Of a DNA stretch of 64,000 nucleotides, positions 1 to 64,000 are shown piece by piece. Both the position numbers and the translations under genes were made by a program. Location of the stretch: contig CAZFUL010000002.1 in NCBI GenBank assembly GCA_964522435.1, positions 44,631-108,630 of the forward strand, given 5' to 3'. The notes under the pieces were generated by a model. The model made no database searches. It saw nothing but the letters and a program-made list of their open reading frames with translations, and had not been told where the DNA came from. Source of the DNA: an uncultured Gammaproteobacteria bacterium (lineage in GTDB: Bacteria > Patescibacteriota > Patescibacteriia > Magasanikbacterales > UBA922). Each line of letters begins with the position of its first letter. Positions within the stretch are counted from its first letter, which is position 1.

Positions 1-223
1 AACAGATGCCTGTGTTCCTTGTACCATGCCAGATCAACTTCCGCGCGTGAAAGGATTTTCTGATGTGCACCATGACCTTTCGTTTACAGGTCTTTGTAGC
101 GCGTGTAGATAATAGTATATTTTATACTGAGCCTGCCCATATTTCTTTTTCGCCTGTGCTTTTTCAAGAGCAACGGCTCAAAAGTAACATGAGCAGGCTC
201 AGAGAGAAAAAACATATATACAT

Positions 224-958
224 ATGCAACAAGAGTTTATTCAGGTAGATCATATCAATAAAACATACGGAGATATTAGCGCGGTAGAAGACGTGAGTTT
301 TTCTATTCCTGCAGGAGAAATTGTTGCGATTGTTGGACCAAACGGATCGGGAAAATCCACCTTAGTAAAAATGATGGCTGGACTCATTACGCCAACAAGT
401 GGCACAATTACGATTGATGGAAAACCTCCGGCACAAGCGAGAAAAAAACTCGCCTATGTGCCGCAGCACTTTTCTTTTGATAAAACATTGCCTATTACCA
501 TAAAAGAGTTTTTACTCATTGCTCTTGAAACAGAAACAGAGACACCAGCACATACCCGTGTCATAAATGCACTATCCTTTGTTGGCTTAACTGATCAGAT
601 AGATAAACAGTTAGGCACGCTCTCTGGAGGACAGTTGCAACGGGTACTCATTGCCCGTGCTATTTTAGAAAAAAAACAATTGTTGATTCTTGATGAACCA
701 TCAAGTGGCATTGATGTATCAGCAGAACAAGAAATTCATCTATTGCTTAAAGCTATGAATGTTGAATATGGGACAACGATTGTAATTATTTCGCATGAAC
801 TTGATTTTGTGAGTTCTTTTGCACACAGTGTGCTTTGTTTAAATAAACAAAAAGTGTGTTATGGCGCGGTCGTAGATATGCTTACTAATCCAGAAATTTT
901 GCATAAATTATATGGAACTGTTGTGCCAATGAGCCAACACAAACATGACCATATTTAA
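224..958 (+). CDS. znuC: Metal (Zn/Mn) ABC transporter ATP-binding protein, ZnuC-like
   Basis: Walker A GPNGSGKST, ABC signature LSGGQLQRV, Walker B LILDEP. Followed by a ZnuB-like permease and a convergent ZnuA-like binding protein. Confidence 0.8.
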   Translation: MQQEFIQVDHINKTYGDISAVEDVSFSIPAGEIVAIVGPNGSGKSTLVKMMAGLITPTSGTITIDGKPPAQARKKLAYVPQHFSFDKTLPITIKEFLLIALETETETPAHTRVINALSFVGLTDQIDKQLGTLSGGQLQRVLIARAILEKKQLLILDEPSSGIDVSAEQEIHLLLKAMNVEYGTTIVIISHELDFVSSFAHSVLCLNKQKVCYGAVVDMLTNPEILHKLYGTVVPMSQHKHDHI

Positions 959-966
959 TATTTTTT

Positions 967-1761
967 ATGATTGAATTACTTCAATTTCCTTTTATTCAAC
1001 GGGCACTTATTGGAGGCAGTATTATTGCGTTGTTGCTTGGTTGGATGGGAGTCTATGTGACCAGTAAACAAATGAGTTTTGTGGGTGAAGGGGTCGCGCA
1101 TGCCTCTCTTGCGGCTATTGCTTTGGCATTATTATTAGGCATACCACCACTGCCCACTGCGATTATCTTTAGTATCTTCTTAGGGATGGTGATGTTTTAT
1201 GTAGAAAAAAAATCAACTGTTTCTCGAGATACGGCTATTGGGATTGTTTTTTCTTTTGGGGTAGCCATAGGGATTATATTATTACAATTTTATGATGGCT
1301 ATGTTCCCGAGTTAATGAGTTTTTTGTTTGGAAATATTTTAACCGTGAGTACGCTCGATCTGGGTATTATGGCCGGAGTCACCGCAATGGTGGGAATGCT
1401 GTTGTATATATACCGAAGACAATTTTTGTTTAGTACGGTTGATCCAGAAGGGGCATATTTAAGTGGCATTCATCGAGATTTTTTTGAACTACTTATGTAT
1501 GTGATTACTGCCGTTTCTGTTGTGGTGAGTGTGAAAATGATTGGTATTGTTCTTGTGACGGCCTTATTAGTTATTCCGGCAGCAATTATGCGTTCGTTTT
1601 CTCGTTCATTTCGCTCGTTTGTTGTTGGAACAATGATATGTAGTTTTCTTATTGTGGAATTAGGATTATTTCTTTCTTTTTTTCTGGATTGGCCATCGGG
1701 CGCTACGATTGTTTGCGTTGGATCACTGATATTTTTACTCACTCGTTTTATAAAAAAATAA
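967..1761 (+). CDS. znuB: Metal ABC transporter permease, ZnuB-like
   Basis: 264-aa polytopic membrane protein directly downstream of znuC. Typical ABC-3 permease hydrophobicity. Confidence 0.7.
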   Translation: MIELLQFPFIQRALIGGSIIALLLGWMGVYVTSKQMSFVGEGVAHASLAAIALALLLGIPPLPTAIIFSIFLGMVMFYVEKKSTVSRDTAIGIVFSFGVAIGIILLQFYDGYVPELMSFLFGNILTVSTLDLGIMAGVTAMVGMLLYIYRRQFLFSTVDPEGAYLSGIHRDFFELLMYVITAVSVVVSVKMIGIVLVTALLVIPAAIMRSFSRSFRSFVVGTMICSFLIVELGLFLSFFLDWPSGATIVCVGSLIFLLTRFIKK

Positions 1762-1786
1762 GCAGGAGTACCTGCTTATTTTTTTT
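1760..1786. terminator. Bidirectional rho-independent terminator between znuB and the ZnuA-like gene
   Basis: Stem AAGCAGG / CCTGCTT with loop AGTA. A-run on the 5' side and T-run on the 3' side. Confidence 0.6.
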
Positions 1787-2699
1787 GAAGGATCGCTTCT
1801 ACATTATAGTTGATAAGATCAATATACGTTTCTGTTTCTTTTGATCCACCTAAGGGATCAAGCACGCCAATCGTAATATTATAATCATCTGCAAAGCGGG
1901 TAAGCACGCTAGAGGAGAGTTGTGGCTCACGATACACGCGGGTAACGTTGTGTTCTTCTATAATACTCTGTAACTCTTGCAAATATTGTGCGGTTGGTTC
2001 TTTTCCTGCAAATGGTTCCACTGTTGCTACAACGTTGATATTAAAATGATCAGCAAAGTAGGCAAAGGCGTTATGAAAGGTGATGATATTTTTATCCTCA
2101 AGCGTAGCAAGTTGTTCAGTCCAGATAGCGTCTTGTTCTTGTATACGTTGTTTTAATGCACTTGCCCGTTCACTATAAAGCGTTGCGTTATCCGGATCAT
2201 TTCCTGCAATATAGTTACTCATCGTATCAATAATGATAATCATGTTATTTGGATCAAGCCAGTAATGCGGGTCATAGGCTCCTGTTTCTTCTTCATGATG
2301 AGTTGCGTTATGGTCTTCCTCATGGTCATCATGATGGGTATATTCTTTAAGAGGAATACGTAGGTCGACCGTAATTTTTTGTGCGCTATCAATTTGTGGC
2401 ATGATAGCATCAACCCAGTTATCTAGCTCTTGTCCTATAGCAAATATAATATCAGCGCCTTGTGCTTTTTTAATTGTCGTACTTTTTGGCTCATACAAGT
2501 GTTCGCTTACCCCTGCAGGTAATAAAAGGACAACGTCTGTTTCATTTCCTGCAATAGTTTTTGCGACATCATAAAGGGGGTAAATAGTTGTTGCTACTTT
2601 TGGTTTTTGGGCGATAGGGCCACGGGGTTGTTGTATGATGGCATAATAGATTCCTGTGACGATGAGTACAATAATAAGTAAGGGGAGGTATTTTTTCAT
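1776..2699 (-). CDS. znuA: Periplasmic metal-binding lipoprotein, ZnuA/TroA-like, with His-rich loop
   Basis: Start trimmed to MKKYLPLLIIVLIV, a signal/lipobox-like N-terminus. The longer ORF overlaps the upstream MFS gene. His/Asp/Glu-rich loop HHDDHEEDHNATHHEEE is typical of Zn-binding ZnuA. Confidence 0.7.
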   Translation of the reverse strand: MKKYLPLLIIVLIVTGIYYAIIQQPRGPIAQKPKVATTIYPLYDVAKTIAGNETDVVLLLPAGVSEHLYEPKSTTIKKAQGADIIFAIGQELDNWVDAIMPQIDSAQKITVDLRIPLKEYTHHDDHEEDHNATHHEEETGAYDPHYWLDPNNMIIIIDTMSNYIAGNDPDNATLYSERASALKQRIQEQDAIWTEQLATLEDKNIITFHNAFAYFADHFNINVVATVEPFAGKEPTAQYLQELQSIIEEHNVTRVYREPQLSSSVLTRFADDYNITIGVLDPLGGSKETETYIDLINYNVEAILQKK

Positions 2700-2766
2700 A
2701 GAATAAAAAGATGTAATATATAAAGGGTAAGAGTATTGTAGTGCAACACGGTTGCATTTGTCAAGC

Positions 2767-3984
2767 CTATGTATTGGGGGAGGCAATTTGAGCTCCTTTA
2801 GGCATGCGGAAAAAAACAATCGTAATAATACACAGCAAGGAAGCAAGCATATACGGGTAGAGCATACTTTTTGTAATAAGGAGTGCCGCAATAAGCATAA
2901 TAGGAACTTCAAGGATACTTTTACATATATTAGTTAACGATAAACTCGTTGCTCTATTAAACGATTTCATTTTTTTATTAAGGTATGTGCTATACAGCGG
3001 GTTGCGTGTATTTTCTAGCATGGCAAAAAAAATAAAACAGCTGTAGAGAATATAGGGATTGGGTAATAACCATGCAAAGAGTAAAAAAAATACGGTCATG
3101 AGGGTTGTCATAGCGGTCATTCTATTGATTGTTTTTTCTAATGGTAACGAAATACGGGGAAGAATGTATCGAGAAATAATGTATGATCCTAATTGCATAA
3201 GTGACCAACCTATGCCAATAGCTAAGAGAGATATTCCCAGACTGCTGTAATACACTTGGGAATATTGCCACACCATAAGAGAGGCAATAAAAGGGAGCAG
3301 ACGATTAATAATTGCGTAGAGTATCTCATGATCTTTTTTTATGAGAATAACGGCATCATGAAGAATACCAGCGTTTTGTTCTTCGATATCGTGAGTATGT
3401 TGTGGTTCCGTAAGACGGAGGCTAAATATTGCTGCAATAAGGGTGAAACATATATCGAGAACAATGATGAGTTGAAATTGCCATTCTAATAAATCTTTTG
3501 CTAAAAGAACAGCGATGATAGGGGTGATAATTTTAAAAAATCGTTTAGCAGAATAATAATGAGATAAATGTTTTAATCCATGAGAACCGTCTTCGCCTAA
3601 TTCTTTGGCACTATCATAGAGCAATGCCTCATCTGTTCCAGACATCATCGCAACGTTAATACCATATAAGGCTGCCCCAATAGCAAAGATGATAAAAGAA
3701 TCAGCAAAAAAATAGAATACCCAATACAATAGGCCTAAGATAACTCCCAACATGATTGTTTTTTTTCTTCCCCAACGATCGGCGAGATAGCTCGAGGGTA
3801 CTTCGGTGAGTGTATTTGCAATAGCCCAAATTATTCCTAGGTATAGTATCTCAGATAACGAAAGTCCTCTGTGGAGATAAAATAATGAAGAAATTGCACC
3901 AAATAACCGGGCATTCATACATGCTTGGATCCAAAAGGTATAGGAGACATTCTTGCGTAACCCCTGAGCGCGTACGGCATCCAT
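2767..3984 (-). CDS. MFS transporter
   Basis: 405 aa, 12-TM-like hydrophobicity. MFS motif region LADRWGRKKTIMLG. Confidence 0.65.
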   Translation of the reverse strand: MDAVRAQGLRKNVSYTFWIQACMNARLFGAISSLFYLHRGLSLSEILYLGIIWAIANTLTEVPSSYLADRWGRKKTIMLGVILGLLYWVFYFFADSFIIFAIGAALYGINVAMMSGTDEALLYDSAKELGEDGSHGLKHLSHYYSAKRFFKIITPIIAVLLAKDLLEWQFQLIIVLDICFTLIAAIFSLRLTEPQHTHDIEEQNAGILHDAVILIKKDHEILYAIINRLLPFIASLMVWQYSQVYYSSLGISLLAIGIGWSLMQLGSYIISRYILPRISLPLEKTINRMTAMTTLMTVFFLLFAWLLPNPYILYSCFIFFAMLENTRNPLYSTYLNKKMKSFNRATSLSLTNICKSILEVPIMLIAALLITKSMLYPYMLASLLCIITIVFFRMPKGAQIASPNT

Positions 3985-3987
3985 AGA

Positions 3988-5370
3988 TTATAAGAAAAAT
4001 TTATCAGCAATAGTATAGATACTGAATATGCCAAAGATGATAAAAATAATCAAGAGAATTGCTTTTCGCCAAAGTTTTGCCTGTACTTCTTTTGGCAGTT
4101 GATGATGATTCATCCAATTTACTAATCCTACATGAACAAACATGGCAACGGCATTAATGATTGCTCCAAGCGTAATAAGAAACCGTGGTTCAGAAATATT
4201 TAATATAAATAACATACAGCCAAATGCAATTTGTGACCAAAGAAAGATATAGTACAGACGAGAAAGATTTACTGTTGGGGTTTGTTGTTTTTCTATTTTT
4301 TTGATAGCCGCATTTTCTGCCATGATGCGACTGGTAGAATCGAGAATTCCCAGTTGTGTTTGAAATAACATGATCATGACCGCGATTAAAAACAGGAGAC
4401 CCACAAAGGGGTGAATGTGTTCTGCGATCATGGCGCCTTCTGCTAACACAAATTGAATGCCTTGCCCCGTCGTGTTTTTGCCATAGGTCGTTGCATAGGA
4501 CAACAGCATAAGTAAGAGCATCGCAACGGCACCCATAAACCAAAAGACAATGAGATGTTCTATATTCACCCGTCTCCACCACACATGAAAGCGAGACAGA
4601 TTTTCTTTGTTGATAGAAAACGTTTTTCCACTCAGTTTTATTTGCTGTGCTTCTTTGCTTCTAAATAAGCCAGAGATTTTTTGTGCATAGGCACCCATGC
4701 CATAGCCTTTTTCTTTAATATAAATAGATTGGGTTAAATTCAAATTGCCTCCTGCTCCAGAATAGGCAAAGGCGGCAAAAAAAGAGGCAAAAGCAATACC
4801 TTCTGGCAGCCAGCGGTATCCGTCTCCATAGCCCAGTAATCCACTACCAAGCGCGGCCCAGTCAGCACCGCTTACAATAATAAGCGCAAGAATAAAAATA
4901 AACGGTACCGCAATAAAAATAATGGTCTGTGTTGTTTTTTCCATGAAATTATAGACGGTTTTTCCTAAACTGAGCATAAGTCCCATAGCAACAAGCATAA
5001 GAATCGCGAGGAAGCGATAATCTTGTATGTGCAAAAGTGACCCAAGCACTTGCGCAGACGCAGCGACAATACCAGGTAAGCCAAAGCCTATAAAAGTAGA
5101 AAGAATAAACCAGTAGGGGGCCAGGCGCCATTGTTTTGCTAAACCAACAAACACACTTTCTCCTTTTACCAGGGCATAGCGTTCAATTTCCATATTCATG
5201 AAAAATTGAAAAGTAATACCCAGTACCGCCCCCCAAGCAATGCCAAGCCCAACGGTTGAGGCTAAATAGGGCCATAAAATAACTTCGCCAGAACCAAGTC
5301 CTAAGGCCAAAATAATAAAACTCGGGCCAAGGAGTTTTTTTAGGGAGAGTGGGGGAGGGAGGGGATTCAT
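3988..5370 (-). CDS. mntH: NRAMP-family divalent metal (Mn2+/Fe2+) transporter, MntH-like
   Basis: About 460-aa polytopic protein. N-terminal LGPSFIILALGLGSGEV and overall NRAMP-like architecture. Start moved to the ATG at MNPLPPP, because the upstream start is TTG. Confidence 0.55.
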   Translation of the reverse strand: MNPLPPPLSLKKLLGPSFIILALGLGSGEVILWPYLASTVGLGIAWGAVLGITFQFFMNMEIERYALVKGESVFVGLAKQWRLAPYWFILSTFIGFGLPGIVAASAQVLGSLLHIQDYRFLAILMLVAMGLMLSLGKTVYNFMEKTTQTIIFIAVPFIFILALIIVSGADWAALGSGLLGYGDGYRWLPEGIAFASFFAAFAYSGAGGNLNLTQSIYIKEKGYGMGAYAQKISGLFRSKEAQQIKLSGKTFSINKENLSRFHVWWRRVNIEHLIVFWFMGAVAMLLLMLLSYATTYGKNTTGQGIQFVLAEGAMIAEHIHPFVGLLFLIAVMIMLFQTQLGILDSTSRIMAENAAIKKIEKQQTPTVNLSRLYYIFLWSQIAFGCMLFILNISEPRFLITLGAIINAVAMFVHVGLVNWMNHHQLPKEVQAKLWRKAILLIIFIIFGIFSIYTIADKFFL

Positions 5371-5392
5371 ATTGAGTATATAAATAGTTGAC

Positions 5393-5404
5393 AACAAGCT
5401 TGTT
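5393..5404. promoter_or_regulatory. Perfect 12-bp palindrome AACAAGCTTGTT in the mntH upstream region. Candidate metalloregulator operator
   Basis: Perfect dyad immediately 3' of a TTGACA box. Flanked by a 10-bp inverted repeat, AGTTGACAAC at 5385-5394 and GTTGTCAACT at 5436-5445. Confidence 0.35.
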
Positions 5405-5468
5405 TATATTCTAGCATACTTTGTCCTTTGGGCCATCTCTGGTTGTCAACTCTATTTTAGAGGGAAAC

Positions 5469-5690
5469 ATGACACAAGACGATTTTCAAAAAAAGTTGGA
5501 CGATCTCAAAAAAAAAGGGTTTACAGATGCGGTCATTTGTCTGACTCAAACATCGATCCATCGAGTTCCTATCTACACTATTCGAGTACGACCAGGGGTA
5601 GTTATCTACCGAGACATCAACATGTCTTTTGGGTCGCAGATCACTATGGCGTATGAAGAAATCATAGATCTGAAAGGATTCAAGTCGTAG
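5469..5690 (+). CDS. Small hypothetical protein (73 aa)
   Basis: GAGGGAAA ribosome-binding site 7 nt upstream of the ATG. Own terminator downstream. No recognisable family. Confidence 0.35.
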   Translation: MTQDDFQKKLDDLKKKGFTDAVICLTQTSIHRVPIYTIRVRPGVVIYRDINMSFGSQITMAYEEIIDLKGFKS

Positions 5691-5751
5691 GGAGTAGCCT
5701 TCCGTGTTTGTCCCCTCCGTGGCGCAACAAACACGGGGGCAAACACAGTAT

Positions 5752-5773
5752 CACTCATAAAGAGTGTTTTTTT
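5752..5773 (+). terminator. Rho-independent terminator
   Basis: CACTC-ATAAA-GAGTG hairpin followed by TTTTTTTG. Confidence 0.5.
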
Positions 5774-5839
5774 GTTTATGCCAGCGTATAACAGCGCTTG
5801 GTTGCCTCGGCCCCTGAAATAGGCTATCATACTGACACT

Positions 5840-8800
5840 ATGAGCGATTTTGTCCATCTTCACGTCCATTCCCATTATTCTCTTTTAAATGGGTTAACTA
5901 AGGTAAAAGACCTGGTAAAAACCGCGAAAAAACGTGGCTTTACGGCTATTGCCTTAACAGACTATGGCGCATTATATGGTGCCATAGAATTTTATCGTGC
6001 CTGTTTAGAAAACGAAATAAAACCAATTATTGGCTTTGAGGCCGCTATTGCGCCACGATTACATACAGATAAAGACCCTGAAAAAGATAAAGAGATCCAT
6101 AGTTTGGTGTTGTTGGCACAAAATTATGACGGGTATAGAAACTTGATGAAGTTAAGTTCCATTGGTCAAGTTGATGGGTTATTTTTAGATACCGCAAGAA
6201 TTGATAAAACACTGTTGAAAGAATATGGCAATAATATTATTGCCTTATCTGGATCTATGGATGGGGAGATTCCTAGTTTATTGCATAAAGGACATTATGA
6301 TAAAGCACTGCAAGTAGCAAAAGAATACAATACTCTATTTGGCCAGGATAATTTTTATTTAGAATTGCAAGATCATCCAGCAAAAGAAGGGCAGTTAGCG
6401 GTAAATACGCAGTTAATGCAATTATCAAAAGAAACGGGTATTCCGGTGGTAGCCACTCGAGATGTGCATTACTTGAATCCAGAACAAGCAGATGCGCAAG
6501 ATATTATGCGTTGTATTAGTGAAGGCTGGAAAGTGCACTATACCGATAGAGAGGATTATCGTCATATTGATCGTTCACTGAATACGGCTGAAGATATTAG
6601 TTCCCGTTTTCGTCATATCCCTGAAGCAATTCAAAATACTCGTCGTATTGCTGACAGAATACAAATTGATATCAAACTCGATGATTGGCATTTTGCGCCG
6701 GTACCATTGGATCCAGGAAAAACCTATGACGAGATGCTTCGCGATAATGCTTTTTTAGCTGCGCCGAGTTTCTATCCGGACATGGGAGAAGAAGTTGTTA
6801 CGCGGTTGAATTATGAATTAGATATTATTAAAACAAAAAAATATTCTCCCTACTTTTTGTGTGTGGCGGACTTTGTGCGGTATGCAAAAGAACAGGGAAT
6901 TGTAGAATCAACCCGTGGGTCAGCGGCAGGATCCCTTGTATCGTATGTATTAGGAGTGACAACGGTTGACCCGCTTCGTTTTAAGTTACCTTTTGAACGC
7001 TTTTTAAATCCATTTCGTCCTTCTGCTCCAGATATTGATACGGACTTTGCTGATGACCGTAGACAAGACATGATTGAGTATGTGACCAAAAAATATGGCG
7101 TTGATAAAGTGGCACAAATTATTACCTTTGGAACCATGCAAGCCCGTGCCGCTGTTCGGGATGTGGGGCGAGCATTGGGATTTTCGTATAACTTTTGTGA
7201 TCAAGTTGCCAAGTTGATTCCTCCTGGAGCACAAGGCTTTCCCATGACGATTGATCGAGCACTCCAAGAAGAGCCTGATTTAAAAAAATTGTATGATACG
7301 AATCCAGATGTGTCTCGTTTATTAACCTTGGCAAAACAAGTAGAAGGTTGTGCCCGCCATACCTCTATTCATGCGGCTGGGGTGGTGATTTCTCCAACAC
7401 CGCTGACCGATTACACACCAATACAGCGCGAAGTTGGGGGTGACAAAATTGTCACCCAATATGAAATGAAATCAGTCGAAGCTGCTGGCGTATTAAAAAA
7501 TGATTTTTTGGGTATCCGAAATTTATCTATTTTAGGAAATGCGGTTAATATTGTGAAGAAAACAACCGGGGATGATGTTGATATTTATCATCTGCCACTC
7601 GACGATCAAAAAGTGTATGCCATGTTAGCACGGGGAGAAACCATGGGGGTGTTTCAAATGGGAGGCTCTGGTATGACGCGCTGGTTAAAAGAACTGAAAC
7701 CCAACCGTATTGAAGATATTATGGCCATGGTTGCGCTGTATCGCCCAGGGCCAATGGAATCTATTCCAGAATATATTCGACGCAAATATAATCCAGCCTT
7801 AGTAGAATATCCTGATCCTCGTTTGGAAAAAATTCTCGAAGCTTCGTATGGGCTGCTCGTCTATCAAGACGATGTTATGTTAACTGCTATTGAATTAGCA
7901 GGCTACGATTGGATGGAGGCAGATAAATTTAGAAAAGCCATGGGAAAAAAGATTCCAGAAGAAATGGCAAAACAAAAAATACAATTTTACCAAGGATGTA
8001 AAACACATGGAAAATTAAAACAAGAAACCATTGATGCACTCTGGAGAGCCATTGAACCATTTGCTGCCTATGGGTTTAATAAAGCACATGCCGCAAGTTA
8101 TGGTATTGTTGCCTATCAAACTGCCTATATGAAAGCGCATTATCCGGTACAGTTTATGACCGCGGTATTGCAAGCAGAATCTGGCGATAATGATAAAGTG
8201 GCTGCGATTGTTGCGGAGTGTCGTCGTATGCATATTGATGTGCGTCCGCCAGATGTGAACGAAAGTTTTAAAAGTTTTGCCATGACCTCTGCACAAGGGG
8301 AGCCTGGTGTTATTCGGTTTGGATTAATGGCGATTAAAAATGTGGGTGAACATATTTGTGAAACTATTTATCGAGAAAGAAAACAAGGCGGCGCGTTTAC
8401 GAGTCTGGAAAACTTTTTAGAACGGATTCAGGATAAAGACATGAACAAACGCTCATTAGAGCATTTAATTAAGTCTGGTGCGCTTGACTGTTTTTCAGAA
8501 GATCGTGGCGTCTTATTATCTAATTTAGAGCACTTGTTATTTTTTAACAAGCAAGTGAAAGAAGCAAGCACGAGTAATCAAGGGTCATTATTTGCGGGTA
8601 CCTCAATGGCATTGGATCATAAGGTGGTGTTAAAACCGGCTGCAACCGCGACCTTAGAAGAAAAATTATTGTGGGAAAAAGAATTTTTAGGGATCTATGT
8701 GTCTTCTCATCCCTGTTTACCCTTTGAAAAACGATTAAAACAGGTTATTACTTTTTTGCAAGATATTGAATCTAGTCCACGGGATAGTTGGGTGGTGGTG

Positions 8801-9343
8801 ATGGGCGTGGTAGATAGCATTAAAAAGAAAATTACCAAAAAAGGGTCGATTATGCTTTTTGTTACGATTCAAGATACCACCAGTGCAATGGAATTACTTA
8901 TCTTTCCCAAGGTCTATGAAAAAACACAAAGTATTTGGCATGAAGGAAGCATTGTGTGTGTGGTAGGAAAAACGCCAAAAGAAGAGGGAGATAATAAAAT
9001 CTTTGCAGAAAATGTTCATCCTATCAACAAAGAGAGTATTGATCGGGTCGCTTCTCAATTGTTATTGGGTCAAGGAACGCTCAGTACAAAACAGGCCTCT
9101 TCTCGCGCGAGCACGTCCAAAGAAATTACGGCAGTGATATTAACACTTTCTACCTCAGAGTTAACCCAATATGAAGCTGCCTTAAAACAGTTGTTTAGTG
9201 AACATGGTGGTACTTGCGAGGTGCGCATTCGTGTTGGGAATACCTTAATGCGTTTACCAACAGGAGTGTTGTGGCAGCCAGTATTGAAAGAAGCCTTAGT
9301 TGCTTTGATTGGGCTAAACAATATTGAAGAAGTGCAGAGTTAA
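5840..9343 (+). CDS. dnaE: DNA polymerase III alpha subunit
   Basis: PHP domain start HLHVHSHYSLLNG. Conserved core and OB-fold regions. About 1167 aa. Start set at MSDFVHLHVHS. Confidence 0.9.
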   Translation: MSDFVHLHVHSHYSLLNGLTKVKDLVKTAKKRGFTAIALTDYGALYGAIEFYRACLENEIKPIIGFEAAIAPRLHTDKDPEKDKEIHSLVLLAQNYDGYRNLMKLSSIGQVDGLFLDTARIDKTLLKEYGNNIIALSGSMDGEIPSLLHKGHYDKALQVAKEYNTLFGQDNFYLELQDHPAKEGQLAVNTQLMQLSKETGIPVVATRDVHYLNPEQADAQDIMRCISEGWKVHYTDREDYRHIDRSLNTAEDISSRFRHIPEAIQNTRRIADRIQIDIKLDDWHFAPVPLDPGKTYDEMLRDNAFLAAPSFYPDMGEEVVTRLNYELDIIKTKKYSPYFLCVADFVRYAKEQGIVESTRGSAAGSLVSYVLGVTTVDPLRFKLPFERFLNPFRPSAPDIDTDFADDRRQDMIEYVTKKYGVDKVAQIITFGTMQARAAVRDVGRALGFSYNFCDQVAKLIPPGAQGFPMTIDRALQEEPDLKKLYDTNPDVSRLLTLAKQVEGCARHTSIHAAGVVISPTPLTDYTPIQREVGGDKIVTQYEMKSVEAAGVLKNDFLGIRNLSILGNAVNIVKKTTGDDVDIYHLPLDDQKVYAMLARGETMGVFQMGGSGMTRWLKELKPNRIEDIMAMVALYRPGPMESIPEYIRRKYNPALVEYPDPRLEKILEASYGLLVYQDDVMLTAIELAGYDWMEADKFRKAMGKKIPEEMAKQKIQFYQGCKTHGKLKQETIDALWRAIEPFAAYGFNKAHAASYGIVAYQTAYMKAHYPVQFMTAVLQAESGDNDKVAAIVAECRRMHIDVRPPDVNESFKSFAMTSAQGEPGVIRFGLMAIKNVGEHICETIYRERKQGGAFTSLENFLERIQDKDMNKRSLEHLIKSGALDCFSEDRGVLLSNLEHLLFFNKQVKEASTSNQGSLFAGTSMALDHKVVLKPAATATLEEKLLWEKEFLGIYVSSHPCLPFEKRLKQVITFLQDIESSPRDSWVVVMGVVDSIKKKITKKGSIMLFVTIQDTTSAMELLIFPKVYEKTQSIWHEGSIVCVVGKTPKEEGDNKIFAENVHPINKESIDRVASQLLLGQGTLSTKQASSRASTSKEITAVILTLSTSELTQYEAALKQLFSEHGGTCEVRIRVGNTLMRLPTGVLWQPVLKEALVALIGLNNIEEVQS

Positions 9344-10389
9344 GAGGCTGGTTGATAGGCTTCGTATACTTTCCAATTAGGAGAGGCAGAGATATGTTGA
9401 AGCGAAGCGGTTGTTTTTTCTTGTGCATAATATGCCGCAACCGCAATCATTGCAGCATTGTCCATACTATATTTTCTCGGACAAAGTCGTAGCGGAACAC
9501 GGAGCGCTGTTTCAAGACCTATGCGTAACTGCATATTTGCACTTACCCCACCGGCAAGTACCACTTGTTTGGGCTGGTATTGTGTAACCGCTCGTATTGT
9601 TTTTTGCACTAATACATCCACAATCGCTTCTTGGGCACTGGCAGCAACATCATATTGTTGTGGCTCTGTAAGTGTATAGCTCTGGTGATGTTTTGTGCCA
9701 TGTTCTTGAAGCCAATACAACACGGCTGTTTTTAATCCCGCAAAACTCATATCATATGTATCCATATCTCGCATGGGACGAGGGAATGCAATTGCCTGTG
9801 GATTTCCTTTTTCGGCTAATCGAGCAATCTGTGGTCCGCCGGGGTATGGGAGGCCCATCATTTTTGCTATTTTATCAAAGGCTTCTCCTGCCGCATCATC
9901 ACGAGTACTGCCAATTTTTTTGTAGTCGCCATGATTGTTCATAAGAAGTAATTCCGTATGGCCACCACTCACCACAAGGCAAAGGGCGGGAAATTGTATG
10001 TTTGCCGTTGGTGCTGCCCCTTGTTCTGGTAATAATACCGAATGAATATGGCCATCAATATGATTTATCGGAATAAGCGGAATGTTCCAGAGATAGGCAA
10101 GAGATTTTGCGGCTTCTATCCCCACTAATAATCCACTCATGAGTCCTGGACCTGCGGTTACGGCAATAGCGTCTGGTGTTTTTTGATCCTGCATAACCGC
10201 AGCAATAACAGGAACAATTTGTTCTGCGTGTTTTCTGCCGGCAATCTCAGGAATAACCCCACCGTATTGTTGATGAATATCAATTTGGCTAAAGGTTTTT
10301 TCACTGATCACCTGAATGTGAGTATCGCTTATGTCAATCAGGGCGGCAGACGTGTCATCGCAAGATGATTCAATACCAAGGATACGCAT
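9340..10389 (-). CDS. tsaD: tRNA N6-adenosine threonylcarbamoyltransferase TsaD (Kae1/YgjD)
   Basis: N-terminus MRILGIESSCDDTSAAL. Motifs HIDGHIHS and GGVSAN. Start trimmed to MRILGIE. Confidence 0.85.
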   Translation of the reverse strand: MRILGIESSCDDTSAALIDISDTHIQVISEKTFSQIDIHQQYGGVIPEIAGRKHAEQIVPVIAAVMQDQKTPDAIAVTAGPGLMSGLLVGIEAAKSLAYLWNIPLIPINHIDGHIHSVLLPEQGAAPTANIQFPALCLVVSGGHTELLLMNNHGDYKKIGSTRDDAAGEAFDKIAKMMGLPYPGGPQIARLAEKGNPQAIAFPRPMRDMDTYDMSFAGLKTAVLYWLQEHGTKHHQSYTLTEPQQYDVAASAQEAIVDVLVQKTIRAVTQYQPKQVVLAGGVSANMQLRIGLETALRVPLRLCPRKYSMDNAAMIAVAAYYAQEKTTASLQHISASPNWKVYEAYQPAS

Positions 10390-10475
10390 AGAAGATATAA
10401 AATAATAACAGTGGTATGGTAACAAAAAAATGGCGGTTAGGCCATTTTTTTAAAACGGCGAGTACCGTTTTTCGT

Positions 10476-10549
10476 TGTATCGCCAGGGGGAATCGAACCC
10501 CCGTTATCGGGATGAAAACCCGATGTCCTAACCACTAGACGATGGCGAC
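10476..10549 (-). tRNA. tRNA-Glu (anticodon UUC)
   Basis: Reverse complement GTCGCCATCGTCTAGTGGTTAGGAC...TTCGATTCCCCCTGGCGAT folds as a cloverleaf. Anticodon loop TTTTCAT gives UUC. Resembles canonical bacterial tRNA-Glu. Confidence 0.8.
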
Positions 10550-10565
10550 ATAGATGAATGCAAAT

Positions 10566-10594
10566 AGTATAATGAAGTCAAAAACGTTTGTCAA
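10566..10594 (-). promoter_or_regulatory. sigma70-like promoter for tRNA-Glu, TTGACA-N17-TATACT
   Basis: Read on the minus strand: TTGACA, a 17-nt spacer, then TATACT about 15 nt upstream of the tRNA 5' end. Confidence 0.6.
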
Positions 10595-10610
10595 GAATCA
10601 AGTATAATAA

Positions 10611-10707
10611 TCCCTTTACAGCATACAAGGACGAAAGCAACTCGCATAGGGTGCCAGATGCACCCTATGCTGCGACTGCTTTTTTTGCCTGTATGCTGTA
10701 GCGGGAT
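10611..10707. repeat. 97-nt long-hairpin repeat element, copy A
   Basis: Imperfect long hairpin with inner stem GCATAGGGTGC-CAGAT-GCACCCTATGC. A 95%-identical copy lies at 27406-27503. Confidence 0.7.
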
Positions 10708-10734
10708 ATCATATAGCAGTATGATTAAGCCCCC

Positions 10735-10763
10735 TTGACACTCGTTCCTTTATCCGATATACT
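10735..10763 (+). promoter_or_regulatory. sigma70-like promoter for rplJ-rplL, TTGACA-N17-TATACT
   Basis: Exact consensus hexamers. About a 150-nt leader precedes rplJ. Confidence 0.6.
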
Positions 10764-10912
10764 CTTTCCATAACTTACCATAGACAGTAGCTTCTCGAGG
10801 ATATCGGGATTAAATACGCTACCGAGGTATACTAAGGAAACATTCTATATGTTTCTTTACTAAAGGTCGTATACCTTCCTTCGTCTGTGGTTATTAAGCC
10901 ACATTTTTTTAT

Positions 10913-11431
10913 ATGGCAAAAACAAGAGTACAAAAAGAACAATCAGTAGGCGCATTGGTAACAGGGTTGCAATCTGCAACATCCGTTGTCTTTGCAAACT
11001 ACCAAGGACTTTCTGTTGCTGATATGGAAACCTTGCGTGCACAATGTCGAGAACAAGGCATTACCTGTATTGCAAGTAAAAAAACCTTAGTAAAAACTGC
11101 GTTGAAAAGCGCTGGTTTAGAGGTAAATACCAAATCATTCAACGGAGGTATTGCCACGTTCTTTGGAGCTGACGAAGTAAGTGCACCAAAAATTGTTGCA
11201 ACATTTGCAAAAGATCATGAAAAAGTCACGATCTTTGGAGGGGTATTAGAAGGATCATATATCGATAGTGCGCAAGTAAAGGCATTAGCGCTTCTTCCTT
11301 CAAAAGAACAATTGTTGTCTCAATTGGTTGGAACACTCAACGCGCCAGTATCTGGATTTGTCCGTGTATTGTCTGGAAACCTTCGTGGTTTGGTGACAGT
11401 ATTACAGGCAGTAAAAGAACAAAAAGCATAA
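10913..11431 (+). CDS. rplJ: 50S ribosomal protein L10
   Basis: 172 aa with typical L10 sequence. Immediately upstream of L7/L12. Confidence 0.85.
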   Translation: MAKTRVQKEQSVGALVTGLQSATSVVFANYQGLSVADMETLRAQCREQGITCIASKKTLVKTALKSAGLEVNTKSFNGGIATFFGADEVSAPKIVATFAKDHEKVTIFGGVLEGSYIDSAQVKALALLPSKEQLLSQLVGTLNAPVSGFVRVLSGNLRGLVTVLQAVKEQKA

Positions 11432-11451
11432 TAATTTAATTGTATTATCAT

Positions 11452-11859
11452 ATGTCAGAAGAAACAAAAATGGTAGAAGTACCAGAAAAGTTCAAAGCAC
11501 TTGTTGAACAAGTGGAAAAAATGTCAGTTCTCGATTTATCAGAATTGGTAAAAGTTCTCGAAGAAAAATTTGGTGTAAGTGCAGCAGCTCCAGCAATGAT
11601 GATGGCAGCTCCTATGGGCGGCGCAGCAGCTCCAGCAGCTGAAGAAAAAACTTCTTTCACTGTTGAATTAGTTGATGCTGGTAGTAACAAAATTGCTGTT
11701 ATCAAAGTAGTAAAAACAGCAACCGGCCTTGGATTAGCTGATGCAAAAGCATTAGTTGACGGCGCACCAAAAGCAGTAAAAGAAAATGTTTCTAAAGAAG
11801 AAGCAGAAGCATTGAAAGCAGAAATCGAAGCAGCTGGTGGAAAAGTAGAATTGAAATAA
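11452..11859 (+). CDS. rplL: 50S ribosomal protein L7/L12
   Basis: N-terminal dimerisation helix. Ala/Pro-rich hinge [24 protein letters not shown]-terminal domain [16 protein letters not shown]...[12 protein letters not shown]. Confidence 0.9.
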
Positions 11860-11883
11860 CTTTTTTCTCTATCTCATCTCGAT

Positions 11884-11914
11884 AAAAAAACCCCGATTCA
11901 ATCGGGGTTTTTTG
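11884..11914. terminator. Bidirectional rho-independent terminator
   Basis: AAAAAAA-CCCCGATTCAATCGGGG-TTTTTT. Confidence 0.75.
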
Positions 11915-11931
11915 TATCTATCAATAGGTTG

Positions 11932-14175
11932 TTAATTCGGAATATCAAATCGGAGAATACGGTTATTGTCTAAGACAAAGATGCGTTTTGTCTCATAATC
12001 CACAATCATAGATTGAGGAGAAACAAATTGGTCACTCATATATTGGGTAACGAGTGTCCCTTGTTTATCAATAACCACAATACGTTTTTGCTTCGGTTCT
12101 AAAATATAGAGGTAAGGGACATCGTTATAGGTCCATATTTGTGTGGGTTGTTCTAACACGGGGTCAAGGGCCGCAAGAGAAAATGCTTGTTTTTTTCCTG
12201 CAGAAAATTTACTTATCGCTCCCGTTGTTTCAAGAACAAAGATATCCCCATCAATGGTAAAGGAAACCGCATTATCAATAGAAATGCCCTGTTCTTGTAT
12301 CCAGGCCGTCCCTTGGTCATAGCCAGTTTGTGTTTGTGAATGTTTATATATTTGATTGTTGATAGGGTCTAAGCTGTATACCCGTCTATTGTAGACAATA
12401 ATATCCACAATATCACTTTGTTCTTGAGGAAAACGAATATCTTTTTTACTTATCCCTTGTGCCAATTTATCATATTCCGCAATACCATTGTCATTGGTTA
12501 AAAAGACAATTTTATCATGTTCTTTTGGCGTACTTGCTGCGATAAGTTGTTTTGCTGCCTGATCTTGTTTTATTTGTGTCTGCCCGGTTGTGGTGTCAAC
12601 ACTAATATAGTCAGTATATTCTTTATTAAAGGCAATAATGGTGCTATCTATTTGTGCAAAGCCAGTAAGTGTAATACCTTCGGGCGCAGGAAGCGTTGCA
12701 ATCGTTTCTGCACTAACGAATTGTATTTGTCGCAAAGCCAGTAATTGTTCTTCAATAGTAGCAAAAAAGCGTTCTTGTTGAGTTTTTTCTTGATCTGTTT
12801 GTGTCGGTAATTGCTCGGTGATTTGTTTTGCCTCTTGTAATAACGATAGCGCTTTTGCCCGATCTTTATAAATAAGACTTGCTTGTGCTGCGTCTTGTTT
12901 ATCCTGTATTGCTTGTAGTTGTTCTGTGTAGTGCTTTGCGTATGCTTGTGTTGCCTGTTTATGTCGTAACAGTACCATACTGCTGACAAACACCATAACG
13001 AATATAAGGGCGATAAACAAAAGTATTTTACTTATCATTGGGAGGCGCGTAAACCATTGTTTTTTTCTTGAAAGCGATTGTGTATACGAAGAAATAATGC
13101 CAGCGCGACGACCCTTATAATTGCTGAGGAGTATCGCCGTGGTAGAGAGCAGCCGTCCAATAGCAACAGCAATATTTTTTAAGAAAATAAGTAAGGCCGT
13201 GAGTCCCATAAATACCCCCTTGCCTAAGGCAATAAGGACTTGCTCAAGCATAGGACCCGTGGGTTCTTTACGTTCTTTTCTTGGGCGATAATTGGTTGCT
13301 TGCGTTTGTTGAGAGGGCTCTGGAGCATAGGCAGGATCGCTCGGGCGTAAGATGCCGCTAAATTTTTTCTTCGCGTTTCCTAACAGCGGAGGAGATAATA
13401 ATTCTTCAGTATCTCTCTGTCTATTCACAAAACTATTTAACGATTGTTCTGATCCTTTGTCGGTATGCTTTGGCTGTTTTCCGCTTTTAGGAATTTCGTG
13501 TTCAAAGGGACGATAAATGAGTAATCCACCAAATGATTGGGCACTTTTAAGGGAGGCAAGGGTACGTTCAATATGTTCTGTTACTTCGGCGGGTGATCGG
13601 GTAAGAAATAATTTTTCTAAGCGATCCGAAGAAAAATAATTTGCAACAGAAGGAGTAGAAATAAAAATATAATCGCCGGTCGCGACATTGCCTTGGGTAA
13701 CACTATCAAATAGCTGATTGGGGGTGCTTGATTCATTCACCAATCCAATATGTTTCCAGTCTGCATCTTTTTTATAAAAGACTTGTGCTTGGGGATTGCC
13801 GTGGGTAGTAAATACTAATTCTTTTCCACGCACCACGCCAATAAAGGCATGAATCTCGCCGTCCATGGCCAAAATATCTTGGCTCCGGCGATTCATAATT
13901 TCTATCGTACTTTCAAATGGATCTTTTTCATCACTACTTTCTTTTCTATCATAATAGGCACTTTCTATGTCATCAATAATTTGTTGCAGCCCTTGTATTT
14001 GCTGAACAGTTCCTTCTTGAATTTCACAGATAGCAAATAAATAGCCTTTTTTATAGTCTCCCACTTGAGGTTCACTAATATGAAGCAGCACATGAGAGCT
14101 GCGGCTATCCTTTCCTTCAACAAAAAATTCGTATAATTCAAAAATATCACGCATATGGCTTTGACTTAGTGGCAT
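11932..14175 (-). CDS. Large two-domain membrane protein. N-terminal cytoplasmic domain possibly PP2C/SpoIIE-like, a TM region, and a C-terminal extracytoplasmic coiled-coil/beta domain
   Basis: 747 aa. Hydrophobic segments around residues 330-400. N-terminal motifs DGEIHAFIGVV and GDYIFISTPS loosely resemble PPM phosphatases. Confidence 0.45.
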   Translation of the reverse strand: MPLSQSHMRDIFELYEFFVEGKDSRSSHVLLHISEPQVGDYKKGYLFAICEIQEGTVQQIQGLQQIIDDIESAYYDRKESSDEKDPFESTIEIMNRRSQDILAMDGEIHAFIGVVRGKELVFTTHGNPQAQVFYKKDADWKHIGLVNESSTPNQLFDSVTQGNVATGDYIFISTPSVANYFSSDRLEKLFLTRSPAEVTEHIERTLASLKSAQSFGGLLIYRPFEHEIPKSGKQPKHTDKGSEQSLNSFVNRQRDTEELLSPPLLGNAKKKFSGILRPSDPAYAPEPSQQTQATNYRPRKERKEPTGPMLEQVLIALGKGVFMGLTALLIFLKNIAVAIGRLLSTTAILLSNYKGRRAGIISSYTQSLSRKKQWFTRLPMISKILLFIALIFVMVFVSSMVLLRHKQATQAYAKHYTEQLQAIQDKQDAAQASLIYKDRAKALSLLQEAKQITEQLPTQTDQEKTQQERFFATIEEQLLALRQIQFVSAETIATLPAPEGITLTGFAQIDSTIIAFNKEYTDYISVDTTTGQTQIKQDQAAKQLIAASTPKEHDKIVFLTNDNGIAEYDKLAQGISKKDIRFPQEQSDIVDIIVYNRRVYSLDPINNQIYKHSQTQTGYDQGTAWIQEQGISIDNAVSFTIDGDIFVLETTGAISKFSAGKKQAFSLAALDPVLEQPTQIWTYNDVPYLYILEPKQKRIVVIDKQGTLVTQYMSDQFVSPQSMIVDYETKRIFVLDNNRILRFDIPN

Positions 14176-14232
14176 AAGCCTATTATACTATAAACAACAT
14201 AAGAGGGGAAATGCCTTATACCTGTTAATTCT

Positions 14233-14835
14233 ATGCTTGAACACCTTTTTGGATCAAAGACCCGATATCGTCTTATTAAGCTGTTTTTCCGCGAACCGGA
14301 GCGCCGTTTTTTTGTTCGAGAAATGACTCGGCTTCTTGATACACAAATTAATGCCATTCGTCGAGAATTGATTATTTTGTGTGATGCCGGAGTGGTGGAA
14401 GAAATAGAAGAAGTCGCTCTTCCGGATGCAACGGATTTGGAGCATCGTGGACCAAAAAAGAAATACTACCGCTTACATCGCGGCTCGTTGTTGTATCCAG
14501 AATTACAAGCCTTGTTGTTAAAAGAAAAAATGCTCACGGAACAAGAATTTATTCAACGCTTAAAAGAAAAAGGTGGTGAGATTGAATTATTGATTATGAG
14601 CGGTTGTTTTATGTCTGACAAAACAGCGCTTACGGATATGTTGATTGTTGGTAAGGTAAAAGAGCGAACTATTGAAAAAATTATTCGTGAGTATGAACAA
14701 GAATTGGGTATTCAGTTGCGCTATACCTTTATGAGCAAGCAAGAATTTGATGATCGTCGTCATGTCATGGATAAATTTATCTTTGGCGTGTTTGAGTCTG
14801 CGCATATGAAAATCATTAATGAATTGGGAATATAG
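14233..14835 (+). CDS. Winged-helix DNA-binding protein, hypothetical
   Basis: N-terminal wHTH-like segment FVREMTRLLDTQINAIRRELIILCDAGVV. 200 aa. Confidence 0.4.
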   Translation: MLEHLFGSKTRYRLIKLFFREPERRFFVREMTRLLDTQINAIRRELIILCDAGVVEEIEEVALPDATDLEHRGPKKKYYRLHRGSLLYPELQALLLKEKMLTEQEFIQRLKEKGGEIELLIMSGCFMSDKTALTDMLIVGKVKERTIEKIIREYEQELGIQLRYTFMSKQEFDDRRHVMDKFIFGVFESAHMKIINELGI

Positions 14836-14838
14836 CCT

Positions 14839-15228
14839 ATGTATGTGCTCATAGATATCTGTGTTGATAATCAGATTCTCTTGGCGTTATTTACTAAGAA
14901 TGGTCTGCAGAAAGAATATCGTTATGAACAACAGAACACTGATCTGTTATTTTGTTTTACCGAGCTTTTAAACCAAGCCTCCCTTACGAAACGCGATATT
15001 CTGGGGATAGCCGTTGTATTAGGAAATGGCCGCTTTAGTAGCACCCGTGTTGCCGTGACCGTCGCAAATACCTGGGGTTATGCCGAGCATATTCCTGTTG
15101 TTGCGGTTGACTATGCGCCAGCCTACGACTATGTCGCTATTGCAAACACGCTTGCCGCGCAAGTACCCGGGATTCCGCTTACCGCAACCTATAGTGCAGA
15201 ACCAAATATTGGAAAGATACAAACCTAA
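14839..15228 (+). CDS. tsaB: TsaB/YeaZ-like protein, short form
   Basis: 129 aa. GNGRFSSTRVAVTVANTWGYA corresponds to the TsaB GPGSFTGLRIG region. About half the length of full TsaB. Confidence 0.45.
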   Translation: MYVLIDICVDNQILLALFTKNGLQKEYRYEQQNTDLLFCFTELLNQASLTKRDILGIAVVLGNGRFSSTRVAVTVANTWGYAEHIPVVAVDYAPAYDYVAIANTLAAQVPGIPLTATYSAEPNIGKIQT

Positions 15229-15243
15229 TTCTATTTTGTCCTT

Positions 15244-15825
15244 ATGTCACAAGAAATTGTTTTTGATATTGAAACTATTGGAGATATTCGTGATTTAACC
15301 ACCATGAAAATTACTGTGGTGTCTATTTATGAATATAGCAGCAACAGCTACCGATCGTTTGAAGAATCTGAGCTTGGTATGCTCTGGCCAATTTTAGAAA
15401 AAAGTTCTCGTTTGATTGGCTATAATAGTGCGCACTTTGATCTTCCCGTACTTGGCAGATATTACACCGGGGATTTAACCAAATTTCCTCATTTGGATTT
15501 ATTGCAGGTAATTAAAACTTCAACTGGCAAACGCTTTAAGTTAGATGATTTAGCAAAAGCAACCTTGCAGATGCAAAAAAGTGGTGATGGGTTACAAGCG
15601 CAAGAATGGTTTAAAGAAGGAAAAATGGATTTGATTAAACAATATTGTGAGCAGGATGTAAAAGTCACGAAAGAGTTGTACGAATACGGAAAAAAGAATC
15701 GCATGTTATATTACCCAACTATTACCGGAGACTTAACGCCTTTTCCTGTGCAATTTGATGCCCCTGTTGCGAGTGCTGCTGGAACGCCTGGGGGAGCGGG
15801 GATTAATATGACCTTGCCGTTTTAG
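15244..15825 (+). CDS. 3'-5' exonuclease, DEDD(y) family / RNase H-like fold
   Basis: Motif order FDIETIG, then YNSAHFDLPVL, then YCEQDVKVTKELY. Confidence 0.55.
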   Translation: MSQEIVFDIETIGDIRDLTTMKITVVSIYEYSSNSYRSFEESELGMLWPILEKSSRLIGYNSAHFDLPVLGRYYTGDLTKFPHLDLLQVIKTSTGKRFKLDDLAKATLQMQKSGDGLQAQEWFKEGKMDLIKQYCEQDVKVTKELYEYGKKNRMLYYPTITGDLTPFPVQFDAPVASAAGTPGGAGINMTLPF

Positions 15826-16065
15826 AGGTGCGAATCTACGCCTGCCTGTGTTGCGTCGCTGAAGCTATGCGAAAGCGCAGTAGTTATGTGTAAATAGGAG
15901 GCTGTTAAAGATATTCCAAATAAAGATATATGTTCTTTTATAACTAAAAGAACCAAAAGTTTTGGGGGTGATCGATGTTGCGATTGCTCCCAATCAGTAG
16001 ATACTTCGTCAAAGGCAACGCTCTCACCCCCAAGCCCCTATTCTTTTCTAGTGCGGTTATGAGTA

Positions 16066-16776
16066 CTATTGTAAGGGGACTTCTATCATCAACACAAAGG
16101 CCTCTTTATCAACGCTAAACACAATCTCAGTTGCATCGGTAATACCCGCTGCATCACCTTGAGACAAGGTGGTGTTGTCTAATGTAATACTTCCAGAAAT
16201 AACAAACAGATACACACCATGCTCTTTATTTTTTAGCCCATAGACTACCTGCTCTTGAACAGAAAATTCTCCCCAAGACAAATACGCATCTTGGTGAATA
16301 ATCGCAGAGCCTGCAATGTCGCCAGGGGAGACAAAACAGTCAAAGCGGTTGTATCTTTTTTGGGGATCAAATGTTTTTTGATCATAAAACGGAGGAATAT
16401 TTTGTTCTTTTGTTTCAATCCAAATTTGTAACAAATGCGTTTCTTCCAAAGCAGAGCTGTTTTTTTCTGAATGAAGTACCCCACTGCCTGCAGACATGGT
16501 TTGAATGTCGTTTTTAGAAATAGTGCCTGCATTGCCCATGGTATCTTTATGAGAAATACTCCCAGAGAGGGGAATGGTAATAATTTCCATGTTGTCGTGG
16601 TGGTGGGTATCAAATCCACTATCGGGTGCAATGATATCTTCATTGAGTACCCGCAGTGTGCCAAATCCCATGCGCTCTCTATTAAAATAATTTGCAAAAC
16701 TAAAAGAGTATTTGGTGTTTAACCAATCCATGTTCGCTTTTCCTCTTTCATTCTCTTTGTGAAATACGATGTTCAT
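16066..16776 (-). CDS. Pirin-family cupin protein (YhhW/quercetinase-like)
   Basis: Metal-binding motif TLRVLNEDIIAPDSGFDTHHHDNMEIITIPLSG. Bicupin length of 236 aa. Confidence 0.75.
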   Translation of the reverse strand: MNIVFHKENERGKANMDWLNTKYSFSFANYFNRERMGFGTLRVLNEDIIAPDSGFDTHHHDNMEIITIPLSGSISHKDTMGNAGTISKNDIQTMSAGSGVLHSEKNSSALEETHLLQIWIETKEQNIPPFYDQKTFDPQKRYNRFDCFVSPGDIAGSAIIHQDAYLSWGEFSVQEQVVYGLKNKEHGVYLFVISGSITLDNTTLSQGDAAGITDATEIVFSVDKEAFVLMIEVPLQ

Positions 16777-16787
16777 ATATAAAAAAG

Positions 16788-17201
16788 TTAGATCTGTACG
16801 TCTGGATACGTTTCTTTGTATTGCTCATTTGTGGCGCCAAAGTAGGTAACGCTGCGTAAGACAAAGTCCACTTCGTAAGAAACGACACCCGCATGCCAAA
16901 TAGCGGTTAAAAACTCCGGAAAGGTACTTTTTCCTGCTTGATCTGTGGTAATTGCCGTCATAAGCGCTTCTTTATTAAACGCGGCAATATCCGCCATGCC
17001 TTGTACTAACGGCGTGCCTTGCTGTACCACATTGCCGTAGGGAGTATGATAGATAGATTGTAACGATGGTAAGTACCAATAATTTTTCGTAATGCCGGCT
17101 TGGCGTAGGGCTTCTGCCAAATACGGAAAGCCACCTACGTTGGGGCGAATGCTCATGGCCTGTTGTTGGGCGGCTATCAGATGGTCTATTGCTTGGGACA
17201 T
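16788..17201 (-). CDS. Hypothetical protein, DUF1398-like
   Basis: 137 aa. C-terminal FPEFLTAIWHAGVVSYEVDFVLRSVTYFG pattern. Weak family recall only. Confidence 0.35.
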   Translation of the reverse strand: MSQAIDHLIAAQQQAMSIRPNVGGFPYLAEALRQAGITKNYWYLPSLQSIYHTPYGNVVQQGTPLVQGMADIAAFNKEALMTAITTDQAGKSTFPEFLTAIWHAGVVSYEVDFVLRSVTYFGATNEQYKETYPDVQI

Positions 17202-17259
17202 AGTGTTGTAGGTATGTTTTTTTATTAATTATTTGATGTTTGCCTCGTCCTGAACCCTG

Positions 17260-17730
17260 TTACGCGCATCCTCCACACAGTCTGTTATAGGGGGTTCCAA
17301 AAATTTCAGTTGAGATAATTGAGGCAATATATAGCAAGAGTACAACGCTGAGTATGTATATACATATTCTTGTAAACGTTCGAAGCTTCTTTGACACGGG
17401 TAAAGAAAAATAAATATAGGTAAGTGCCGAAGTCCATGTTATTCCTAATATAAGGGTGCCAATTCTTATTGATGTTGAATAAGGAAGTTGATTAGTATCA
17501 CTATACAGGGGATTCAATAATATAGTATATATGAGCGTATCGGTAATTGGAATAATGAGATTAATAAGGTCAGCTATGAGTAATAATGGGTAAAAATAGA
17601 AACCAATTAAATAACTTCGCGTGATTCCATGATAGTCATAAAAATTTTTTCCATCAATATAGTTAATAAGTAGAAATACTAATAAACCGATGAAAAAAGA
17701 TTTTATTAATTTTGAATAGAAAGCATTCAT
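17260..17730 (-). CDS. Hypothetical small membrane protein, in the AT-rich island
   Basis: 156 aa with 4-5 predicted TM helices. Local GC is about 30%. Confidence 0.4.
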   Translation of the reverse strand: MNAFYSKLIKSFFIGLLVFLLINYIDGKNFYDYHGITRSYLIGFYFYPLLLIADLINLIIPITDTLIYTILLNPLYSDTNQLPYSTSIRIGTLILGITWTSALTYIYFSLPVSKKLRTFTRICIYILSVVLLLYIASIISTEIFGTPYNRLCGGCA

Positions 17731-17732
17731 AG

Positions 17733-18053
17733 CTATTTAGCAGTTGGTGATGTTGTACGCCGTTTTTCTTTGAAAAAATATAGTATTCCCATGAGTGCAA
17801 AGAATAATCCAAATAGTAGTGCAGTAAAAAAATGATCAGCTCCACATTTTGGCTCCATTCCATTAATGTAACAGCCAACGGGGATAGATAAAAATTTCGC
17901 ATACAAAAAACATAATAACGCAACCATAAGTAAACTGGCACCACGGTAATACCATGGTTTTTTTTTCGTAAATCGCTCTATGGGAAAATACACCATAAAA
18001 AATACGATCGTAAACAGGAGGGTAATTGATACGATACTACGAAATTCGTTCAT
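17733..18053 (-). CDS. Hypothetical small membrane protein, in the AT-rich island
   Basis: About 106-130 aa, 2-3 TM. Start ambiguous: M at 18125 or M at 18053. Confidence 0.35.
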   Translation of the reverse strand: MNEFRSIVSITLLFTIVFFMVYFPIERFTKKKPWYYRGASLLMVALLCFLYAKFLSIPVGCYINGMEPKCGADHFFTALLFGLFFALMGILYFFKEKRRTTSPTAK

Positions 18054-18069
18054 AGGAATAGTGTGATAC

Positions 18070-18378
18070 TTATGTTTCTTTTTTAATCCATTTCTTATTA
18101 ATTGCTTCTTCCAAATCAATCCCAAAAAGATGGGCGGTTACTATCGCCATTCCCACGACATCGGCTAATTCTTTTGCAATTTCTTTTTTGGATATTTCTT
18201 CAGGGACATGTTTTTCTGGCCGACTTTTTTTTCTGTGAATTAATACGGCTTGAGTAAGTTCACCAACCTCTTCGTATAATTTTAATAAACCAAAGTCTTG
18301 GTCTATGTCTACATGGTATTTTTTGCCGTAGTTCATGGCATTTTCTACGATTTGTTGTTGGAGTTCTTGAAAATTCAT
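18070..18378 (-). CDS. MazG-like nucleoside triphosphate pyrophosphohydrolase (small all-alpha NTP-PPase)
   Basis: Hallmark motifs EEVGELTQAVL and ELADVVGMAIVTAHLFGIDLEEAI. Confidence 0.65.
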   Translation of the reverse strand: MNFQELQQQIVENAMNYGKKYHVDIDQDFGLLKLYEEVGELTQAVLIHRKKSRPEKHVPEEISKKEIAKELADVVGMAIVTAHLFGIDLEEAINKKWIKKET

Positions 18379-18537
18379 AACACAATACTGGTTATATAAA
18401 AGCAATTTCGCTATTTTTGTTTATGCGTAGTGTTGGCATATCCCTCCTTAGGTATGCAAGTTACATTTTCGTTAGCATTGGGGCTCCACAGCCCTTCGGG
18501 ACTATGGAGCCGGCTGATTTATTGCTCAACCTTTACT

Positions 18538-19227
18538 CTATCGGGTACTAGCCAACCGATTAGCATCAATATCAATTTTATCAAAAGTGTTAAAAATTTC
18601 TAAAAATAGATTTTCCCAATTTTCATAATGTTGAATATTTTTTTGATGATCGTCTATAATACTAATTATGGGGAGTATCTCACATTTTCCATTTATATTA
18701 ATTCCACTACCGCCTGTACCCCTATAAGCACCTAAATAAAAATTTCCAGTAAAAAATAGTAAAGATGCCGCTTGTATTGAATCAGAATCTTCTCTAGGAT
18801 ACCCAAAACTGGTATGGGCAAATACTTTATGACGAAATTGTATGAATGCCTCTATTTCTTTTTTTCTATTTTCAACATTTATTTTATTAAAAACAATTTT
18901 TATTCCTAGATGAGTTAATGTTTTTATTATTTTTTCATAGCTTCGTTCAAGAATTCTTTCAAGATTATATATAGTATTTAAATAAGAAGTGTAATTAGAT
19001 AAGAATCTTAATTTTCTTTTTTTATATTTTTTTGTATGAGTTTCATCGGAATTTTTGTATTTTTGATAATCTTTTAACTCTCTTTTATATATATCATTGA
19101 GAATACTAATTCCTGTTTGTATAGCATCTATTTCATTATGGAATCCAAAAAATGGTGGTACCTCGATATAGCTGATTTTTTTTGAGTATACGTTGTAAAA
19201 TTTCTTAAACATAAAATGCATCTGCAA
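18538..19227 (-). CDS. Hypothetical protein with a possible HEPN Rx4-6H motif (FRHKVFAH), in the AT-rich island
   Basis: 229 aa, Lys/Asn-rich, encoded by DNA of about 28% GC. Motif RHKVFAH. No other recognisable domain. Confidence 0.4.
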   Translation of the reverse strand: MQMHFMFKKFYNVYSKKISYIEVPPFFGFHNEIDAIQTGISILNDIYKRELKDYQKYKNSDETHTKKYKKRKLRFLSNYTSYLNTIYNLERILERSYEKIIKTLTHLGIKIVFNKINVENRKKEIEAFIQFRHKVFAHTSFGYPREDSDSIQAASLLFFTGNFYLGAYRGTGGSGININGKCEILPIISIIDDHQKNIQHYENWENLFLEIFNTFDKIDIDANRLASTR

Positions 19228-19278
19228 TTTATTCTATATATGTTGTTGGTTTACTTAGAGTGCATTCTTCATTTTTTT

Positions 19279-19998
19279 CTAGAATATCTCCAAATGTATC
19301 TTCTTCCCATCAACTCCTTTTGCCAACAATAACGCACGGGTATCTTTTACCATCTCCGTACTGCCACACAAATAAAAATCTTTGCCAACTGTAGTGGCGG
19401 GCATGTGCGTGGTAACGCGACCAGTGGCTCCTTGCCAACTACTGTCAGTGGCTCCTTGAGAAAGAGTGAGGGTATAGGTAAATGTAGGGTATTGAATACT
19501 CAAGTCCTGTAATTCTTGTTGCCAAAAAATATCTTGTTGATGACGCACCCCAAAAATAAGGTGAATAGGGAAGTCAGACTGTTTGTATATGAGTTCATCA
19601 CGAATAATACTCATGATCGGGGTAATACCTGCGCCCGTGGCAATAGCATCGATCGCACCTGGGTGTGGATGGGTAAAATGCCCCAATGGTCCGCGGACAG
19701 CTACTTTGTCACCAACCGCCATAGCCGCAAAATGTTGAGAGGCTTTGCCTTCGGGGAGTATTTTTACACAAAAGCGTAGTTGGGTATCGTCTGGGGCGCT
19801 GGCCATGGAATAGGATCGTGGAACCGTAGTGCCACCAGCGACGGGAATCATAAATTGCAAAAATTGCCCTGCTACAAACGAAAGAGTGGCTGGTTTTTCA
19901 AAATACAGCTCAATAATATCTTTGGTAAGGAATTCTTTTTTTTCTAAAACAAGTGGAAAAGTAAGCAGTGGCATAGGGTTGACAAAAAATGCAAACAT
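19279..19998 (-). CDS. FAD/NAD(P)-binding oxidoreductase, ferredoxin-NADP reductase-like
   Basis: FAD motif RSYSMAS, GPLG, NAD motif ATGAGITP, C-terminal YLCGSTEMV. Confidence 0.6.
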   Translation of the reverse strand: MFAFFVNPMPLLTFPLVLEKKEFLTKDIIELYFEKPATLSFVAGQFLQFMIPVAGGTTVPRSYSMASAPDDTQLRFCVKILPEGKASQHFAAMAVGDKVAVRGPLGHFTHPHPGAIDAIATGAGITPIMSIIRDELIYKQSDFPIHLIFGVRHQQDIFWQQELQDLSIQYPTFTYTLTLSQGATDSSWQGATGRVTTHMPATTVGKDFYLCGSTEMVKDTRALLLAKGVDGKKIHLEIF

Positions 19999-20007
19999 CT
20001 ATATCAT
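19979..20007 (+). promoter_or_regulatory. sigma70-like promoter for the Rrf2 / Fe-S cluster operon, TTGACA-N17-TATCAT
   Basis: Exact -35 hexamer, 17-nt spacer, TATCAT -10. Lies 32 nt upstream of the ATG at 20039. Confidence 0.55.
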
Positions 20008-20038
20008 ACTCATAAAGTATGAATTAGAGCAGAATACC

Positions 20039-20443
20039 ATGATTCAAATAAGTAAACAAGTCGATTACGCCATTCAATTTTTGTTGGCATTACGATCATT
20101 GCCAGAAGGCAATTATTTAAGTGTACGACAGTTTGCCAAGGAGCGCAATATATCTTTTTTGTTTTTACAAAACATTGTTCGCTTGCTTCGCCAAGGGGGG
20201 CTCGTAAGGGCAACCAAGGGCGTGCAAGGGGGGTATCGCTTGGCAGTATCCGCGCAAGAGATTAATTTGTATACCATTACGCATGCCTTGCATGGGGAGT
20301 ATAGAACGGTGCCTTGTATGAATTGCGGCAGTTGCCCAGTAGCAAAGACCTGTACGAGTAAAGAATTTTTTTCAGAATTTCAAAAAGATATGTTAGCACT
20401 CATGCAAACATATACGTTAGCAGATCAACAACCCCGCAGCTAA
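20039..20443 (+). CDS. iscR: Rrf2-family transcriptional regulator, IscR-like, with a three-Cys cluster ligand set
   Basis: N-terminal HTH MIQISKQVDYAIQFLLAL. Cys motif CMNCGSCPVAKTC. Start trimmed to MIQISK. Confidence 0.7.
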   Translation: MIQISKQVDYAIQFLLALRSLPEGNYLSVRQFAKERNISFLFLQNIVRLLRQGGLVRATKGVQGGYRLAVSAQEINLYTITHALHGEYRTVPCMNCGSCPVAKTCTSKEFFSEFQKDMLALMQTYTLADQQPRS

Positions 20444-20444
20444 T

Positions 20445-21629
20445 ATGCGCTCTCTTTTTTCATCACAAAAAAAACACGTCTATTTAGATCATGCGGCTGC
20501 AACCCCGCTTGATGCTGTTGTGCGTGAGGTCATGCTTCCCTATATGAGTGATATATTTGGGAATCCCTCTGCACTATATGCACAAGCACAACAAGCAAAA
20601 GAAGCCGTGGATACTGCGCGTAAACAAGTAGCGACAGTACTTGCTGCGCAATCAGATACGATTATCTTTACGAGTGGGGGAACAGAATCCACCAATATGG
20701 CGGTGTTCGGTGTTACCCGTGCACAAAAAAAAGGACATATTATTACCACGGCTATTGAACATCCTGCCGTGTTACATCCTTGCCAACAATTAGAGCAGGA
20801 AGGATTTACCGTAACTTATTTAGAGGTGGATGACCAAGGACTCATACGCGCTGAGCAAGTAAAAGAAGCACTACGCCCAGATACTATTCTTGTTTCGATT
20901 ATGTATGCCAATAATGAAGTGGGCAGTGTGCAACCCATTGCCGATATTGGCAGAGTCTTATTGCAATGGCGTAAAGCACAAAAAACAGTTTATCCTCTTT
21001 TTCATACCGATGCCTGCCAAGCTGCAGGAGCGCTGACGCTGAATGTAGAAAAATTACATGTAGATTTGTTGAGTGCCAATGGAAGCAAAATATATGGACC
21101 AAAAGGCATTGGTATATTGTATGTCCGTCGTGGTGTAGAATTGTTGCCACTTATGTATGGGGGTGGACAAGAAATGAATAAACGCAGTGGTACAGAATCT
21201 GTTGCAAATATTGTTGGCTTTGCGAAAGCACTCACGAATGTGGCATTAGACAGTAGTCGTATTGCGAATATGCGTGAGTATTTGTGGAAACAAATACAAG
21301 AGCAGATTCCAGATGTTGTCTTGCATGGTCCGGCGTTGGGAGAAAAACGCTTGCCAAATAATCTTAATGTTTCGTTTCTTGGCGCACAGTCAGAAAGTGT
21401 GGTGGTGTATTTGGATGCAAAAGGCATTGCGGTTGGCACCGGTTCTGCTTGTGCAACAGGGGAAGAAGAAGGCTCACATGTGCTTCGTGCCATGGGAAAA
21501 AAGACGCAAGAGATTGAAAGCAGTGTGCGTTTTAGTTTAGGAAAAGATACGACAAAACAAGATATTGCGTATGTAATGAAGCATCTTCCCGCTATTGTAA
21601 AAATGGTGAGGGGGATGACCCTACTCTAG
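20445..21629 (+). CDS. Cysteine desulfurase, NifS/IscS type (class V aminotransferase)
   Basis: PLP-lysine region SANGSKIYGPKGIGILYV. Active-site Cys loop GSACATGEEEGSHVLRAMG. Confidence 0.8.
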   Translation: MRSLFSSQKKHVYLDHAAATPLDAVVREVMLPYMSDIFGNPSALYAQAQQAKEAVDTARKQVATVLAAQSDTIIFTSGGTESTNMAVFGVTRAQKKGHIITTAIEHPAVLHPCQQLEQEGFTVTYLEVDDQGLIRAEQVKEALRPDTILVSIMYANNEVGSVQPIADIGRVLLQWRKAQKTVYPLFHTDACQAAGALTLNVEKLHVDLLSANGSKIYGPKGIGILYVRRGVELLPLMYGGGQEMNKRSGTESVANIVGFAKALTNVALDSSRIANMREYLWKQIQEQIPDVVLHGPALGEKRLPNNLNVSFLGAQSESVVVYLDAKGIAVGTGSACATGEEEGSHVLRAMGKKTQEIESSVRFSLGKDTTKQDIAYVMKHLPAIVKMVRGMTLL

Positions 21630-21631
21630 AT

Positions 21632-23038
21632 ATGTCTATACAAAAACCAACAATCACTCTTGACCGTTCGCTCTACGATGACGCAAACGTAGATCGTTCA
21701 AGTTACAAAGCAGCGCCAGGATTATCCAAGGAGCTGATTATTGATATTTCCACACAAAAAAATGAACCCAAATGGATGTTAGACAAACGCTTAAAAGCTT
21801 TTGAATTTTTTCAACAAAAACCTATTCCAACCTGGGGGCCTGATTTATCTGGCTTAGATTTAGATAAAATTATTTATTATGTTCGCCCTGGAACAAAAGA
21901 AAGTACCACCTGGGAAGATGTGCCAGAAGATATTAAAAAAACATTTGATCGTTTAGGTATTCCTGAAGCAGAAAAAACAGCGCTTGCCGGAGTTGGCGCA
22001 CAATATGATTCTGATGTGGTGTATCACAATATTCAAGACGACTTAAAAAAGAAAGGCGTGATTTTTGAAAACATGGATGTGGCAGTGCAGCTGTATCCTG
22101 ATTTGGTAAAAAAATATTTCATGACCCAGTGTGTGCCGATTAATGACCACAAATTTGTCATGTTACACGGCGCGGTCTGGAGTGGGGGAACATTTATTTA
22201 TATTCCCAAAGGCGTGCAGGTAGAATTGCCCTTGCAAGCGTATTTCCGCATGAACGCAGAGTCGGGTGGACAATTTGAACATACGCTTATTATTGCCGAT
22301 GAAGATTCATCGGTGCAATATATTGAAGGCTGTTCTGCCCCACGCTATACCACCAATTCACTGCACGCAGGATGTGTAGAAATTTTTGTGCACGCGAATG
22401 CAAAAGTAAAATATTATTCGATTGAAAATTGGTCAAAAAATACTTACAACTTAAATACCAAACGAGCCTTGGTTGATGAAAATGCGAGTATGGAATGGGT
22501 GAGTGGGAACATGGGTTCTGGCATTACCATGTTATATCCATCATCAGTTCTGCGTGGTCGTGGCGCACACTCCGATAGTTTAGGCATTGCCTTTGCTGGG
22601 CCAGGACAACATCAAGATACGGGGGCGAAAGCGATTCATGCCGCACCAAATACTTCTTCTAATATTCGGTCTCGTTCTATTTCTGTGGGTGGTGGCATTG
22701 CCGGGTTTAGAGGCTTGATTAAAGTCACCAAAAAAGCGGTAAATAGTACGGCGCTTATGAGTTGTGACGCCCTTCTTTTAGATGAAGATTCTGTTGCCAA
22801 TACCTATCCCGCATTGCAAATTGACACCAACGATGTGTCTGTTGCTCATGAAGCACGCATTGGAAAAATTGGTGATGAACAATTGTTTTATCTTATGAGT
22901 AGGGGCCTCAGCGAAGAACAAGCCATGCGCTTGATTGTTTCTGGATTTGTGGAACCGATTGTCAAAGCCTTGCCACTGGAGTATGCGGTTGAATTAAATA
23001 AATTAATTGAATTAGAAATGGAAGGGGCGATTGGCTAA
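21632..23038 (+). CDS. sufB: Fe-S cluster assembly scaffold protein SufB
   Basis: 468 aa. Conserved C-terminal SufB/SufD beta-helix region. Lies in a suf cluster. Confidence 0.75.
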   Translation: MSIQKPTITLDRSLYDDANVDRSSYKAAPGLSKELIIDISTQKNEPKWMLDKRLKAFEFFQQKPIPTWGPDLSGLDLDKIIYYVRPGTKESTTWEDVPEDIKKTFDRLGIPEAEKTALAGVGAQYDSDVVYHNIQDDLKKKGVIFENMDVAVQLYPDLVKKYFMTQCVPINDHKFVMLHGAVWSGGTFIYIPKGVQVELPLQAYFRMNAESGGQFEHTLIIADEDSSVQYIEGCSAPRYTTNSLHAGCVEIFVHANAKVKYYSIENWSKNTYNLNTKRALVDENASMEWVSGNMGSGITMLYPSSVLRGRGAHSDSLGIAFAGPGQHQDTGAKAIHAAPNTSSNIRSRSISVGGGIAGFRGLIKVTKKAVNSTALMSCDALLLDEDSVANTYPALQIDTNDVSVAHEARIGKIGDEQLFYLMSRGLSEEQAMRLIVSGFVEPIVKALPLEYAVELNKLIELEMEGAIG

Positions 23039-23047
23039 AAATAGATT

Positions 23048-24274
23048 ATGATGAATGATCATATCAAACAACAATTCCCGATTTTTCAACACCACCCTAA
23101 CCTGGTGTATCTTGATAGTGCGGCAAGTACCCAAACACCACAAGTGGTGATTGATGCGATGAATAACTATTACACACATTATCGAGCAAACATTCATCGC
23201 GGGTTGTATGACCTCAGTCAACAAGCAACTGAGGCGTACGAAAACGCCCGTCAAAAAGTGGCAGCCTTTATTGGCGCAGCGCCGAATGAGATTATCTTTA
23301 CCTCTGGCACCACTCAGGGATTAAATTTTTTGGCAAAGTCTTTAGGCCAACAATTACAACCCGGAGATAATATTGTTCTTACCAGATCAGAACATCATGC
23401 GAATCTTATCCCATGGCAACAACTGGCAAAAGAGCGGGGAGTAGAGTTGCGTTTTATTGACCTTGATGTACCGACCGCAACGCGTGCTGGAACCTATACC
23501 CCAACCAAGAGTTCTGCCGAACAGTGTATTGATAAAAACACCAAGATAGTTTCTTTTTCATTAGTATCAAACGTGCTTGGCACGATTACGCTTGCCAATG
23601 ACATTATTGATATTGCAAAACAATATGGTGCTATTACTATTGTTGATGCGGCACAAGCGATGGCGCATATGCCGATAGATATAAAACAAGTAGATGCTGA
23701 TTTTCTTGTTTTTTCTGGACACAAGATGTATGGCCCAACCGGCATTGGCGTAGTCTATGGAAGAAAAGAACGACTGGAAACGCTCGAACCCTATATGTAT
23801 GGCGGAGATATGGTAGCGGAAGTAAGCTATCAAGATGCCACCTGGGCGGATATTCCAGCCCGTTTTGAAGGGGGAACGCCCAATATCGCTGGGGCAATTG
23901 GACTTGGTGCAGCCGTTGATTTTATTCAATCCCTGGGATGGAATACCATCATTGAACATGAAGTGCCGCTGACGGAAAAACTCTGTACTGAACTCAAAAC
24001 TATTGAGGGATTAACCATCATTGGTGCCGAATTTGGCGAGAATAGAATTGGTGTGGTTTCTTTTGTGATTGACGGGATTCATAGCCATGATGTGGCAGAA
24101 ATTTTGAATCGTGATCAGGTCTGTATCCGTGGTGGACATCACTGTGCTATGCCACTCATGCAGTATTTAGGATTGGGAGGAACCAATCGCATATCTGTTG
24201 GTATCTATACCTCGTGGCAAGATATTGATATGTGTATTGCTGCGCTCAAAAAAACAACACAGATATTTACTTAA
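23048..24274 (+). CDS. sufS: Cysteine desulfurase SufS (group II)
   Basis: HKMYGPTGIGVVYG and RGGHHCAMPLM motifs. Confidence 0.8.
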   Translation: MMNDHIKQQFPIFQHHPNLVYLDSAASTQTPQVVIDAMNNYYTHYRANIHRGLYDLSQQATEAYENARQKVAAFIGAAPNEIIFTSGTTQGLNFLAKSLGQQLQPGDNIVLTRSEHHANLIPWQQLAKERGVELRFIDLDVPTATRAGTYTPTKSSAEQCIDKNTKIVSFSLVSNVLGTITLANDIIDIAKQYGAITIVDAAQAMAHMPIDIKQVDADFLVFSGHKMYGPTGIGVVYGRKERLETLEPYMYGGDMVAEVSYQDATWADIPARFEGGTPNIAGAIGLGAAVDFIQSLGWNTIIEHEVPLTEKLCTELKTIEGLTIIGAEFGENRIGVVSFVIDGIHSHDVAEILNRDQVCIRGGHHCAMPLMQYLGLGGTNRISVGIYTSWQDIDMCIAALKKTTQIFT

Positions 24275-24278
24275 TCAT

Positions 24279-24647
24279 ATGGAAGATATTCTCTACAAAG
24301 AATTTATTCTTGATCTGTACAGACATCCCTTGAATAAAAGATATATGGATGACCATCAGGCGTCTGCGACAGAATCCAATCCAACCTGTGGGGACGTGAT
24401 TCATCTGTTTGTAAAATATACCGATGGAACACATATAGAAGCGTCTCACCAGGGGCAAGGCTGCGCAATTTCTCAAGCAGCGGTGTCCCTCTTAACCGAA
24501 GAAGTAACAGGAAAAACAAAAGAGGATATTTTACAGCTGACAGAAAAAGATCTTGTTGCGATGCTTGGCATAGATATTTCAAGCAATCGTATTAACTGTG
24601 CCACACTGGGATTAAAAGCATTACAAAAATCAGTCGGACAACTATGA
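24279..24647 (+). CDS. sufU: SufU/IscU-like sulfur acceptor protein
   Basis: Cys ligands in NPTCGD, GQGCAISQA and RINCATL. Start trimmed to MEDILYK to remove the overlap with sufS. Confidence 0.7.
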   Translation: MEDILYKEFILDLYRHPLNKRYMDDHQASATESNPTCGDVIHLFVKYTDGTHIEASHQGQGCAISQAAVSLLTEEVTGKTKEDILQLTEKDLVAMLGIDISSNRINCATLGLKALQKSVGQL

Positions 24648-25384
24648 GTTTACACATCAACAATTTACATGCATCGATAGAAAAAAAAGAAATTCTGAAA
24701 GGGATTGATCTTAATATTGCTCCGGGAGAAGTGCATGTGATTATGGGACCAAATGGTTCTGGAAAATCGACGCTTGCGCAAGTGTTAATGGGCAATCCTG
24801 CCTACCACGTCGAACGTGGGGAAGTGATGATAGATAATAAAAATCTTCTTGCTATGCCGGTCAATGAACGCGCAACAAGTGGGCTGTTTTTATCGCAGCA
24901 ATATGCGCCAGAAATTTTAGGAGTGAGTGTTACCAATTTACTGCGTTTGGTGGTAGAATCAAAAACAGGAGAAAAACAACATCCCATTAAATTTTATAAA
25001 AAAGTGGTTGCAGTATTGGAACAACTTGGCTTAGGAAAAGAATTTGCCTCTCGTTCGCTGCATGCTGGCGCCTCTGGTGGAGAAAAAAAACGTTTGGAAT
25101 TAGCACAATTATTATTAATAGAACCAACCTACGCCATTCTCGATGAGATAGACTCTGGATTAGATGTGGATGCCTTAAAAATTGTTGCAGAAGGAATTAC
25201 CACGTATCGTCGAGAAGACCGCGCAATACTCTTGATTACGCACTATAATCGCTTGCTTGACTATGTGATTCCAGATGTCGTGCATATTATGTATCAAGGA
25301 ACCATTATTAAAACGGGTGGAAAAGAATTAGCAAAAGAAATTGAAGCGACGGGCTATGAATCATTTATTGCAAAAGCCTCATAA
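24644..25384 (+). CDS. sufC: Fe-S cluster assembly ATPase SufC
   Basis: Walker A GPNGSGKSTL. ABC signature and SufC-specific C-terminus. Confidence 0.85.
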   Translation: MSLHINNLHASIEKKEILKGIDLNIAPGEVHVIMGPNGSGKSTLAQVLMGNPAYHVERGEVMIDNKNLLAMPVNERATSGLFLSQQYAPEILGVSVTNLLRLVVESKTGEKQHPIKFYKKVVAVLEQLGLGKEFASRSLHAGASGGEKKRLELAQLLLIEPTYAILDEIDSGLDVDALKIVAEGITTYRREDRAILLITHYNRLLDYVIPDVVHIMYQGTIIKTGGKELAKEIEATGYESFIAKAS

Positions 25385-25390
25385 AATAGT

Positions 25391-25678
25391 ATGATAACAA
25401 AAGAACGCGTGATAGAAGAATTAGAAACGGTCATGGATCCAGAAATTGGCTTGGATATTTATACCATTGGTCTTATTTATAATGTGACATTGGTGAGTGA
25501 CAAAGAAGTATCTATTCTTATGACCTACACCACACCGGTGTGCCCGTTTGGTCCGGCCTTAAATCAAGAGGTAAAAGATGCCATGTATGAGCTGGGATTT
25601 TCTCGTGTGAATTTAGAAATTACCTTTGACCCACCATGGAAACCGCCAGAAAATTTGCGGGAAATGATGGGAATATAA
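25391..25678 (+). CDS. sufT: SufT / DUF59 (MIP18-family) Fe-S assembly protein
   Basis: 95 aa. DPEIGLDIYTIGLIY and TTPVCPFG motifs. Confidence 0.65.
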   Translation: MITKERVIEELETVMDPEIGLDIYTIGLIYNVTLVSDKEVSILMTYTTPVCPFGPALNQEVKDAMYELGFSRVNLEITFDPPWKPPENLREMMGI

Positions 25679-25681
25679 ATT

Positions 25682-25984
25682 ATGAAAAAAATACGAGTTT
25701 GTAACAGCCGTTCCTGCACTGCCTTTGGGGCAAATCGGGTGATGGAACAAGTAGAAAAAGATACTGGCGTTTCTGCTGGTACAGCTAACAACGACTATGA
25801 TGTTGATTATTGTGGTTGTTTGGGTTGGTGTTCTAATTCTCCGAATGTGCAAGTAGATGATGAACGCATTCTTTTTGATGTGGCTCCGGAAGACGCAATG
25901 CGTCGGATAAACAGTGAAGAAAACAATGAAGGACCCTATTTGCACATTGATCTATTGATTGATGACCCCTTTCTTAAACCATAA
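25682..25984 (+). CDS. Thioredoxin-like [2Fe-2S] ferredoxin family protein
   Basis: Cys pattern C7, C12, CGCLGWC. Confidence 0.4.
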   Translation: MKKIRVCNSRSCTAFGANRVMEQVEKDTGVSAGTANNDYDVDYCGCLGWCSNSPNVQVDDERILFDVAPEDAMRRINSEENNEGPYLHIDLLIDDPFLKP

Positions 25985-26045
25985 GTTGATTTTTTTACGC
26001 CGCTTTGCTATATTTTGCCCATATATTTATTTCTCGGTTATCACT

Positions 26046-26378
26046 ATGGATGCGCAAACCATCATGAATGAAAATAATAAAAAAGCAGATGAGGCAACAG
26101 ATATTGTTGTACCTGCTGATTTACCAGAATCAATTTCTCAAGGAATTAAAAAAGAGGGGAGAATTCGCCGCATTGTGGTAGACCGCCAAGCCTGTATTGG
26201 GGCTGGGTCTTGTGTTGTGGTCACCGAAAAATTATTTCAACTGGATAAAGAAAATCTTGCGTATGTGGTAGATCCAGATAGTTATGATGATGAAACCGTG
26301 CAACTTTCTGCAGAATCTTGTCCAGTACTCGCGATACTCTTGTACGATAAAGATGGAAATAAAATATTTCCTGAGTAA
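26046..26378 (+). CDS. Ferredoxin (single [4Fe-4S]/[3Fe-4S] cluster type)
   Basis: CIGAGSC ... CP motif. Start trimmed to MDAQTIM. Confidence 0.55.
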   Translation: MDAQTIMNENNKKADEATDIVVPADLPESISQGIKKEGRIRRIVVDRQACIGAGSCVVVTEKLFQLDKENLAYVVDPDSYDDETVQLSAESCPVLAILLYDKDGNKIFPE

Positions 26379-26401
26379 TACCTCTTTTTCAAAAATAAAA
26401 A

Positions 26402-26436
26402 ATCCCTTTACGCGCTTGCGTTGAAGGGATTTTTTA
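26402..26436 (+). terminator. Rho-independent terminator of the suf/ferredoxin operon
   Basis: ATCCCTTTACGCGCTTGCGTTGAAGGGAT followed by TTTTTT. Confidence 0.7.
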
Positions 26437-26516
26437 TTCTCCAGTATTTTTTTGTAAAAAAATGCACTGGGGATGGCACGCAACGGGGTGGGATGTGGTT
26501 GTTGCGTGGTTTCTCC

Positions 26517-27257
26517 TTAGTTGGCGGCGTCAACCCCAGGGTCATCAGCCTCAGCCGCTCGATAATCGGGTGGTGGGTGGCAGACGACGTCCCCTTCTTG
26601 CAAGGGGTAGGGGCCGCCCTCTGCTGCCCCTTCAAACAGGGGCTGATTGAGGCTGTTGTTCCGCAACATCGCGGTGTAGTTGAGGCCGTACACCGCCGCA
26701 TAGCGGCCGAGGGTATCGGGGTCCTCTTCCTTGACGATCCCGTAGAGAAGAGATCCACAGCGCCTTGCGTCTTTGCGCTCGTTGTTGCTGGGTTGCGGCT
26801 TCTCTTCCTCTGGTTCAACGAGCGCTCCGGTCTTTTCATCATAATCTTTGGGGACAAAGTGTCCCAAGACGTCACCCGCTGGGTCGGCGAGCCCGGCGTT
26901 CAGACGCAGGAGCGTGTGTTCGTCTGAATTGTGGTAGATAATAAAACCGGTTGCCACGAAGAGCAAGGATGCTCCGACCTGCCACTTCCAGGGGAGCCGA
27001 GGGAATGTGCCGAGGTACACGATTGCTGCATGTACCGTCACCCCCAGAAAGATGATCCCGCTGAGCATTGGGAAGAAATTCTGGGCGCCAAACACCGCCG
27101 ACCAGGCAGTGCAGAAGATGAGCGTCATCGTTCCCCTGAGGAAGTTCTTCTGGGCTTTGGTAAACGGAGCTGTTTTCTTCAGGGGAGGAGGTTCTTCTTC
27201 GGGAAACTCCTGAGGGGGAGGTTCAGTGGAATCTGCTGGAGTGTATTTTTCTGTCAT
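26517..27257 (-). CDS. Compositionally foreign membrane protein: Pro/Glu-rich N-terminus, three TM helices, C-terminal soluble domain
   Basis: Coding GC about 58-60% against a background of about 40%. Codon bias CTC/CCC/GGG/AGG. Own promoter and a GAAGGAG ribosome-binding site. No family recognised. Confidence 0.55.
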   Translation of the reverse strand: MTEKYTPADSTEPPPQEFPEEEPPPLKKTAPFTKAQKNFLRGTMTLIFCTAWSAVFGAQNFFPMLSGIIFLGVTVHAAIVYLGTFPRLPWKWQVGASLLFVATGFIIYHNSDEHTLLRLNAGLADPAGDVLGHFVPKDYDEKTGALVEPEEEKPQPSNNERKDARRCGSLLYGIVKEEDPDTLGRYAAVYGLNYTAMLRNNSLNQPLFEGAAEGGPYPLQEGDVVCHPPPDYRAAEADDPGVDAAN

Positions 27258-27354
27258 GATGTTTCTCCTTCGGCGCTGAGGGGGGCGCCGAGATCTGTTG
27301 TGTATAGATCATATCCCTCTGTTTACCTCCAGTTAGAGAGAAATACGATGTTCG

Positions 27355-27383
27355 ACCCTAGCGCAGATTGGGGTTTTTGTCAA
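27355..27383 (-). promoter_or_regulatory. sigma70-like promoter for the foreign ORF at 26517-27257, TTGACA-N17-TAGGGT
   Basis: Read on the minus strand. A 5'UTR palindrome TCGGCGC-TGAGGGG-GCGCCGA at 27270-27291 lies between the promoter and the ribosome-binding site. Confidence 0.45.
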
Positions 27384-27405
27384 GCTAGGGGGGATATCCT
27401 AACGA

Positions 27406-27503
27406 TCCCTTTTCAGCATACAAGCACGAAAGCAACTCGCGTAGGGTGCCAGATGCACCCTACGCTGCGACTGCTTTCTTTGCCTGTATGCTGTAGCGGG
27501 ATA
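27406..27503. repeat. 97-nt long-hairpin repeat element, copy B
   Basis: 95% identical to 10611-10707. The inner stem GCGTAGGGTGC-CAGAT-GCACCCTACGC keeps its pairing through compensatory changes. Confidence 0.7.
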
Positions 27504-27540
27504 GGATTAGTTAATTTGTCTTACTTTTTTAGGGAGTATA

Positions 27541-27568
27541 AAAAAGCCCCTATACTATAGGAGCTTTT
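27541..27568 (-). terminator. Rho-independent terminator of clpB
   Basis: AAAAAGCCCCTATACTATAGGAGCTTTT, read on the minus strand. Confidence 0.6.
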
Positions 27569-27585
27569 AATATATATATTGATGC

Positions 27586-30228
27586 CTATTTTTTCTTAAC
27601 CGTAATACTATCCTCTTTAATACTTACTAACACCGTATCATTTTCTTGAATAGTCCCTTCAATAATTTGCAACGCAAGAGGATCGAGGAGTTCTCGTTGA
27701 ATAATGCGCTTCAGTGGACGGGCGCCAAGATGTGGATCAAAGCCTTTTTCTCCCAACCAATCTTTGGCTTTTTTATCAACCGTTAGGGTAATTTTCTTTT
27801 CTTGTAATCGCGCTATTACTGCTGCTATTTGCAAATCAACAATATGGCGAATTTGTTTTTTATCAAGCGGGTGAAACATGATAATGTCATCAATACGATT
27901 CAAAAACTCTGGTTTAAAATGCTCGCGTAAGGTATCCATGAGTTTTTTCTTAATAGTTTCCTCATGATGTTTCATGCCACCTTGGTTATTTTCGCCAAAG
28001 CCAAGTTCACCACTTTTGCCCATGCGCATAATCATCTCAGAGCCCACATTACTCGTCATGATAATAACCGTATTTTTAAAGTTTACTTTTCTTCCTTTGG
28101 CATCAGTTAATTGTCCATCTTCTAAAATTTGCAACATCACATTAAATACTTCTGGATGTGCTTTTTCTATTTCATCAAACAATACCACCGAGTAGGGGCG
28201 ACGACGAATTTTTTCTGTGAGTTGTCCACCTTCTTCATAACCAACATAGCCTGGGGCTGCACCAAACATTTTACTTACCGAATGTTTTTCCATGTATTCA
28301 CTCATGTCCACCCGAACAATGGCGTTTTCATCATTAAATAAAAACGTGGCAAGGGTTTTGGCGAGTTCAGTTTTTCCTACGCCTGTTGGACCCATAAAGA
28401 TAAATGAGCCAATAGGACGTTTTTCTTCAGAAATACCAGCACGAGAACGACGAATCGCATGCGATACGGCAGAAATGGCTTCTTCTTGACCAACCACTCG
28501 GGAAGATAATTCTTCTTCCATGCGAGCAAGTTTTTTGGTTTCACTCTCGAGCATTTTGGATACAGGAATTCCTGTCCAGCGAGAAACAACATTCGCAATA
28601 TCTTCTTCGGTGACTTCTTCTTTCAAAATAGCTCTGCCTTTTTGTACGGCAGTTAATTTTTTTTCTAATTGGGTGATTTCTTTTTCTTTTGCAGGAATTT
28701 GTGCGTAACGAATTTCTGCAACTTTTTGTAAATCACCACGGCGTTCGGTAATTTCTGCTTCTTGTTTTAAGGTATCAATATCTTTTTTTGCGGTACGAAT
28801 ATTGGTAATAATATCTTTTTCATTTTTCCAATGGACTTCTAATTCATTACTTTTTTCTCTGGTGTTTTCTAATTCTTGTTGCAATTTTTGCAAGCGAGAC
28901 TTTGAATCCGCATCATGTTCTTTTTTTAGCGCTTCAATTTCAATTTCTAATTTCATCATGTGGCGTTTCATTCTATCCAAATCATCAGGGAGAGAATCAA
29001 TTTCCATACGCAGGGCCGCGGTTGCTTCATCAACCAAATCAATCGCTTTATCTGGTAAAAAGCGATCAGAAATATAGCGACCAGATAATTCTACTGCCGC
29101 GACAATTGCATTGTCCGTAATGCGTACCCCATGATGCACTTCATATTTTTCTTTAATCCCACGTAAAATGGCAATAGCATCAGATTGCTCTGGTTCTTCT
29201 ACTAATACGGGTTGAAACCGTCGTTCAAACGCCGCATCTTTTTCTATATATTTTTGATATTCTTTCAGCGTCGTTGCGCCCACGGTATGAATTTCTCCAC
29301 GTGCTAAGGCGGGTTTTAACATGTTGCTTGCGTCAATCGCCCCATCACTTGATCCTGCCCCAACAATCGTGTGGAGTTCATCTAAGAATAAGATAATTTT
29401 TCCTTTGGATTCACGGGCTTCTTTGAGGACTGCTTTAAATCGTTCTTCAAATTCACCACGGAATTTTGTTCCGGCAACAAGGGCGCCAATATCTAAACCA
29501 ATCACTTCTTTTTCTTTTAAGGATTCTGGGACATCACCTTTCACAATACGCTGCGCGAGTCCTTCAACAATCGCCGTTTTTCCGACGCCTGGTTCTCCAA
29601 TAAGCACCGGATTATTTTTTGTTCGTCGTGATAACACTTGCATCACCCGGCGGATTTCATCATCACGCCCAATGACTGGATCTAATTGTTCATTACGCGC
29701 GCGCTCAGTAAAATTAATGCCGTATTTTTCTAGTGCTTGATACTTACTTTCTGGCGTTTGTGAATCCACGCGTTGGGAACCACGTACTTGCGCTAATACT
29801 TTTAAGATATCATCGTATTGCACACCTTCGCGTTGTAATGCGTCGCTAATAGGATTTTTTTGTTTTGCATAGGCAAGTAACAAATGTTCCACGCTAATAT
29901 ATTCATCACCCATGCGTTTTGATTCTTCTTGGGCTTGTTGCAACACAAAAAGCATGGCTTGGCCCATAAGCACCTGCCCAAGCCCGCCAGAGATATGACC
30001 AAACTGTTTGGGTAATACATCGATCATTGCCTGCACATCACGTTTAATAGCAATAAGATTGACATCTAATTTTTGTAGTACCGAAATCACCACCCCATCT
30101 TCTTGCTCTAATAGCGCCATAAAGAGGTGAGGAGGCTCTACATGGGGTTGATTATTTTCATGCGCAATATGACTGGCCCGTTGTAACGCTTCTTGAGATT
30201 TATTGGTAAAATTATTTGGGTTAAGCAT
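27586..30228 (-). CDS. clpB: ATP-dependent chaperone ClpB
   Basis: Two AAA+ modules: GEPGVGKT and GPTGVGKT. Middle coiled-coil domain. 880 aa. Confidence 0.9.
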
Positions 30229-30374
30229 AGGAGGGGAGTAATCAGTAATGAGTAAATAGAGAGATTATCACTCTATTATATAGACTGATAATACTATAGC
30301 AGATTGAAAAAAGTTGTCAATTGTGCGAAAATACCGAATATGCTGATGGGGTTACCTGTCAGCTATCATATCCT

Positions 30375-31142
30375 ATGACCATCCTTGGCGTTCGAATTGA
30401 TGCCTTGTCACCAAGTGCTGCTATACAACAGGTACAGGCGTTTTTGGGTTCTGATAGGCCACACATGGTTGTGACGCCGAATCCAGAAATGTTGGTAGCC
30501 GCGCAAAAAGATGTGTATTTTCGCGAAGTCTTGAATGAGGCCCATCTTTCTATTTGTGATGGAAAGGGGATCGCATTGCTGACCCGTGGAAACCTTACCC
30601 GCTATGCCGGAGTAGATATGATGGAAGATATTTGTGCACTTGCTGCTGCGGAAAAAAAACGTATTTTTTTGTTGGGTACAGGAACCCGGCATACGCTAGA
30701 AAAAGCAGCCGCAGCCCTGCAACAAGAATTTCCTACGCTTATTATTGCTGGCATGCATCCGGGTATGCCAATTACAGAAAAACCCTCCCCGCACGACGCC
30801 ACACGATTGATCTTGCACTATGATGCACCAGCGCAGGAAGAGCTTATTGATAGTATTATTGCTGCTGCACCAGATATATTGTTTGTCGCCTTTGGTCATT
30901 CCAAACAAGAAAAATGGATATATGAACATGTGGCTGAATTACCGAGTGTGCGAGTGGCTATGGGGATTGGTGGAGCAATTGATTTTTTTGCTGGTACTCG
31001 TCGTCGTGCGCCGCGCATGATGCAAGCGCTTGGATTAGAATGGTTGTGGCGATTGATACAACAGCCAACACGGATACGGCGTATTTGGCGGGCAGTGGTG
31101 GTATTTCCTATACTGTATTTTTCGAAACATAATCATACATAA
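30375..31142 (+). CDS. WecB/TagA/CpsF-family glycosyltransferase
   Basis: Family C-terminal motif GLEWLWRLIQQP. Start trimmed to MTILGVRID. Confidence 0.7.
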   Translation: MTILGVRIDALSPSAAIQQVQAFLGSDRPHMVVTPNPEMLVAAQKDVYFREVLNEAHLSICDGKGIALLTRGNLTRYAGVDMMEDICALAAAEKKRIFLLGTGTRHTLEKAAAALQQEFPTLIIAGMHPGMPITEKPSPHDATRLILHYDAPAQEELIDSIIAAAPDILFVAFGHSKQEKWIYEHVAELPSVRVAMGIGGAIDFFAGTRRRAPRMMQALGLEWLWRLIQQPTRIRRIWRAVVVFPILYFSKHNHT

Positions 31143-31150
31143 TTTCTTCT

Positions 31151-31897
31151 ATGCTTTCTCTTAAAAAAATTCGCCAACTGCAACAAAAAAAATACCGCTA
31201 TGAATACCGACAATTTTTGGTTGAAGGCGTAAAAGGGGTGCAAGAAGCTCTTGCCGCAAAGCGAGTTCGGTTGCTTATGATAGAAGAATCTAAACAACAG
31301 CTGCTGCATACGCTTATTATGGACGCAGCACAACAAGGCATAGAAATTCGTATTGTTTCTGCAAAAGATGCAGAGTCGGTTAAAACAACAGAAACATTTG
31401 CCGGCGTGTTAGCTGTATGTGATATGACGAGTGCATCACTTGCTGATGTGGCGGGAACGGTCATTTGTTTAGATACCCTGCAAGATCCGGGTAATGTGGG
31501 CACCATTATTCGCACTGCCGATTGGTTTGGTGTGTCTCATATTTTATTATCTGAAAATTGTGTAGACCCGTATAACGAAAAAACTGTCCGTAGTAGCATG
31601 GGATCCTTGTTTCACGTACAACTCTATCAATCAACCAATATAATTCAGGATGTGGGGTATTTGCAAAAACAGCATGGGTATCAGGTACATGGCTTAACCC
31701 TGCATGGCAGGCCACTGAGCCCTGATATCGTGTTTTCTGTGCGTGATTGTCTTGTCTTTGGCAGTGAATCCCATGGGTTATCGTCAGATCTTGAAAAAAT
31801 GCTTCATGCGCGCTACACTATTCCCGGCATTGGCCAAGCAGAATCCCTCAACGTTGCTATTGCAGCCGGGATTGTATTATCTCGAGTATCGCTATGA
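31151..31897 (+). CDS. TrmH/SpoU-family RNA 2'-O-methyltransferase (RlmB-like)
   Basis: SPOUT motifs LDTLQDPGNVGTIIRTA, GSESHGLS and ESLNVAIAAGIVL. Confidence 0.75.
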   Translation: MLSLKKIRQLQQKKYRYEYRQFLVEGVKGVQEALAAKRVRLLMIEESKQQLLHTLIMDAAQQGIEIRIVSAKDAESVKTTETFAGVLAVCDMTSASLADVAGTVICLDTLQDPGNVGTIIRTADWFGVSHILLSENCVDPYNEKTVRSSMGSLFHVQLYQSTNIIQDVGYLQKQHGYQVHGLTLHGRPLSPDIVFSVRDCLVFGSESHGLSSDLEKMLHARYTIPGIGQAESLNVAIAAGIVLSRVSL

Positions 31898-33375
31898 TAA
31901 AAGTAAGAACCCGTATACCGCCAAGTCCCACAGGCATGTTTCATGTGGGAAGTTTGCGTACCGCATTGTATAATTATTTGTATGCCAAAAAACATGGTGG
32001 TGAGTTTATTTTGCGTATAGAAGACACCGACCAAGAACGCTTTGTTCCTGGGAGCATGGAAAATATTATTGAAACCTTGGCTATTGCCGGTATTGCCCCA
32101 GATGAAGGTCCGTATATGACCGCAGAAGGAAGCATAGAAGAAAAAGGGGAGTATGGCCCATATGTTCAGTCTGCCCGCTTACCGATTTATAAACAATATG
32201 TTGATCAGCTTATTGCGCAAGGCCATGCCTATTATGCGTTTGATAGTGCAGACGCCTTAGAGGCAATGCGTGAACAACAACGTCTCAACAAGCAAGCTAC
32301 CCGCTATGATAGGGCGAGTATGAAAAATAGTTTTACCCTCTCAAAAGAAGAGGTAGAAGAACGGCTCGCAAAAGGAGAGGAGTATGTCGTCCGTATGAAG
32401 GTGCCAAGTGAGGGGAGTACGAGTTTTCATGATGTGGTCCGAGGAACCATTACGTTTGATAATAAAGAAGTAGATGATCAAATTTTGTTAAAGTCAGATG
32501 GCTTCCCAACCTATCATTTAGCAGTGGTGGTCGATGATCATCTTATGCAAATTACGCATGTTTCTCGTGGAGAAGAATGGTTACCGTCAACACCAAAACA
32601 TGTGTTGTTATATCAAATGTTTGGCTGGGACATGCCTGTATTTGCGCATCAACCCTTACTCGTGAATGAACAAAAACAAAAACTAAGTAAACGCCATGGC
32701 GATGTTTCGGTAAAAGATTTTTTGGAAAAGGGATATTTAATAGAAGCCTTGCTCAATTTTGTTGCGTTTTTAGGCTGGAATCCCAAAACAGAACAAGAAA
32801 TTTTTTCATTAGAAGAATTGATTGTTGCCTTTGATTTAGATCAAATATCAAAATCCGCCGCCGTCTTTAATCGAGAAAAATTGGATTGGTATAATAAACA
32901 ATACTTGATGAAATCTTCTGCACAAGAAGTCGCACGCCGAGCAAAACCGTTTTTTGATCAAGCCGGATTTACTCTTTCTGAACAAGACATTGCGCGTGTT
33001 ATTCCTTTAGAACAAGAGCGGGTAACCACCTTAGCAGAATTTCCAGCAGCCCTGTCATTTATATTTCAAGATACGTTATCGTATGCCCCTGAACTGTTGG
33101 TGTGGAAAAAAGATACGCGAGAACGATCAAGAGAAATATTGCAGCTCTTAGTCACACAGATGGATACCATGCTTGCTTGGACAAAAGAAGATATTGAAAA
33201 CAGTATCAAGAATTGGATTCAACAAGAACAGCTTGGGGTAGGAAATGTGCTTTGGCCCATGCGCACTGCCCTTTCTGGGCAGCAAAATTCGCCTGGTCCC
33301 TTTGAGATCGCAGCCGTATTAGGGAAAGAAAAAACCATACAGCGCTTGCAACAAGCGATTGACGTATTAGCTTAA
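31894..33375 (+). CDS. gltX: Glutamyl-tRNA synthetase
   Basis: HIGH-type motif PSPTGMFHVGSLRTALYNY. KLSKR (KMSKS-type) motif. Confidence 0.9.
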   Translation: MIKVRTRIPPSPTGMFHVGSLRTALYNYLYAKKHGGEFILRIEDTDQERFVPGSMENIIETLAIAGIAPDEGPYMTAEGSIEEKGEYGPYVQSARLPIYKQYVDQLIAQGHAYYAFDSADALEAMREQQRLNKQATRYDRASMKNSFTLSKEEVEERLAKGEEYVVRMKVPSEGSTSFHDVVRGTITFDNKEVDDQILLKSDGFPTYHLAVVVDDHLMQITHVSRGEEWLPSTPKHVLLYQMFGWDMPVFAHQPLLVNEQKQKLSKRHGDVSVKDFLEKGYLIEALLNFVAFLGWNPKTEQEIFSLEELIVAFDLDQISKSAAVFNREKLDWYNKQYLMKSSAQEVARRAKPFFDQAGFTLSEQDIARVIPLEQERVTTLAEFPAALSFIFQDTLSYAPELLVWKKDTRERSREILQLLVTQMDTMLAWTKEDIENSIKNWIQQEQLGVGNVLWPMRTALSGQQNSPGPFEIAAVLGKEKTIQRLQQAIDVLA

Positions 33376-33409
33376 ATACACGTATACTAGAGCTATATAT
33401 TTAATTCTA

Positions 33410-33724
33410 TTGTCTATGATGGCGAAAAAATGTATTGGGTCAAAAGTGATCGCAACCCTATTGGTTGTTGGTGGTCTTAATTGGGGTCTTATTGGGTTAT
33501 TTGATTGGAACCTCGTAAATGCACTTTTTGGCTCTGTTGCTTGGTTAGAACGAGCCGTATACATTCTTGTGGGTGTTGCTGCGGTTATGTCTATCTTTCA
33601 TTGCAAATGCAAGATGTGTAAGGGCAACTGGGGCACAAAAGCAGATGATATGTCTTGTGGTGATGGCGGTTGTGGAGATTGTCATTGTAAAGATGGCGCT
33701 TGCAAATGTGAAGTAAAAAAATAG
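33410..33724 (+). CDS. DUF378-like small membrane protein fused to a C-terminal Cys-rich (metallothionein-like) tail
   Basis: N-terminal GLNWGLIG...VYILVGVAAV two-TM core. C-terminal tail CKCKMCKG...CGDGGCGDCHCKDGACKC has 12 Cys in 45 residues. Confidence 0.55.
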   Translation: MSMMAKKCIGSKVIATLLVVGGLNWGLIGLFDWNLVNALFGSVAWLERAVYILVGVAAVMSIFHCKCKMCKGNWGTKADDMSCGDGGCGDCHCKDGACKCEVKK

Positions 33725-33744
33725 TTTTTTTCTATATATCTTCA

Positions 33745-33775
33745 AAAAATCCCTGATTCTGTCAGGGTTTTTTTA
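33745..33775 (+). terminator. Rho-independent terminator
   Basis: CCCTGA-TTCT-GTCAGGG followed by TTTTTTT. Confidence 0.65.
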
Positions 33776-33781
33776 TAGGGA

Positions 33782-33810
33782 TTGACGGATATGCAATTAT
33801 CTTATATACT
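33782..33810 (+). promoter_or_regulatory. sigma70-like promoter for tRNA-Thr, TTGACG-N17-TATACT
   Basis: Consensus hexamers 18 nt upstream of the tRNA 5' end. Confidence 0.55.
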
Positions 33811-33828
33811 TTTTTTCGTTGATAATAC

Positions 33829-33902
33829 GCCGTCATAGCTCAGTCGGTAGAGCGCATCCATGGTAAGGATGAGGTCCCCAGTTCGATCCTGGGTGTCGGC
33901 TC
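33829..33902 (+). tRNA. tRNA-Thr (anticodon GGU)
   Basis: GCCGTCATAGCTCAGTCGGTAGAGCGCATCCATGGTAAGGATG...GGTTCGATCC. Anticodon loop ATGGTAA. One acceptor-stem mismatch. Confidence 0.75.
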
Positions 33903-34010
33903 ACAATCGCAAAAACAGTCTTAAAAGGGCTGTTTTTTGTATTCTTTCGCATGGTTGAACTCTTCTCCTACTTTTGATAGTATAGTGCCAATATACCCCT
34001 TATTCCTTTT

Positions 34011-34520
34011 ATGCAGATTCAGATAAAAAAAATAGTTGTGCCGCGTGTGTTTCTCTCTCGATTAACACTATGGAAACAAATGCAACAATCTCTTCGCTAT
34101 GGTCTCTTAGGGTTAGGGATTGTTCTTATAACGCTTGGACCTCTATCGATCATTCCTATATTTATTATAAAGGGCTATTACCAAGGGCTTAATGACACCG
34201 CTAATACCTTTCTTCCTGTTATTCGCTGGATATTCTTTTGGGCATTCTTTTTTGTTCAACTCATTGCTGCCTATCTTGCGTTAGTGAATCAAGGGAGGTA
34301 TGCCTGGCGATATGGAGTAGTATTAAGCGTTACTGTCGTGATTGGGTTTATATTATTTGGCATGACAGGTGCTGGATTTTGGGAAAAAACAGAAACAGAT
34401 TGGAACATACTTTGGAAAGTGGTAGGAGTACTCTATGGTATATTGGGGATTCCGCAAATTATTAGTTCTTTATTCGTATCTCTGGTTTCTGCATATACAA
34501 GTAAAAAATTATCAGTATAG
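34011..34520 (+). CDS. Hypothetical membrane protein
   Basis: 169 aa with 4 predicted TM helices. Confidence 0.4.
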   Translation: MQIQIKKIVVPRVFLSRLTLWKQMQQSLRYGLLGLGIVLITLGPLSIIPIFIIKGYYQGLNDTANTFLPVIRWIFFWAFFFVQLIAAYLALVNQGRYAWRYGVVLSVTVVIGFILFGMTGAGFWEKTETDWNILWKVVGVLYGILGIPQIISSLFVSLVSAYTSKKLSV

Positions 34521-34597
34521 GTTTTTGTATATGTCGAACTGAATATTGTTTTCTTGTAGTATCTCATACATGGACTTCTTATTTAATATATGTTTTT

Positions 34598-35176
34598 ATG
34601 CCCCTCACAAAACAAATAAAAACTATTCTCTTGTTTAACGTTATCTATATCACCCTGTTTGGTGCATTCGCTGTGTATCGAGAAAATTGGGAATTTTTAT
34701 TTTATGTGTCGATTGTTGGGTTTTTCTTTTTTCTCCTGCTTAAAAAACATCAAACACTTGGCTTAACACCAGGGGTGTTGTGGGGGCTTTCTGTCTGGGG
34801 GCTTATTCATATGATGGGGGGAAATATCCCGGTGAATGGCAGTGTGTTGTATAATGTGCAACTTATTCCGATATTTTTAAAATATGATCAACTGGTGCAT
34901 GCCTTTGGATTTGGTGTGACAACCGTTGTTGGCTGGCAGCTTATTCGACCGTATTTGAAAGAAACATATAATCGGGTAACAATTGGTATTTTGATTGTGA
35001 TGATTGGTATGGGAGCCGGTGCCTTGAACGAAACACTAGAATTTATTGCAACCGTTATTGTTCCAGAAACAAATGTTGGGGGATATCTCAATACTTCACT
35101 TGACCTTATTTTTAATATGCTTGGGGCAAGTATTGCGGCGGTGTATATTATGAGTCGGGAGAAAAAAAGAATGTAA
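34598..35176 (+). CDS. Hypothetical membrane protein
   Basis: 192 aa with 5-6 predicted TM helices. Confidence 0.45.
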   Translation: MPLTKQIKTILLFNVIYITLFGAFAVYRENWEFLFYVSIVGFFFFLLLKKHQTLGLTPGVLWGLSVWGLIHMMGGNIPVNGSVLYNVQLIPIFLKYDQLVHAFGFGVTTVVGWQLIRPYLKETYNRVTIGILIVMIGMGAGALNETLEFIATVIVPETNVGGYLNTSLDLIFNMLGASIAAVYIMSREKKRM

Positions 35177-35268
35177 ATACTGTCAGGTATACAACGCCAA
35201 GCCATCATTATATAAACGCAGTCTTAACCAGGCTGCTTTTTATATATCCCAAAGGCAACCCTCCATGA

Positions 35269-35297
35269 TTGACTTTTTTCTTTGCTTATGATAGATA
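35269..35297 (+). promoter_or_regulatory. sigma70-like promoter for the foreign ORF at 35344, TTGACT-N17-TAGATA
   Basis: Followed by the 5'UTR palindrome CCGGAA-G-TTCCGG at 35313-35325 and an AAGGAGGG ribosome-binding site at 35331-35338. Confidence 0.45.
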
Positions 35298-35343
35298 AGC
35301 TGCACAACTGAACCGGAAGTTCCGGAACGTAAGGAGGGATAGC

Positions 35344-35898
35344 ATGTCAATTAGCTTTGGATTGCGTCGTTTTCTGCAGCAGCTCCGCTACGATGAGCTC
35401 CGGCTGTTCCAACAGTTCACACAGATGGCTGGTACGGGAGATCGCCTGTGTCTGAAAGATATTCCACCGGAGAAGGGAGAAGCGGTGAGCGCCTTCTTTG
35501 CACTGTTGGTGGAACAGGATATCCTCACCCTCGTGAGCGAACAAGGGGCACATGGGAATATCTGGCGTCTCAACCGGCGTTTGTATGACCAGCTGCTTCC
35601 TGCCAGCTACCAGACCCCCAAGGGGATTGTGCTGCTGGTGGCACAGGAATTCCAGCAGCCTGTGGCACATATTTTGGGTCATGAACACCGCAAACCTGCT
35701 GTGTTTGCCACGAAAGTGGTTGCCTGGCTCATGTACAACAATGGCCGGGGCACGACCTCCCAAGCTGATATCGGTAAGGAGCTGAACCGGGCCCAGTCAA
35801 CCGTATGCACCGATATCATCTTCATTGGGCAGGCAATGCTCGAAGATCCGGCGTTCAACGCTCGGGTGATGCGGTTATACGCCCGCATCTACGGCTGA
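35344..35898 (+). CDS. Compositionally foreign putative DNA-binding protein: N-terminal winged-helix-like segment and C-terminal HTH
   Basis: Coding GC about 55% with CTG/GGC/CGC codon bias. C-terminal HTH-like segment TTSQADIGKELNRAQSTVCTDI. Strong ribosome-binding site. Confidence 0.55.
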   Translation: MSISFGLRRFLQQLRYDELRLFQQFTQMAGTGDRLCLKDIPPEKGEAVSAFFALLVEQDILTLVSEQGAHGNIWRLNRRLYDQLLPASYQTPKGIVLLVAQEFQQPVAHILGHEHRKPAVFATKVVAWLMYNNGRGTTSQADIGKELNRAQSTVCTDIIFIGQAMLEDPAFNARVMRLYARIYG

Positions 35899-36035
35899 TT
35901 TTCCCACCTGAAACGAGAGAATCCCACCTTTCAGGGCGGCAATTCTCGTTTCCCAAGACGATGCCACCCAATCTCTGTATATACTCGTATGTATGTAGAG
36001 ATTGGAGAACAACGGCATCGTTTTGTGAAAAAATA

Positions 36036-36068
36036 AAACCCCGACACATGTGTCAGGGTTTTTTAATC
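36036..36068. terminator. Bidirectional rho-independent terminator
   Basis: AAAATAAAA-CCCCGACACATGTGTCAGGG-TTTTTT. Confidence 0.6.
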
Positions 36069-36084
36069 TCTCATGGTTGTTTTC

Positions 36085-36642
36085 TTATGGAACCACGTTA
36101 ATTTCTAAGGCATTAAATTGTTGTGTTCCGGTTTGTTCGCAAGATAAGTAAATTGTTTGTGGTGGATTCTTGACGCTAATGGTAAATGGTTGCGCATCGT
36201 AGCCGTCCAAGATAATTGATTTTGTTCCAATCGTAATTTTTTGTGGGTCTGCAGAGAATCCATCTAATAACACTGTCGTGCCATTTTTTACCAGCATTTT
36301 GTTGGTAGGAATGGTTTTACAATGTTCTATTTGGATACGCCAATCTCCGTAGGTCGCTAATGCTTTTTGATAGGTATCTGGATTTGCTTTTAAATGTTTT
36401 CCTGAAACAACTGGCGCGGCATTGTTGCCTCCGGTTGCTGGGGCGTCTTCATTTTTCTTTGGAAGAGTCATGGTGTTGTCACGTTCCACTGCGGTGCCTT
36501 CTGCAAAAGGAGAGGTGGAATTGCCATCAACAGTCATTGTCTCTTTTTTTGCATTGGTAATAAGAATACTCACAATGAATACCAATACAATAATACCGGC
36601 AATGATCAACTGTTCACGATACTTGGTAATGATGTCATTCAT
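36085..36642 (-). CDS. Hypothetical N-terminally anchored secreted protein
   Basis: Single N-terminal TM helix, then a Thr/Gly/Asn-rich beta-type domain. 185 aa. Confidence 0.45.
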   Translation of the reverse strand: MNDIITKYREQLIIAGIIVLVFIVSILITNAKKETMTVDGNSTSPFAEGTAVERDNTMTLPKKNEDAPATGGNNAAPVVSGKHLKANPDTYQKALATYGDWRIQIEHCKTIPTNKMLVKNGTTVLLDGFSADPQKITIGTKSIILDGYDAQPFTISVKNPPQTIYLSCEQTGTQQFNALEINVVP

Positions 36643-36752
36643 ATATTTTTGCTTAAATGTATGCTGTAGTATGCCGCTTTTTATGGTGGTTTGTCAACTG
36701 AGTCTTGAAACATATATTCTGCAAAAAAAATATGTGCTATACTGATATACGT

Positions 36753-37433
36753 ATGATTACGTTAACGAATGTTACAAAACAATATACAAAAGATAGCGTT
36801 GGTGTAGAAGATATTGACTTATTTGTGGACGCAGGTGAATTTGTTTCCATTGTTGGTCAAAGTGGTACCGGAAAAACAACGCTCATCAAACTCCTTATTG
36901 CGGAAGAAAAACCCACCCGTGGAAAAATAGAAGTGGGAGGTTGGGATATTACCAAAATTTCATACCGCGATATTCCACTGCTGCGCCGTCAAATTGGGGT
37001 TATTTTTCAGGATTTTAAATTACTCGATAAAAAAACTGTGATAGAAAATGTGGCCTTTGCGTTGCAAGTATCTGGGACACCGACGAGTCGGATTCGAGAT
37101 GTGGTTCCCAAAGTCTTAAAAATTGTTGGGCTTGATAAAAAAATAGATCGTTACCCGCATCAATTATCTGGTGGAGAACAGCAACGGGTTGCTATTGCGC
37201 GAGCCTTAGTGCATCGGCCAAAAATTTTGGTCGCCGACGAGCCAACAGGGAATTTGGATACGATTAATTCTCAAGAGATTATTGATATCTTGAAAAAAAT
37301 TAATGACTTTGGCACGACGATTGTATTGGTAACGCACGATAAAGATATTGTGAATCAATTGCGTCGTCGTGTGATTACCTTACATAATGGCCGCATTGTG
37401 GTCGATGAAAAAAGTGGTAAATATCAATTGTAA
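36753..37433 (+). CDS. ftsE: Cell division ABC transporter ATP-binding protein FtsE
   Basis: Walker [26 protein letters not shown], and an FtsX gene downstream. Start trimmed to MITLTNV. Confidence 0.8.
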
Positions 37434-37436
37434 TAT

Positions 37437-38345
37437 ATGATTTCTTTTCTTCGTATTATCCGATTTGCGTTGCAGGACATGGTGCGTAACCTGAGCTTGT
37501 CCTTCATGACATTGCTGATTCTTATTCTCATGTTATTGTCTATCAATACCCTTATTATTGTGCGGGTATTTACTGACCAGACTATTGAAACCGTGAAACA
37601 GCAAATAGATGTGAGTGTGTATTTTCATCATGAAGCAAAAGATGACAGTATAGAAGAAATGCGCCAATATATTACTGCCTTTCCAGAAGTTACCGATGTA
37701 AGCTATTACAATAAAGAACAAGTGTTAGAACAATTTCGTGAAACACATAAAGATAATCCAGATATTATTGCCTCCTTGTCTGAATTAGCAGATAATCCGC
37801 TTGGCGCCACCATGATTATTAAAACGCGTGATCCAGCAGATTACAAAAAGGTTATTGATGCGTTAAATGTTCCGGAGTATGACGGTATTATTGAAGCAAA
37901 AACCTTTGCAGACACAGAGCAAGCCATTAGCCGAGTGACGCTCATTACCAAACAAGTAGAACAAGCGGTATATGCCTTAACGGCCTTGTTTGCCATTATT
38001 GCCTTCTTTGTTATTTTTAATACTGTACGCGTCGCCATTTATACCCAAAGAACAGAGATTAGTATTAAAAAATTGGTCGGCGCAACAGATTGGTTTGTGC
38101 GTGGTCCGTATATTGTAGAATCAGTTTTATTTACCATCCTGAGTGTTGCGATAACAACTGGGATTATGTTTTTTGTCATTCGCTTTTTAGACCCCTATGT
38201 GAGTGTATTATTGAATAAAGAGGCATTCTTGACAAATTACGTTGAGTCTCATATACTGGTGCTCATAGCGACTCAATGTATCGTGGTTTTCTTCTTAACG
38301 ATTGCCACCAGTGGGTTAGCAATGAGGAAGTACCTTAGAACGTAG
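37437..38345 (+). CDS. ftsX: Cell division permease FtsX
   Basis: 302 aa. N-terminal TM, periplasmic loop, three C-terminal TM helices. Directly follows ftsE. Confidence 0.75.
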   Translation: MISFLRIIRFALQDMVRNLSLSFMTLLILILMLLSINTLIIVRVFTDQTIETVKQQIDVSVYFHHEAKDDSIEEMRQYITAFPEVTDVSYYNKEQVLEQFRETHKDNPDIIASLSELADNPLGATMIIKTRDPADYKKVIDALNVPEYDGIIEAKTFADTEQAISRVTLITKQVEQAVYALTALFAIIAFFVIFNTVRVAIYTQRTEISIKKLVGATDWFVRGPYIVESVLFTILSVAITTGIMFFVIRFLDPYVSVLLNKEAFLTNYVESHILVLIATQCIVVFFLTIATSGLAMRKYLRT

Positions 38346-38398
38346 TTGTCTAAGTTATATAGGATATACCGCCTACGCTAAAGCTACGGCGAACACAG

Positions 38399-38469
38399 TC
38401 GGGGATCGTCTAACGGTAGGACTCTAGGTTTTGGTCCTAGTTATCGGGGTTCGAATCCCTGTCCCCGAG
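38399..38469 (+). tRNA. tRNA-Gln (anticodon UUG)
   Basis: TCGGGGATCGTCTAACGGTAGGACTCTAGGTTTTGGTCCTAG...GGGGTTCGAATCCCTGTCCCCGAG. Anticodon loop TTTTGGT. Confidence 0.7.
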
Positions 38470-38576
38470 CAAAATATAAATACACCCATATGGGTGTATT
38501 TATATTTATGATAGTGAAAGGGATTCGAAGGGCGCGAGAGCCCCGACTAAATGTCGGGGCGGTGCGCAGCGCCCCG

Positions 38577-38593
38577 GTACCCGAACGGAGTGA
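38577..38593 (+). repeat. 17-nt direct repeat of the tRNA-Gln 3' end, AATCCCTGTCCCCGAGC
   Basis: Exact copy of 38453-38469, about 110 nt downstream of the tRNA. The intervening segment is GC-rich and carries hairpins. Confidence 0.6.
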
Positions 38594-38605
38594 GGGGGAA
38601 TCCCT

Positions 38606-38634
38606 GTCCCCGAGCTAAAACAAAAAGCGGCCAA
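38606..38634 (+). terminator. Rho-independent terminator
   Basis: AAAAAGCGGCC-AACA-GGCCGCTTTTTG. Confidence 0.7.
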
Positions 38635-38727
38635 CAGGCCGCTTTTTGTTTATATACATTTGACACATTTTCTCAGCGGGTGTAATATCCCCTATAGGGG
38701 GATATATAATAAATTATTTTTATTTCT

Positions 38728-38994
38728 ATGTATAAACCAAAAAATGAAAAAGAACGAATTACGCATCGACTAAAAATTTCTTTTGGTCATATGAAAAAAA
38801 TTTTAACCATGGTAGAAGATGGTGCCTATTGCGTTGATGTTATTCATCAATCGAAAGCGGTGCAAAAAGCACTCAAAGAAGTCGATCATCTTATTTTAGA
38901 AAATCACCTTAATACTTGTGCTGCAGACGCCATAAGAGATGGAGAAGAAAAAAAAGCGATTGAAGAAATTATGGGCATTATAAGAAAAACGTAA
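38728..38994 (+). CDS. csoR: CsoR/RcnR-family metal-sensing transcriptional repressor
   Basis: 88-aa all-helical protein with Cys/His ligand positions (YCVDVIHQ ... NTCAAD). Precedes a copper ATPase. Confidence 0.7.
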   Translation: MYKPKNEKERITHRLKISFGHMKKILTMVEDGAYCVDVIHQSKAVQKALKEVDHLILENHLNTCAADAIRDGEEKKAIEEIMGIIRKT

Positions 38995-39022
38995 TCCTAT
39001 CGTATCGTTTACTTACTTAATC

Positions 39023-41305
39023 ATGTATATGCTTTACAAAACACAAACGTTTTCTGTTAAGGGGATGCATTGCGCGTCATGCTCCAATATTATTCAAAGA
39101 AAGCTTAAGAAGATTGAAGGAGTAAGTAATGCAGAAGTAAATTATGGTACAGAAACAGCAACGGTTGCCTTTGATGAAAGTAAAACGAACTCGCATCATC
39201 TATCAGAAGCCATCAAACCTCTCGGGTACTCTCTGGTGATGGCCCAAACAGAAAATCATTCCGTACATGCAGGGGCAAACCAATCTAAAGAGGAAAAACA
39301 AAGAGAAATGAAAGATTTTAGAATAAAGGTTATGTCAGTAATTCCTTTGGCGATGTTTAGCATACTCCTAATGGCTTGGGATATATTTGGGCAACTAGAT
39401 ATACTTGCTGAACCATCTAACGTGCTAAAAGAATTTTTTCACCATCTTCTTCCCATTTTTGCAACCTATACGCTTTTTATTGTCGGTAAGCCATACATTC
39501 TTGGGGTATATCGTTTTTTGCGTTACGGTAAAGCAAACATGGATACCCTTATTGGTATTGGAACATTGGTCGCATTTTTGTATAGTTTTATTGTTTCAGC
39601 ATTTGAAGAATCACTTGCTCCGTATATTAATGTAGAGCACAGCTACTACGATGTTACGATCGTGGTTATTGCGTTTATCACTCTTGGAAAATATTTGGAG
39701 GCGACATCAAAGATTAAAACAGGTGATGCTATTGAAAAGCTTCTCAATCTTCAATCAAAAACTGCGCTTATTATCCGAGATGGACAGGAAATAGAAGTTC
39801 CTATTATTGATGTTAAACATGATGATAGTATTATTGTAAAACCTGCCTCAAGAGTTCCAGTGGATGGTGTTATTGTTGAAGGATCCTCTTTTATTGATGA
39901 ATCAATGATTACGGGTGAGCCTATGCCCGTGGAAAAAAAAATAGGGGATACGGTTGTTGCGGGCACGATGAATACGTCAGGAAGCTTCACCTTTAGCGTA
40001 ACAAAAGTTGGGTCAGAAACTTTTTTATCTTCTATTATTCGTATGGTTCAAGAGGCGCAAGGCAGTAAGGCGCCAATTCAAGCATTGGCAGATAAAATTT
40101 CTTCTGTCTTTGTACCTATAGTAATGGTGCTTTCATGTGTTGCACTTGCGCTGTGGCTGCTTATTGGGACACAATATGTTGGTTTTTCACAAGCGCTTTC
40201 GTATGGGCTTACTTCTTTTGTTGGGATTCTTGTTATTGCCTGTCCTTGTGCCTTAGGTCTTGCAACCCCAACAGCCATAATAGTAGGTGTTGGAAAAGGT
40301 GCACGAGAAGGAATTCTTATTAAAGACGCTGCAACCCTTCAAAAATTTCATAAAGTAACTACTCTTTTGGTAGATAAAACAGGCACGATAACAAAAGGAA
40401 AACCCGAGGTGGTGTCAGTAAAAGCACTTGCTGATATGTCTGAAGAAAGAATTATTTCTACTCTTGCTGCTTTGGAATCTCGCTCAGAACACCCCATTGC
40501 ACATGCAATTATTTCTTATGCAAAAGAACGATCGCTTAACATATCAGAAGTTCAAGAGTTTGAACTCGTTAAAGGAAAAGGCATAACAGGAAACGTAGAG
40601 GGGGTTGTCTATGTTGCTGGAAATAGTACGCTCATTGCTGATACACATCTTTCATTTGATAAGACAGCATTTCTTGAAGAAACGAAGCAAGGAAAAACGC
40701 CTGTGATGTTGGCAAATAAAGAAAGCGTTTTGGGTATTGTTATGGTAGCAGATAAGATAAAGCCTGAAGCAAAAGATGCTGTTGAACAATTAGATCAGCT
40801 TGGGATAAAAGTTATTATGTTAACAGGTGATGATAAACATACCGCCCGTTTTATCGCTGATCAAGCAGGAATTGATGAAGTCGTTGCAGAAGTGTTGCCT
40901 CAAGACAAATTAGAAAAAATTAAAGAATTACAACAAAAAGGTGAAATTGTTGCTATGGCAGGAGATGGGGTGAATGATGCTCCAGCGCTTGCTCAAGCAG
41001 ATGTTGGAGTCGCTATGGCAACAGGAACCGATGTAGCAATTGAATCAGCAGGAATTACACTCCTACACGGAGACATGTCCAAGCTCGTCAAGGCGATAAA
41101 ACTTTCTAACATAACGATGCGAGGAATAAAACAAAATTTGTTTTGGGCGTTTATTTATAATATTATTGGTATACCCCTTGCTGCAGGATTGTTTTTTCCT
41201 GTCTTTGGGTGGCTTCTCAATCCTGTATTTGCTGGTGCGGCCATGGCCTTTAGTTCTGTTTCTGTTGTATTAAATTCTTTACGTTTAAAACAACGCAAGC
41301 TTTAA
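39023..41305 (+). CDS. copA: Copper-translocating P1B-type ATPase
   Basis: N-terminal HMA motif GMHCASCSN. Transmembrane CPC motif. DKTGTIT phosphorylation site. GDGVNDAPAL hinge. Confidence 0.9.
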   Translation: MYMLYKTQTFSVKGMHCASCSNIIQRKLKKIEGVSNAEVNYGTETATVAFDESKTNSHHLSEAIKPLGYSLVMAQTENHSVHAGANQSKEEKQREMKDFRIKVMSVIPLAMFSILLMAWDIFGQLDILAEPSNVLKEFFHHLLPIFATYTLFIVGKPYILGVYRFLRYGKANMDTLIGIGTLVAFLYSFIVSAFEESLAPYINVEHSYYDVTIVVIAFITLGKYLEATSKIKTGDAIEKLLNLQSKTALIIRDGQEIEVPIIDVKHDDSIIVKPASRVPVDGVIVEGSSFIDESMITGEPMPVEKKIGDTVVAGTMNTSGSFTFSVTKVGSETFLSSIIRMVQEAQGSKAPIQALADKISSVFVPIVMVLSCVALALWLLIGTQYVGFSQALSYGLTSFVGILVIACPCALGLATPTAIIVGVGKGAREGILIKDAATLQKFHKVTTLLVDKTGTITKGKPEVVSVKALADMSEERIISTLAALESRSEHPIAHAIISYAKERSLNISEVQEFELVKGKGITGNVEGVVYVAGNSTLIADTHLSFDKTAFLEETKQGKTPVMLANKESVLGIVMVADKIKPEAKDAVEQLDQLGIKVIMLTGDDKHTARFIADQAGIDEVVAEVLPQDKLEKIKELQQKGEIVAMAGDGVNDAPALAQADVGVAMATGTDVAIESAGITLLHGDMSKLVKAIKLSNITMRGIKQNLFWAFIYNIIGIPLAAGLFFPVFGWLLNPVFAGAAMAFSSVSVVLNSLRLKQRKL

Positions 41306-41314
41306 TTTTTATAT

Positions 41315-42307
41315 ATGGAAAATACTAATCTTATTGTTATTTTTATCACAGGACTTATTACGGGTGGATTAACCTGTCTTGCGACACAAGGAGGATTGTT
41401 AGCGAGTACTATTGCACAACGAGAAGAAGAACGCCTCAAAGAAGGAGTAACACAGGGGAATGCCAAACCAATCTTCTACTTTATACTAGCTAAACTTGTT
41501 GCGTATACGCTTTTAGGGTTTCTTTTGGGGTGGTTTGGGTCTCTTTTTCAACTCTCAATTAAAGCACAAGCCATTATGCAATTTGTGGTTGCAATTTTTA
41601 TGATCGGTACCGCGTTGAATCTTTTGAATGTTCATCCAATTTTCCGTTATGTTGTTATTCAGCCACCAAAATTTCTGACTCGTCTTGTGCGAAGTACCTC
41701 AAAGAGTAAAGACCTCTTTGCTCCAGCATTGCTTGGTGCGTTTACGGTATTTATTCCCTGTGGTACGACACAAGCCATGATGGCACTCTCTATTGGATCA
41801 GCAAGTCCACTCTATGGTGCGGCTATTCTTTTTGCCTTTGTCCTTGGAACCTCACCCTTGTTTTTTATTCTGGGGTACTTTGCGACAAAATTGGGTGATG
41901 CTTACCAAAAGAAATTTTTTAGGGTTGCGGCCGTTGCTATTATTCTTTTGGCATTATATAACGTAAAAGGTGCGCTTGTATTAAGTGGATTTAATATTGG
42001 GGGAGAGGCTAAAGCAGAGCTTTCAACACCAATTTCTACTAGTGATGAGGTTACGATCCAGGTTCAACCGTCTGGATACAGTCCAAATACTATATTTGTA
42101 AAAGCTGGATCCACAGTTACCTTGCATATTGAAAATGATGATGCATATACCTGTGCTCAGGCATTTACAATTCCCAAACTGGGTATTCAAGAAATAGTCG
42201 CTCCTGGTCAACAACGTACCATTGAGTTTACGGCGCCGTCGAAAGCGGGAAATATTGTTTTTTCTTGTAGTATGGGAATGTATAAAGGCATTATTACTGT
42301 TATATAA
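41315..42307 (+). CDS. Membrane permease (TauE/SafE-like) with a C-terminal cupredoxin-like metal-binding domain
   Basis: N-terminal polytopic region. The C-terminal about 90 aa has a beta sandwich with candidate Cu ligands H..C..H..M (TVTLHIEND...FSCSMGMYKG). Confidence 0.5.
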   Translation: MENTNLIVIFITGLITGGLTCLATQGGLLASTIAQREEERLKEGVTQGNAKPIFYFILAKLVAYTLLGFLLGWFGSLFQLSIKAQAIMQFVVAIFMIGTALNLLNVHPIFRYVVIQPPKFLTRLVRSTSKSKDLFAPALLGAFTVFIPCGTTQAMMALSIGSASPLYGAAILFAFVLGTSPLFFILGYFATKLGDAYQKKFFRVAAVAIILLALYNVKGALVLSGFNIGGEAKAELSTPISTSDEVTIQVQPSGYSPNTIFVKAGSTVTLHIENDDAYTCAQAFTIPKLGIQEIVAPGQQRTIEFTAPSKAGNIVFSCSMGMYKGIITVI

Positions 42308-42312
42308 TCTAT

Positions 42313-42528
42313 ATGGAAAAAAAGATTCAGATCAACATTGAGGGGATGCACTGTACCAGTTGTGCGATGAATATCGACGGGGAGCTTGAAGATATGGGAG
42401 TTAAAGAATCTAGTACAAATTATGCGAAAAGTAACGCAACGGTTACTTTTGATGAGAGTAAAATTTCTGAAGAAAGTATTGTGGAGGCTATCAAAAAATT
42501 AGGCTATCTAGCAAATATTTCAGAATAA
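42313..42528 (+). CDS. copZ: Copper chaperone CopZ (HMA domain)
   Basis: GMHCTSCAMNI metal-binding motif. 71 aa. Confidence 0.8.
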   Translation: MEKKIQINIEGMHCTSCAMNIDGELEDMGVKESSTNYAKSNATVTFDESKISEESIVEAIKKLGYLANISE

Positions 42529-42574
42529 AATTTTTTATTTAATTTAAATTATATTGAAAATCTTAAACAAAAAA

Positions 42575-42604
42575 CCCTGCACTAGAACGGTGCAGGGTTT
42601 TTTA
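42575..42604 (+). terminator. Rho-independent terminator of the cop operon
   Basis: CCCTGCAC-TAGAACG-GTGCAGGG followed by TTTTTT. Confidence 0.7.
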
Positions 42605-42713
42605 TCCTGTTTTCATTTTTATGACAACGAAGATTGATACAAATGAAAATGGGCTGGGGGAGAGTCCAGCTCTCCCACCCTCCTATTTTTTTGTGCAGTG
42701 GCTAATCCTGCGG

Positions 42714-43133
42714 CTAGCGGCGGCGCGTGAGTCCGAATTTGAAGAACTCCCACAGAATCGCGCCAAACACGTCATTGTGGATCTGGTGGATCTGCCGGCA
42801 TTCGCCAATCAGTCGCGGATGCGTGATGCTCTCGAAGCCCCGGGGCATCAAGAAGTCATCATCGGCGATGCCCGCCACGATGGCCGCGTCGAAGATGTCG
42901 GTGAACGCCGCTTCTTCCTGGTCGGAAGAAAGCCCCTGAAACAGCCGCTCCCAGGCCGTGAGCGCCTTGGCGCTGCTCCGTGAAAACACCCACGTCCAGA
43001 AGGTTGGTCTCGGCAGCGCGACCCAGCCCGCATCTGTCTTTGCTTGAGTGCTGATTGGAGGTCGCTGTTTCGGGAAGGTGCTGAAGTATTTCACCCTGTC
43101 CCCGTGGTTGATACCTGTGATCAGGAAGATCAT
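42714..43133 (-). CDS. Compositionally foreign small soluble protein (140 aa), unknown function
   Basis: Coding GC about 58%, CTG/GCC/CGC bias. Start MIFLITGINHGDR, preceded by CCAAGGAG. The upstream GTG-extended ORF was trimmed. No family recognised. Confidence 0.5.
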   Translation of the reverse strand: MIFLITGINHGDRVKYFSTFPKQRPPISTQAKTDAGWVALPRPTFWTWVFSRSSAKALTAWERLFQGLSSDQEEAAFTDIFDAAIVAGIADDDFLMPRGFESITHPRLIGECRQIHQIHNDVFGAILWEFFKFGLTRRR

Positions 43134-43174
43134 GCGTTGCTCCTTGGTGGATATGGCAGTATTGCCATGACCGC

Positions 43175-43203
43175 AGTACACAAAAAAAACGAGCTTTTGT
43201 CAA
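43175..43203 (-). promoter_or_regulatory. sigma70-like promoter for the foreign ORF at 43133-42714, TTGACA-N17-TGTACT
   Basis: Read on the minus strand. 5'UTR palindrome ATGGCA-GTAT-TGCCAT at 43153-43168. Immediately upstream is an array of CAATTAACA / TGTTAATTG repeats at 43205-43290. Confidence 0.4.
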
Positions 43204-43280
43204 GCCGAGCAATTAACATTTAACAATTAGCAATTAACAAATTTGTTTATTAATTATGTATCCTAAATCAACATCGTTTG

Positions 43281-43769
43281 TTAATTGATTTCCACAATAG
43301 TAAAAATTTTTTTATTGAATGTAATTGTTTCTCCCAATTTTTTGCCAAGTAATAGATTCCCCAAGGGAGAGGTATGAGAAATAATACCTTTTGCCGGATT
43401 CGTTTCTGCTGATCCTAAAATCGTATAGCTTCGTTGCTCTGCCGTATCACTCATGATAGTAACGGTATGACCAATCTGCACGCGGTTGTTGTCTTGTTGA
43501 GGAGAAATAATCTGCGCATGATTCAGTTGCGCCTCTAATTCTAAAATAGTCTGGTTGATTCCACGCAGCCGACCTTTGGCTAATTGATATTCAACGTTTT
43601 CAGAAAAATCACCCATCTCTGCTAGGCGACTTACTTCTTGTGCAGCAGCAGGGCGTTCTGCATAGAGGCGGTCTAATTTTTTTTGTAAGGCCTCAAATTT
43701 TTGCTGGCTTAATATATTATCCCGTGTTTGATGGGTGTATTTGCCAGGTTTGCGGTAAGGGAGTTGCAT
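43281..43769 (-). CDS. greA: Transcription elongation factor GreA
   Basis: N-terminal coiled-coil (EALQKKLDRL) and C-terminal FKBP-like domain. 162 aa. Confidence 0.8.
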   Translation of the reverse strand: MQLPYRKPGKYTHQTRDNILSQQKFEALQKKLDRLYAERPAAAQEVSRLAEMGDFSENVEYQLAKGRLRGINQTILELEAQLNHAQIISPQQDNNRVQIGHTVTIMSDTAEQRSYTILGSAETNPAKGIISHTSPLGNLLLGKKLGETITFNKKIFTIVEIN

Positions 43770-43777
43770 ACAATCGG

Positions 43778-45616
43778 TTACTGAACACTAATTCCTTTTT
43801 TTTGTCCAATGACATCTTCTGCAAGCGAGGTATCAATCCCACTGTGTTCTTGTACGATTTGTGTTTCAATAAAGGTGTCAAAGCCTTCTACTTGAATAGG
43901 TAATAGTAAGGGGAGTACTTTTCCGCGATCTGCTTCTGTTGGGGTAATCGCAAGTTCAATATTTGCACTCACGGTTTGTCCAGGGAGTATTTCGCGTAAA
44001 TCCCAGCGAATATATCTATTTGTTGCTGTATATTGCAGAGGTGTTCCGTGGCTGACACTATGACGATCTGTCCAGACTACCGTATTGGGAAGTCGGGTAG
44101 TTAATACCATATCACGTACCCGACTGGTGGTATTTTGTATTCTAATAATGGCCCAGTATTTTGTTTCTTTTCCTACTTGTGGCGGAAGAGGACCACGTCC
44201 TAATTGATCGCCTTCATTGGTATAGTAGCGGCTGGTTGCCATAATAGAGAGATGCGTGCCAACCATAACTGCATTGCTTGTCGCAGTTTTTTGAATGCGT
44301 CGTTGCTCTGCTATACCGCTTACTACGGCAGAAATAGTCGGAGAAAACGATAATCGAAGATTGTTACCACGTAATACGGTTCTGAGAGGAAGCACAATTT
44401 GTATTGTTTGTGAACTGCCTGGAGCAAGATTGGCTAATGCAGCAGAATGATTTTCTGTCATCACAAAGGTATTCCCTCTATAACTGCCAATATTTTCCTG
44501 ACGAAATGCGGTCATATTGATGTGCTCGTCGAGCGGCAGTTGTAATTCCAGTGCTTCAAACGCCTGGTCCCCAGTATTGGTGATATCAAGCGTGAGAATG
44601 GTCTGTTTTCCAGGAGAAAGAGCGGTATCTCCGACACGGGCTGCAATTTGTATGGCAGGGTGCACGACCTGAACGATTTGTTCAAAAGAATTTTGTGGAA
44701 TAGTCGTATTATTTACCAAAATGCTTGGAGTAATGCGTAGTGGGACAGCGGTGATGTCGTCTGAAACAGTAATGGTAACCTCCCCGCGAATCGTCACCGG
44801 GGTGTTTGGCGGGAGAAGGGGAATAGTAAGGGTATTGTTATCAATAACACCCAGAGTACTGGTAACGTTGCTCAATGTCATACCAGAACCAAGAAAAAGG
44901 GGTAATGAGAGTGCTGGAATAGCCGTGGATCCTTTGTGTTCTATGATAATAGCTATCGGGACTGGGGTGTTTGCAATAATGGTGGAAGGCAGGGTTGCTT
45001 GTATACTGAGCGCTGAGTCAGGGAGATTTTGCACAATACGGACAATTTTAATTTCTTCTTCAGTACGGCCTGGTTGGGTATACGAAAGAGTAGCGGTAAT
45101 ATGATCTTCTTCATTGGGAATGGCATAGATAATACCATCAACCGTAAATGCGGTTGACCCACCGGGAACAATATCGGTTATATGAATAACATGATCTTCT
45201 ATGTGAAATGTTTCTGGCAAGGTACTGCTATTAATAACAAAACCCGCAGGTAAGTTGAGGGCAACGCGAGGATTCACAAGCGTGACATCACTATTGTTTG
45301 TTATATGAAGCCGGTAGCTATTTGGTTCACCACTTTGAATGCGGTCTTGGTTACTCGTAAGTTCTAACCGCACGAGAGAGGTTACCGTGGGGTCATAGTG
45401 AAACCAAAAGATAGTACTGCCAATAAGAGCAACAATACTTGCAAGCAGTAAGAGGTCAAAGAAAAATAATTTTTTTGCATGACGAAAAGTAAGATGATAT
45501 TTTTGTTGATAGTGGCGTTCAGCTACATGCAGGGGAGAAGACAGGAATGCTAAAAACCATTTGTGTGGTGCATGAAACAGCTGGTGTTTGGTAAGGTGTT
45601 GTTCTACGTATTTCAT
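43778..45616 (-). CDS. Membrane-anchored cell-surface protein with DUF11 (CARDB-like) repeats
   Basis: N-terminal TM helix. Repeated ITNNSD/ITNTGD motifs characteristic of DUF11 repeats. 612 aa. Confidence 0.55.
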   Translation of the reverse strand: MKYVEQHLTKHQLFHAPHKWFLAFLSSPLHVAERHYQQKYHLTFRHAKKLFFFDLLLLASIVALIGSTIFWFHYDPTVTSLVRLELTSNQDRIQSGEPNSYRLHITNNSDVTLVNPRVALNLPAGFVINSSTLPETFHIEDHVIHITDIVPGGSTAFTVDGIIYAIPNEEDHITATLSYTQPGRTEEEIKIVRIVQNLPDSALSIQATLPSTIIANTPVPIAIIIEHKGSTAIPALSLPLFLGSGMTLSNVTSTLGVIDNNTLTIPLLPPNTPVTIRGEVTITVSDDITAVPLRITPSILVNNTTIPQNSFEQIVQVVHPAIQIAARVGDTALSPGKQTILTLDITNTGDQAFEALELQLPLDEHINMTAFRQENIGSYRGNTFVMTENHSAALANLAPGSSQTIQIVLPLRTVLRGNNLRLSFSPTISAVVSGIAEQRRIQKTATSNAVMVGTHLSIMATSRYYTNEGDQLGRGPLPPQVGKETKYWAIIRIQNTTSRVRDMVLTTRLPNTVVWTDRHSVSHGTPLQYTATNRYIRWDLREILPGQTVSANIELAITPTEADRGKVLPLLLPIQVEGFDTFIETQIVQEHSGIDTSLAEDVIGQKKGISVQ

Positions 45617-45717
45617 AAAAAAGGGGAGAGAAAAGAGTGATGCTAGTATAGCAGGTTTTTTAATAGAACTCGAAATATGCTATACTGTTCTGACAGAAAA
45701 GTAAAAAAGCCTCATGA

Positions 45718-46059
45718 TTATGAGGCTCTATCGGCTGATTCATCAGCGAGCGGGGGTGATGGTTTAACCAATTTTTTACTTGGAGAGTATAGTTTATTGT
45801 TAATATTCCATTTACTGACATATTGTCCTATACCGCTTTTATTGGTTTTGTTTCGAACAGTGGTTTTTTCTTGAGACCATTTGACCAGACTTTCAAAATG
45901 AATTTTATAGCGGCCAGCAACGACAATATAAATAACTTCTTCTTGTTTAATGGCGCGGCGAATCGTTTGTTGGCTTACGCCAAATAAGCGTGCTGCCTCT
46001 GAAATAGAGACACGGATCATTTCTTTTTGAGAATCATTGGATAAAGAGGCGTGATTCAT
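45718..46059 (-). CDS. HTH DNA-binding protein (excisionase/MerR-like HTH), candidate local regulator
   Basis: VSISEAARLFGVSQQTIRRAIKQEEV helix-turn-helix. Start trimmed to MNHASL, because the upstream extension is encoded by the operator palindrome. Confidence 0.5.
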   Translation of the reverse strand: MNHASLSNDSQKEMIRVSISEAARLFGVSQQTIRRAIKQEEVIYIVVAGRYKIHFESLVKWSQEKTTVRNKTNKSGIGQYVSKWNINNKLYSPSKKLVKPSPPLADESADRAS

Positions 46060-46064
46060 AGAAA

Positions 46065-46090
46065 GTTTGTATATACTAGCGTATACAAAC
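46065..46090. promoter_or_regulatory. Operator-like perfect palindrome GTTTGTATA-N8-TATACAAAC
   Basis: A 9-bp perfect inverted repeat. A second site at 46141-46168 has the same half-sites, TTTTTGTATA-N8-TATACAAAAA. Confidence 0.5.
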
Positions 46091-46140
46091 ATATCATAGT
46101 ATCGAGTGTTTGTCAAGCAGTTTTTATGAGCGGTATGTAG

Positions 46141-46168
46141 TTTTTGTATAGACTAGTGTATACAAAAA
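46141..46168. promoter_or_regulatory. Second operator-like palindrome, TTTTTGTATA-N8-TATACAAAAA
   Basis: Same TTGTATA/TATACAA half-sites as 46065-46090, about 50 bp away. Lies between the HTH gene and the ECF sigma gene. Confidence 0.5.
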
Positions 46169-46352
46169 TGTCATTTCACCCGAGTACACGAATAGACTTG
46201 ATGGCTGTTTTCCTTCCGTGATGTACGCAGCAACGAACAAAAAATATGGTATAGTAGCCCTCGTAACCTTGATTATTTCGCTGTTTTCTGCTAAGATTTA
46301 CGCGATTTGGCGCAGACGTATCTTTATTGAATATCGTGAGATTGATTAAAGT

Positions 46353-46378
46353 GTAACATTTTTCTTAAATCCCCGTCT
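46353..46378 (+). promoter_or_regulatory. ECF-sigma-type promoter, TGTAAC-N15-CGTC, directly upstream of the ECF sigma gene
   Basis: Matches the Bacillus sigX/sigM/sigW-type -35 (T)GAAC/GTAAC and -10 CGTC. The position implies autoregulation and a very short leader. Confidence 0.4.
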
Positions 46379-46384
46379 TCTTAT

Positions 46385-46939
46385 ATGAAGAGCCTCAACA
46401 CCATAATTCAAGAAAAAACATTGTTGTACAGGATTAGTGTTCATAAAGACGCAGATGCCTATGCAACAATGTATGATGTGTATGTTGAGAAAATATATCG
46501 CTTTGTGTTTTTTAAAGTAAATAATACCCAAGAAGCAGAAGATATAACCAGTGATGTGTTTTTAAAAGTCTGGCAATATCTTATTTCTGAAAAAGGAAAA
46601 TCTGTATCGCATTTAAGCGGATTATTATATAGAACCGCAAGAAATTGTATTATTGATACCTACCGAGAACGAGCCAAAAAGCCAACAACCTCGCTCGATC
46701 AAGCCGAACAACTCCCTGATGAATCTCACAAACATGACATTCATATAAAAGAAGAGTATCGGCAGCTCCTTGCATCACTTACCTCATTAAAACAAGAATA
46801 TCAAGATGTGCTCTTACTCAGATATGTGGAAGAAATGAGCATGTCAGAAATCTGTCGTATTTTAGAAAAAAAACCATCCGCGGTGCGCGTATTATTGCAT
46901 AGAGCCACAAAAAAATTGCAAGAACTCCACCATATATAA
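46385..46939 (+). CDS. RNA polymerase ECF-type sigma factor (sigma-70 regions 2 and 4)
   Basis: Region 2: YATMYDVYVEKIYRFVFFKV ... DVFLKVW. Region 4: LLLRYVEEMSMSEICRILEKKPSAVRVLLHRA. Confidence 0.8.
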   Translation: MKSLNTIIQEKTLLYRISVHKDADAYATMYDVYVEKIYRFVFFKVNNTQEAEDITSDVFLKVWQYLISEKGKSVSHLSGLLYRTARNCIIDTYRERAKKPTTSLDQAEQLPDESHKHDIHIKEEYRQLLASLTSLKQEYQDVLLLRYVEEMSMSEICRILEKKPSAVRVLLHRATKKLQELHHI

Positions 46940-46942
46940 TAT

Positions 46943-48163
46943 ATGAACAAACGATTGCGTGAACAATTAAGATCGTTAAAGCAAGAACATGCTTCTTTGC
47001 GCCCATCACAAAACTGGGTTGTTTCGCATAAAGAACGGTTGCTCACGCAAATTAAAAATACCGTGACCGAAGAACAACAGGTGCCTGTGTTAGTTCGTGT
47101 ACAGCATGTGGTGAGTAGCATGTTTTCTACCCAGCGTGTGCTTGCGTTTCGAGGAGCGTTTGCTGTGGTATTAGTGGTTGGATTAGCAACCAGTGGTTTA
47201 GTTGCGAGTGCAAGTCCATTACCACGAGACCTGTTATTTAATGTAAAAGTGGCAATGGTGACCGTAACCGGAAATGCAAAAGCAAAAGGCAAATTACATC
47301 TCGACGAAGCAAATTATCAAGCACAAGAGTTACAACGAAAAGTTGCTACGGGATCATCTGAACAAAAAGACGTTGAAAAACAATTGAAAAAAATTAAAAA
47401 GCAAGTAGATTCTGCAAAAAAAACATTAGATAATGCACAAGAAGCAGATAGAACGGTGTTAGCAAAAGATTTAACGAAAGAAACCACGACCATTGCACAA
47501 TCATTAAAAGAAGTAACCGATGGTGCTGCGACAACAGACGCGACGGTAAAAGAAGTAACCGCGGTCCGACAAGATGTATTGTTAGCAGGGATTGATGGGT
47601 TGGTCGTATTAGGAGAACTCATTGATCAGCCAACGGATAGTTTAGGAGCACAAGAAGTCACAGAAATTCAACAAGTAGTAGAAGAAAAAATTGTGGTTAT
47701 TTTAGAAGAAGCCGAAGCAATAAAACAACAAGTGATTGAAGATACAAAAGTGATTGTTTCTGAACAACAATCCACAACCACCCTGCAAGCGGTGATAGGA
47801 TCAACAACACCAGCAATGAGTGATACCACAGCCTCTTCAACCAGTAATAACGTATCGTCTACCCCTGTATCTGTACAGCAACAAGTAGAAAAAGATATAC
47901 AAACATTAAGTGAAAGTGCGCAAAAAACAGATACGGCGGTTACACAGGTAAAAGAATTACTCGGAGAAAATCAAGTAGGAAAAGCCGTGGAAGCGGTGAA
48001 ACAATTACAAACGATTGCCCAAGAAACAGAAGCGGTATTAATTAATGTACGAGAAGTGATTAAAACCAATACTGAACCATCAACCACTGCCACGCTGCCT
48101 GCCGCAACAACTACGGTAATATCACCAACCACGACCCTGCCTGCGCCAGCAACAACATTATAA
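46943..48163 (+). CDS. Putative anti-sigma factor / DUF5667-like single-pass membrane protein with an extracytoplasmic coiled-coil
   Basis: Immediately follows the ECF sigma gene. One TM helix (AVVLVVGLATSGLVA). Long Glu/Lys/Thr/Val-rich coiled-coil. Confidence 0.5.
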   Translation: MNKRLREQLRSLKQEHASLRPSQNWVVSHKERLLTQIKNTVTEEQQVPVLVRVQHVVSSMFSTQRVLAFRGAFAVVLVVGLATSGLVASASPLPRDLLFNVKVAMVTVTGNAKAKGKLHLDEANYQAQELQRKVATGSSEQKDVEKQLKKIKKQVDSAKKTLDNAQEADRTVLAKDLTKETTTIAQSLKEVTDGAATTDATVKEVTAVRQDVLLAGIDGLVVLGELIDQPTDSLGAQEVTEIQQVVEEKIVVILEEAEAIKQQVIEDTKVIVSEQQSTTTLQAVIGSTTPAMSDTTASSTSNNVSSTPVSVQQQVEKDIQTLSESAQKTDTAVTQVKELLGENQVGKAVEAVKQLQTIAQETEAVLINVREVIKTNTEPSTTATLPAATTTVISPTTTLPAPATTL

Positions 48164-48489
48164 ATACAGGTAGTGATGACGATAGTCGCTTCGATTGTAT
48201 CGGCATCATCCCTGTGTTTGTAAAAACACACGTTAATAGAAGATTATATACAGCTCCCAGTACTGTATGGCTCTGCTTTCTATCCGCCGATGAGGCGAAT
48301 GGAAAGCGACTGCCATACGGTAGCCCAAATCTACCGGGCAGGGGAGCAGCCTCCCGCAAGGGAGAACATATCATTAGAAAAGTCGACTCTGGAATTCCAG
48401 GGAATGATATGCTAATAAAAATTCCTTATTTTGGAAGATTTGTTCCTTTTATAGGAATAAACGCTTTCAGATAAGCAGTATACTTACTT

Positions 48490-51400
48490 ATGACAGACGT
48501 GATTAAATTTAGTAAAAAAGCATTTACCTGGTCTGTTGTGCTCATGACAATTTTGTGGAGTATGGGTGTTGCGGCTCTTATGCCAGCATCTGTACAAGCT
48601 GCAGAATGTCCTGCACTTGACCCAGGAACCGACTTTGTTGTACGCGGCGCACGCGCTGTATACAACCTTGATCAAAATTTAGAAAAACGCGCGTACCAAC
48701 ACGAAAAACATTTTCGTATGTGGCGCCGTGGTGAAGGCAATGCCGTTTTCTCTGGCGTTGTAACAATCGACCCAACATGTGCTGATGCATATGATTTACC
48801 AGGCTCATTGCCAATTTGGGTGGGTCCTTTCCCAGGTACTCTTGTTACCCATGAAGAAACACGTAACGTGTACGTTGTTGCTGATGGAAACAAAGCATAC
48901 CGCGTTCCTTCTGAAGAAGTTGCAAAAGCATTTTGGGGATCTAACGTGTTTAAACGCGTTACTACCATCTTGCCTACATACTGGGTAAACTTCTCTATCC
49001 AAGCAACTGATTTTAGTGGAGACGCTCCTGTAGAAGGATCTCTCGTTCGTCGATCTGGCGTTGTATACGTTATGATGGGCGGAAAACTTCACCGTGTAGA
49101 AGGTAGTATGCCAGCTGGTGCATTAGCACAAGCAGTGGACGCTACTGATGCACAATGGACATCTTGGGTTGGTTCAGTAGTTGACCAAGCGGTTACTGCA
49201 GAATCATTAATTTCAAACCCAGGTCGTACAACTGGAAGTTCTACTCCAACTGATCCAAACACACCTCCAGCAAGTAATGCTGCAGTTGCGTTAAGTTTGA
49301 GTGCAAGTACTCCAGCAGGTGGAACTGTTGCTGTTAACGTTGATAACGTTGAATTCACCAAAGTTGTTTTCAAAAACAATGGTAGTGATGCAGCACGCGT
49401 AACATCTGTACGTATTGGCCGTTCTGGACTTGGTCAAGTTGGTGATTTTGAATCAGTTACTTTGTATGATGGTGCTACCAAACTTGGTAATACTCGTACT
49501 TCATGGACTGAAAACAAATACATGAACTACAACATTCCAGAAGGTTGGGTAATCCCAGCAGGTGCATCTAAAGTATTGACCATCAAAGGTCGTTTAGACA
49601 CCGCTGCTACTTACAACGCACTTGGCGTTGAATCTCTTACCCTTTCTGGTGGAGCAGTTTCTGGTCTTCCAGTATTCGGAAACGAAAAATTGGGTGTAGC
49701 AGTAACTGTTGGTGGAGTAACTCTTACTGGTCGTGGTACTGACACACAAACCAAAAAAATTGGAAGCAATGACGTTACTTTAGCAGAATTCCGTTTAGCA
49801 ATGAACTCTGTCGAAGAAGTTGAATTGCAATCAATTACCTTAGAAAACAAAGGAACTGCTAACAATGATGATGTTGCAAACTTACACTTATATCGTGGAT
49901 CTACCAAATTGGCTGGTCCTGCACAAATTAATGCAAACGATCAAGTAAGTTTCGTTCTCTCTGAACCATTACTTATGGAAAAGAGTAAGAACTACGACTT
50001 CAAAGTTGTGGGTGATATCGTTGATGGTATTGATAAAACCGTTGTATTGGTTCTCGATGCATCAACCGATTTAGGAGCTGTTGGTTTAACCTACAAGAGT
50101 AGTGTTTCTGTAACATCAACTGATTTTGATGCAAATGCAGATAATGGAACAACTCAAACCACCATTGATGGTGCTGAGTTAAATATCAGTTTCACTTCAG
50201 TAGCACTTGATACTACTGATGACCGTGATGACGTAGAATTTGGTCGCTTAACCTTAAGCGCTGGATCTACTGATGTTGAAATCTCTACCTTAATCTTTGG
50301 TATTGATGAAGAAAACGGTGATGCTGATGCAACAAATAACGAAGACGTAACTGACTTCGAAATGGTTGACGTTCTTGATGGATCACTTTACAGTGGTACC
50401 ATGACTCTTGGTGGTGACAACGATGCTGACAGTGAATTGTGGACCTTTAGTGATGAATTATACTTGGTTGCTGGTCAACCTCGTACCTTCATCCTTCGTG
50501 GTGACCTTCCTGCAGGCATTGGAGACAACGATTCATATCGTGTTACCTCTACCATCAACACCACAAATGTTGTGGCAGAAACCAAACCAGGAAATGACGC
50601 AGTAGACAACTTCTCTATTGGAAGCTTTACAGGTAAATTAGTTACTGTAAAAGGTGCTGAATTAACTGTTCGCTCAACCAACATGAATGACAGCAACGCT
50701 GTATTCACAGAAGAAGGTGTTGTTCTCTTCAAAGGTTCATTGGAAGCATCTGTTGCAAGTGCACTTGATGTTGACCGTATGAAATTCGAAGGTGCGCATG
50801 AAACTGCAGGTAATACTACAGAAGTAAATGCAAACTTTGATGAAGATAACTGGTCTGAAATCGCACTCTATACCTGGAATAAAACAACTGGTACATGGGT
50901 TCGTCAACAAGCCTTAAATAGTTCAGACTTAGGTGATTCTATTATTGACTTCGATGATCTCGACTTTGAAGTACCAGCTGGTGCTGCAAATCGTGTAGAC
51001 TTTGAAGTTCGTGGTAGTACAAAATCTGTGTTTACTGCAAATACAACTGTTCATATTCAATTGGACACTGTAGAAGCAAATGATACAGATGGAGATGATC
51101 CAACTATCGTAAATACTGCTGGTGTTGCAATTCAAGATCAATTTGAACTTGAAACAACCCGAAGTGTTACCTTGCAAGAAGCTGGTGCGTTACAAATTTC
51201 TATGCGTACCACCGATGCTGGCTTTAACAAAGACCGCATCTTCTTAGCAGGATCTGGTATGTGGGTTGGTAAACTTCGCTTACGCGCATTATACGAAGAT
51301 ATCATGATTGAAGATCTTCGCTTAAAAAATGCAAACGCAGGTGAAGAAGTATCTGTACAAAGTGTCTGTCTCTACAAGAGTACTGTACTTAGTGCAGAAA

Positions 51401-52341
51401 ACCTCGTAGCATGTGCAAGCATGGACGAAAATGACGTGGTAGTATTTGATTCAATCAATGTTACTGTTGCTGAAGGAAGTCAAGATTGGTATATCTACGT
51501 TACCGCTACCCCAATGGGCGACGATGACGGTGATACCGCTGTAACACAAGATGTTATTGAATTACTTGTGGACAGTGCGACAACTGATTACGTTGTTGCT
51601 AAAGGTATCGGATCTAACACCGTTCTTGGTGCTGACGATGGTGACGAGGTAACTGCATCAGGAGAAATTACTTTCGACGCAGATAACGATGGAACCTTTG
51701 ATGAAGCTGGAGATACAACAACAGCAAATAGCAAAGAATTCACTATTGCTGGATCTAAAATTACTGATGTTTCAATGGTTTCATTTATCGGAAACTCACA
51801 ACAACCAGATTTGACGGTTGCTGCAGACATTAGTGGAACCAGTGAACACATTATTGCTATCTTAAAAGTTGAAACTGCTCTCCACAGTAATGAACGTGCA
51901 AATGGTGATGCCTTGAAACTCGCGTTGGACGAATTTATGTTCTACGTAGAAAAACAAGCAAGTACCACAATTAGTGGTGCAACCATTCAACGTTGGAGTG
52001 GGTCTAGTGGTACTGTTGCGTTAACATTAGATGGTGTTGACACTGATGGAGATACTACTGGTACCTTAACCTTAGCAGCGCCTACCTCTAGTTTAGGTGC
52101 TGACGCACAAATTGACGCAGGTCAAACTGCATACTTTGTGATCAAGGGAACCTTTAACGCCTTGAATAATTCTGCAAGCGTTAAAGACTTCATTACTGTT
52201 CGCTTGAACAGTCTTGATACCGCAACCAACAACATTGACTGGGTTGATGGTTACTCAGGATTCTTAGGCACTGCCTTTGAAGAATTGCTCTTAGATAAAA
52301 CAAGTGCTCCAGGTATTCAAGTTGATGAAGACCTTTCATAA
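48490..52341 (+). CDS. Giant secreted surface protein (1283 aa), S-layer-like. Thr/Asp/Gly/Val-rich beta-repeat protein
   Basis: Signal peptide MTDVIKFSKKAFTWSVVLMTILWSMGVAALMPASVQA. The mature protein has no Cys and is acidic with many Asp clusters (Ca-binding-like). A long 5'UTR lies upstream. Confidence 0.6.
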   Translation: MTDVIKFSKKAFTWSVVLMTILWSMGVAALMPASVQAAECPALDPGTDFVVRGARAVYNLDQNLEKRAYQHEKHFRMWRRGEGNAVFSGVVTIDPTCADAYDLPGSLPIWVGPFPGTLVTHEETRNVYVVADGNKAYRVPSEEVAKAFWGSNVFKRVTTILPTYWVNFSIQATDFSGDAPVEGSLVRRSGVVYVMMGGKLHRVEGSMPAGALAQAVDATDAQWTSWVGSVVDQAVTAESLISNPGRTTGSSTPTDPNTPPASNAAVALSLSASTPAGGTVAVNVDNVEFTKVVFKNNGSDAARVTSVRIGRSGLGQVGDFESVTLYDGATKLGNTRTSWTENKYMNYNIPEGWVIPAGASKVLTIKGRLDTAATYNALGVESLTLSGGAVSGLPVFGNEKLGVAVTVGGVTLTGRGTDTQTKKIGSNDVTLAEFRLAMNSVEEVELQSITLENKGTANNDDVANLHLYRGSTKLAGPAQINANDQVSFVLSEPLLMEKSKNYDFKVVGDIVDGIDKTVVLVLDASTDLGAVGLTYKSSVSVTSTDFDANADNGTTQTTIDGAELNISFTSVALDTTDDRDDVEFGRLTLSAGSTDVEISTLIFGIDEENGDADATNNEDVTDFEMVDVLDGSLYSGTMTLGGDNDADSELWTFSDELYLVAGQPRTFILRGDLPAGIGDNDSYRVTSTINTTNVVAETKPGNDAVDNFSIGSFTGKLVTVKGAELTVRSTNMNDSNAVFTEEGVVLFKGSLEASVASALDVDRMKFEGAHETAGNTTEVNANFDEDNWSEIALYTWNKTTGTWVRQQALNSSDLGDSIIDFDDLDFEVPAGAANRVDFEVRGSTKSVFTANTTVHIQLDTVEANDTDGDDPTIVNTAGVAIQDQFELETTRSVTLQEAGALQISMRTTDAGFNKDRIFLAGSGMWVGKLRLRALYEDIMIEDLRLKNANAGEEVSVQSVCLYKSTVLSAENLVACASMDENDVVVFDSINVTVAEGSQDWYIYVTATPMGDDDGDTAVTQDVIELLVDSATTDYVVAKGIGSNTVLGADDGDEVTASGEITFDADNDGTFDEAGDTTTANSKEFTIAGSKITDVSMVSFIGNSQQPDLTVAADISGTSEHIIAILKVETALHSNERANGDALKLALDEFMFYVEKQASTTISGATIQRWSGSSGTVALTLDGVDTDGDTTGTLTLAAPTSSLGADAQIDAGQTAYFVIKGTFNALNNSASVKDFITVRLNSLDTATNNIDWVDGYSGFLGTAFEELLLDKTSAPGIQVDEDLS

Positions 52342-52385
52342 TCATACATAACTGTTGATTAGGACGCTTGCTTTCTAAGCAAAAA

Positions 52386-52422
52386 GACACCTTACCCCTT
52401 GGGGTAAGGTGTTCTTTTTTTT
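52386..52422 (+). terminator. Strong rho-independent terminator after the S-layer-like gene
   Basis: GACACCTTACCCC-TT-GGGGTAAGGTGTTC followed by TTTTTTTT. Confidence 0.8.
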
Positions 52423-52489
52423 AAAAAATACCACTCGACAGATAGACGCTTTTCCTATATACTCCCTGTACTATATTTTTGTTATCCTT

Positions 52490-54535
52490 ATGTATACCCA
52501 TGCGTCATTGTTATTAAAAACCATGCTTATTGCCTTGTTTGTTACGCCCTTGTTGGTATTTTCTGATCTATTTATCTTTCCCTTTGTTGTCTCAAAAGTA
52601 TTTGTGTTACGCTCGCTTATTATCGCGCTCGCTGCAGTTTATCTTATATTGGTACTCAACAATTGGCAGCAGTATAAAGTAAGCCCACATCCCTTGCATT
52701 ACGCGGTTATTCTTTTTTTACTCAGTTATAGTATCTCCACCTTTGTGGGAGTAGATTGGTACCGAAGTTTTTGGGAAAATCATGAGCGTATGTTGGGCTT
52801 GTTTACCCTGGTTCATTACATATTGCTCTATGCTATTGCCTCAAGTAGTTTACGCAGCTGGCAAGATTGGCGAACCGTTTTTCGTGGCATAAGTATCTTT
52901 GGGGGCATTGTCATGGTGATTGCCTTATTACAACAAATAAATCCGGAGTTATTACTGAACAGAGGAAACCGCTCTGCGTCTACTTTAGGAAATCCTATTT
53001 ATGTAGGCGGCTACGCCTTATTTTTATTGGCGGTTGCGTACCTCCTCATGATAAAAGAAACGGTTCGTTCTTGGAAACGGTTTGCTCAAATTGCTGCCCT
53101 CCTTGCATTGGGGGGACTGCTTGCAAGTGGCACGCGTGGATCCTTGCTCGGCTTATTTTCTGCGATTGTTGTGTCGTTAGTTGGGTATGTTATTACCATG
53201 AAACAATCCGCCGTTGTTCGTAAATGGGTGTCTATTGGCGCGGCATCATTTATTGTATTGATTTCGGTACTCTTCTTTTTTAGAAACACGGGGTTTGTTC
53301 AATCTATTCCAACGGTAGGTCGTGTTTTTTCTCTTTCTTTTTCTGCTACCACGTTAAATACCCGTTTAATGGCCTGGGATGTTGCCTGGCAAGGAACACA
53401 AGAGCATCTCTTGTTTGGCTGGGGACCAAGTAACTTTTTCTATTTGTTTAATAAATACTATCAACCAGAATTTTTGTATTATGGATATACAGAAACCTGG
53501 TTTGATAATGCGCACAATGTGGTGGTAAATACCCTCGCAACGCAGGGAATAGTTGGTGTTGTTGCGTACCTTGGGTTGTTTCTCACTCTTGCGTATTGTC
53601 TTATTCGCGCATATCGTCATCGTATGATAGACGCGCATGTAATGATTATTGGACTCGCATTTTTTGCGGCGCATTTTGTTCATAATCTCTTTGTGTTTGA
53701 AAATGTAACGTCCTATTTATATTTCTTTCTCTTTTTGGCCTTTTTTGCGAGTCAAACAACCATAGCCGTTGATAAAAAAAATACGGCGCTTGTGCGTAAG
53801 CCAGTGTCATCAGTGATTATTTGGGCTATTTGTCTGTTGGCCCTCGTATTCATTTGGATAACCAATATCAATCCTGCTCGAGCTAATGCACGAAGCCTTG
53901 TGGCATTACGCCAGTTGAATGCGCAATCAGAAGGGGTATTGGATTATTATGAACAAGAAGTTAAATCAATACCTACGCCACATCGTGATGATGTTGTTAT
54001 GGATGTTTCTCGTATATTTATTGCCAATATTGATGATTTGGTAAAACAAAATCGTTTAGAAGACATAGAGGCAGGGGCGTTACTTATGGAAAAAGACATG
54101 GCCGATATTCAGGCATTACACCCCTTAGATGTTCGTTTATACATTCAACGAGCAGAATTATATAGAATCATGGGAAATTATGCGCCCAGTGTTTCATTTT
54201 TTTATACAGAAGCTGAGAAATTATTACTCACCGCAAAGGAACTTTCTCCCAAACGACAACAATTAAATTATTTGTTAGCGGCAATTTATGCCATGCAAGA
54301 ACGTCATGATGATGCCATTGTCTTACTTGAAGAGGCACTTGCTGCTGATACTCGTGTGGGTGAATCATGGTGGCGCCTTGCCGTGACCCACCAAGATAAA
54401 GGAGATATAGAAAAAGCGACAGCGCTTATAGAAGAAGCGTTTGCGAAACAAGTACTGTTTGATACACGGGGACTTGATGTGATTCAAAATGTCTTACAAA
54501 TGACCTTACCACAATACCTTATTGAAACAATATAA
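52490..54535 (+). CDS. O-antigen ligase-like (Wzy_C) polytopic membrane protein with a C-terminal TPR domain. Candidate oligosaccharyl/O-glycan transferase
   Basis: About 10 TM helices. Wzy_C-like loop GTRGSLLG. C-terminal TPR-like repeats LNYLLAAIYAMQERHDDAIVLLEEAL and WWRLAVTHQDKGDIEKA. The start sits after the terminator; alternative ATG at 52526. Confidence 0.55.
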   Translation: MYTHASLLLKTMLIALFVTPLLVFSDLFIFPFVVSKVFVLRSLIIALAAVYLILVLNNWQQYKVSPHPLHYAVILFLLSYSISTFVGVDWYRSFWENHERMLGLFTLVHYILLYAIASSSLRSWQDWRTVFRGISIFGGIVMVIALLQQINPELLLNRGNRSASTLGNPIYVGGYALFLLAVAYLLMIKETVRSWKRFAQIAALLALGGLLASGTRGSLLGLFSAIVVSLVGYVITMKQSAVVRKWVSIGAASFIVLISVLFFFRNTGFVQSIPTVGRVFSLSFSATTLNTRLMAWDVAWQGTQEHLLFGWGPSNFFYLFNKYYQPEFLYYGYTETWFDNAHNVVVNTLATQGIVGVVAYLGLFLTLAYCLIRAYRHRMIDAHVMIIGLAFFAAHFVHNLFVFENVTSYLYFFLFLAFFASQTTIAVDKKNTALVRKPVSSVIIWAICLLALVFIWITNINPARANARSLVALRQLNAQSEGVLDYYEQEVKSIPTPHRDDVVMDVSRIFIANIDDLVKQNRLEDIEAGALLMEKDMADIQALHPLDVRLYIQRAELYRIMGNYAPSVSFFYTEAEKLLLTAKELSPKRQQLNYLLAAIYAMQERHDDAIVLLEEALAADTRVGESWWRLAVTHQDKGDIEKATALIEEAFAKQVLFDTRGLDVIQNVLQMTLPQYLIETI

Positions 54536-54546
54536 TATCGTGTTAT

Positions 54547-55857
54547 ATGGATATTTATACGTATATACAACAAAAAGATATTCGCGTGACTGTTATTGGG
54601 TTAGGATATGTTGGCTTACCCTTAGCAATACTCGCCGCCACAAAAGGGATTACGACCTATGGCTACGATATTAGTACTGATCGCATTAATCAATTGAGAT
54701 CCGGCATATGCTATGTTGATGATGTATTGAGTGCTGATGTTGCGCGTTTTGTTGAAACAGAAACATTTATCCCAACGAATGATGCTTCTGTTATTGCGAA
54801 TTCTCATGTGGTAATAATTTGTGTTCCCACGCCCCTGACAAAACATAAAATTCCGGATGTAAGCTATATTACAAAAGCAGCAGAAACGGTAGGAACCTAT
54901 GTACAAAAAAATACACTGGTGATATTAGAAAGCACTACCTACCCTGGCACAACAGAAGAAGTCTTGGTCCCCCTTATTGAAAAACACAGTGGATTAATTT
55001 GTGGGACAGACTTTTTTGCTGCGTTTGCGCCGGAACGCGTCGATCCCGGTAATCAGCAATTTACTTTTCAGCAAATCCCGAAAGTCGTTGGGGGCATAAG
55101 CCCAGAACAAACAGCGGTAGCCGTTTCTTTTTATCGTCTTCTGTTAGATAACGTGCATCCGGTTTCCACAACTCGTGTGGCAGAAATGACTAAGCTGTTG
55201 GAAAATATTTATCGCTTGGTAAATATTTCTATGATTAATGAAATGGCGCTGTTGTGTGGCAAAATGGATATTGATATTTGGGAAGTGATTGAAGCAGCAA
55301 AAACCAAGCCCTACGGGTTTCAGGCATTTTATCCTGGACCTGGAGCAGGGGGGCATTGTATCCCACTCGATCCATTTTATTTGTCTTGGAAAGCAAAAGA
55401 ATATGATTTTCAGGCTCGATTTATTGAATTAGCAGGCGACGTTAATTATCGTATGCCAGAATATGCGATGAGTAAAATTATGTTTGCGTTAAACCAACAT
55501 AAAAAAGCATTAAATGGGTCACGTATTTTGGTGTTGGGGGTTGCATACAAACGTGACATTGCTGATCCGAGAGAATCACCTATTTTGCGTTTACTCGAAC
55601 TCCTCATGAAAAAGAAAGCGGTGGTAGAATTTTATGATCCGCATATTGAGTTGGTGCATATGGAAGATGAAGAACATACACAAATTTCTGGAAAATCATC
55701 TATACAGGCGAGTGATTATGCGAGCTATGATTGTGTGGTCATTGGTACTGATCATAATGCTATTAATTATGATGATGTGGTAAAACATGCCCCGCTCATC
55801 GTAGATTTACGCAATGCCATTAAAGATCGCTCACACGCGCATGTATATCGGTTTTAA
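54547..55857 (+). CDS. Nucleotide-sugar dehydrogenase (UDP-GlcNAc/UDP-ManNAc 6-dehydrogenase family, WbpA/WecC-like)
   Basis: N-terminal Rossmann VTVIGLGYVGLPLA. Catalytic Cys region GGHCIPLDP. 436 aa. Confidence 0.8.
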   Translation: MDIYTYIQQKDIRVTVIGLGYVGLPLAILAATKGITTYGYDISTDRINQLRSGICYVDDVLSADVARFVETETFIPTNDASVIANSHVVIICVPTPLTKHKIPDVSYITKAAETVGTYVQKNTLVILESTTYPGTTEEVLVPLIEKHSGLICGTDFFAAFAPERVDPGNQQFTFQQIPKVVGGISPEQTAVAVSFYRLLLDNVHPVSTTRVAEMTKLLENIYRLVNISMINEMALLCGKMDIDIWEVIEAAKTKPYGFQAFYPGPGAGGHCIPLDPFYLSWKAKEYDFQARFIELAGDVNYRMPEYAMSKIMFALNQHKKALNGSRILVLGVAYKRDIADPRESPILRLLELLMKKKAVVEFYDPHIELVHMEDEEHTQISGKSSIQASDYASYDCVVIGTDHNAINYDDVVKHAPLIVDLRNAIKDRSHAHVYRF

Positions 55858-55863
55858 TCATCT

Positions 55864-56997
55864 ATGAAACGGGTGCTCATTCTTACGAGATTTTTTCCCC
55901 CCGAACAAGGAGCCGCACAAGAGCGAGTACGATTTTTTGCAGAACGAATAGGGCAACAAGGGCACACCGTGTCTGTATATACGACCTATCCTTCATATCC
56001 AGACTATCGTCATCATACACAACCAGACGTGGGTGCAACTTCTTACACGCTGTATCGTTTTTGGGCACCGGGTTGGGGAAGATCTTGGCGCGCACTTACG
56101 GAACTATGGTTTGCCGCTCGGGTGACGGTGCAACTCTTGCTTAGCAAAAAACCGGATATTCTTATTGTGAGTAGCCCTCCCTTTTTTTTAGCACTGGTTG
56201 CCGTATGTGTGCGATATATCCGTCGTCTTCCCTATATTGTCGATGTACGAGACTTGTACCCAGATTCATTGGTTCATGTTGGCTGGATTAACGCGACCCA
56301 TCCACTCAGTAGACTATTGTTTACCTTAGAAAAACGCGTATATGAGCAAGCAAAAGGAGTTATTGCGATAAGTGCACACATGAAAAAAACCATTCTTGCA
56401 AAAGCACCAACAGCGGTTGTGAGTACCATATATAATGGTTTGGATTATACGCAATATAGACAATATGAAACAGCGGTACAGATAACACCGCCCTTTGTGC
56501 ATTCCGATAAAAAAACCGTTATCTATATTGGTAACTTTGGTCGTGTCTATGATTTTATGACCATATTACAGGCGGCGAAACAATTGCAAAAAACCGCTTG
56601 GCAGTTTGTGTTTGTGGGAGCAGGTCAACAACAAAAAGACATGGAACAGTATATTCGAGAACAGGGCATAGAGAATGCTTTTTTGCTCCCAATGGTCGGA
56701 ATGGAACAGATACCATCCTATGTAAAAGCGGCAGATGTTGGTATTGTTTCGTTAAAAGATATTCCTTTAGCACAAGGGAGTATTCCAACAAAAATATTTG
56801 AATACATTGCAGCAGAGCTGCCCGTATTAGCACGGGTGTACGGAGAGGCACAAGAGTATTTTGATGGATATATTACGCCATTTTCTACTGCAGAGGATAT
56901 TGTGGCCTTTTTAATGAAACCGCTCCCAAAACAACAGCCGTTTATAGAACGGTTTGATAGGGAACATGGGTTACAGACATTATTATCAATAGTATGA
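55864..56997 (+). CDS. Glycosyltransferase family 4 (GT-B)
   Basis: C-terminal EX7E-type region PTKIFEYIAAELPVLA. 377 aa. Confidence 0.65.
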   Translation: MKRVLILTRFFPPEQGAAQERVRFFAERIGQQGHTVSVYTTYPSYPDYRHHTQPDVGATSYTLYRFWAPGWGRSWRALTELWFAARVTVQLLLSKKPDILIVSSPPFFLALVAVCVRYIRRLPYIVDVRDLYPDSLVHVGWINATHPLSRLLFTLEKRVYEQAKGVIAISAHMKKTILAKAPTAVVSTIYNGLDYTQYRQYETAVQITPPFVHSDKKTVIYIGNFGRVYDFMTILQAAKQLQKTAWQFVFVGAGQQQKDMEQYIREQGIENAFLLPMVGMEQIPSYVKAADVGIVSLKDIPLAQGSIPTKIFEYIAAELPVLARVYGEAQEYFDGYITPFSTAEDIVAFLMKPLPKQQPFIERFDREHGLQTLLSIV

Positions 56998-58091
56998 AAA
57001 AAATCATGACCGTGGTTGGCGCACGTCCACAATTTATTAAACTTGCCCCCTTGGCAAAAGCGTTGGATGACCATGCCTTCTTTAGGCATATATTGGTGCA
57101 TACCGGGCAACACTATGATAGCAATATGTCACAGGTTTTTTTTGATACCTTAGGCATACGATCTCCAGACTATCAATATACTATTTCTGGTACAACGCAA
57201 GCAACACAAACCGCAGAAATGATGGTGTTGTTAGAACAAACATGTATAGAAGAGCTGCCCGATGCGGTGGTGGTATTTGGCGATACCAATAGTACCCTTG
57301 CCGCTGCCCTTGTTGCTGCCAAGTTGTGTATCCCAATCGTGCATATAGAAGCTGGGTTACGGAGTTTTGATATGCGTATGCCGGAAGAAGTAAATAGAAT
57401 TATTACTGATCATGTGAGTAGGTACTTGTCCTGTCCTACGGATCAGGCAAAAAATCAATTAGAAAAAGAAGGAGTCCATGAAAAAGCGACCGTGGATGGT
57501 GATATTATGGTAGATACCCTTCTGCATTTTTTACCGCTTGCAGAACAACGCCAAGGGCTCTTGGATACTTGGAACGTACTTCCAGATACGTATTACGTGT
57601 GTACTTTGCATAGAAATTTTAATGTAGATAACGAAAAGAATTTGGCAGCTATTGTTGGTGCTTTAGCAGCGACGAGAGTCCCTATTATTTTTTCACTACA
57701 TCCTCGTACAAAAAAACAATTAGAGCACTTTTCGTTATATAACAGACTTATTTCATATTCACACATTCATATCTGTGAACCCCTCGAATATATTGATATG
57801 TTGGCGCTTATGTACTTTTCTCGAGGAATTATTACTGATTCTGGAGGAATACAAAAAGAAGCGTATTTACTCAAGAAGCCCTGTATTACTGTGCGCTCAA
57901 CAACAGAATGGGGAGAGACCGTAGAGAGTGGTTGGAATACACTTGTCTGTAATAAAAACACCGGTATGATTGATGAGACGTTACTCACAACCGCTATAGA
58001 ACATCCTACCGCACATAGAGAAAATTGGATGCCATATTACGGAGATGGTAAAACTGTTTCGCGTATTATTGCTCTTCTTGAAACGATCTAA
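56994..58091 (+). CDS. UDP-N-acetylglucosamine 2-epimerase (non-hydrolysing, WecB/WbpI-like)
   Basis: MTVVGARPQFIKLAP start, HTGQHYD, DSGGIQKEA motifs. Confidence 0.85.
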   Translation: MKKIMTVVGARPQFIKLAPLAKALDDHAFFRHILVHTGQHYDSNMSQVFFDTLGIRSPDYQYTISGTTQATQTAEMMVLLEQTCIEELPDAVVVFGDTNSTLAAALVAAKLCIPIVHIEAGLRSFDMRMPEEVNRIITDHVSRYLSCPTDQAKNQLEKEGVHEKATVDGDIMVDTLLHFLPLAEQRQGLLDTWNVLPDTYYVCTLHRNFNVDNEKNLAAIVGALAATRVPIIFSLHPRTKKQLEHFSLYNRLISYSHIHICEPLEYIDMLALMYFSRGIITDSGGIQKEAYLLKKPCITVRSTTEWGETVESGWNTLVCNKNTGMIDETLLTTAIEHPTAHRENWMPYYGDGKTVSRIIALLETI

Positions 58092-58098
58092 CGCTGCT

Positions 58099-59196
58099 AT
58101 GAAAAAAAATGTTTGCCATATTGCCCTGAGACATCCGTTATTTGATACGCGTGTTTTTTTTAAAGAAGCTCTGCCCTTATCACAAGCAGGATACCATATT
58201 ACGATAGTGGCGAAAAAAAGTGAGGGGACGGCCCCCGTAGGGATAGAAGCAATATCCTGTGATTCTTTTTTCACAGGCCTGCGTCTTTTATTGTCAAAAA
58301 AATTTGATGCGTATCATGTACATGATCAGACGTCGTTGCTATTAGGAATTATATTATGTAGCATAAAAAGAACCCCCTTAATTTACGATATTCACGAGCA
58401 TTATTTTTTATTTCCTCGGTTACGACGAGGATGGAAAAAAAGGATATTAAATCTTGTCTATGCCTATATTATTGAACCGCTTGGCATACAGCTCGCGGAT
58501 TTGTGTATAGGGGTAACACCGACGATGCAACGTGTCTATGGAAAAAAATCAAAACGATTTTTATATTTTCCTAATTATTATGTAGGGGAGATGAGCGCAA
58601 CGATGCCTGTAGAAAACAGGGAAGCACCGTTTAAAAATCGATTCGTGTTGTTGTATCAGGGGGGGATGAAACGAGAACGGGGGATATATCAATATATAGA
58701 TATTGTCGATGCGCTTCGGAAGAGCTTTCCGAATATTCTTTTGGCATATATAGGCCCCTTTGATGGTGCAGAAGATAAAGAGCTATTTATGCAGACAATA
58801 GAAAAAAAACAATTACAGGATAGTGTGTGGTATGGAGGGGCACTTCCATTTCAGGATGTGGGGAAATATACCGCACAAGCTGATGTGGGATTAAATTTTT
58901 TAGCAAATTCATTAAATAATAATTTGGGTATCCAAAATAAATTGTTTGAGTATCTGGCACACGGACTTCCTATTTTTTCTTCGGATAATGTTGAGTTTGT
59001 TCGTGATATATTAGTTCCTCAGGGCCTGGCTGTCATTGCGCCGTATGATAATGTTGCTATAAGTGTAACGCGTCTCTCTGAGATGCTCGCACAAAAAGAA
59101 TCGTATGTGCAGTCGGTGATACAGTATCGCGCAGGCTATCAGCAACAGCAGTATATTCCTTCATTAATTGCGGCATATAAAGAGATTGTGGGCTAA
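58099..59196 (+). CDS. Glycosyltransferase family 4
   Basis: GT-B fold. C-terminal NKLFEYLAHGLPIFS region. Start trimmed to MKKNVCHIAL. Confidence 0.65.
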   Translation: MKKNVCHIALRHPLFDTRVFFKEALPLSQAGYHITIVAKKSEGTAPVGIEAISCDSFFTGLRLLLSKKFDAYHVHDQTSLLLGIILCSIKRTPLIYDIHEHYFLFPRLRRGWKKRILNLVYAYIIEPLGIQLADLCIGVTPTMQRVYGKKSKRFLYFPNYYVGEMSATMPVENREAPFKNRFVLLYQGGMKRERGIYQYIDIVDALRKSFPNILLAYIGPFDGAEDKELFMQTIEKKQLQDSVWYGGALPFQDVGKYTAQADVGLNFLANSLNNNLGIQNKLFEYLAHGLPIFSSDNVEFVRDILVPQGLAVIAPYDNVAISVTRLSEMLAQKESYVQSVIQYRAGYQQQQYIPSLIAAYKEIVG

Positions 59197-60977
59197 TGGT
59201 CTTTTGATAAAAATGTTTTTTCCCAAAGAGCTACACTATAGAGTTTCCACCAAACCTGCGGCGATGTTATCCGAATATGTGAAGAAATAGGTTCAGAAAA
59301 CAAGGAATCAAGGAGAACACTCTGTTGGATTAACTCTGTTGACCCATCAATATACGATTGATCGGCATATAACAGGTCAATTGGTGCCTCAAATCCTTTT
59401 TTATTCGTGCGCCAGACAATATTTTTTGGTAATCGCTTGTCCATGGTTTTTCTTAAAATATATTTTGTCCATCCATCATGAATTTTTTCTTGTATGGGCA
59501 AATTGATTGCGTGTTCAACTAACCGATAATCCAAAAGTGGTAGGCGGGTCTCAATTCCGAAGTGCATCGCATTTTTATCTTCATACCGTAACAGATGCGG
59601 TAATTGATGAGAGAGCTCTTGTTGTTGTAATGAAAAAAGGGAAACAGATTTTTTTGTTTTTTTATTTATCTTGTGACGCAATGTCGGTTCTATGTCAGGA
59701 AGCCGTCGTAGGCGTCGGAGCTGTTGGTAACGAGGAAAAGAAAAATAACACCAATACAAGATAATAGTAAGCAGAGAAAGGCCTGTGTGTTTTTGAATAT
59801 TGCGTATTGCGTTCGGGTACTGTCGGTAGGGAAGGCTATGGAGATAGGGGACAATATAGCGGTCATATCCTAATAATAATTCATCTCCACCTTGGCCATC
59901 TAACATCACGGTACAACCCAGGGCTTTTGCTTTTTGCATCACAAAATATTGCATGATAATAGATGGGCTAGCAAAAGGTTCTTCTTGAATACGAACAACC
60001 GTGGGTAGCGCGCGAAGAATTTCTTCAATCGACGGGCTCGTGACATGAAGTGGTACCCCGCAATGGGTGGCCACGGCTTGTGCATAGGCAGACTCATCGT
60101 GTTGTGGTGATATGCTTTGCGCATGGATGGTATGAAAGGTATCTTTTCCTGTATACAATGACGCAGCAATACTACAGACGGTTGAACTATCTAACCCGCC
60201 ACTTAAACAGCCACCCACCGGTACGTCAGAACGCAAACACAAATGAATAGCATCCTCAAGTAAGGTAGAAAAATCTTTTGGATCAGTCGGGCTGTGTATC
60301 CCTGATTCTATGTGATACCATGTGTTGATTGTCTTTTTCCCGCTTGGTATATCAAACAAAAGAGTTTGTCCACCCATCAGTTGCGTTATATCTTCAAAAA
60401 ATGTTTCTGGGGTATCGTTTTCTTTCCCGTGAAGTAAAAAGTCTAAGACGATTTTTTTATTTGCGTTTACGTTAGAAAGAAAGGGGAGTAATTGACGAAT
60501 TTCAGATCCAAACGCAAAAAGTTCTGAGGTAGAATAATAATAAAATGGTTTTATGCCATAGCGGTCTCGGCTGCAAAATACCTGTTTCATCTGTGCATCA
60601 TAAATAGCAAATGCCCACATGCCATTAAATCGTTCTACACAGGCTTCTTTATACAAATCATAGGCAGCTAAGATCACTTCTGTGTCTGTTTCTGTAGAAA
60701 ATGTATAACCCTGTTGTTCTAATTCTTTTTTTAATTCTTTATAGTTATATATTTCTCCATTAAACACTATTGTATAGCGTTCTCTATACGTCATGGGCTG
60801 CACGCCCTCGGGACGAAGATCTAAAATAGCAAGACGTCGATGTCCCAAACCAATATGCGTATCATAAAAAAAGGCACTGGCATCTGGTCCACGATGGGCT
60901 ACGCGTTCTGTCATGGCAGCAAGATGCTCGGAGATATCGTCTTGATTGTTACTAATAATACCAGCAATACCGCACAT
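59193..60977 (-). CDS. Asparagine synthase (glutamine-hydrolysing)-like amidotransferase, in the glycan cluster
   Basis: N-terminal MCGIAGI nucleophile. PP-loop SGGLDSS. 594 aa. Confidence 0.8.
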   Translation of the reverse strand: MCGIAGIISNNQDDISEHLAAMTERVAHRGPDASAFFYDTHIGLGHRRLAILDLRPEGVQPMTYRERYTIVFNGEIYNYKELKKELEQQGYTFSTETDTEVILAAYDLYKEACVERFNGMWAFAIYDAQMKQVFCSRDRYGIKPFYYYSTSELFAFGSEIRQLLPFLSNVNANKKIVLDFLLHGKENDTPETFFEDITQLMGGQTLLFDIPSGKKTINTWYHIESGIHSPTDPKDFSTLLEDAIHLCLRSDVPVGGCLSGGLDSSTVCSIAASLYTGKDTFHTIHAQSISPQHDESAYAQAVATHCGVPLHVTSPSIEEILRALPTVVRIQEEPFASPSIIMQYFVMQKAKALGCTVMLDGQGGDELLLGYDRYIVPYLHSLPYRQYPNAIRNIQKHTGLSLLTIILYWCYFSFPRYQQLRRLRRLPDIEPTLRHKINKKTKKSVSLFSLQQQELSHQLPHLLRYEDKNAMHFGIETRLPLLDYRLVEHAINLPIQEKIHDGWTKYILRKTMDKRLPKNIVWRTNKKGFEAPIDLLYADQSYIDGSTELIQQSVLLDSLFSEPISSHIRITSPQVWWKLYSVALWEKTFLSKDH

Positions 60978-60978
60978 A

Positions 60979-62091
60979 TTATTTGATAAAGGTTTTTATC
61001 TTATTTTTTAATTCAAATAGCCATGCATTGGACGGATAGTCTGCAAATGTTTTATTTGGTTTTTGCAGGATATGTTCAAATTGTTCTTTGGTCAAGCCAA
61101 GTTTTTTACATACATACGTTATATCATCGTCAAGCGTTTGAGGCGTATACACCGCTTGATTCATTTCTTGCAATGCCTGTTCTCGAGTGATTTCTTTATT
61201 TACAATAAGATTAGAAAGATAGGCTCTTCGTTCATCATAGCCAAATTTTGTTGGTCTATAATAGGCTTGTTGAAATTTTGTGAATCGAGATTCAAAATGT
61301 TTACCACCATAATATCGCCAACCCAATGTCTGTAATAGAGCCATGGCGTCCTGTTTTTTATAGTCAATAAAATTGAGTGGTTTTATTACTTTCATCCGTT
61401 TAATAAGGGGATAGTAAATATAGTATTGAAAAAAGTTTACGGTAGGGTATGAGTGTAATGGTTGTTTGCCAAAGCGTGTATGTACGGCTTTGAGATGTCG
61501 TAAATCCATAGCATTATATGCCCAGCTACTCGGCATAATTGCTTCTGTTGCCAAGTTACTGCCACTCAGTACATAGCGTATATGGTGTTTGGTCGCAAAT
61601 GCATATAATCCTGCAAAAAACGCATGATCTTGAGGAATATCTTGGTTTGCCAGGGCTGCCTCAAAAAAGGCACGTTGTAAATCTTTCATTTCTTCCCAAT
61701 TAATCACTATGGTAAATAAATCCACATGAAGTCTATTTACTAACTCTTCAATATTTTTTACCGCTAACTCGGAATTCCATCCGCCATCAACATGAACGAC
61801 AAGTGGACGTAATCCCCATTCTTTTGCTTTGTATAATAAATACGAGCTATCAACTCCGCCACTCAGCCCAATAATACAGTCATATTCTTTAGACGCACCT
61901 TCTTTTTTTATTTGATGAATAATGGTATCTAATTGTGTTTTGCGTAGGTCTTCCGATGCTTGCTCTGCGATTAATTTTCGCATGTTGGTACAATGATAAC
62001 AATCACCTTGTTCATTAAAGCTAATCATTGGATCGCTCGTATCCATAATACAATAGCGACAGATGCGATAGGGGGATGGATTATTGCTCAT
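60979..62091 (-). CDS. N-acetyl sugar amidotransferase (WbpG/WbuX-like PP-loop ATPase)
   Basis: PP-loop GLSGGVDSSY. Genetically coupled to hisH/hisF paralogs as in O-antigen wbpG-hisH-hisF modules. Start ambiguous (62118, 62091 or 62046). Confidence 0.7.
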   Translation of the reverse strand: MSNNPSPYRICRYCIMDTSDPMISFNEQGDCYHCTNMRKLIAEQASEDLRKTQLDTIIHQIKKEGASKEYDCIIGLSGGVDSSYLLYKAKEWGLRPLVVHVDGGWNSELAVKNIEELVNRLHVDLFTIVINWEEMKDLQRAFFEAALANQDIPQDHAFFAGLYAFATKHHIRYVLSGSNLATEAIMPSSWAYNAMDLRHLKAVHTRFGKQPLHSYPTVNFFQYYIYYPLIKRMKVIKPLNFIDYKKQDAMALLQTLGWRYYGGKHFESRFTKFQQAYYRPTKFGYDERRAYLSNLIVNKEITREQALQEMNQAVYTPQTLDDDITYVCKKLGLTKEQFEHILQKPNKTFADYPSNAWLFELKNKIKTFIK

Positions 62092-62857
62092 AGGAGGGGA
62101 TATCGAAAAGAGAATCAATCTCTTCTGAAGATGGGTATTGTATCAAAACTGCCTTATGCTTACCATGAAAAACAAATAAACTGCCCGCCGCAGCTGCACT
62201 GGCGCCTGCTCGTATGACGTCACGACATTGCATAAGACTCCCTGCGCCGCCACAGGCAATAACAGGAATACGCAATTGTGCGGTGATAGCGGCAATGAGC
62301 TCAAGATCATAGCCTTGCATCATACCATCTCTTAAGATCATATTTATGCAGAGTTCTCCTGCGCCTTCTGCTTCCATGCGTTTTGCTGTCTCTTGTATAG
62401 ATAGGCCAGTAGCTTTTTTTCCGTTGTGTGTGTATACGAGTGATTGTCTTCGCCAATTTGTTTTTACATCGAGTGTTGCAATAACACTACTTGCGCCAAA
62501 CCGACGAGATGCTTGTTGTAATAACTGCGGTTGAGTAAACAATGCACTGGAGAGGGATATTTTTTCTACCCCAGCAGCGTACAAGGTTTCCATTTGTTCG
62601 ATAGTGCTAACGCCACCACCATAACTTAATGGCATAAAACATTCACTTGCAATATCTTGGATAAGCGCCATGTTTGGTCCTGTTGCTTGTGTTGTCGCGT
62701 CAATATCTAAGATCAACAGTTCATCAACTTCTTTCGTATTAAAAATATTAATGGCATTAATCGGATCACCAACGTATATTCTTTTTTTGAATTGTATCGT
62801 TTTTACTAGCCCATTGTGAGATAGTAATAAACAAGGAATAATACGTGGACGTAACAT
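62081..62857 (-). CDS. Imidazole glycerol phosphate synthase cyclase subunit paralog (HisF-like, WbuZ-like)
   Basis: TIM-barrel HisF pattern: start MLRPRIIPCLLL, then DELLILDIDA and GGGVST motifs. Confidence 0.75.
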   Translation of the reverse strand: MLRPRIIPCLLLSHNGLVKTIQFKKRIYVGDPINAINIFNTKEVDELLILDIDATTQATGPNMALIQDIASECFMPLSYGGGVSTIEQMETLYAAGVEKISLSSALFTQPQLLQQASRRFGASSVIATLDVKTNWRRQSLVYTHNGKKATGLSIQETAKRMEAEGAGELCINMILRDGMMQGYDLELIAAITAQLRIPVIACGGAGSLMQCRDVIRAGASAAAAGSLFVFHGKHKAVLIQYPSSEEIDSLFDIPSYEQ

Positions 62858-62861
62858 ACAA

Positions 62862-63458
62862 TTATAACGAAAGGAAATTCGTTAGTAAGGTCATACCAAA
62901 GGAGTGACTTTTTTCTGGATGAAATTGCACACCAAATATATGTTCTTTTTGTATAATAGAGGTAAATGGGTAGCCATAGTCTGTTGTCCCAATACCCGCT
63001 GCTGCCGTATGGGGAATATGATACGAATGCACAAAATAAAAACGAGCATCAGGCCGCATATTTTTGTATAAGGGGCTCTCGGCTGTTTTATCAATAGTAT
63101 TCCATCCCATATGTGGAACAGGGAGACTATGGGTAAATTTTATCGTGGTCGTGTCAAACCAAGAAAGTCCTTTTTCTTGTCCTTCTTCGCTGCTGTTTGT
63201 CATGAGTTGCATGCCTAAGCAAATGCCTAATATAGGGGTTTTTTTTTCAAACACACAGTGTTCTAACAAAGGAATCATCCCTCGTTGTTGCAGTTCTTTC
63301 ATCCCATGGTCAAAAGCACCGACTCCGGGGAGAATAAGATGAGAGGCCTGTGTAATAGTGTCATGATCATCGCTAATAATGGCTTGTTTGCCTATTTTTT
63401 TTATCATGTTTTGCACAGAACGAACATTGCCTACATTGTAATCAATAATAACAATCAT
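62862..63458 (-). CDS. Glutamine amidotransferase subunit paralog (HisH-like, WbuY-like)
   Basis: Class I GATase: GVGAFD, catalytic Cys in GICLGMQL, HxE near the C-terminus (HPEKS). Confidence 0.75.
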   Translation of the reverse strand: MIVIIDYNVGNVRSVQNMIKKIGKQAIISDDHDTITQASHLILPGVGAFDHGMKELQQRGMIPLLEHCVFEKKTPILGICLGMQLMTNSSEEGQEKGLSWFDTTTIKFTHSLPVPHMGWNTIDKTAESPLYKNMRPDARFYFVHSYHIPHTAAAGIGTTDYGYPFTSIIQKEHIFGVQFHPEKSHSFGMTLLTNFLSL

Positions 63459-63590
63459 AAAACAATAGAGGAATATACGGCTATTTTAGCAGAAATAGGC
63501 AAAAAAACAAGAAAAGTAGGCCTTGCGCATTGCTTTACTATAAGTAGACTTTTTTTGCTAACTAGGCTACTATTTCAATAGTATTCGTGT

Positions 63591-64000
63591 ATGAAAAAAG
63601 CATTTATCAAAAAAATAGCCTCACCCGGTATATTGGGGATACAACTAGTATTGCTTTACCTAAGTAATGCGATTTTTTTTCTATTGTCATATATCGTGCG
63701 ATTTCCGAAATATACCTTTGTTATTGGGGTGCACGAAGTAGCAAAAAATATCTATCATTTAGGTAAAATTTTACCAAACGCTGCGACGGTTTGTTTATCG
63801 CGAGATACCTATTTTCCGCAGATTTCTTATTCCTATCAATCAACCAACAAAGTGGTTAACCTGCTTTATGGGCCAATTATGCTGGCCTATTTATCTCAAA
63901 AATCGAGTAATTTTTTTTATATTTGGAGCAGCGGATTTTTAATTGATAGGGCGTATGAATTTCGGTTTTTAAAAAGAAAAAAGAAAAAGATCATCCTCTT
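63591..64000 (+). CDS. Hypothetical protein, 5' partial at the window edge
   Basis: ATG at 63591 begins MKKAFIKKIASPGILGIQ. The ORF runs to the window end. Confidence 0.3.
   Translation, partial: MKKAFIKKIASPGILGIQLVLLYLSNAIFFLLSYIVRFPKYTFVIGVHEVAKNIYHLGKILPNAATVCLSRDTYFPQISYSYQSTNKVVNLLYGPIMLAYLSQKSSNFFYIWSSGFLIDRAYEFRFLKRKKKKIIL

Follow-up and report, generated by a model that had tools for sequence, protein, structure and literature searches.

The 64-kb window, the whole stretch of DNA analysed here, belongs to a Patescibacteria chromosome and contains a foreign island of about 790 bp, cassette B (about 35247-36034), flanked by two convergent host genes. As shown in Table 1, the island extends from the intrinsic terminator of a gene for a DUF2238 membrane protein to an AT-rich bidirectional terminator, which is common to cassette B and the convergent host gene at 36085..36642 (-). 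The surroundings are chromosomal housekeeping genes, encoding GltX, ClpB, FtsE/FtsX, TsaD, a copper ATPase and GreA, and no integrase or phage gene was detected among about 30 neighbouring ORFs scanned. One ORF encoding 184 amino acid residues occupies the island.

Table 1. Features of cassette B and its flanks, with the positions of the three GC-rich islands in the window.
Feature	Position	Strand	Basis
Cassette A, GC-rich island	26.44-27.40 kb
Cassette B, GC-rich island	35.25-36.03 kb
Cassette C, GC-rich island	42.61-43.21 kb
DUF2238 membrane protein gene (host, upstream neighbour)	34598..35176		DUF2238 match
Intrinsic terminator of the upstream DUF2238 gene, left edge of the island	35218..35246	+	terminator scan: 7-bp stem, T-run
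Putative promoter: -35 TTGACT (35269-35274), 17-nt spacer, -10-like TAGATA (35292-35297)	35269..35297	+	read from sequence
Candidate operator: palindrome CCGGAAgTTCCGG (35313-35325) overlapping palindrome GTTCCGGAAC (35319-35328)	35313..35328		exact matches
Shine-Dalgarno AAGGAGG, 6 nt upstream of the ATG	35331..35337	+	sequence
ORF P0001, 184 aa	35344..35898	+	ORF list, codon-position GC
N-terminal half, residues 1-88, no recognisable family	35344..35607	+	Pfam, PHROGs, AF2
DnaA-domain-IV-like DNA-binding domain (predicted), residues 89-181	35608..35886	+	Pfam, NCBIfam, AF2/Foldseek
HTH core TSQADIGKELNRAQSTV (predicted), residues 138-154	35755-35805	+
Two direct TCCCACCT copies (35902-35909 and 35922-35929)	35902..35929	+	exact search
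Hairpin 1, 10-bp stem	35910..35952	+	fold -17.4 kcal/mol, z -3.5
Hairpin 2, long two-tier stem, AT-rich apex	35954..36025	+	fold of 35949-36030
AT-rich bidirectional intrinsic terminator, right edge of the island	36035..36062	both	terminator scan, folds

The ORF has a GC content of 55%, with 0.62, 0.39 and 0.64 at the first, second and third codon positions, compared with 40.5% for the window as a whole and a GC3 of 0.31 in host genes. GC jumps from 0.38 to 0.54 immediately past the upstream terminator, and the sharp borders of the island coincide with host terminators. Both the foreign character of the DNA and a GC content of about 55%, which an earlier note had claimed from the letters of the sequence, are borne out by these values. 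The codons, described there as E. coli-like, are so in part: CTG is the Leu codon used most, but the Gly codons are used almost evenly (0.23-0.31) and Arg favours CGG. Blastn of cassette B against 5,426 E. coli genomes and against plasmid and phage DNA gave no match, and none of the three was retained as the source of the cassette. The genes flanking cassette B had no homologues in 160 related loci that could serve for an empty-site comparison. For cassette A, an empty site is present in a relative (locus L003), in which the ferredoxin-ClpB stop-to-stop gap is about 50 bp compared with 1.2 kb here.

The ORF is real as the earlier note had read it, and the peptide quoted there corresponds to residues 137-162. 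Its product is a singleton. At E<=10 it retrieved itself alone among 5.8 billion clustered proteins, and again itself alone among 1.84 billion representatives scanned with HMMER. No relatives were present in phage, plasmid and E. coli collections, in JGI metagenomes or in IMG/VR, the protein had no PHROGs match, and tblastn against 50,697 phage records gave no relative, with a single match at E=8. In the search for membership of a defence system, PADLOC PDC-S19 at E 0.04 was the sole match. Alternative-frame ORFs of all three islands had no Pfam match. An origin of the protein by duplication of one half was also considered on account of a 27-nt repeat (35498/35627), but BLASTP between the halves was empty and the idea was rejected.

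Residues 1-92 matched no Pfam or PHROG model at E<=10, and the N-terminal part of the AF2 model had a pLDDT of 32-50 and no strands. The winged-helix-like segment that had been placed in this half is thus unsupported by Pfam, PHROGs or structure prediction, and the description of the protein as a double HTH is likewise unsupported. For the C-terminal half, the best Pfam match was Bac_DnaA_C (PF08299), with an E-value of 1.8e-4 for the full-length protein and 3.9e-5 for the half alone; the scores (21.9 and 24.0 bits) are below the gathering threshold of 31.5. The alignment covers residues 95-156 against model positions 4-64 of 69 (61/69 positions). Three NCBIfam DnaA models align at residues 89-181 of the 184, where TIGR00362 is matched over positions 345-436 of 437, so that the alignment of the domain is whole-length and ends, DnaA-like, at the C-terminus of the protein. 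For TIGR00362 the cut-off is 343.9 bits, and the score of 21.3 is not that of a full-length DnaA, and the protein has neither the AAA+ domain III nor domain I.

Residues 91-184 were modelled by AF2 from the single sequence with medium confidence (pLDDT 68.6) and form six helices in the model. The full-length model had a pLDDT of 43.7 and was left out of the fold search. Among 350,542 PDB chains, the top two Foldseek matches were the DNA-binding domains of DnaA from M. tuberculosis (3pvp_A) and E. coli (1j1v_A), with a probability of 0.84. The DnaA-type matches had E-values of 0.12-0.8 and TM scores of 0.41-0.50 on this medium-confidence model, and they are partly linked to the HMM matches, since Foldseek uses amino-acid information too. 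In BFVD, 10 of the 13 best matches were phage "DnaA C-terminal" proteins of 97-205 aa (best probability 0.95). Every DnaA-type match is sub-threshold, and on this support the C-terminal half is predicted to be an HTH of the DnaA domain IV type. The earlier note had recognised a C-terminal HTH, which stands, and had compared it with sigma region 4 or LuxR, which does not. Sigma70_r4, Sigma70_r4_2 and GerE were unmatched even at E<=10, and the ECF sigma factor encoded within the window (46385..46936), taken as a positive control, matched Sigma70_r4_2 at 4.6e-13.

In E. coli DnaA, the DnaA box is contacted by residues R399, D433, H434, T435 and H439. In a manual alignment of RDHTTVLH of E. coli DnaA with RAQSTVCT of the cassette B protein, the Asp and His are replaced and Ser/Thr-Thr-Val is retained. 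As this alignment keeps neither the Asp nor the His that would read the DnaA box, the target of the protein is probably not a DnaA box. BLASTP against the E. coli DnaA sequence gave no alignment.

In the leader, GTTCCGGAAC is a perfect 10-bp palindrome located 3 nt upstream of the Shine-Dalgarno sequence, and both it and the overlapping CCGGAAgTTCCGG are unique within the window. The earlier note had placed CCGGAAgTTCCGG between the -10 and the ribosome-binding site. Its location 5' of the Shine-Dalgarno sequence is correct, but the -10 is putative, because no sigma-70-type promoter was called upstream of the ORF by the consensus scanner and, although TTGACT would make a good -35, TAGATA agrees with the -10 consensus at 3/6 positions; a closer match, TATGAT, is merely 12 nt from TTGACT. 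As an operator, GTTCCGGAAC is a statistically unremarkable candidate: the window has 72 perfect 10-bp palindromes compared with 76 +/- 10 in shuffles, and a shuffled 98-nt leader holds one 8.8% of the time. Folding of the leader as RNA was likewise unremarkable (z -0.98), and an RNA switch was rejected on this value.

The region downstream of the ORF is heavily structured, as had been claimed. Positions 35896-36075 fold with an MFE of -63.6 kcal/mol, and compared with shuffles the z value is -6.55 for the + strand and -6.95 for the - strand. TCCCACCT has just two copies in the entire 64 kb; their starts are 20 nt apart, and the second copy is within the loop region of hairpin 1. The segment 35949-36030, which forms hairpin 2, folds at -36.1 kcal/mol (z -7.6) on the + strand and at -31.5 kcal/mol (z -5.3) on the - strand. 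The G-U wobbles of hairpin 2 suggest a 3' UTR element over a DNA cruciform. The hairpins are not repeated elsewhere in the window, and a known RNA family was rejected, as Rfam yielded generic-hairpin (miRNA) matches far below gathering. TCCCACCT is complementary to AGGAGGGA at 7/8 positions, and the fold of the full mRNA pairs the Shine-Dalgarno sequence with copy 1 (P 0.97). A 3' UTR anti-Shine-Dalgarno element was rejected, since 20% of shuffled 3' UTRs pair likewise and the energy of the duplex falls at the 22nd percentile. In an integron, the 3' end of a cassette has an attC site, which is recognised by its R'' (RYYYAAC) and R' (GTTRRRY) cores. By inspection, these core sites are absent from hairpins 1 and 2 on both strands, where the arm ends read AAGACGA...TCGTTTT, and the three cassettes of the window are dispersed, not arrayed as in an integron.

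With moderate confidence, we favour the view that cassette B is a phage-derived, moron-like and possibly self-regulated DNA-binding gene. Cassette B would have been acquired by horizontal transfer, most likely from a phage or another mobile element, and inserted into a harmless gap between convergent host genes. Its build would be moron-like: one gene, foreign in composition, preceded by a -35 of its own and a strong ribosome-binding site and followed by a terminator. The product would be an orphan two-part protein of which the C-terminal ~95 residues form the DnaA-IV-type HTH, and sequence-specific binding of double-stranded DNA is predicted because of this HTH. The most likely immediate target of the protein would be the perfect palindrome in its own leader, where a dimer bound at GTTCCGGAAC may repress its own transcription (negative autoregulation). 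We infer the phage origin from the fold neighbours only, because the protein has no PHROG match and no phage gene is nearby.

Like the stand-alone DnaA C-terminal proteins of phages, the cassette B protein is small (184 aa compared with 97-205 aa), has a DnaA-IV HTH as its sole recognisable domain and has no AAA+ domain. These phage proteins, including many BFVD entries from "uncultured Caudovirales phage", are its best fold neighbours. HTVC010P-type pelagiphages have stand-alone PF08299 genes in their early/replication region, and DNA binding for replication or regulation has been proposed for such proteins (PMC8477408). Unlike them, the cassette B protein is encoded on a chromosome, has no sequence relative among them and has an extra N-terminal half of ~90 aa. 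With DnaA domain IV itself (1J1V, 3PVP) it has the predicted helix order, the predicted position of the HTH and a near whole-domain profile alignment in common, although it scores below the Pfam gathering value and, unlike DnaA, lacks domains I-III. According to the definition of phage morons of the HK97 gp15 type (PMC3594210), cassette B resembles them as an obvious single-gene addition between resident genes, with a differing GC content, a promoter-like element upstream and a terminator downstream. It differs in that it resides in a bacterial chromosome instead of a phage or prophage, that the promoter is putative and that the terminator is probably the host's own.

Autorepressing HTH regulators and iteron initiators such as RepA/RepE act as dimers on an inverted repeat within their own promoter and as monomers on the direct repeats of the origin, and iteron origins normally contain three or more longer repeats. 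Cassette B likewise has an inverted repeat in its own leader and direct repeats adjoining the gene. It might thus be read as the remnant of a phage or plasmid replication module, in which the protein would bind the TCCCACCT repeats and the long hairpin with its AT apex would be an unwinding or structural part of an origin. This we consider unlikely. Phage genes for stand-alone DnaA DNA-binding domains do sit in replication modules, with a proposed role in initiation (PMC8477408), the copies of TCCCACCT are about two helical turns apart (20 bp) right past the stop codon, and both strands of the flank have a high degree of structure. However, there are two repeats of 8 nt where iteron origins have more and longer ones, the half-site GTTCC differs from TCCCACCT, and no Rep family was matched. 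Helicase, primase and partition genes are absent, DnaA-box-like sites are at chance level within the window (one is at the island edge), and the G-U wobbles of hairpin 2 favour RNA of the + strand. An active extra origin would also be deleterious to the chromosome. A rather improbable reading is that the protein is the DNA-binding fragment of a transposase, a truncated or domesticated remnant of the mobile element that delivered the DNA. DnaA_C-like and HTH_23/28/38-type domains serve as DNA-binding modules of transposases, and HTH_38 was the second Pfam match of the protein (residues 138-154, E 0.1-0.23). A Bac_DnaA_C-like C-terminal extension, described as related to HTH_23/HTH_28, is found in the Y1 HuH TnpA_REP/TIRYT subclass 2.1, and hairpin-rich flanks are typical of single-strand transposons (bioRxiv 10.1101/279083). 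Cassette B resembles TnpA_REP in having a weakly DnaA_C-like HTH outside replication together with hairpin-forming DNA, but it has no HuH/Y1 or other catalytic domain, no transposase family match and no REP-like repeats of its own. Its terminal inverted repeats and target duplications are unconvincing, the best candidate being 20 nt with 70% complementarity (35249-35268 / 36071-36090), and the element is single-copy within the window. About as unlikely as a replication module is a non-functional passenger, that is, a decaying foreign scrap with an open frame, or a mis-assembly of the metagenome contig. Since a search of 5.8 billion clusters at E<=10 gave no homologue, the sequence could be in decay or could never have had a function. 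Having no homologues at all, the protein gives no evidence of purifying selection, its promoter was not called, and the source appears to be a 185-kb contig from an uncultured organism. Against this, a 184-codon open frame at 55% GC is estimated to arise by chance at <1e-3 per frame (stop-codon frequency ~0.038), and the ORF is precisely framed by a perfect Shine-Dalgarno sequence and a terminator and has a recognisable domain inside. Three complete cassettes exactly between convergent terminators are also hard to obtain via chimeric assembly.

The earlier note had seen in the cassette B protein a regulator of the imported modules. The islands of cassettes A and C exist, and their leader palindromes differ from that of B, as it had stated. 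Like B, both are single-gene units between convergent host terminators, and all three genes are GC-rich and either singleton or family-less. TTGACA is present upstream of A (27378-27383) and C (43198-43203) on the minus strand, where no promoter was called, so that each cassette combines a palindrome in its leader with a TTGAC(A/T) element. The 7-mer TCCCACC is common to the 3' non-coding parts of A, B and C, and three shuffled regions would have some 7-mer in common with a probability of 0.017. Apart from this 7-mer and the shared foreign composition, nothing ties B to A and C. That B is a common regulator of the three cassettes is very unlikely. Neither its palindrome nor the half-sites are present in the leaders of A and C, and cross-regulation is therefore without support. 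Within the window the palindrome is confined to cassette B, its sole 1-mismatch match being inside the coding region of cassette A, and the density of such palindromes is that of shuffles and compatible with chance. The leader palindromes of A, B and C are mutually unrelated, the cassettes are 8-9 kb apart with housekeeping genes between them and no other shared sequence, and TCCCACC in C lies on the strand opposite to that of the gene. A long hairpin near A, considered as part of a shared cassette architecture, was rejected because it is a repeat of the host that is present again at 10605-10708. It is also very improbable that A, B and C represent one undescribed route of gene import into CPR chromosomes. 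Such a route would place promoter-first units between the terminators of convergent genes, with TCCCACC in a hairpin-rich 3' end, and the B protein would be its DNA-binding component or a domesticated modulator of host replication.

If cassette B is a phage-derived, moron-like gene for a DNA-binding protein, a streamlined CPR bacterium would retain an intact and apparently expressible DnaA-domain gene of the phage type. About 15 billion public proteins include no relative of this gene, and two equally orphan imports lie nearby. The kind of gene is already known, and cassette B is a curiosity that opens no long-standing question. It would be a small concrete case for asking where the orphan genes of ultra-small bacteria originate. 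To our knowledge, none of the stand-alone DnaA DNA-binding domains has been characterised, and cassette B would also raise the question of the role that these domains have.

The gene of cassette B, one of three GC-rich foreign islands (A, B and C) in the window, encodes a protein of 184 residues, exactly as an earlier note had described it. GC at its three codon positions is 0.62/0.39/0.64, compared with 0.53/0.37/0.31 in host genes, and a perfect AAGGAGG stands 6 nt before the start codon. The B protein is a singleton. It matched only itself when 5.8 billion protein clusters were searched by word index, even at E<=10, and again when 1.84 billion representatives were scanned in full with HMMER. 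No relatives were found in GTDB species genomes, IMG/VR, JGI metagenome contigs or PDB sequences, or by tblastn in phage or plasmid records, and at the DNA level neither plasmids nor phages nor 5,426 E. coli genomes gave a match.

Only the C-terminal half of the B protein is recognisable. The Pfam profile Bac_DnaA_C (PF08299) covers residues 95-156 with its positions 4-64 of 69, at E = 1.8e-4 for the full-length protein and 3.9e-5 for the C-terminal half alone, and the extreme C-termini of three NCBIfam DnaA models align with residues 89-181; all of these DnaA scores are under the curated cut-offs. HTH_38 is a weaker second profile match over the HTH core TSQADIGKELNRAQSTV (residues 138-154). 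The single-sequence AF2 model of the full-length protein was poor (pLDDT 43.7), and that of residues 91-184 alone had six helices (pLDDT 68.6, pTM 0.56). When the latter was compared with 350,542 PDB chains using Foldseek, the two best matches were the DnaA DNA-binding domains of M. tuberculosis (3pvp_A, top, probability 0.84, TM 0.45) and E. coli (1j1v_A), with A. aeolicus DnaA lower in the same list. In a viral structure library, 10 of the 13 top matches were 97-205-aa 'Chromosomal replication initiator, DnaA C-terminal' proteins from uncultured tailed phages (best probability among the library matches, 0.95). Single Foldseek matches are not significant (E 0.1-0.8), and their weight comes from their agreement with the profile matches. 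The predicted C-terminal HTH thus belongs to the DnaA domain IV type.

The earlier note, largely right in what it observed, had read the protein as a double HTH, with a C-terminal segment that may resemble sigma region 4 or LuxR. The C-terminal HTH stands, but neither of those two families appeared at E<=10, whereas the true ECF sigma factor of the window scores 4.6e-13. The N-terminal 92 residues match nothing, so the second, winged-helix-like HTH is still a guess. Nor is the B protein a DnaA, since an AAA+ domain is lacking and the equivalog scores stand at 21 vs 344. In a manual alignment with the E. coli DnaA sequence, RDHTTVLH corresponds to RAQSTVCT, so the residues that read the DnaA box are presumably not retained; BLASTP against the same E. 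coli sequence gave no alignment. The ECF-type sigma factor, likewise of 184 aa, lies beside a family-less 406-aa protein, possibly its anti-sigma partner, and an HTH_17 gene is found in the same region.

Upstream of B, TTGACT is a good -35 element and is followed 17 nt later by TAGATA. The leaders of A and C have TTGACA and then weak -10-like hexamers, and that of C also holds the palindrome ATGGCAATACTGCCAT. The consensus scanner called no promoter at any of the three. The B leader palindrome reported earlier is real, and a search of the window showed it to be unique there. Perfect 10-bp palindromes number 72 in the window vs 76 +/- 10 in shuffles, a leader of this size holds one 9% of the time in shuffles, and no significant RNA structure was found for this one.

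The structure noted downstream of B was confirmed, as the region is folded much more strongly than shuffles are (z -6.55 on the plus strand, -6.95 on the minus strand), and G-U pairs in hairpin 2 favour the sense strand. It matched no Rfam family, and neither the window nor related loci contain it a second time. The repeat TCCCACCT has exactly two copies in 64 kb, both 3' of B and 20 nt apart. It is complementary to B's own Shine-Dalgarno sequence, yet the predicted pairing was not special compared with shuffled controls. TCCCACC occurs at five sites in the window, four of which fall in non-coding sequence 3' of the cassette genes: one in A, two in B and one in C. The chance of three shuffled regions having any 7-mer in common is 0.017, and in C the motif and the gene are on different strands. 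The first hairpin past the stop codon carries the 8-mer ATCCCACC in its loop in both A and B.

Features of the three islands and their surroundings
Feature	Position	Strand	Remarks
Island A	26.4-27.4 kb		short, within the 55-62% GC range of A/B/C
Cassette A	26440-27400; ORF 26517..27257	minus	246 aa, 57% GC
Island B	35.25-36.03 kb		short, within the 55-62% GC range of A/B/C
Host genes flanking B	34598..35176; 36085..36642	plus; minus	convergent
Upstream host terminator	35218-35246
TTGACT	35269-35274
B leader palindrome	35313-35328		CCGGAAgTTCCGG / GTTCCGGAAC
B ORF	35344..35898	plus
B 3' fold	35896-36075
Hairpin 1	35910-35952		3' of B ORF
Hairpin 2	35954-36025		long, two-tier; z -7.6 on plus
Terminator	36035-36062		third element of the fold; AT-rich, bidirectional
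TCCCACC, A	26487-26493	minus
TCCCACC, B	35902-35908; 35922-35928	plus
TCCCACC, C	42673-42679	plus
Island C	42.65-43.2 kb		short, within the 55-62% GC range of A/B/C
Cassette C	42606-43210; ORF 42717..43133	minus	139 aa (155 aa from upstream GTG), GC3 0.77
Hairpin repeat	10605-10708; 27400-27503		~100 nt, 93-95% identity
tRNA-Gln region	38399-38640
22-nt repeat	38453-38474; 38598-38619		95% identity
40-nt inverted repeat	38450-38489 / 38490-38529
Sigma factor region	45721-48160
HTH_17 protein	45721..46116	minus
ECF-type sigma factor	46385..46936
406-aa protein	46943..48160
L003 island	2201-3300 of L003; ORF 2267..3160		297 aa; up to 69.5% GC

The window (~40.5% GC) is a stretch of Patescibacteria (CPR) chromosome. 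Its GltX has at most 60% identity to any species representative, and the closest genomes are CPR MAGs, some of them mislabelled. The neighbourhood of B consists of housekeeping genes: ferredoxin, ClpB, WecG-type glycosyltransferase, SpoU methylase, GltX, tRNA-Thr, membrane proteins of the DUF378 and DUF2238 families, FtsE/FtsX, tRNA-Gln, a CsoR-type repressor, a copper P-type ATPase, an HMA chaperone, GreA and TsaD. All three islands lie between convergent host genes, within the host terminator pair; B begins directly past the upstream gene's terminator and ends at the bidirectional one. An empty site for A exists in a related genome, L003, where the ferredoxin-ClpB stop-to-stop gap is ~50 bp vs 1.2 kb in the window. 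None of 160 related loci has homologues of the genes flanking B, which rules out such a comparison. Related CPR loci hold 14 such GC islands in 1.9 Mb, compared with 3 in the 64-kb window.

Among 5.8 billion protein clusters, the A protein is a singleton as well; it has a Pro/Glu-rich N-terminus and, by eye, hydrophobic segments and a C-terminal part that resembles LysM. Neither A nor C matched a family in Pfam, NCBIfam, PHROG or PADLOC, and no match came from alternative frames in any of the three islands. A different GC-rich island lies in L003, directly upstream of the ferredoxin gene bordering the A site; its ORF product has a by-eye likeness to purine nucleoside phosphorylase. The neighbourhood of the A site seems prone to foreign insertions. 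A hairpin element that is an almost perfect palindrome, with ATCCC...GGGAT at its ends, occurs twice in the window, one copy adjoining tRNA-Glu and the other abutting the promoter side of cassette A. Its stem has a compensatory G-C to A-T change between copies, and a TTGACA -35-like hexamer follows each by 17-25 nt; it is a host repeat outside cassette A. The last 22 nt of tRNA-Gln recur beyond a 123-bp GC-rich insert and are then followed by a terminator, and a 40-nt inverted repeat begins within the tRNA 3' end. The 22-nt repeat resembles the att-site-like scar that an integrated element would leave, or else a tRNA duplicated in part.

The best-supported reading of B is a horizontally acquired, moron-like single-gene unit. 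Morons are defined as obvious additions of deviant GC that carry their own expression signals (PMC3594210), and B fits this definition of an added unit. Stand-alone DnaA-domain-IV genes are found in the early/replication region of HTVC010P-type pelagiphages, where their products are thought to serve phage replication or its control (PMC8477408). The B unit would encode a phage-type protein of this kind, which is expected to bind specific duplex DNA through its HTH. Among candidate sites, only its own leader palindrome has both a fitting position and a fitting symmetry, and binding there would produce negative autoregulation, which we infer as a statistically weak proposal. The earlier note had made B the regulator of all three cassettes; no site common to the three was found, and the link is unsupported.

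There are also rival readings of B. It may be a vestigial initiator-plus-origin module, whose origin would be the TCCCACCT repeats and the AT-rich-tipped hairpin, or a transposase-type DNA-binding remnant, as Y1 TnpA_REP/TIRYT proteins have DnaA_C-like HTHs as their C-terminal modules (bioRxiv 10.1101/279083). It might also be a passenger without function, or an artefact of assembly.

The B gene, on the moron-like reading, is a new and very divergent small stand-alone DnaA-C-terminal-domain protein gene, acquired by insertion. The most unusual aspect is collective and extends beyond B: each of the three cassettes is GC-rich, promoter-first and without homologues, and each lies between convergent genes in a CPR chromosome.

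Follow-up and report, generated by a model that had tools for sequence, protein, structure and literature searches.

A candidate RtT-like module in the tRNA-Gln 3' trailer of a CPR bacterium

The tyrT operon of Escherichia coli possesses 178-bp repeats, each of which ends in the last 19 nt of tRNA-Tyr. These are the RtT repeats, which have been known since about 1980 and which are listed by Rfam as an enterobacterial family. As seen with E. coli K-12, the 3'-most 19 nt of tRNA-Tyr (AATCCTTCCCCCACCACCA) recur three times downstream of tyrV, at a spacing of 178 nt, with this repeat region annotated as rttR (an sRNA) along with tpr. For the rtT RNA, involvement in tyrT transcript processing and a probable link to the stringent response are reported, with its role and mode of action described as unknown (bioRxiv 10.1101/2024.07.17.603846). 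The E. coli unit reads ..GGGGAAGGAU, i.e., the reverse complement of the tRNA end, which is followed by GAGAAG. The remainder consists of a degenerate T-arm 5' half (AAGGUUCGA), a GC-rich insert of about 65 nt, and then AAUCCUUCCCCCACCACCA. The Rfam consensus structure for RtT includes a closing helix, GgGaaGG/CCuuCcC, of a kind also predicted for the module considered here, and the E. coli units score 134-137 bits against the Rfam RtT model, for which the gathering score is 45 bits. Comparison of the E. coli unit with phages and plasmids resulted in matches solely to enterobacterial chromosomal tyrT loci.

Copies of tRNA ends are associated as well with integration. There reportedly is a P4-like class of integrases which targets the T-loop of tRNA genes, and the classic form for integrases of this class is said to be an identity block which starts in the T-loop and takes in the remainder of the tRNA. 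With such att recombination, site-specific excision restores a single site. CIMEs, as associated with streptococcal ICEs, typically are kilobases long and are derived from identifiable ICEs. More generally, tRNA gene fragments found beside prokaryotic tRNA genes have been attributed to integrated elements or instead to CRISPR activity (PMC9897764).

The locus of interest here lies within a window, that is, the whole stretch of 64,000 nucleotides which was analyzed. An intact tRNA-Gln(UUG) gene is found at 38399-38470 on the + strand, as called by ARAGORN and by Rfam (tRNA, 57.4 bits). This tRNA has a U1-A72 pair and a discriminator G, with CCA not encoded. Its last 18 nt, GAATCCCTGTCCCCGAGC (38453-38470), which begin at T-loop position 57, recur exactly, and on the same strand, at 38598-38615. 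An earlier, sequence-only reading of this DNA had described such a direct repeat. An exact repeat is indeed present, consisting however of 18 rather than 17 nt, and with its second copy found about 22 nt away from the 38577-38593 which had been reported. The repeat lengthens to 22 nt at 95% identity (one mismatch), with similarity continuing to 38474 beyond copy 1 and to 38619 beyond copy 2. At up to three mismatches, GAATCCCTGTCCCCGAGC has just two matches across the 64 kb, which are the two repeat copies, versus 0.01 expected. Copy 2 begins 128 nt past tRNA-Gln, such that the interval between copies is 127 bp. The module is flanked upstream by the FtsE and FtsX genes and downstream by genes for a CsoR-type repressor and the CopA ATPase. 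A promoter-like TTGACA-17-TAATAT for csoR-copA, at 38660-38688 (+), lies outside of the module and serves as the right-hand limit of the feature. Just as the sequence-only reading had it, neither an integrase nor other cargo is found within the 127-bp interval or among these FtsE/FtsX and CsoR/CopA neighbors.

Our preferred interpretation, to which we would give roughly an even chance, is that positions 38471-38615 represent a small, non-coding, RtT-like module in the tRNA-Gln 3' trailer, one gained by insertion or duplication at the T-loop rather than left behind as the scar of an excised island. An excision scar had been one of the earlier suggestions. As excision restores a single site, and as two copies are seen here, that suggestion is not supported.

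The module is described here in the + orientation. Following directly upon the tRNA is T1 (38472-38507), a perfect AT-rich hairpin with a 16-bp stem (dG -20.3). With U-rich sequence after it, this hairpin resembles a terminator, and it is the one belonging to the intact tRNA copy. Next is the 5' strand of a closing helix, P1 (GAAAGGGATTC, 38516-38526), which is seen among inverted repeats, MFE folds, and shared 7-mers. Overlapping that strand is an 11-mer, AGGGATTCGAA (38519-38529), which is the perfect reverse complement of the tRNA T-loop plus T-stem 3' strand. P2 (38532-38567), recognized from inverted repeats and folds, is a GC-rich hairpin with outer stem GCGCG/TGCGC and an inner hairpin, GCCCCGAC-TAAAT-GTCGGGGC, at 38540-38560. 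The arms of this inner hairpin are the tRNA-Gln acceptor stem in reverse (GCCCCGAC) and in direct (GTCGGGG) orientation. P3 (38572-38597), recognized from the MFE fold, is a second GC-rich hairpin domain, in which the tRNA 3' end appears for a third time in degenerate form (CCCGGTACCCGAAC, 38573-38586, identical at 11 of 14 positions). Copy 2 then supplies the 3' strand of P1, beyond which is T2 (38618-38654), a strong intrinsic terminator (dG -24.0) consisting of a 15-bp perfect stem spanning 38618-38651, a 4-nt loop, and a T run. The AT-rich hairpin, the GC-rich hairpins, and the strong terminator had all been noticed previously, and all hold. Two of the GC-rich hairpins so noticed, though, are alternatives to one another, since CGGGGCGGTGC/GCAGCGCCCCG, at 38555-38576, overlaps GCCCCGAC-TAAAT-GTCGGGGC, the inner hairpin of P2.

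The 106 nt from 38510 to 38615 are predicted to fold as a three-way junction enclosing two GC-rich hairpin domains, with P1 predicted to pair 38516-38526 with 38598-38608, i.e., with copy 2, on the + strand. As modeled, the 5' strand of P1 could pair either with copy 2 or instead with the real tRNA. This 106-nt element is more stable than are shuffles of it, with z about -3 (-2.8 to -3.2).

Compositionally, G+C is 0.56-0.68 over 38500-38619 versus about 0.35-0.40 nearby, and the segment which, along with T1, occupies the interval between the repeat copies is 66% G+C in a genome that is ~37% G+C. The segment thus is unlike its surroundings, as had been pointed out, but in composition rather than in having a foreign origin. 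That is, pieces of tRNA-Gln (shared 7-mers or longer, on either strand) cover 26 of 88 interior nucleotides, versus 4.7 ± 5.4 in shuffles, a coverage seen in 1 of 1000 shuffles. The interior of the module is derived in part from its own tRNA-Gln and is not foreign. Centered on T1, in addition, is an imperfect palindrome with 40-nt arms that are 80% complementary, extending from the T-loop to AGGGATTCGAA.

The resemblance to RtT RNA, i.e., to rttR (RF00391), is one of construction. Both it and the module are found directly downstream of a tRNA gene and on the same strand, and in both the final stretch reproduces the tRNA exactly from T-loop to 3' end, over 19 nt with RtT and over 18 nt here. 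In each, that final stretch has its reverse complement in a 5' segment, the two together forming a closing helix, and in each a GC-rich interior occupies a pseudo T-loop and contains further tRNA-derived pieces, with a short Arg-rich ORF running through. The module differs from E. coli RtT in following tRNA-Gln rather than tRNA-Tyr, in belonging to a different phylum, and in consisting of a single unit rather than of 3.14 tandem units. A hairpin terminator, furthermore, lies between tRNA and unit in CPR modules, whereas there is none in that position in E. coli RtT.

Homologues of the window's FtsX place the source organism in Candidatus Magasanikbacteria (CPR/Patescibacteria). Related loci were gathered from CPR bacteria via FtsX, these being 50 genome and metagenome loci and then 11 more. 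In most of them tRNA-Gln follows ftsX, which allowed 31 distinct tRNA-Gln loci to be compared, a small sample in that it includes three window-type sequences in all and nothing closely related to the source genome. Apart from the window's own, the nearest FtsX is 70% identical to it, on a contig that ends right after ftsX. Modules are present behind tRNA-Gln in 7 of the 31 loci, namely in the window and in those which we designate as L002, L024, L009 (two copies), L018, L019, and L045. L017 has a partial module, making for 7 to 8 occupied loci out of 31. Within occupied loci the tRNA 3'-end copy sits 80-300 nt downstream of tRNA-Gln and follows the acceptor variant of the local tRNA, either exactly or with at most two mismatches (CTGTCCCC, CTGCCTCC, CTGTCTCC). 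The T-loop position at which the duplication starts is constant among them, ±2 nt. Occupation was seen in 7 of 19 loci with T-stem CCCTG versus 0 of 12 with other T-stems (Fisher p 0.026, ignoring phylogeny). In both L002 and L045 the duplication takes in the terminator and more, i.e., 50-80 nt in all. No integrase is found in or beside any of the eight tRNA-Gln modules.

The distribution of modules over the FtsX tree is patchy. They are absent from the window's sisters, L001 and L005, from L009's sister, L013, and from four further loci as well. Comparison with related tRNA-Gln loci had been proposed earlier as a check, and the result is that the segment is absent in many rather than being conserved in all relatives. 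The module is one of a recurrent, patchily distributed CPR set found behind tRNA-Gln.

Within this set are two types of body, each of which is preceded, in every CPR example, by the tRNA's hairpin terminator. Type A bodies open with GYGAAGAGAGG, which is followed by the tRNA end in reverse complement and by GAUGAGAAG. Type B bodies open instead with GAUGGGGAAGC, which is followed by a hairpin and by CAGGGAUUCGAAG, and it is with type B that the window module groups, via GAUAGUGAA-AGGGAUUCGAAG. The 5' part is predicted to pair with the 3' copy in the folds of all elements. Most elements are far stabler than shuffles (z -2.1 to -5.7), while the fold stabilities of L002_A and L024_A are no better than those of shuffles. 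Homology between L009_B and L045_B is clear (z 15.6), and the L045 host is distant, with FtsX 33% identical to the window's and an outgroup position in the FtsX tree. Between these two elements hairpin H1 retains 9 of 9 pairs (100% paired), with 5 of the 9 changed on both sides. The window interior shows a modest resemblance to L009_B (z 3.6, 1 of 500 shuffles) and a weak one to L045_B (z 1.7). A near-twin of the P2 hairpin sits in a pseudo-tRNA-Thr fragment of L003.

Additional comparisons bear upon T1, upon copy 2, and upon other tRNAs. The T1 of the window and that of L019 constitute the top non-trivial pair among 465 tRNA-Gln 3'-flank pairs (score 31 vs 12.4 ± 4.8), these being distant hosts each of which bears an element. 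L002 and L024 are near-identical strains, as compared over 465 nt, and 6 of their 7 differences fall within the 55 nt around copy 2. Copy 2 is decaying in this pair, and some copies look neutral. The sequence-only reading would have been refuted were the repeat a general feature of several tRNA 3' flanks. In related genomes 3'-end copies are found at tRNAs for Gly, Thr, Lys, and Asn, but in the 64-kb window the other two tRNAs have no such copies. The extra 3' ends at the tRNA-Gly of L009 and at the tRNA-Thr of L157 carry tRNA sequence of another lineage, and in L037 a pair of tRNA 3'-end repeats brackets a NUDIX gene. As a separate observation, CPR tRNA genes appear to be busy sites, with fragments, hairpin modules, group I introns, GIY-YIG genes, and small cargo genes all found at them.

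In terms of sequence, likeness to RtT is found among relatives more so than in the window. The RtT motif GGAUGAGAAG is missing from the window copy but is present in type A CPR relatives, and E. coli RtT, L009_A, L019_A, and L018_A all have GATGAGAA, unchanged and equivalently placed. The RtT core (GGAUGAGAAcCUUCG..AGGUuCGA..CGAgUaAUCC) is absent from the window element and is partial in L009_A, L019_A, and L018_A. For the L018 element RtT is the top Rfam match, one that spans the full model yet falls well short of threshold (19.6 bits, E 0.1), and local alignments of type A with RtT have z values of 2.0-2.9. The Rfam RtT model has no match within window positions 38300-38760 at E up to 10, nor in L009, L045, or L019, and the window interior compared with E. 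coli RtT gives a z of 1.7 only. A model, R1, built from RtT plus three type-A elements, scores 13.1 bits (E 0.41) on the window element, which is noise level: a chance match inside an ORF scores 12.6 bits. As the Rfam model is silent on the window and R1 is at noise level, the window element should not be filed under RF00391. Of the features by which RtT may be recognized, the module displays the trailer position with exact copy and, as predicted, the closing helix, but neither a score of 45 bits nor the core sequence. It is built like RtT, and its link to RtT is architectural only, not one of sequence.

How might such a module have been gained? A miniature insertion had been another of the earlier suggestions, and it is one which the comparison supports, given absence from the nearest relatives along with patchy presence in others, the constant T-loop start, and the T1 likeness between window and L019. 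The arriving unit most likely would have been a 3'-end copy plus T1 plus body. Such a unit would restore the tRNA upon arrival, with the original 3' end and its terminator displaced downstream. That this combination is what was gained is suggested by the likeness between T1 of the window and T1 of L019, by the terminator-inclusive duplications of L002 and L045, by the foreign 3' ends at L009 tRNA-Gly and L157 tRNA-Thr, and by the bracketing of the L037 NUDIX gene. The module can be described as a gain-and-loss polymorphism at the tRNA-Gln T-loop in CPR bacteria, the origin of which is shown in part.

What the module might do, if transcribed, can be considered by analogy with RtT. Readthrough past the weak, AU-rich T1 could carry transcription on to T2. 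Maturation of the tRNA 3' end, acting as well upon the closing helix with its tRNA-identical 3' end, might then define a stable RNA of ~105-145 nt. This putative RNA might bind factors that recognize the tRNA-Gln T-arm and acceptor end. Expression nevertheless is doubtful, as there is no promoter-like site directly upstream of the module and as the terminator-like T1 lies between it and the tRNA. The suggestion of a tRNA-linked, structured RNA with a tRNA-like end thus holds as to anatomy, which is as in E. coli RtT, while as an expressed RNA the module is putative.

The absence of that promoter-like site, together with a T1 that may stop most transcripts, is also what keeps a first alternative a serious rival, even if on the whole an unlikely one. 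This is that the module is an inert attL/attR footprint, with an integrative element or satellite which recombined at the T-loop having been reduced to ~130 bp, with hairpins that are leftovers or recombinase-binding DNA, and with no RNA. As so viewed it would resemble the remnant of a cis-mobilizable element. The identity block from T-loop to 3' end plus 4 nt fits this, as do the patchy distribution on the FtsX tree, the presence of T1 ahead of the body in every CPR example, the serial copies in L009, the decay of copy 2 in L002/L024, the foreign tRNA sequence in the extra 3' ends of L009 tRNA-Gly and L157 tRNA-Thr, and the NUDIX gene bracketed by repeats in L037. The CIMEs of streptococcal ICEs likewise have att-type repeats around a short segment lacking recombination and transfer genes, and may accrete in tandem (cf. 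L009). Unlike with CIMEs, however, we know of no parental element for the tRNA-Gln module.

Likeness to the att duplications of P4-like, T-loop integrases similarly goes only so far. Shared are a repeat from T-loop to 3' end, a tRNA that is left intact, and patchy presence, but here there are only 127 bp, no integrase, a right junction lacking part of the T-loop, and an interior made of tRNA pieces with a conserved fold. Of what may be looked for with an integrated element, a bracket of tRNA repeats with an intact tRNA was found, as were both occupied and empty sites, but an integrase was not, whether in or beside any of the eight modules. In every lineage T1 is directly followed by the body, and the bodies possess a common fold with compensatory changes, which speaks against their being independent deletion remnants. 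The junction GAGGGG|GAAT is without the T-loop TTC and so is not a simple B-O-P' product. Viral contigs were scanned for an attP-like copy, and none was found in them: matches there to GAATCCCTGTCCCCGAGC were solely inside complete phage tRNA-Gln genes, the type-B motif had 0 matches, and the type-A 15-mer had 99 chance matches, none adjoining a tRNA-Gln end. The window segment furthermore had no phage or plasmid matches by blastn, and its 66% G+C has persisted within a genome of ~37% G+C. It is the case that tRNA fragments left by integration are documented (PMC9897764), and copy 2 is like these in being a partial, non-canonical tRNA copy that adjoins the canonical gene, but here the fragment belongs to a compact, recurrent, structured module.

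A second alternative, which we consider to be improbable, is that of a functionless, local accident of replication. Here template switching at the terminator hairpin (quasi-palindrome extension) combined with slippage would have produced the module, with its RtT likeness convergent. Such an accident might leave a 40-nt imperfect palindrome centered on T1, an interior pieced together from tRNA-Gln segments in either orientation, a third 3'-end copy in degenerate form, and duplications which, as in L002 and L045, take in 50-80 nt including the terminator. It does less well with end points and a fold that recur in distant lineages, with homology between L009_B and L045_B across very distant hosts, with compensatory stem changes, and with a GATGAGAA that is held in common with E. 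coli RtT.

Less probable still is an RNA that acts on tRNA-Gln or on its gene by complementarity, whether as an antisense regulator of folding or maturation or instead as a scaffold plus guide for a nuclease or recombinase encoded elsewhere. Guide RNAs of the TnpB/Cas12 type are laid out as a scaffold, a target-matching stretch, and a terminator. The module's GC-rich scaffold, 18 nt of target identity, and terminator recall that layout, and AGGGATTCGAA, as an inverted repeat and as judged by whole-transcript folding, could pair with the T-arm of the real tRNA. There is, however, no nuclease or recombinase gene nearby, no GIY-YIG gene in the window, and no Rfam match to guide or omega RNA families, while any guide with the sequence of a tRNA gene that is both essential and intact would be self-targeting.

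Running through the module is a 36-codon ORF, ATG..TAA (38507-38618, +), read from the sequence alone and probably spurious, as stop codons are scarce in the GC-rich sequence of an AT-rich genome. That it encodes a small, basic, Tpr-like protein is the least credible of the alternatives, for although tpr is annotated as an ORF within the E. coli RtT unit, Tpr and the product of the window ORF are alike in being Arg-rich, and an ATG (MRS..) opens CPR type-A elements behind GAGAGG-like sequences, the window ATG has no Shine-Dalgarno or other ribosome-binding site before it, the ORF has no Pfam match, neither its length nor its sequence is conserved among elements, and H1 nucleotides covary such that the stem is kept while residues change.

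A number of other identities were considered and rejected. In the window Rfam gave only tRNA, both at gathering thresholds and at E up to 10, such that a known RNA family is not indicated. In L009 and L045, GGAUUCGA and CGAGGGGCGG recall the 5' part of tmRNA, but ARAGORN and Rfam find nothing there and a T-arm is lacking. As to a tRNA-like RNA, ARAGORN and Rfam call only the true tRNA, and an acceptor-like alternative fold lies 15 kcal/mol above the MFE, which is the figure as well for a miniature cloverleaf at 38554-38615. Hammerhead or other small ribozymes are not supported: Rfam has no matches, and GAUGAG lacks the CU that belongs to a CUGAUGA core. A retron ncRNA, TnpB/IscB guide RNA, or IS110 bridge RNA would have no partner gene nearby, and a guide would be self-targeting. 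A MITE or IS-derived element is not in keeping with insert ends, AAAATATAAA.. and ..GAGTGAGGGG, which are not inverted repeats, nor with a duplication of 18-22 nt. An apparent second element at 8669-8723 (- strand), recognized by the 14-mer ACAGGGATGAGAAG, lies inside an ORF of 1181 codons and is a chance match.

For annotation, the second copy of the tRNA-Gln end should be viewed as a tRNA fragment, neither a gene nor proof of a prophage. RtT was known from behind the tRNA-Tyr of E. coli, and what is new here is an RtT-like module behind tRNA-Gln in CPR bacteria. We suggest only tentatively, and as something that we would sooner doubt than assert, that RtT-type modules form a cross-phylum class of tRNA trailers, able to follow more than one kind of tRNA (that for Tyr in E. 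coli; that for Gln, and perhaps others, in CPR), with each strand of the closing helix taking on the 3' end of the host tRNA. If that is true, then this class could represent either a mobile, non-autonomous RNA/DNA element that enters at the universal T-loop or instead a conserved regulatory RNA tied to tRNA maturation. The same design, found behind another tRNA and in a distant, tiny-genome lineage, would provide a comparative handle on RtT. Such comparison may serve, that is, to separate what is conserved, namely the closing helix with the tRNA end, insertion at the T-loop, and a short purine-rich motif, from those parts which are free to vary.

Within the window's 64 kb, perfect hairpins of the GC-rich sort are few, only seven in all, of which two lie in the tRNA-Gln module, i.e., the hairpin-rich segment 3' of tRNA-Gln. 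Two more, at 27270-27291 and 27439-27465, occupy a non-coding gap between two minus-strand ORFs, in a stretch (26400-27500) with G+C above that of its surroundings. A hairpin almost identical to that at window positions 38540-38560, CCCCGAC-GCAAT-GTCGGGG, is found in a related CPR bacterium (locus L003, 1575-1670), there as one of two GC hairpins held in the D-loop of a pseudo-tRNA-Thr 5' fragment which lies upstream of the real tRNA-Thr. Such GC hairpins may represent a module that recurs across genomes.

The element of another relative (L018) is like the RtT repeats that are found behind E. coli tRNA-Tyr genes in carrying GAGAA on the 5' strand and AGUA on the 3' strand, beside the closing helix. 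The same pair adjoins the closing helix in the RtT units of E. coli K-12 (NC_000913.3, 1286700-1287240, minus strand), and resembles an internal loop of the loop-E, or sarcin-ricin, type.

Between two strains that are otherwise identical (L002, 3270-3330, versus L024, 3610-3675), six of seven differences in 465 nt crowd into a 55-nt stretch that surrounds the second tRNA-end copy, i.e., the downstream repeat of the local tRNA-Gln 3' end, and its terminator, and four of the five substitutions in this cluster are C/T or G/A changes. This region is a local hot spot of mutation or recombination. The assemblies of several relatives (L154, L155, L156) end within about 200 nt past ftsX or tRNA-Gln, as would be expected if repeats at the locus confuse assemblers.

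Downstream of tRNA-Gln in several relatives, a group I intron interrupts the tRNA-Asn(GUU) gene within its anticodon, between positions 35 and 36 (L018, 3898-4175; L001, 4158-4562; also L026 and L037), with Rfam Intron_gpI scores of 83.7 and 71.4 bits. Small genes for GIY-YIG nucleases, with Pfam E values of about 1e-15, directly adjoin tRNA-Gln, tRNA-Lys and tRNA-Asn (L035, 3410-3750; L007, 1750-2600; L005, 3560-4100), next to partial copies of these tRNAs in which GC-rich palindromes (TCCGCC..GGCGGA, CCTGCC..GGCAGG) stand in place of loops or arms; L005 carries three tandem 57-nt pseudo-tRNA-Asn units. These combinations appear to be homing-endonuclease cassettes that copy a portion of the tRNA they target. 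The window holds no GIY-YIG nuclease gene.

Behind tRNA-Gly and tRNA-Thr of relatives, extra 3'-end copies match the tRNA sequence of another lineage (L009, 573-700; L157, 418-590), and in L037 (4083-4650) repeats of the tRNA-Asn 3' part flank a 136-codon NUDIX gene. These cases are evidence that tRNA genes of these CPR bacteria take insertions of other lineages' DNA.

Follow-up and report, generated by a model that had tools for sequence, protein, structure and literature searches.

An orphan gene in an AT-rich chromosome of Candidatus Magasanikbacteria (CPR/Patescibacteria) probably belongs to a self-contained accessory-gene cassette, running from promoter to terminator at 42633-43203 of the window (the whole 64,000-nucleotide stretch of DNA that was analysed). 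The parts of this statement differ in strength. The orphan at 42714-43133 is almost certainly a real gene, judging by its codon-position pattern and its homolog; that 42633-43203 forms an autonomous unit is very likely; acquisition of the unit, horizontally or by exchange, is somewhat favoured by its composition and setting. The features to which the argument refers are as follows, in window coordinates.

Up to 42528: copZ-like gene, on the copper-operon side of the cassette
42569..42603, both strands: bidirectional terminator of host type, with a 14-bp perfect stem and A- and T-runs; it closes the copper operon
42633..43203, minus strand: whole cassette, bounded by the -35 hexamer and by the far end of the 3' stem-loop; alignable with locus L081, 3344-3958
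42640..42697, minus strand: extended 3' stem-loop, the predicted intrinsic-type terminator of the cassette itself (terminator scan, folding)
Within 42651-42680, minus strand: core hairpin GGGAGAG-CUGGA-CUCUCCC, with an A-tract and a U-rich tract on its sides
42621-42983, plus strand: antisense ORF of 120 aa, a shadow frame and not a gene
42714..43133, minus strand: CDS, 139 aa and a TAG stop; the protein begins MIFLITGINHGDR
43140-43147, minus strand: Shine-Dalgarno sequence CCAAGGAG, 6 nt before the ATG at 43131-43133
43146..43171, minus strand: conserved block GGTCATGGCAATACTGCCATATCCAC, located where the transcript is predicted to begin
43153-43168: palindrome ATGGCA-ATAC-TGCCAT in the gene strand, the core of that block; the plus strand reads atggcaGTATtgccat
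43175..43180, minus strand: -10-like hexamer TGTACT
43198..43203, minus strand: -35 hexamer TTGACA, followed by AAA
43204..43280, minus strand: AT-rich spacer between the greA stop codon (43281-43283) and the cassette promoter, with repeated CAATTAAC/GTTAATTG boxes
43281-43769, minus strand: greA, adjoining the cassette

The gene and its strand

The composition of the gene sets it apart. Coding GC is 0.590, in keeping with the 58% first noted (about 0.57-0.59 against 0.40 for the window), and GC1/GC2/GC3 are 0.54/0.46/0.77; the neighbours greA, copA and clpB have GC of 0.39-0.40 and GC3 of 0.27-0.34. The impression of a gene compositionally alien to its surroundings is thus borne out, and a 50-nt GC profile delimits a GC-rich block with sharp edges at about 42650-43150. 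The earlier note had the ORF in the right place; its length of 140 aa counts the stop codon, and the protein has 139 residues.

ORF length gives modest support for coding: when the 571-nt stretch was shuffled by mononucleotides 2000 times, its stop-free run of 161 codons was reached in 33 cases. The weight of the case for minus-strand coding lies with the homolog P0001 and the codon-position pattern. Identity between the gene and P0001 is 0.61/0.60/0.37 at the three codon positions; synonymous sites are saturated; 30 of the 60 identical residues are encoded by differing codons; and reading frame, start and stop are all kept. The start codon is supported by an N-terminal alignment that begins at M1, and by the AAGGAG that precedes the ATG in each.

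The gene is the minus-strand ORF. The ORF on the plus strand is the high-GC shadow frame that it had been taken for: its GC1, at 0.74, reflects the GC3 of the sense frame, and it has no family match in Pfam or NCBIfam. An antisense ORF of the same phase occurs at L081 (3325..3735), where it covers another part of the gene. The earlier note had allowed that its reading would fall if the plus-strand ORF were the real gene; nothing was found in favour of that ORF.

Control elements conserved above the protein

The single homolog lies at L081, a locus unrelated to the window (L081 and L082 are one contig, assembled twice independently, by NCBI and in Logan). That contig is AT-rich, with a host GC of about 32%; the neighbours are RelA_SpoT-, TspO- and DUF2177-type genes, and a copper operon is absent from the vicinity. 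Even so, the element order is the same in both places: TTGACA promoter, TCATGGCAATnnnGCCATAT, AAGGAG, CDS, extended terminator hairpin. The first of the conserved motif blocks is the -35 hexamer and the last is CATTTGTAT/CAAT. In this one pairwise comparison between two family members, the 5' control block is identical at 46 of 60 positions (77%), against 37% at third codon positions, and the 3' block is 62% identical; the flanks beyond the cassette align at 0.47-0.50, to be set against a shuffled baseline of about 0.49 that was measured on other segments. The discrete cassette proposed in the earlier note is supported accordingly: the only homolog, elsewhere, bears the same promoter, palindrome, Shine-Dalgarno sequence and terminator. 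The comparison of homolog neighbourhoods that had been suggested as a check finds P0001 in an unrelated contig with the cassette order retained.

The -35 hexamer is identical at L081 (3344-3349). The -10-like hexamer, 17 nt from it, has four of six consensus matches; it lacks the A at position 2 and so went uncalled in a strict promoter scan. Its counterpart at L081 is TTTACT, at equal spacing. TTGACA-17-TGTACT can be regarded as a predicted promoter that is conserved in the homolog. Between promoter and AAGGAG, the GGTCATGGCAATACTGCCATATCCAC block has as its L081 equivalent TCATGGCAATtgcGCCATAT, the differences being confined to three central bases; the consensus is TCATGGCAAT-N3-GCCATAT, and the conserved 5' block of the cassette reads GGTCATGGCAATNNNGCCATAT. 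The 5'UTR palindrome and the strong ribosome-binding site, both picked out at the start, are indeed there, and AAGGAG is kept at L081, 8 nt 5' of the ATG at 3430. Folded as RNA, the 5' hairpin has 6 bp and is thermodynamically unexceptional (-10.8 kcal/mol, z = -1.5); the palindrome may act as a stem-loop at the 5' end of the RNA, or else as a dyad operator.

The string TCATGGCAATNNNGCCATAT was tried as a wider 5' motif and discarded: it had five viral-contig matches, and a reversed-order control of equal composition also had five, so that there was no enrichment. A phage match at L083, an anecdote, places this string 4 nt past a perfect TTGACA-17-TAATAT promoter.

At the other end, the 3' stem-loop of the window folds at -28.2 kcal/mol (z = -2.5), and the terminator scan gives a minus-strand match at 42670-42653. 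The 3' end at L081 has the same architecture made from another stem sequence (GGGAGAAA/UUUCUCCC; z = -3.4), and the outer pairing differs between the two (CUG/CAG versus AAAAAU/AUUUU). On the greA side, the terminator scan found no terminator in the 43204-43280 spacer, and the spacer shows no conservation at L081. Searching 42640-43200 with Rfam 15 gave nothing at the gathering threshold; at E <= 10 the GC-rich block gave only short chance matches of snoRNA or IRE size. The stronger sub-threshold matches all lie at 42539-42670, and those of Thr_leader type reflect the host terminator hairpin.

These elements suggest how the unit would work. The TTGACA-17 nt-TGTACT promoter would start transcription at or just before the conserved 5' element; this element would either stabilise the mRNA as a stem-loop or act as an operator over the transcription start; the strong AAGGAG would drive translation of a soluble 139-aa protein; and the long A-tract, GC-hairpin and U-tract would end the transcript. 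As no terminator separates greA from the cassette, read-through from greA probably also transcribes it.

The slot beside greA and the origin of the cassette

The position first assigned to the gene, after the copper-resistance operon terminator and before greA, is confirmed: the cassette lies between the greA stop codon and the bidirectional terminator that it shares with the copper operon. Its neighbours are copZ, copA, csoR, greA, a gene for a DUF11 protein, and ftsX. Between tRNA-Gln and greA, the window has a repeat of the tRNA-Gln 3' end, the csoR-copA-DsbD/cupredoxin-copZ operon and the cassette; at two other loci (L035 and L056), greA, tRNA-Gln and ftsX are adjacent. The terminator at 42569-42603 probably served greA before the cassette split them.

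The slot between tRNA-Gln and greA is variable. In other Magasanikbacteria it is empty, or holds a GIY-YIG-like gene, or holds unrelated GC-rich orphans; other GC-rich orphan ORFs occupy the position 3' of greA at L005/L010, L015/L020, L031 and L069. The string TTGACAAAA, which is the cassette -35 plus AAA, also lies just 3' of greA at L005, L010, L015 and L013. A profile run against six-frame translations found no relative of the cassette gene at 80 Magasanikbacteria greA loci. More widely, about 35 small ORFs rich in GC and in GC3 occur in 22 of 81 Magasanikbacteria stretches. No viral relatives of the islets designated A and B were found, and a search of the literature for such a GC-rich islet pattern brought up nothing relevant.

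Most likely, a complete expression unit came in by insertion or exchange out of a rare pool of mobile genes, which would make the cassette moron-like but chromosomal. The earlier note called the cassette foreign. That is plausible; the part of the claim that would make it a recent horizontal acquisition is unproven, since syntenic orphans remain GC-rich despite deep divergence (29-41% identity) and high GC alone is then no proof of recent import. The cassette borders showed neither mobility machinery nor a target-site duplication nor an att site.

The alternative that the gene is native, a fast-evolving lineage-specific gene whose GC-richness is maintained by selection or biased conversion and whose relatives are unsampled, is unlikely. 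On this view Magasanikbacteria would keep a class of small GC-rich genes with conserved structured UTRs, of which this gene would be one; the 35 or so small ORFs just described speak for it. Syntenic homologous pairs from different species encode proteins that are 29-41% identical, versus 81-84% for greA, at a GC3 of 0.8-0.95; the 3' flanks of these syntenic orphans are 74-83% identical, above their CDS; and the TTGACAAAA promoters 3' of greA in several genomes are of host consensus. Against it, the 80 greA loci yielded no relative; the only homolog stands in a differing gene context; and across genomes the slot 3' of greA either lacks an orphan or has one of five or more unrelated ones, which looks like gain and replacement and not like vertical descent.

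Three further accounts fare worse. The cassette might be a MITE- or PATE-like non-autonomous element with a passenger ORF, its ends being a 15-nt inverted repeat (42686-42700/43174-43188; TTTTTTTGTGCAGTG / CAGTACACAAAAAAA, 87% complementary) that brackets the GC-rich block, with hairpins near both ends. This is very improbable: the repeat arms are explained functionally, as promoter spacer/-10 and as terminator A-tract; the hairpins at the two ends have unrelated sequences; no transposase was found nearby; there is no target-site duplication, and a second copy turned up neither in the window nor among 1.3 Mb of related loci; among 12 loose matches, those with at most two mismatches outside the element are only at unrelated sites; and L081 keeps the repeat only partly, as TTGTGT/ACACAA. 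In an AT-rich genome, a GC-rich island is a classic signature of non-coding RNA, and a structured RNA with an incidental ORF would suit a GC-rich islet in an AT-rich genome that has conserved structured ends and no protein family match. It is hardly credible in the face of three-base periodicity in both composition and divergence, of a frame, start and stop that are conserved while half of the identical residues are synonymously recoded, and of Rfam matches in the block that do not rise above chance. Equally far-fetched is an assembly chimera or contaminant fragment in a CPR contig. The GC shift is abrupt (over about 50 nt at both edges) and the genome of the window is missing from protein collections; but the block corresponds to exactly one expression unit, whose -35 and Shine-Dalgarno signals are of host type, the unit recurs in the independent, twice-assembled AT-rich contig, and many independent MAGs have islets of a comparable kind.

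A whole unit gained by insertion or exchange recalls several known systems. Phage 'morons' are autonomous promoter-ORF-terminator units between genes, with deviant base composition; the concept reportedly comes from work on lambdoid phages by Juhala and others in 2000. Morons and the cassette alike have a single ORF and a terminator of their own, lie between unrelated transcription units, differ from their neighbours in base composition (0.59 versus 0.39-0.40 GC here), and have no role that is evident from context. The sigma70-type promoter of a moron may have its counterpart in the predicted TTGACA-17-TGTACT promoter, whose -10 is imperfect. The terminator of morons is factor-independent, and the cassette has one of that type by prediction, its architecture conserved at L081. 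Morons, however, lie in phages or prophages, and the cassette lies amid chromosomal housekeeping and copper-resistance genes; unlike a moron, it had no relative in 2.9 million viral contigs or in GenBank phages, is GC-richer than its host, and has control elements conserved above the protein.

The cassette resembles tRNA-linked islets in that it lies in a region that varies among relatives and has tRNA-Gln as its anchor. The last 18 nt of tRNA-Gln are repeated exactly, at 38453-38470 and 38598-38615 only, and the repeat encloses about 130 bp. This repeat was considered as an att boundary of the cassette and rejected: the cassette is about 4 kb beyond it, and its own borders lack any att-like repeat. 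The ORF list for 38-48 kb, in which some of the ORFs were scanned against Pfam, showed nothing that resembled an integrase. Integron cassettes share with it the small single-ORF format, an imperfect 3' palindrome and the presence of different ORFs in the slot across genomes. They are, however, normally promoterless, whereas promoter-like signals are present here and an array is not; direct reading of 42625-42713 found no attC core sites (GTTRRRY, RYYYAAC; GTT/AAC).

The protein and the biology of small episymbionts

The predicted protein is soluble (the highest Kyte-Doolittle 19-residue mean is 0.97), has a mass of 16 kDa and a pI of 8.0, and contains much Phe and Trp. Exhaustive phmmer against about 1.8 billion representative proteins found P0001 as its single true homolog (E = 4e-20; 47% identity over residues 29-138); the three other matches (P0002-P0004) are repeat-protein artefacts. 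In a word-indexed search of 5.8 billion clusters the 139-aa query found nothing, and P0001 or the two-sequence profile found only P0001. No relatives were seen by tblastn against plasmids and GenBank phages, in genome, metagenome and viral contig scans with protein and profile (2.9 million viral contigs among them), or with the profile in six-frame translations of all fetched loci. Pfam, NCBIfam (E <= 1 to 10) and PADLOC gave no match, PHROG none below E = 0.3, and a profile search of PDB sequences none at E <= 10. By these searches it is a two-member family without detectable relatives or fold.

The structure prediction and Foldseek search that had been proposed as a check gave no usable match. 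AlphaFold2 reached a pLDDT of 37.9 with the two-sequence alignment and 33.3 for P0001 alone, both models being unusable; Foldseek of the pLDDT-38 model against PDB found nothing below E = 4.8, and the model is too weak to argue for a new fold. The earlier note saw in the N-terminus a Rossmann-like start and a hint of a small hydrolase or transferase. Neither is confirmed: there is no glycine-rich loop and no GxGxxG; the first 30 residues are the least conserved, sharing with P0001 only M1, G7, I8, Y16, F20, P21, R24, P25 and T29; and no match to a family profile in Pfam or NCBIfam, to a PDB sequence or, by Foldseek, to a structure was obtained. Its other judgement, that no catalytic motif or fold could be assigned, agrees with the family, PDB and structure searches, and the homology to a housekeeping family that it took as counter-evidence was not found. 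Our guess is that the protein has a conflict or accessory role and not a housekeeping one.

What the two proteins do share lies towards the C-terminus. H105-x6-C112-x3-H116-x2-H119 is invariant in both, as are R98 and LMPRG (95-99), and C112, H116 and H119 are spaced i/i+4/i+7 on a predicted C-terminal helix. The favoured guess at the biochemistry, a doubtful one, is that the protein is small and alpha-rich and that C112, H116 and H119, plus H105, would form a mononuclear metal site. Helix-borne Cys/His sites of the CsoR/RcnR type provide a parallel, by analogy only: the cassette protein has an invariant H-C-H-H set, with C/H/H at i, i+4, i+7 of a predicted helix, and a CsoR-regulated copper operon adjoins the cassette in the window. 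However, the L081 homolog has no copper genes around it, the sequence shows no similarity to the CsoR/RcnR family, and spacing and size differ. The R-x4-6-H motif of HEPN-type RNases, which lies in an all-alpha four-helix domain, may have a counterpart in R98-x6-H105, invariant in both proteins; there is no profile similarity, the model (pLDDT of 38) is unusable, and no helix is predicted in the N-terminal third.

Taken alone, the cassette is a well-defined orphan accessory gene, ordinary in itself and no new kind of system. It nevertheless offers a clean two-member family, whose invariant His/Cys cluster lends itself to testing. Conservation of promoter, leader and terminator above the CDS, in two unrelated contexts, is unusual, and points to selection on the unit or to its transfer. 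The cassette is also one case among the recurrent GC-rich orphan islets in the AT-rich genomes of Magasanikbacteria. It is conceivable, as a rather speculative extension, that these islets form a CPR-specific pool of GC-rich single-ORF units inserted or swapped at preferred slots, such as that 3' of greA, each with a fast-diverging orphan CDS behind a promoter and a structured 5' UTR, and ahead of a 3' UTR or terminator that is likewise structured. The non-coding ends, more constant than the proteins, could then act as regulatory RNAs or provide homology arms for exchange. CPR bacteria are host-dependent and their genomes are tiny; in a dedicated set of small, strongly expressed proteins that turns over rapidly, one would naturally look for functions in host interaction or defence. 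If the pool is real, it would be an undescribed way for ultra-small episymbionts to carry and turn over genes for conflict or host interaction.

A minus-strand gene with a single homolog

The unit beside greA, cassette C, has a GC-rich block with sharp edges (at ~42650 and ~43150) and holds an ORF with a GC content of 0.59; GC1, GC2 and GC3 are 0.54, 0.46 and 0.77, against a GC3 of 0.27-0.34 in the neighboring genes.

Features of cassette C
42633-43203, minus strand: the cassette, 571 bp
42714-43133, minus strand: ORF of C, 139 codons and a TAG stop
43140-43147: Shine-Dalgarno sequence CCAAGGAG
43153-43168: palindrome ATGGCA-N4-TGCCAT
42621-42983, plus strand: antisense ORF

The Shine-Dalgarno sequence and the palindrome are both present, as the earlier note described. 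The length of the ORF is by itself only modestly unusual (reached in 33 of 2000 shuffles). That the minus strand carries the real gene, as the earlier note also had it, is borne out by comparison: an exhaustive HMMER search with the C protein against 1.84 billion cluster representatives gave four matches, three of them artefacts (long repeat proteins with many short matched stretches) and the fourth, P0001, a genuine homolog (E = 4e-20). Pairwise BLASTP aligns the two at 47% identity across residues 29-138, with one gap. In the codon alignment, first, second and third positions are 61%, 60% and 37% identical, and different codons are used at 30 of 60 identical residues; the pattern reads as a signature of purifying selection on the protein, with synonymous sites saturated. 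The stop codons of the two genes line up. The N-termini can be aligned as well (M1, G7, I8, Y16, F20 and P21 in common), and this supports the ATG at 43133 as the start of C. P0001 is annotated in the database with too early a start, inside its promoter; translation really starts at the ATG at L081:3430, which has AAGGAG in front of it. The plus-strand ORF was rejected as a gene: its GC1 of 0.74 mirrors the sense GC3; it begins outside the GC-rich block; and its counterpart in L081, the contig encoding P0001, spans another part of the gene. It is a high-GC shadow frame, as had been supposed.

The C protein (15.95 kDa, pI 8.0) lacks hydrophobic segments (maximum KD19 0.97) and is notable for 14 Phe and 5 Trp. 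Searches with models of protein families, structures and defence systems gave no match, and the Rossmann-like start suggested in the earlier note is not borne out; the family is new but tiny. AlphaFold runs gave pLDDT of 38 and 33; the sequences are too few, and a fold search with such models is uninformative. Between C and P0001, the conserved core covers residues 37-138.

Motifs of the conserved core
W37-V-x-L-P-x-P-x-F
A55..L58-x-A-W61
F77-T-x-I-F-D-x-A-I-x-A-G88
L95-M-P-R-G99
S102-I-x-H105..E111-C112..I115-H116-x-I-H119..V-F-x-A-I-L..F-F-x-F-G-L-x-R-R

A metal site may tentatively be proposed, because H105, C112, H116 and H119 are invariant in both proteins and, in the C-terminal helix of both low-confidence models, C112, H116 and H119 are spaced i, i+4 and i+7. 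R98-x6-H105 fits a loose HEPN motif; nothing else points to HEPN.

The cassette as a conserved unit

The 9-kb L081 was independently assembled as Logan contig L082. Its background GC is ~0.30-0.35, rising to 0.44-0.54 in the region of the P0001 gene. None of the neighbors has a counterpart around C: they are small membrane proteins, TspO, DUF2177, OmdA, DUF1398 and a RelA_SpoT-domain protein of 1036 aa. The two loci can nevertheless be aligned in the non-coding DNA flanking the gene.

Elements common to C and L081, 5' to 3'
1: TTGACAAAA
2: T-run, then GTGT(T)TACT
3: (C)GG(C)-TCATGGCAAT-NNN-GCCATAT
4: AAGGAG, ATG, CDS, TAG
5: CACAA-rich A-tract
6: GGAGGG(Y)GGGAGA hairpin TCTCCCC-GCCCA
7: CATTTGTAT-CAAT

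The 5' block, from the -35 to just beyond the palindrome, is identical in 46 of 60 aligned columns, and the 3' block in 51 of 82; in the 60 nt beyond either cassette end identity is 0.47-0.50, close to a shuffled baseline of 0.49 that was measured on other segments. The 3' element forms the same long interrupted stem-loop in C (z = -2.5) and in L081 (z = -3.4). Its structure is conserved beyond sequence, since the stems differ in sequence yet fold alike: the core is GGGAGAG/CUCUCCC in one and GGGAGAAA/UUUCUCCC in the other, the outer stem A5U/AU4 and CUG/CAG. The 5' element differs solely at three central bases, which would fit a hairpin loop or a dyad operator whose center is uncontacted; in folding energy alone it does not stand out (z = -1.5). 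If the spacer is 17 nt and transcription starts ~7 nt past the -10, the foot of this element would be the first part transcribed. C thus looks like a discrete, well-delimited unit running from a predicted promoter to a terminator.

Two paralogous genes for 72-aa membrane proteins, ~80% identical by eye, lie at 1766-1984 and 3069-3287 in L081, both to one side of the P0001 cassette, and bracket a block of genes for TspO and further membrane proteins; the end of the second is just upstream of the cassette. The flank is a locally duplicated accessory region.

The interval between tRNA-Gln and greA

The window is part of an AT-rich chromosome (GC ~40%) with housekeeping genes, among them clpB, ftsX, greA, three tRNAs and a gene for a sigma factor. 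Because the closest relatives of its GreA (50-65% identical) come from MAGs that are assigned to Candidatus Magasanikbacteria, Magasanikiibacteriota or Patescibacteria, the host is a CPR bacterium. 'Uncultured Gammaproteobacteria', which heads many of these records, is a label given by submitters to contigs of this one clade. GTDB species representatives include no close relative, and its proteins are absent from the large protein collection searched.

In several related greA loci (L035 and L056, for example), a convergent tRNA-Gln and then ftsX come after greA; in L035 the three genes, from greA to ftsX, lie at 974-1465, 1854-1925 and 1948-2850. The window has ftsX/tRNA-Gln at 37437-38470 and greA at 43281-43769, with three things in between: an exact 18-nt copy of the tRNA-Gln 3' end, 128 nt beyond the tRNA; a copper operon of host composition (csoR, copA, a DsbD_2-cupredoxin membrane protein and copZ), its copA 70% identical to that of the related locus L020; and cassette C. 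The last 18 nt of tRNA-Gln(ttg) (38399-38470), GAATCCCTGTCCCCGAGC, recur at 38598-38615 across a GC-rich spacer (up to 0.72 GC), and the repeat looks like an att-type scar of integration or excision at tRNA-Gln. The palindrome ATATCCCCTATAGGGGGATAT at 38685-38705, which overlaps the -10 (TAATAT) of the promoter before the csoR-like gene, probably serves CsoR as its operator in the copper operon.

C lies between the greA stop codon and a perfect bidirectional terminator (42569-42603); on the minus strand, terminator prediction gave nothing between greA and C. Insertion between greA and its terminator would be the simplest reading; greA transcripts would then run into C. The AT-rich spacer (43204-43287) contains four CAATTAAC/GTTAATTG boxes, two in tandem with a 14-nt period and one, inverted, overlapping the greA stop codon. 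L081 does not share these boxes.

Six other loci (L005, L010, L015, L020, L031 and L069) also have a GC-rich ORF just 3' of greA, none related to C; those of L005/L010 and of L015/L020 form two separate families, and in these four a TTGACAAA(A/C) promoter is predicted within 20-30 nt past the greA stop. Most other greA loci have an ordinary convergent gene there. Since the position is occupied now by GC-rich ORFs of separate families, now by ordinary genes, it is a variable slot and one in which GC-rich genes recur. In L015 (~10512-10575) and L020 (~10517-10580), a short hairpin (GTCGCAAAGAC, then a T-run, in L015) follows the TTGACAAAA promoter after greA within ~10 nt; it could represent a very small sRNA, or else an attenuator for the GC-rich ORF behind it. 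Even the 'minimal' greA-tRNA-Gln arrangement of L035 contains a GC-rich ORF of ~80 aa (1560-1805, minus strand; Shine-Dalgarno GGGGGAGAG) between the greA terminator and tRNA-Gln; L056 has a small GIY-YIG-like ORF, assigned by eye, in the same place.

We favor mobility of C, because the family is absent from all 80 related Magasanikbacteria greA loci, its homolog sits in a different context, and the unit is conserved as a whole. Functionally C resembles a phage moron, as a self-contained module (predicted promoter, ORF, terminator) that differs in composition from the genes on either side and has no relation to them; unlike a moron, it lies outside any prophage. It differs from an integron cassette in having its own (predicted) promoter and no attC core sites. 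Readings of C as bounded by the tRNA-Gln repeat, as a MITE or as a known RNA were rejected. A phage contig (IMGVR_UViG_3300004806_000007) carries at 8537-8556 TTGACA-17-TAATAT, 4 nt and then TCATGGCAATAACGCCATAT, arranged as in C and preceding small early-type ORFs; this likeness may be coincidence, because motif matches in viral contigs number five, as they do for the reversed control.

GC-rich orphan units in Magasanikbacteria

Two more islets in the window are built like C, each with a predicted TTGAC(A/T)-17-TAnnnT promoter, a leader hairpin and a strong Shine-Dalgarno sequence.

Further islets
~26445-27500, minus strand: islet A, ORF 26517..27257, 246-aa orphan protein with hydrophobic segments
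~35300-35950, plus strand: islet B, ORF 35344..35898, 184-aa orphan

Islet A has a TTGACA-17-TAGGGT promoter (predicted) and a long leader, and its protein has no Pfam, PHROG or PADLOC match and no viral relative. Between the clpB terminator and this promoter is an 80-nt GC-rich imperfect hairpin (27414-27493; CAGCATACAAGC...GCCTGTATGCTG), with no Rfam match at gathering score. Islet B has a TTGACT-17-TAGATA promoter (predicted) and the palindrome CCGGAA-G-TTCCGG in its leader; its protein matches the DnaA C-terminal helix-turn-helix below threshold at residues 95-156 (PF08299, E = 1.8e-4; 21.9 bits, cut-off 31.5).

Across 1.26 Mb of Magasanikbacteria greA neighborhoods, 22 of 81 stretches contain such small GC-rich, GC3-rich ORFs, ~35 in all, with no Rfam family and, among those tested, no Pfam domain. 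Homologous pairs occupy syntenic positions in different species, with far quicker divergence in their proteins than in GreA: 41% identity (GreA 84%) in L015/L020, 29% (GreA 81%) in L014/L020. GC3 is nevertheless still 0.8-0.95, with 74-83% identity between the 3' flanks. The L015/L020 orphans directly 3' of greA (10707-11483, 258 aa, GC3 0.95; 10708-11454, 248 aa, GC3 0.81) stand in genomes of 38-42% GC, with a 5' leader hairpin and two 3' hairpins ~70-83% identical. High GC in these bacteria is thus either maintained or repeatedly re-imported.

As such pairs stay GC3-rich despite deep divergence, composition alone cannot date an acquisition. The earlier observation is correct, and its interpretation is largely right, apart from the Rossmann hint and the word 'foreign': a real gene in a well-delimited cassette, conserved as a unit in L081, stands, and its foreign origin is unproven. 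As a single case, C is nothing out of the ordinary among orphan accessory genes; of more interest is the pattern across the class, in which Magasanikbacteria carry GC-rich orphan units whose non-coding ends are conserved.
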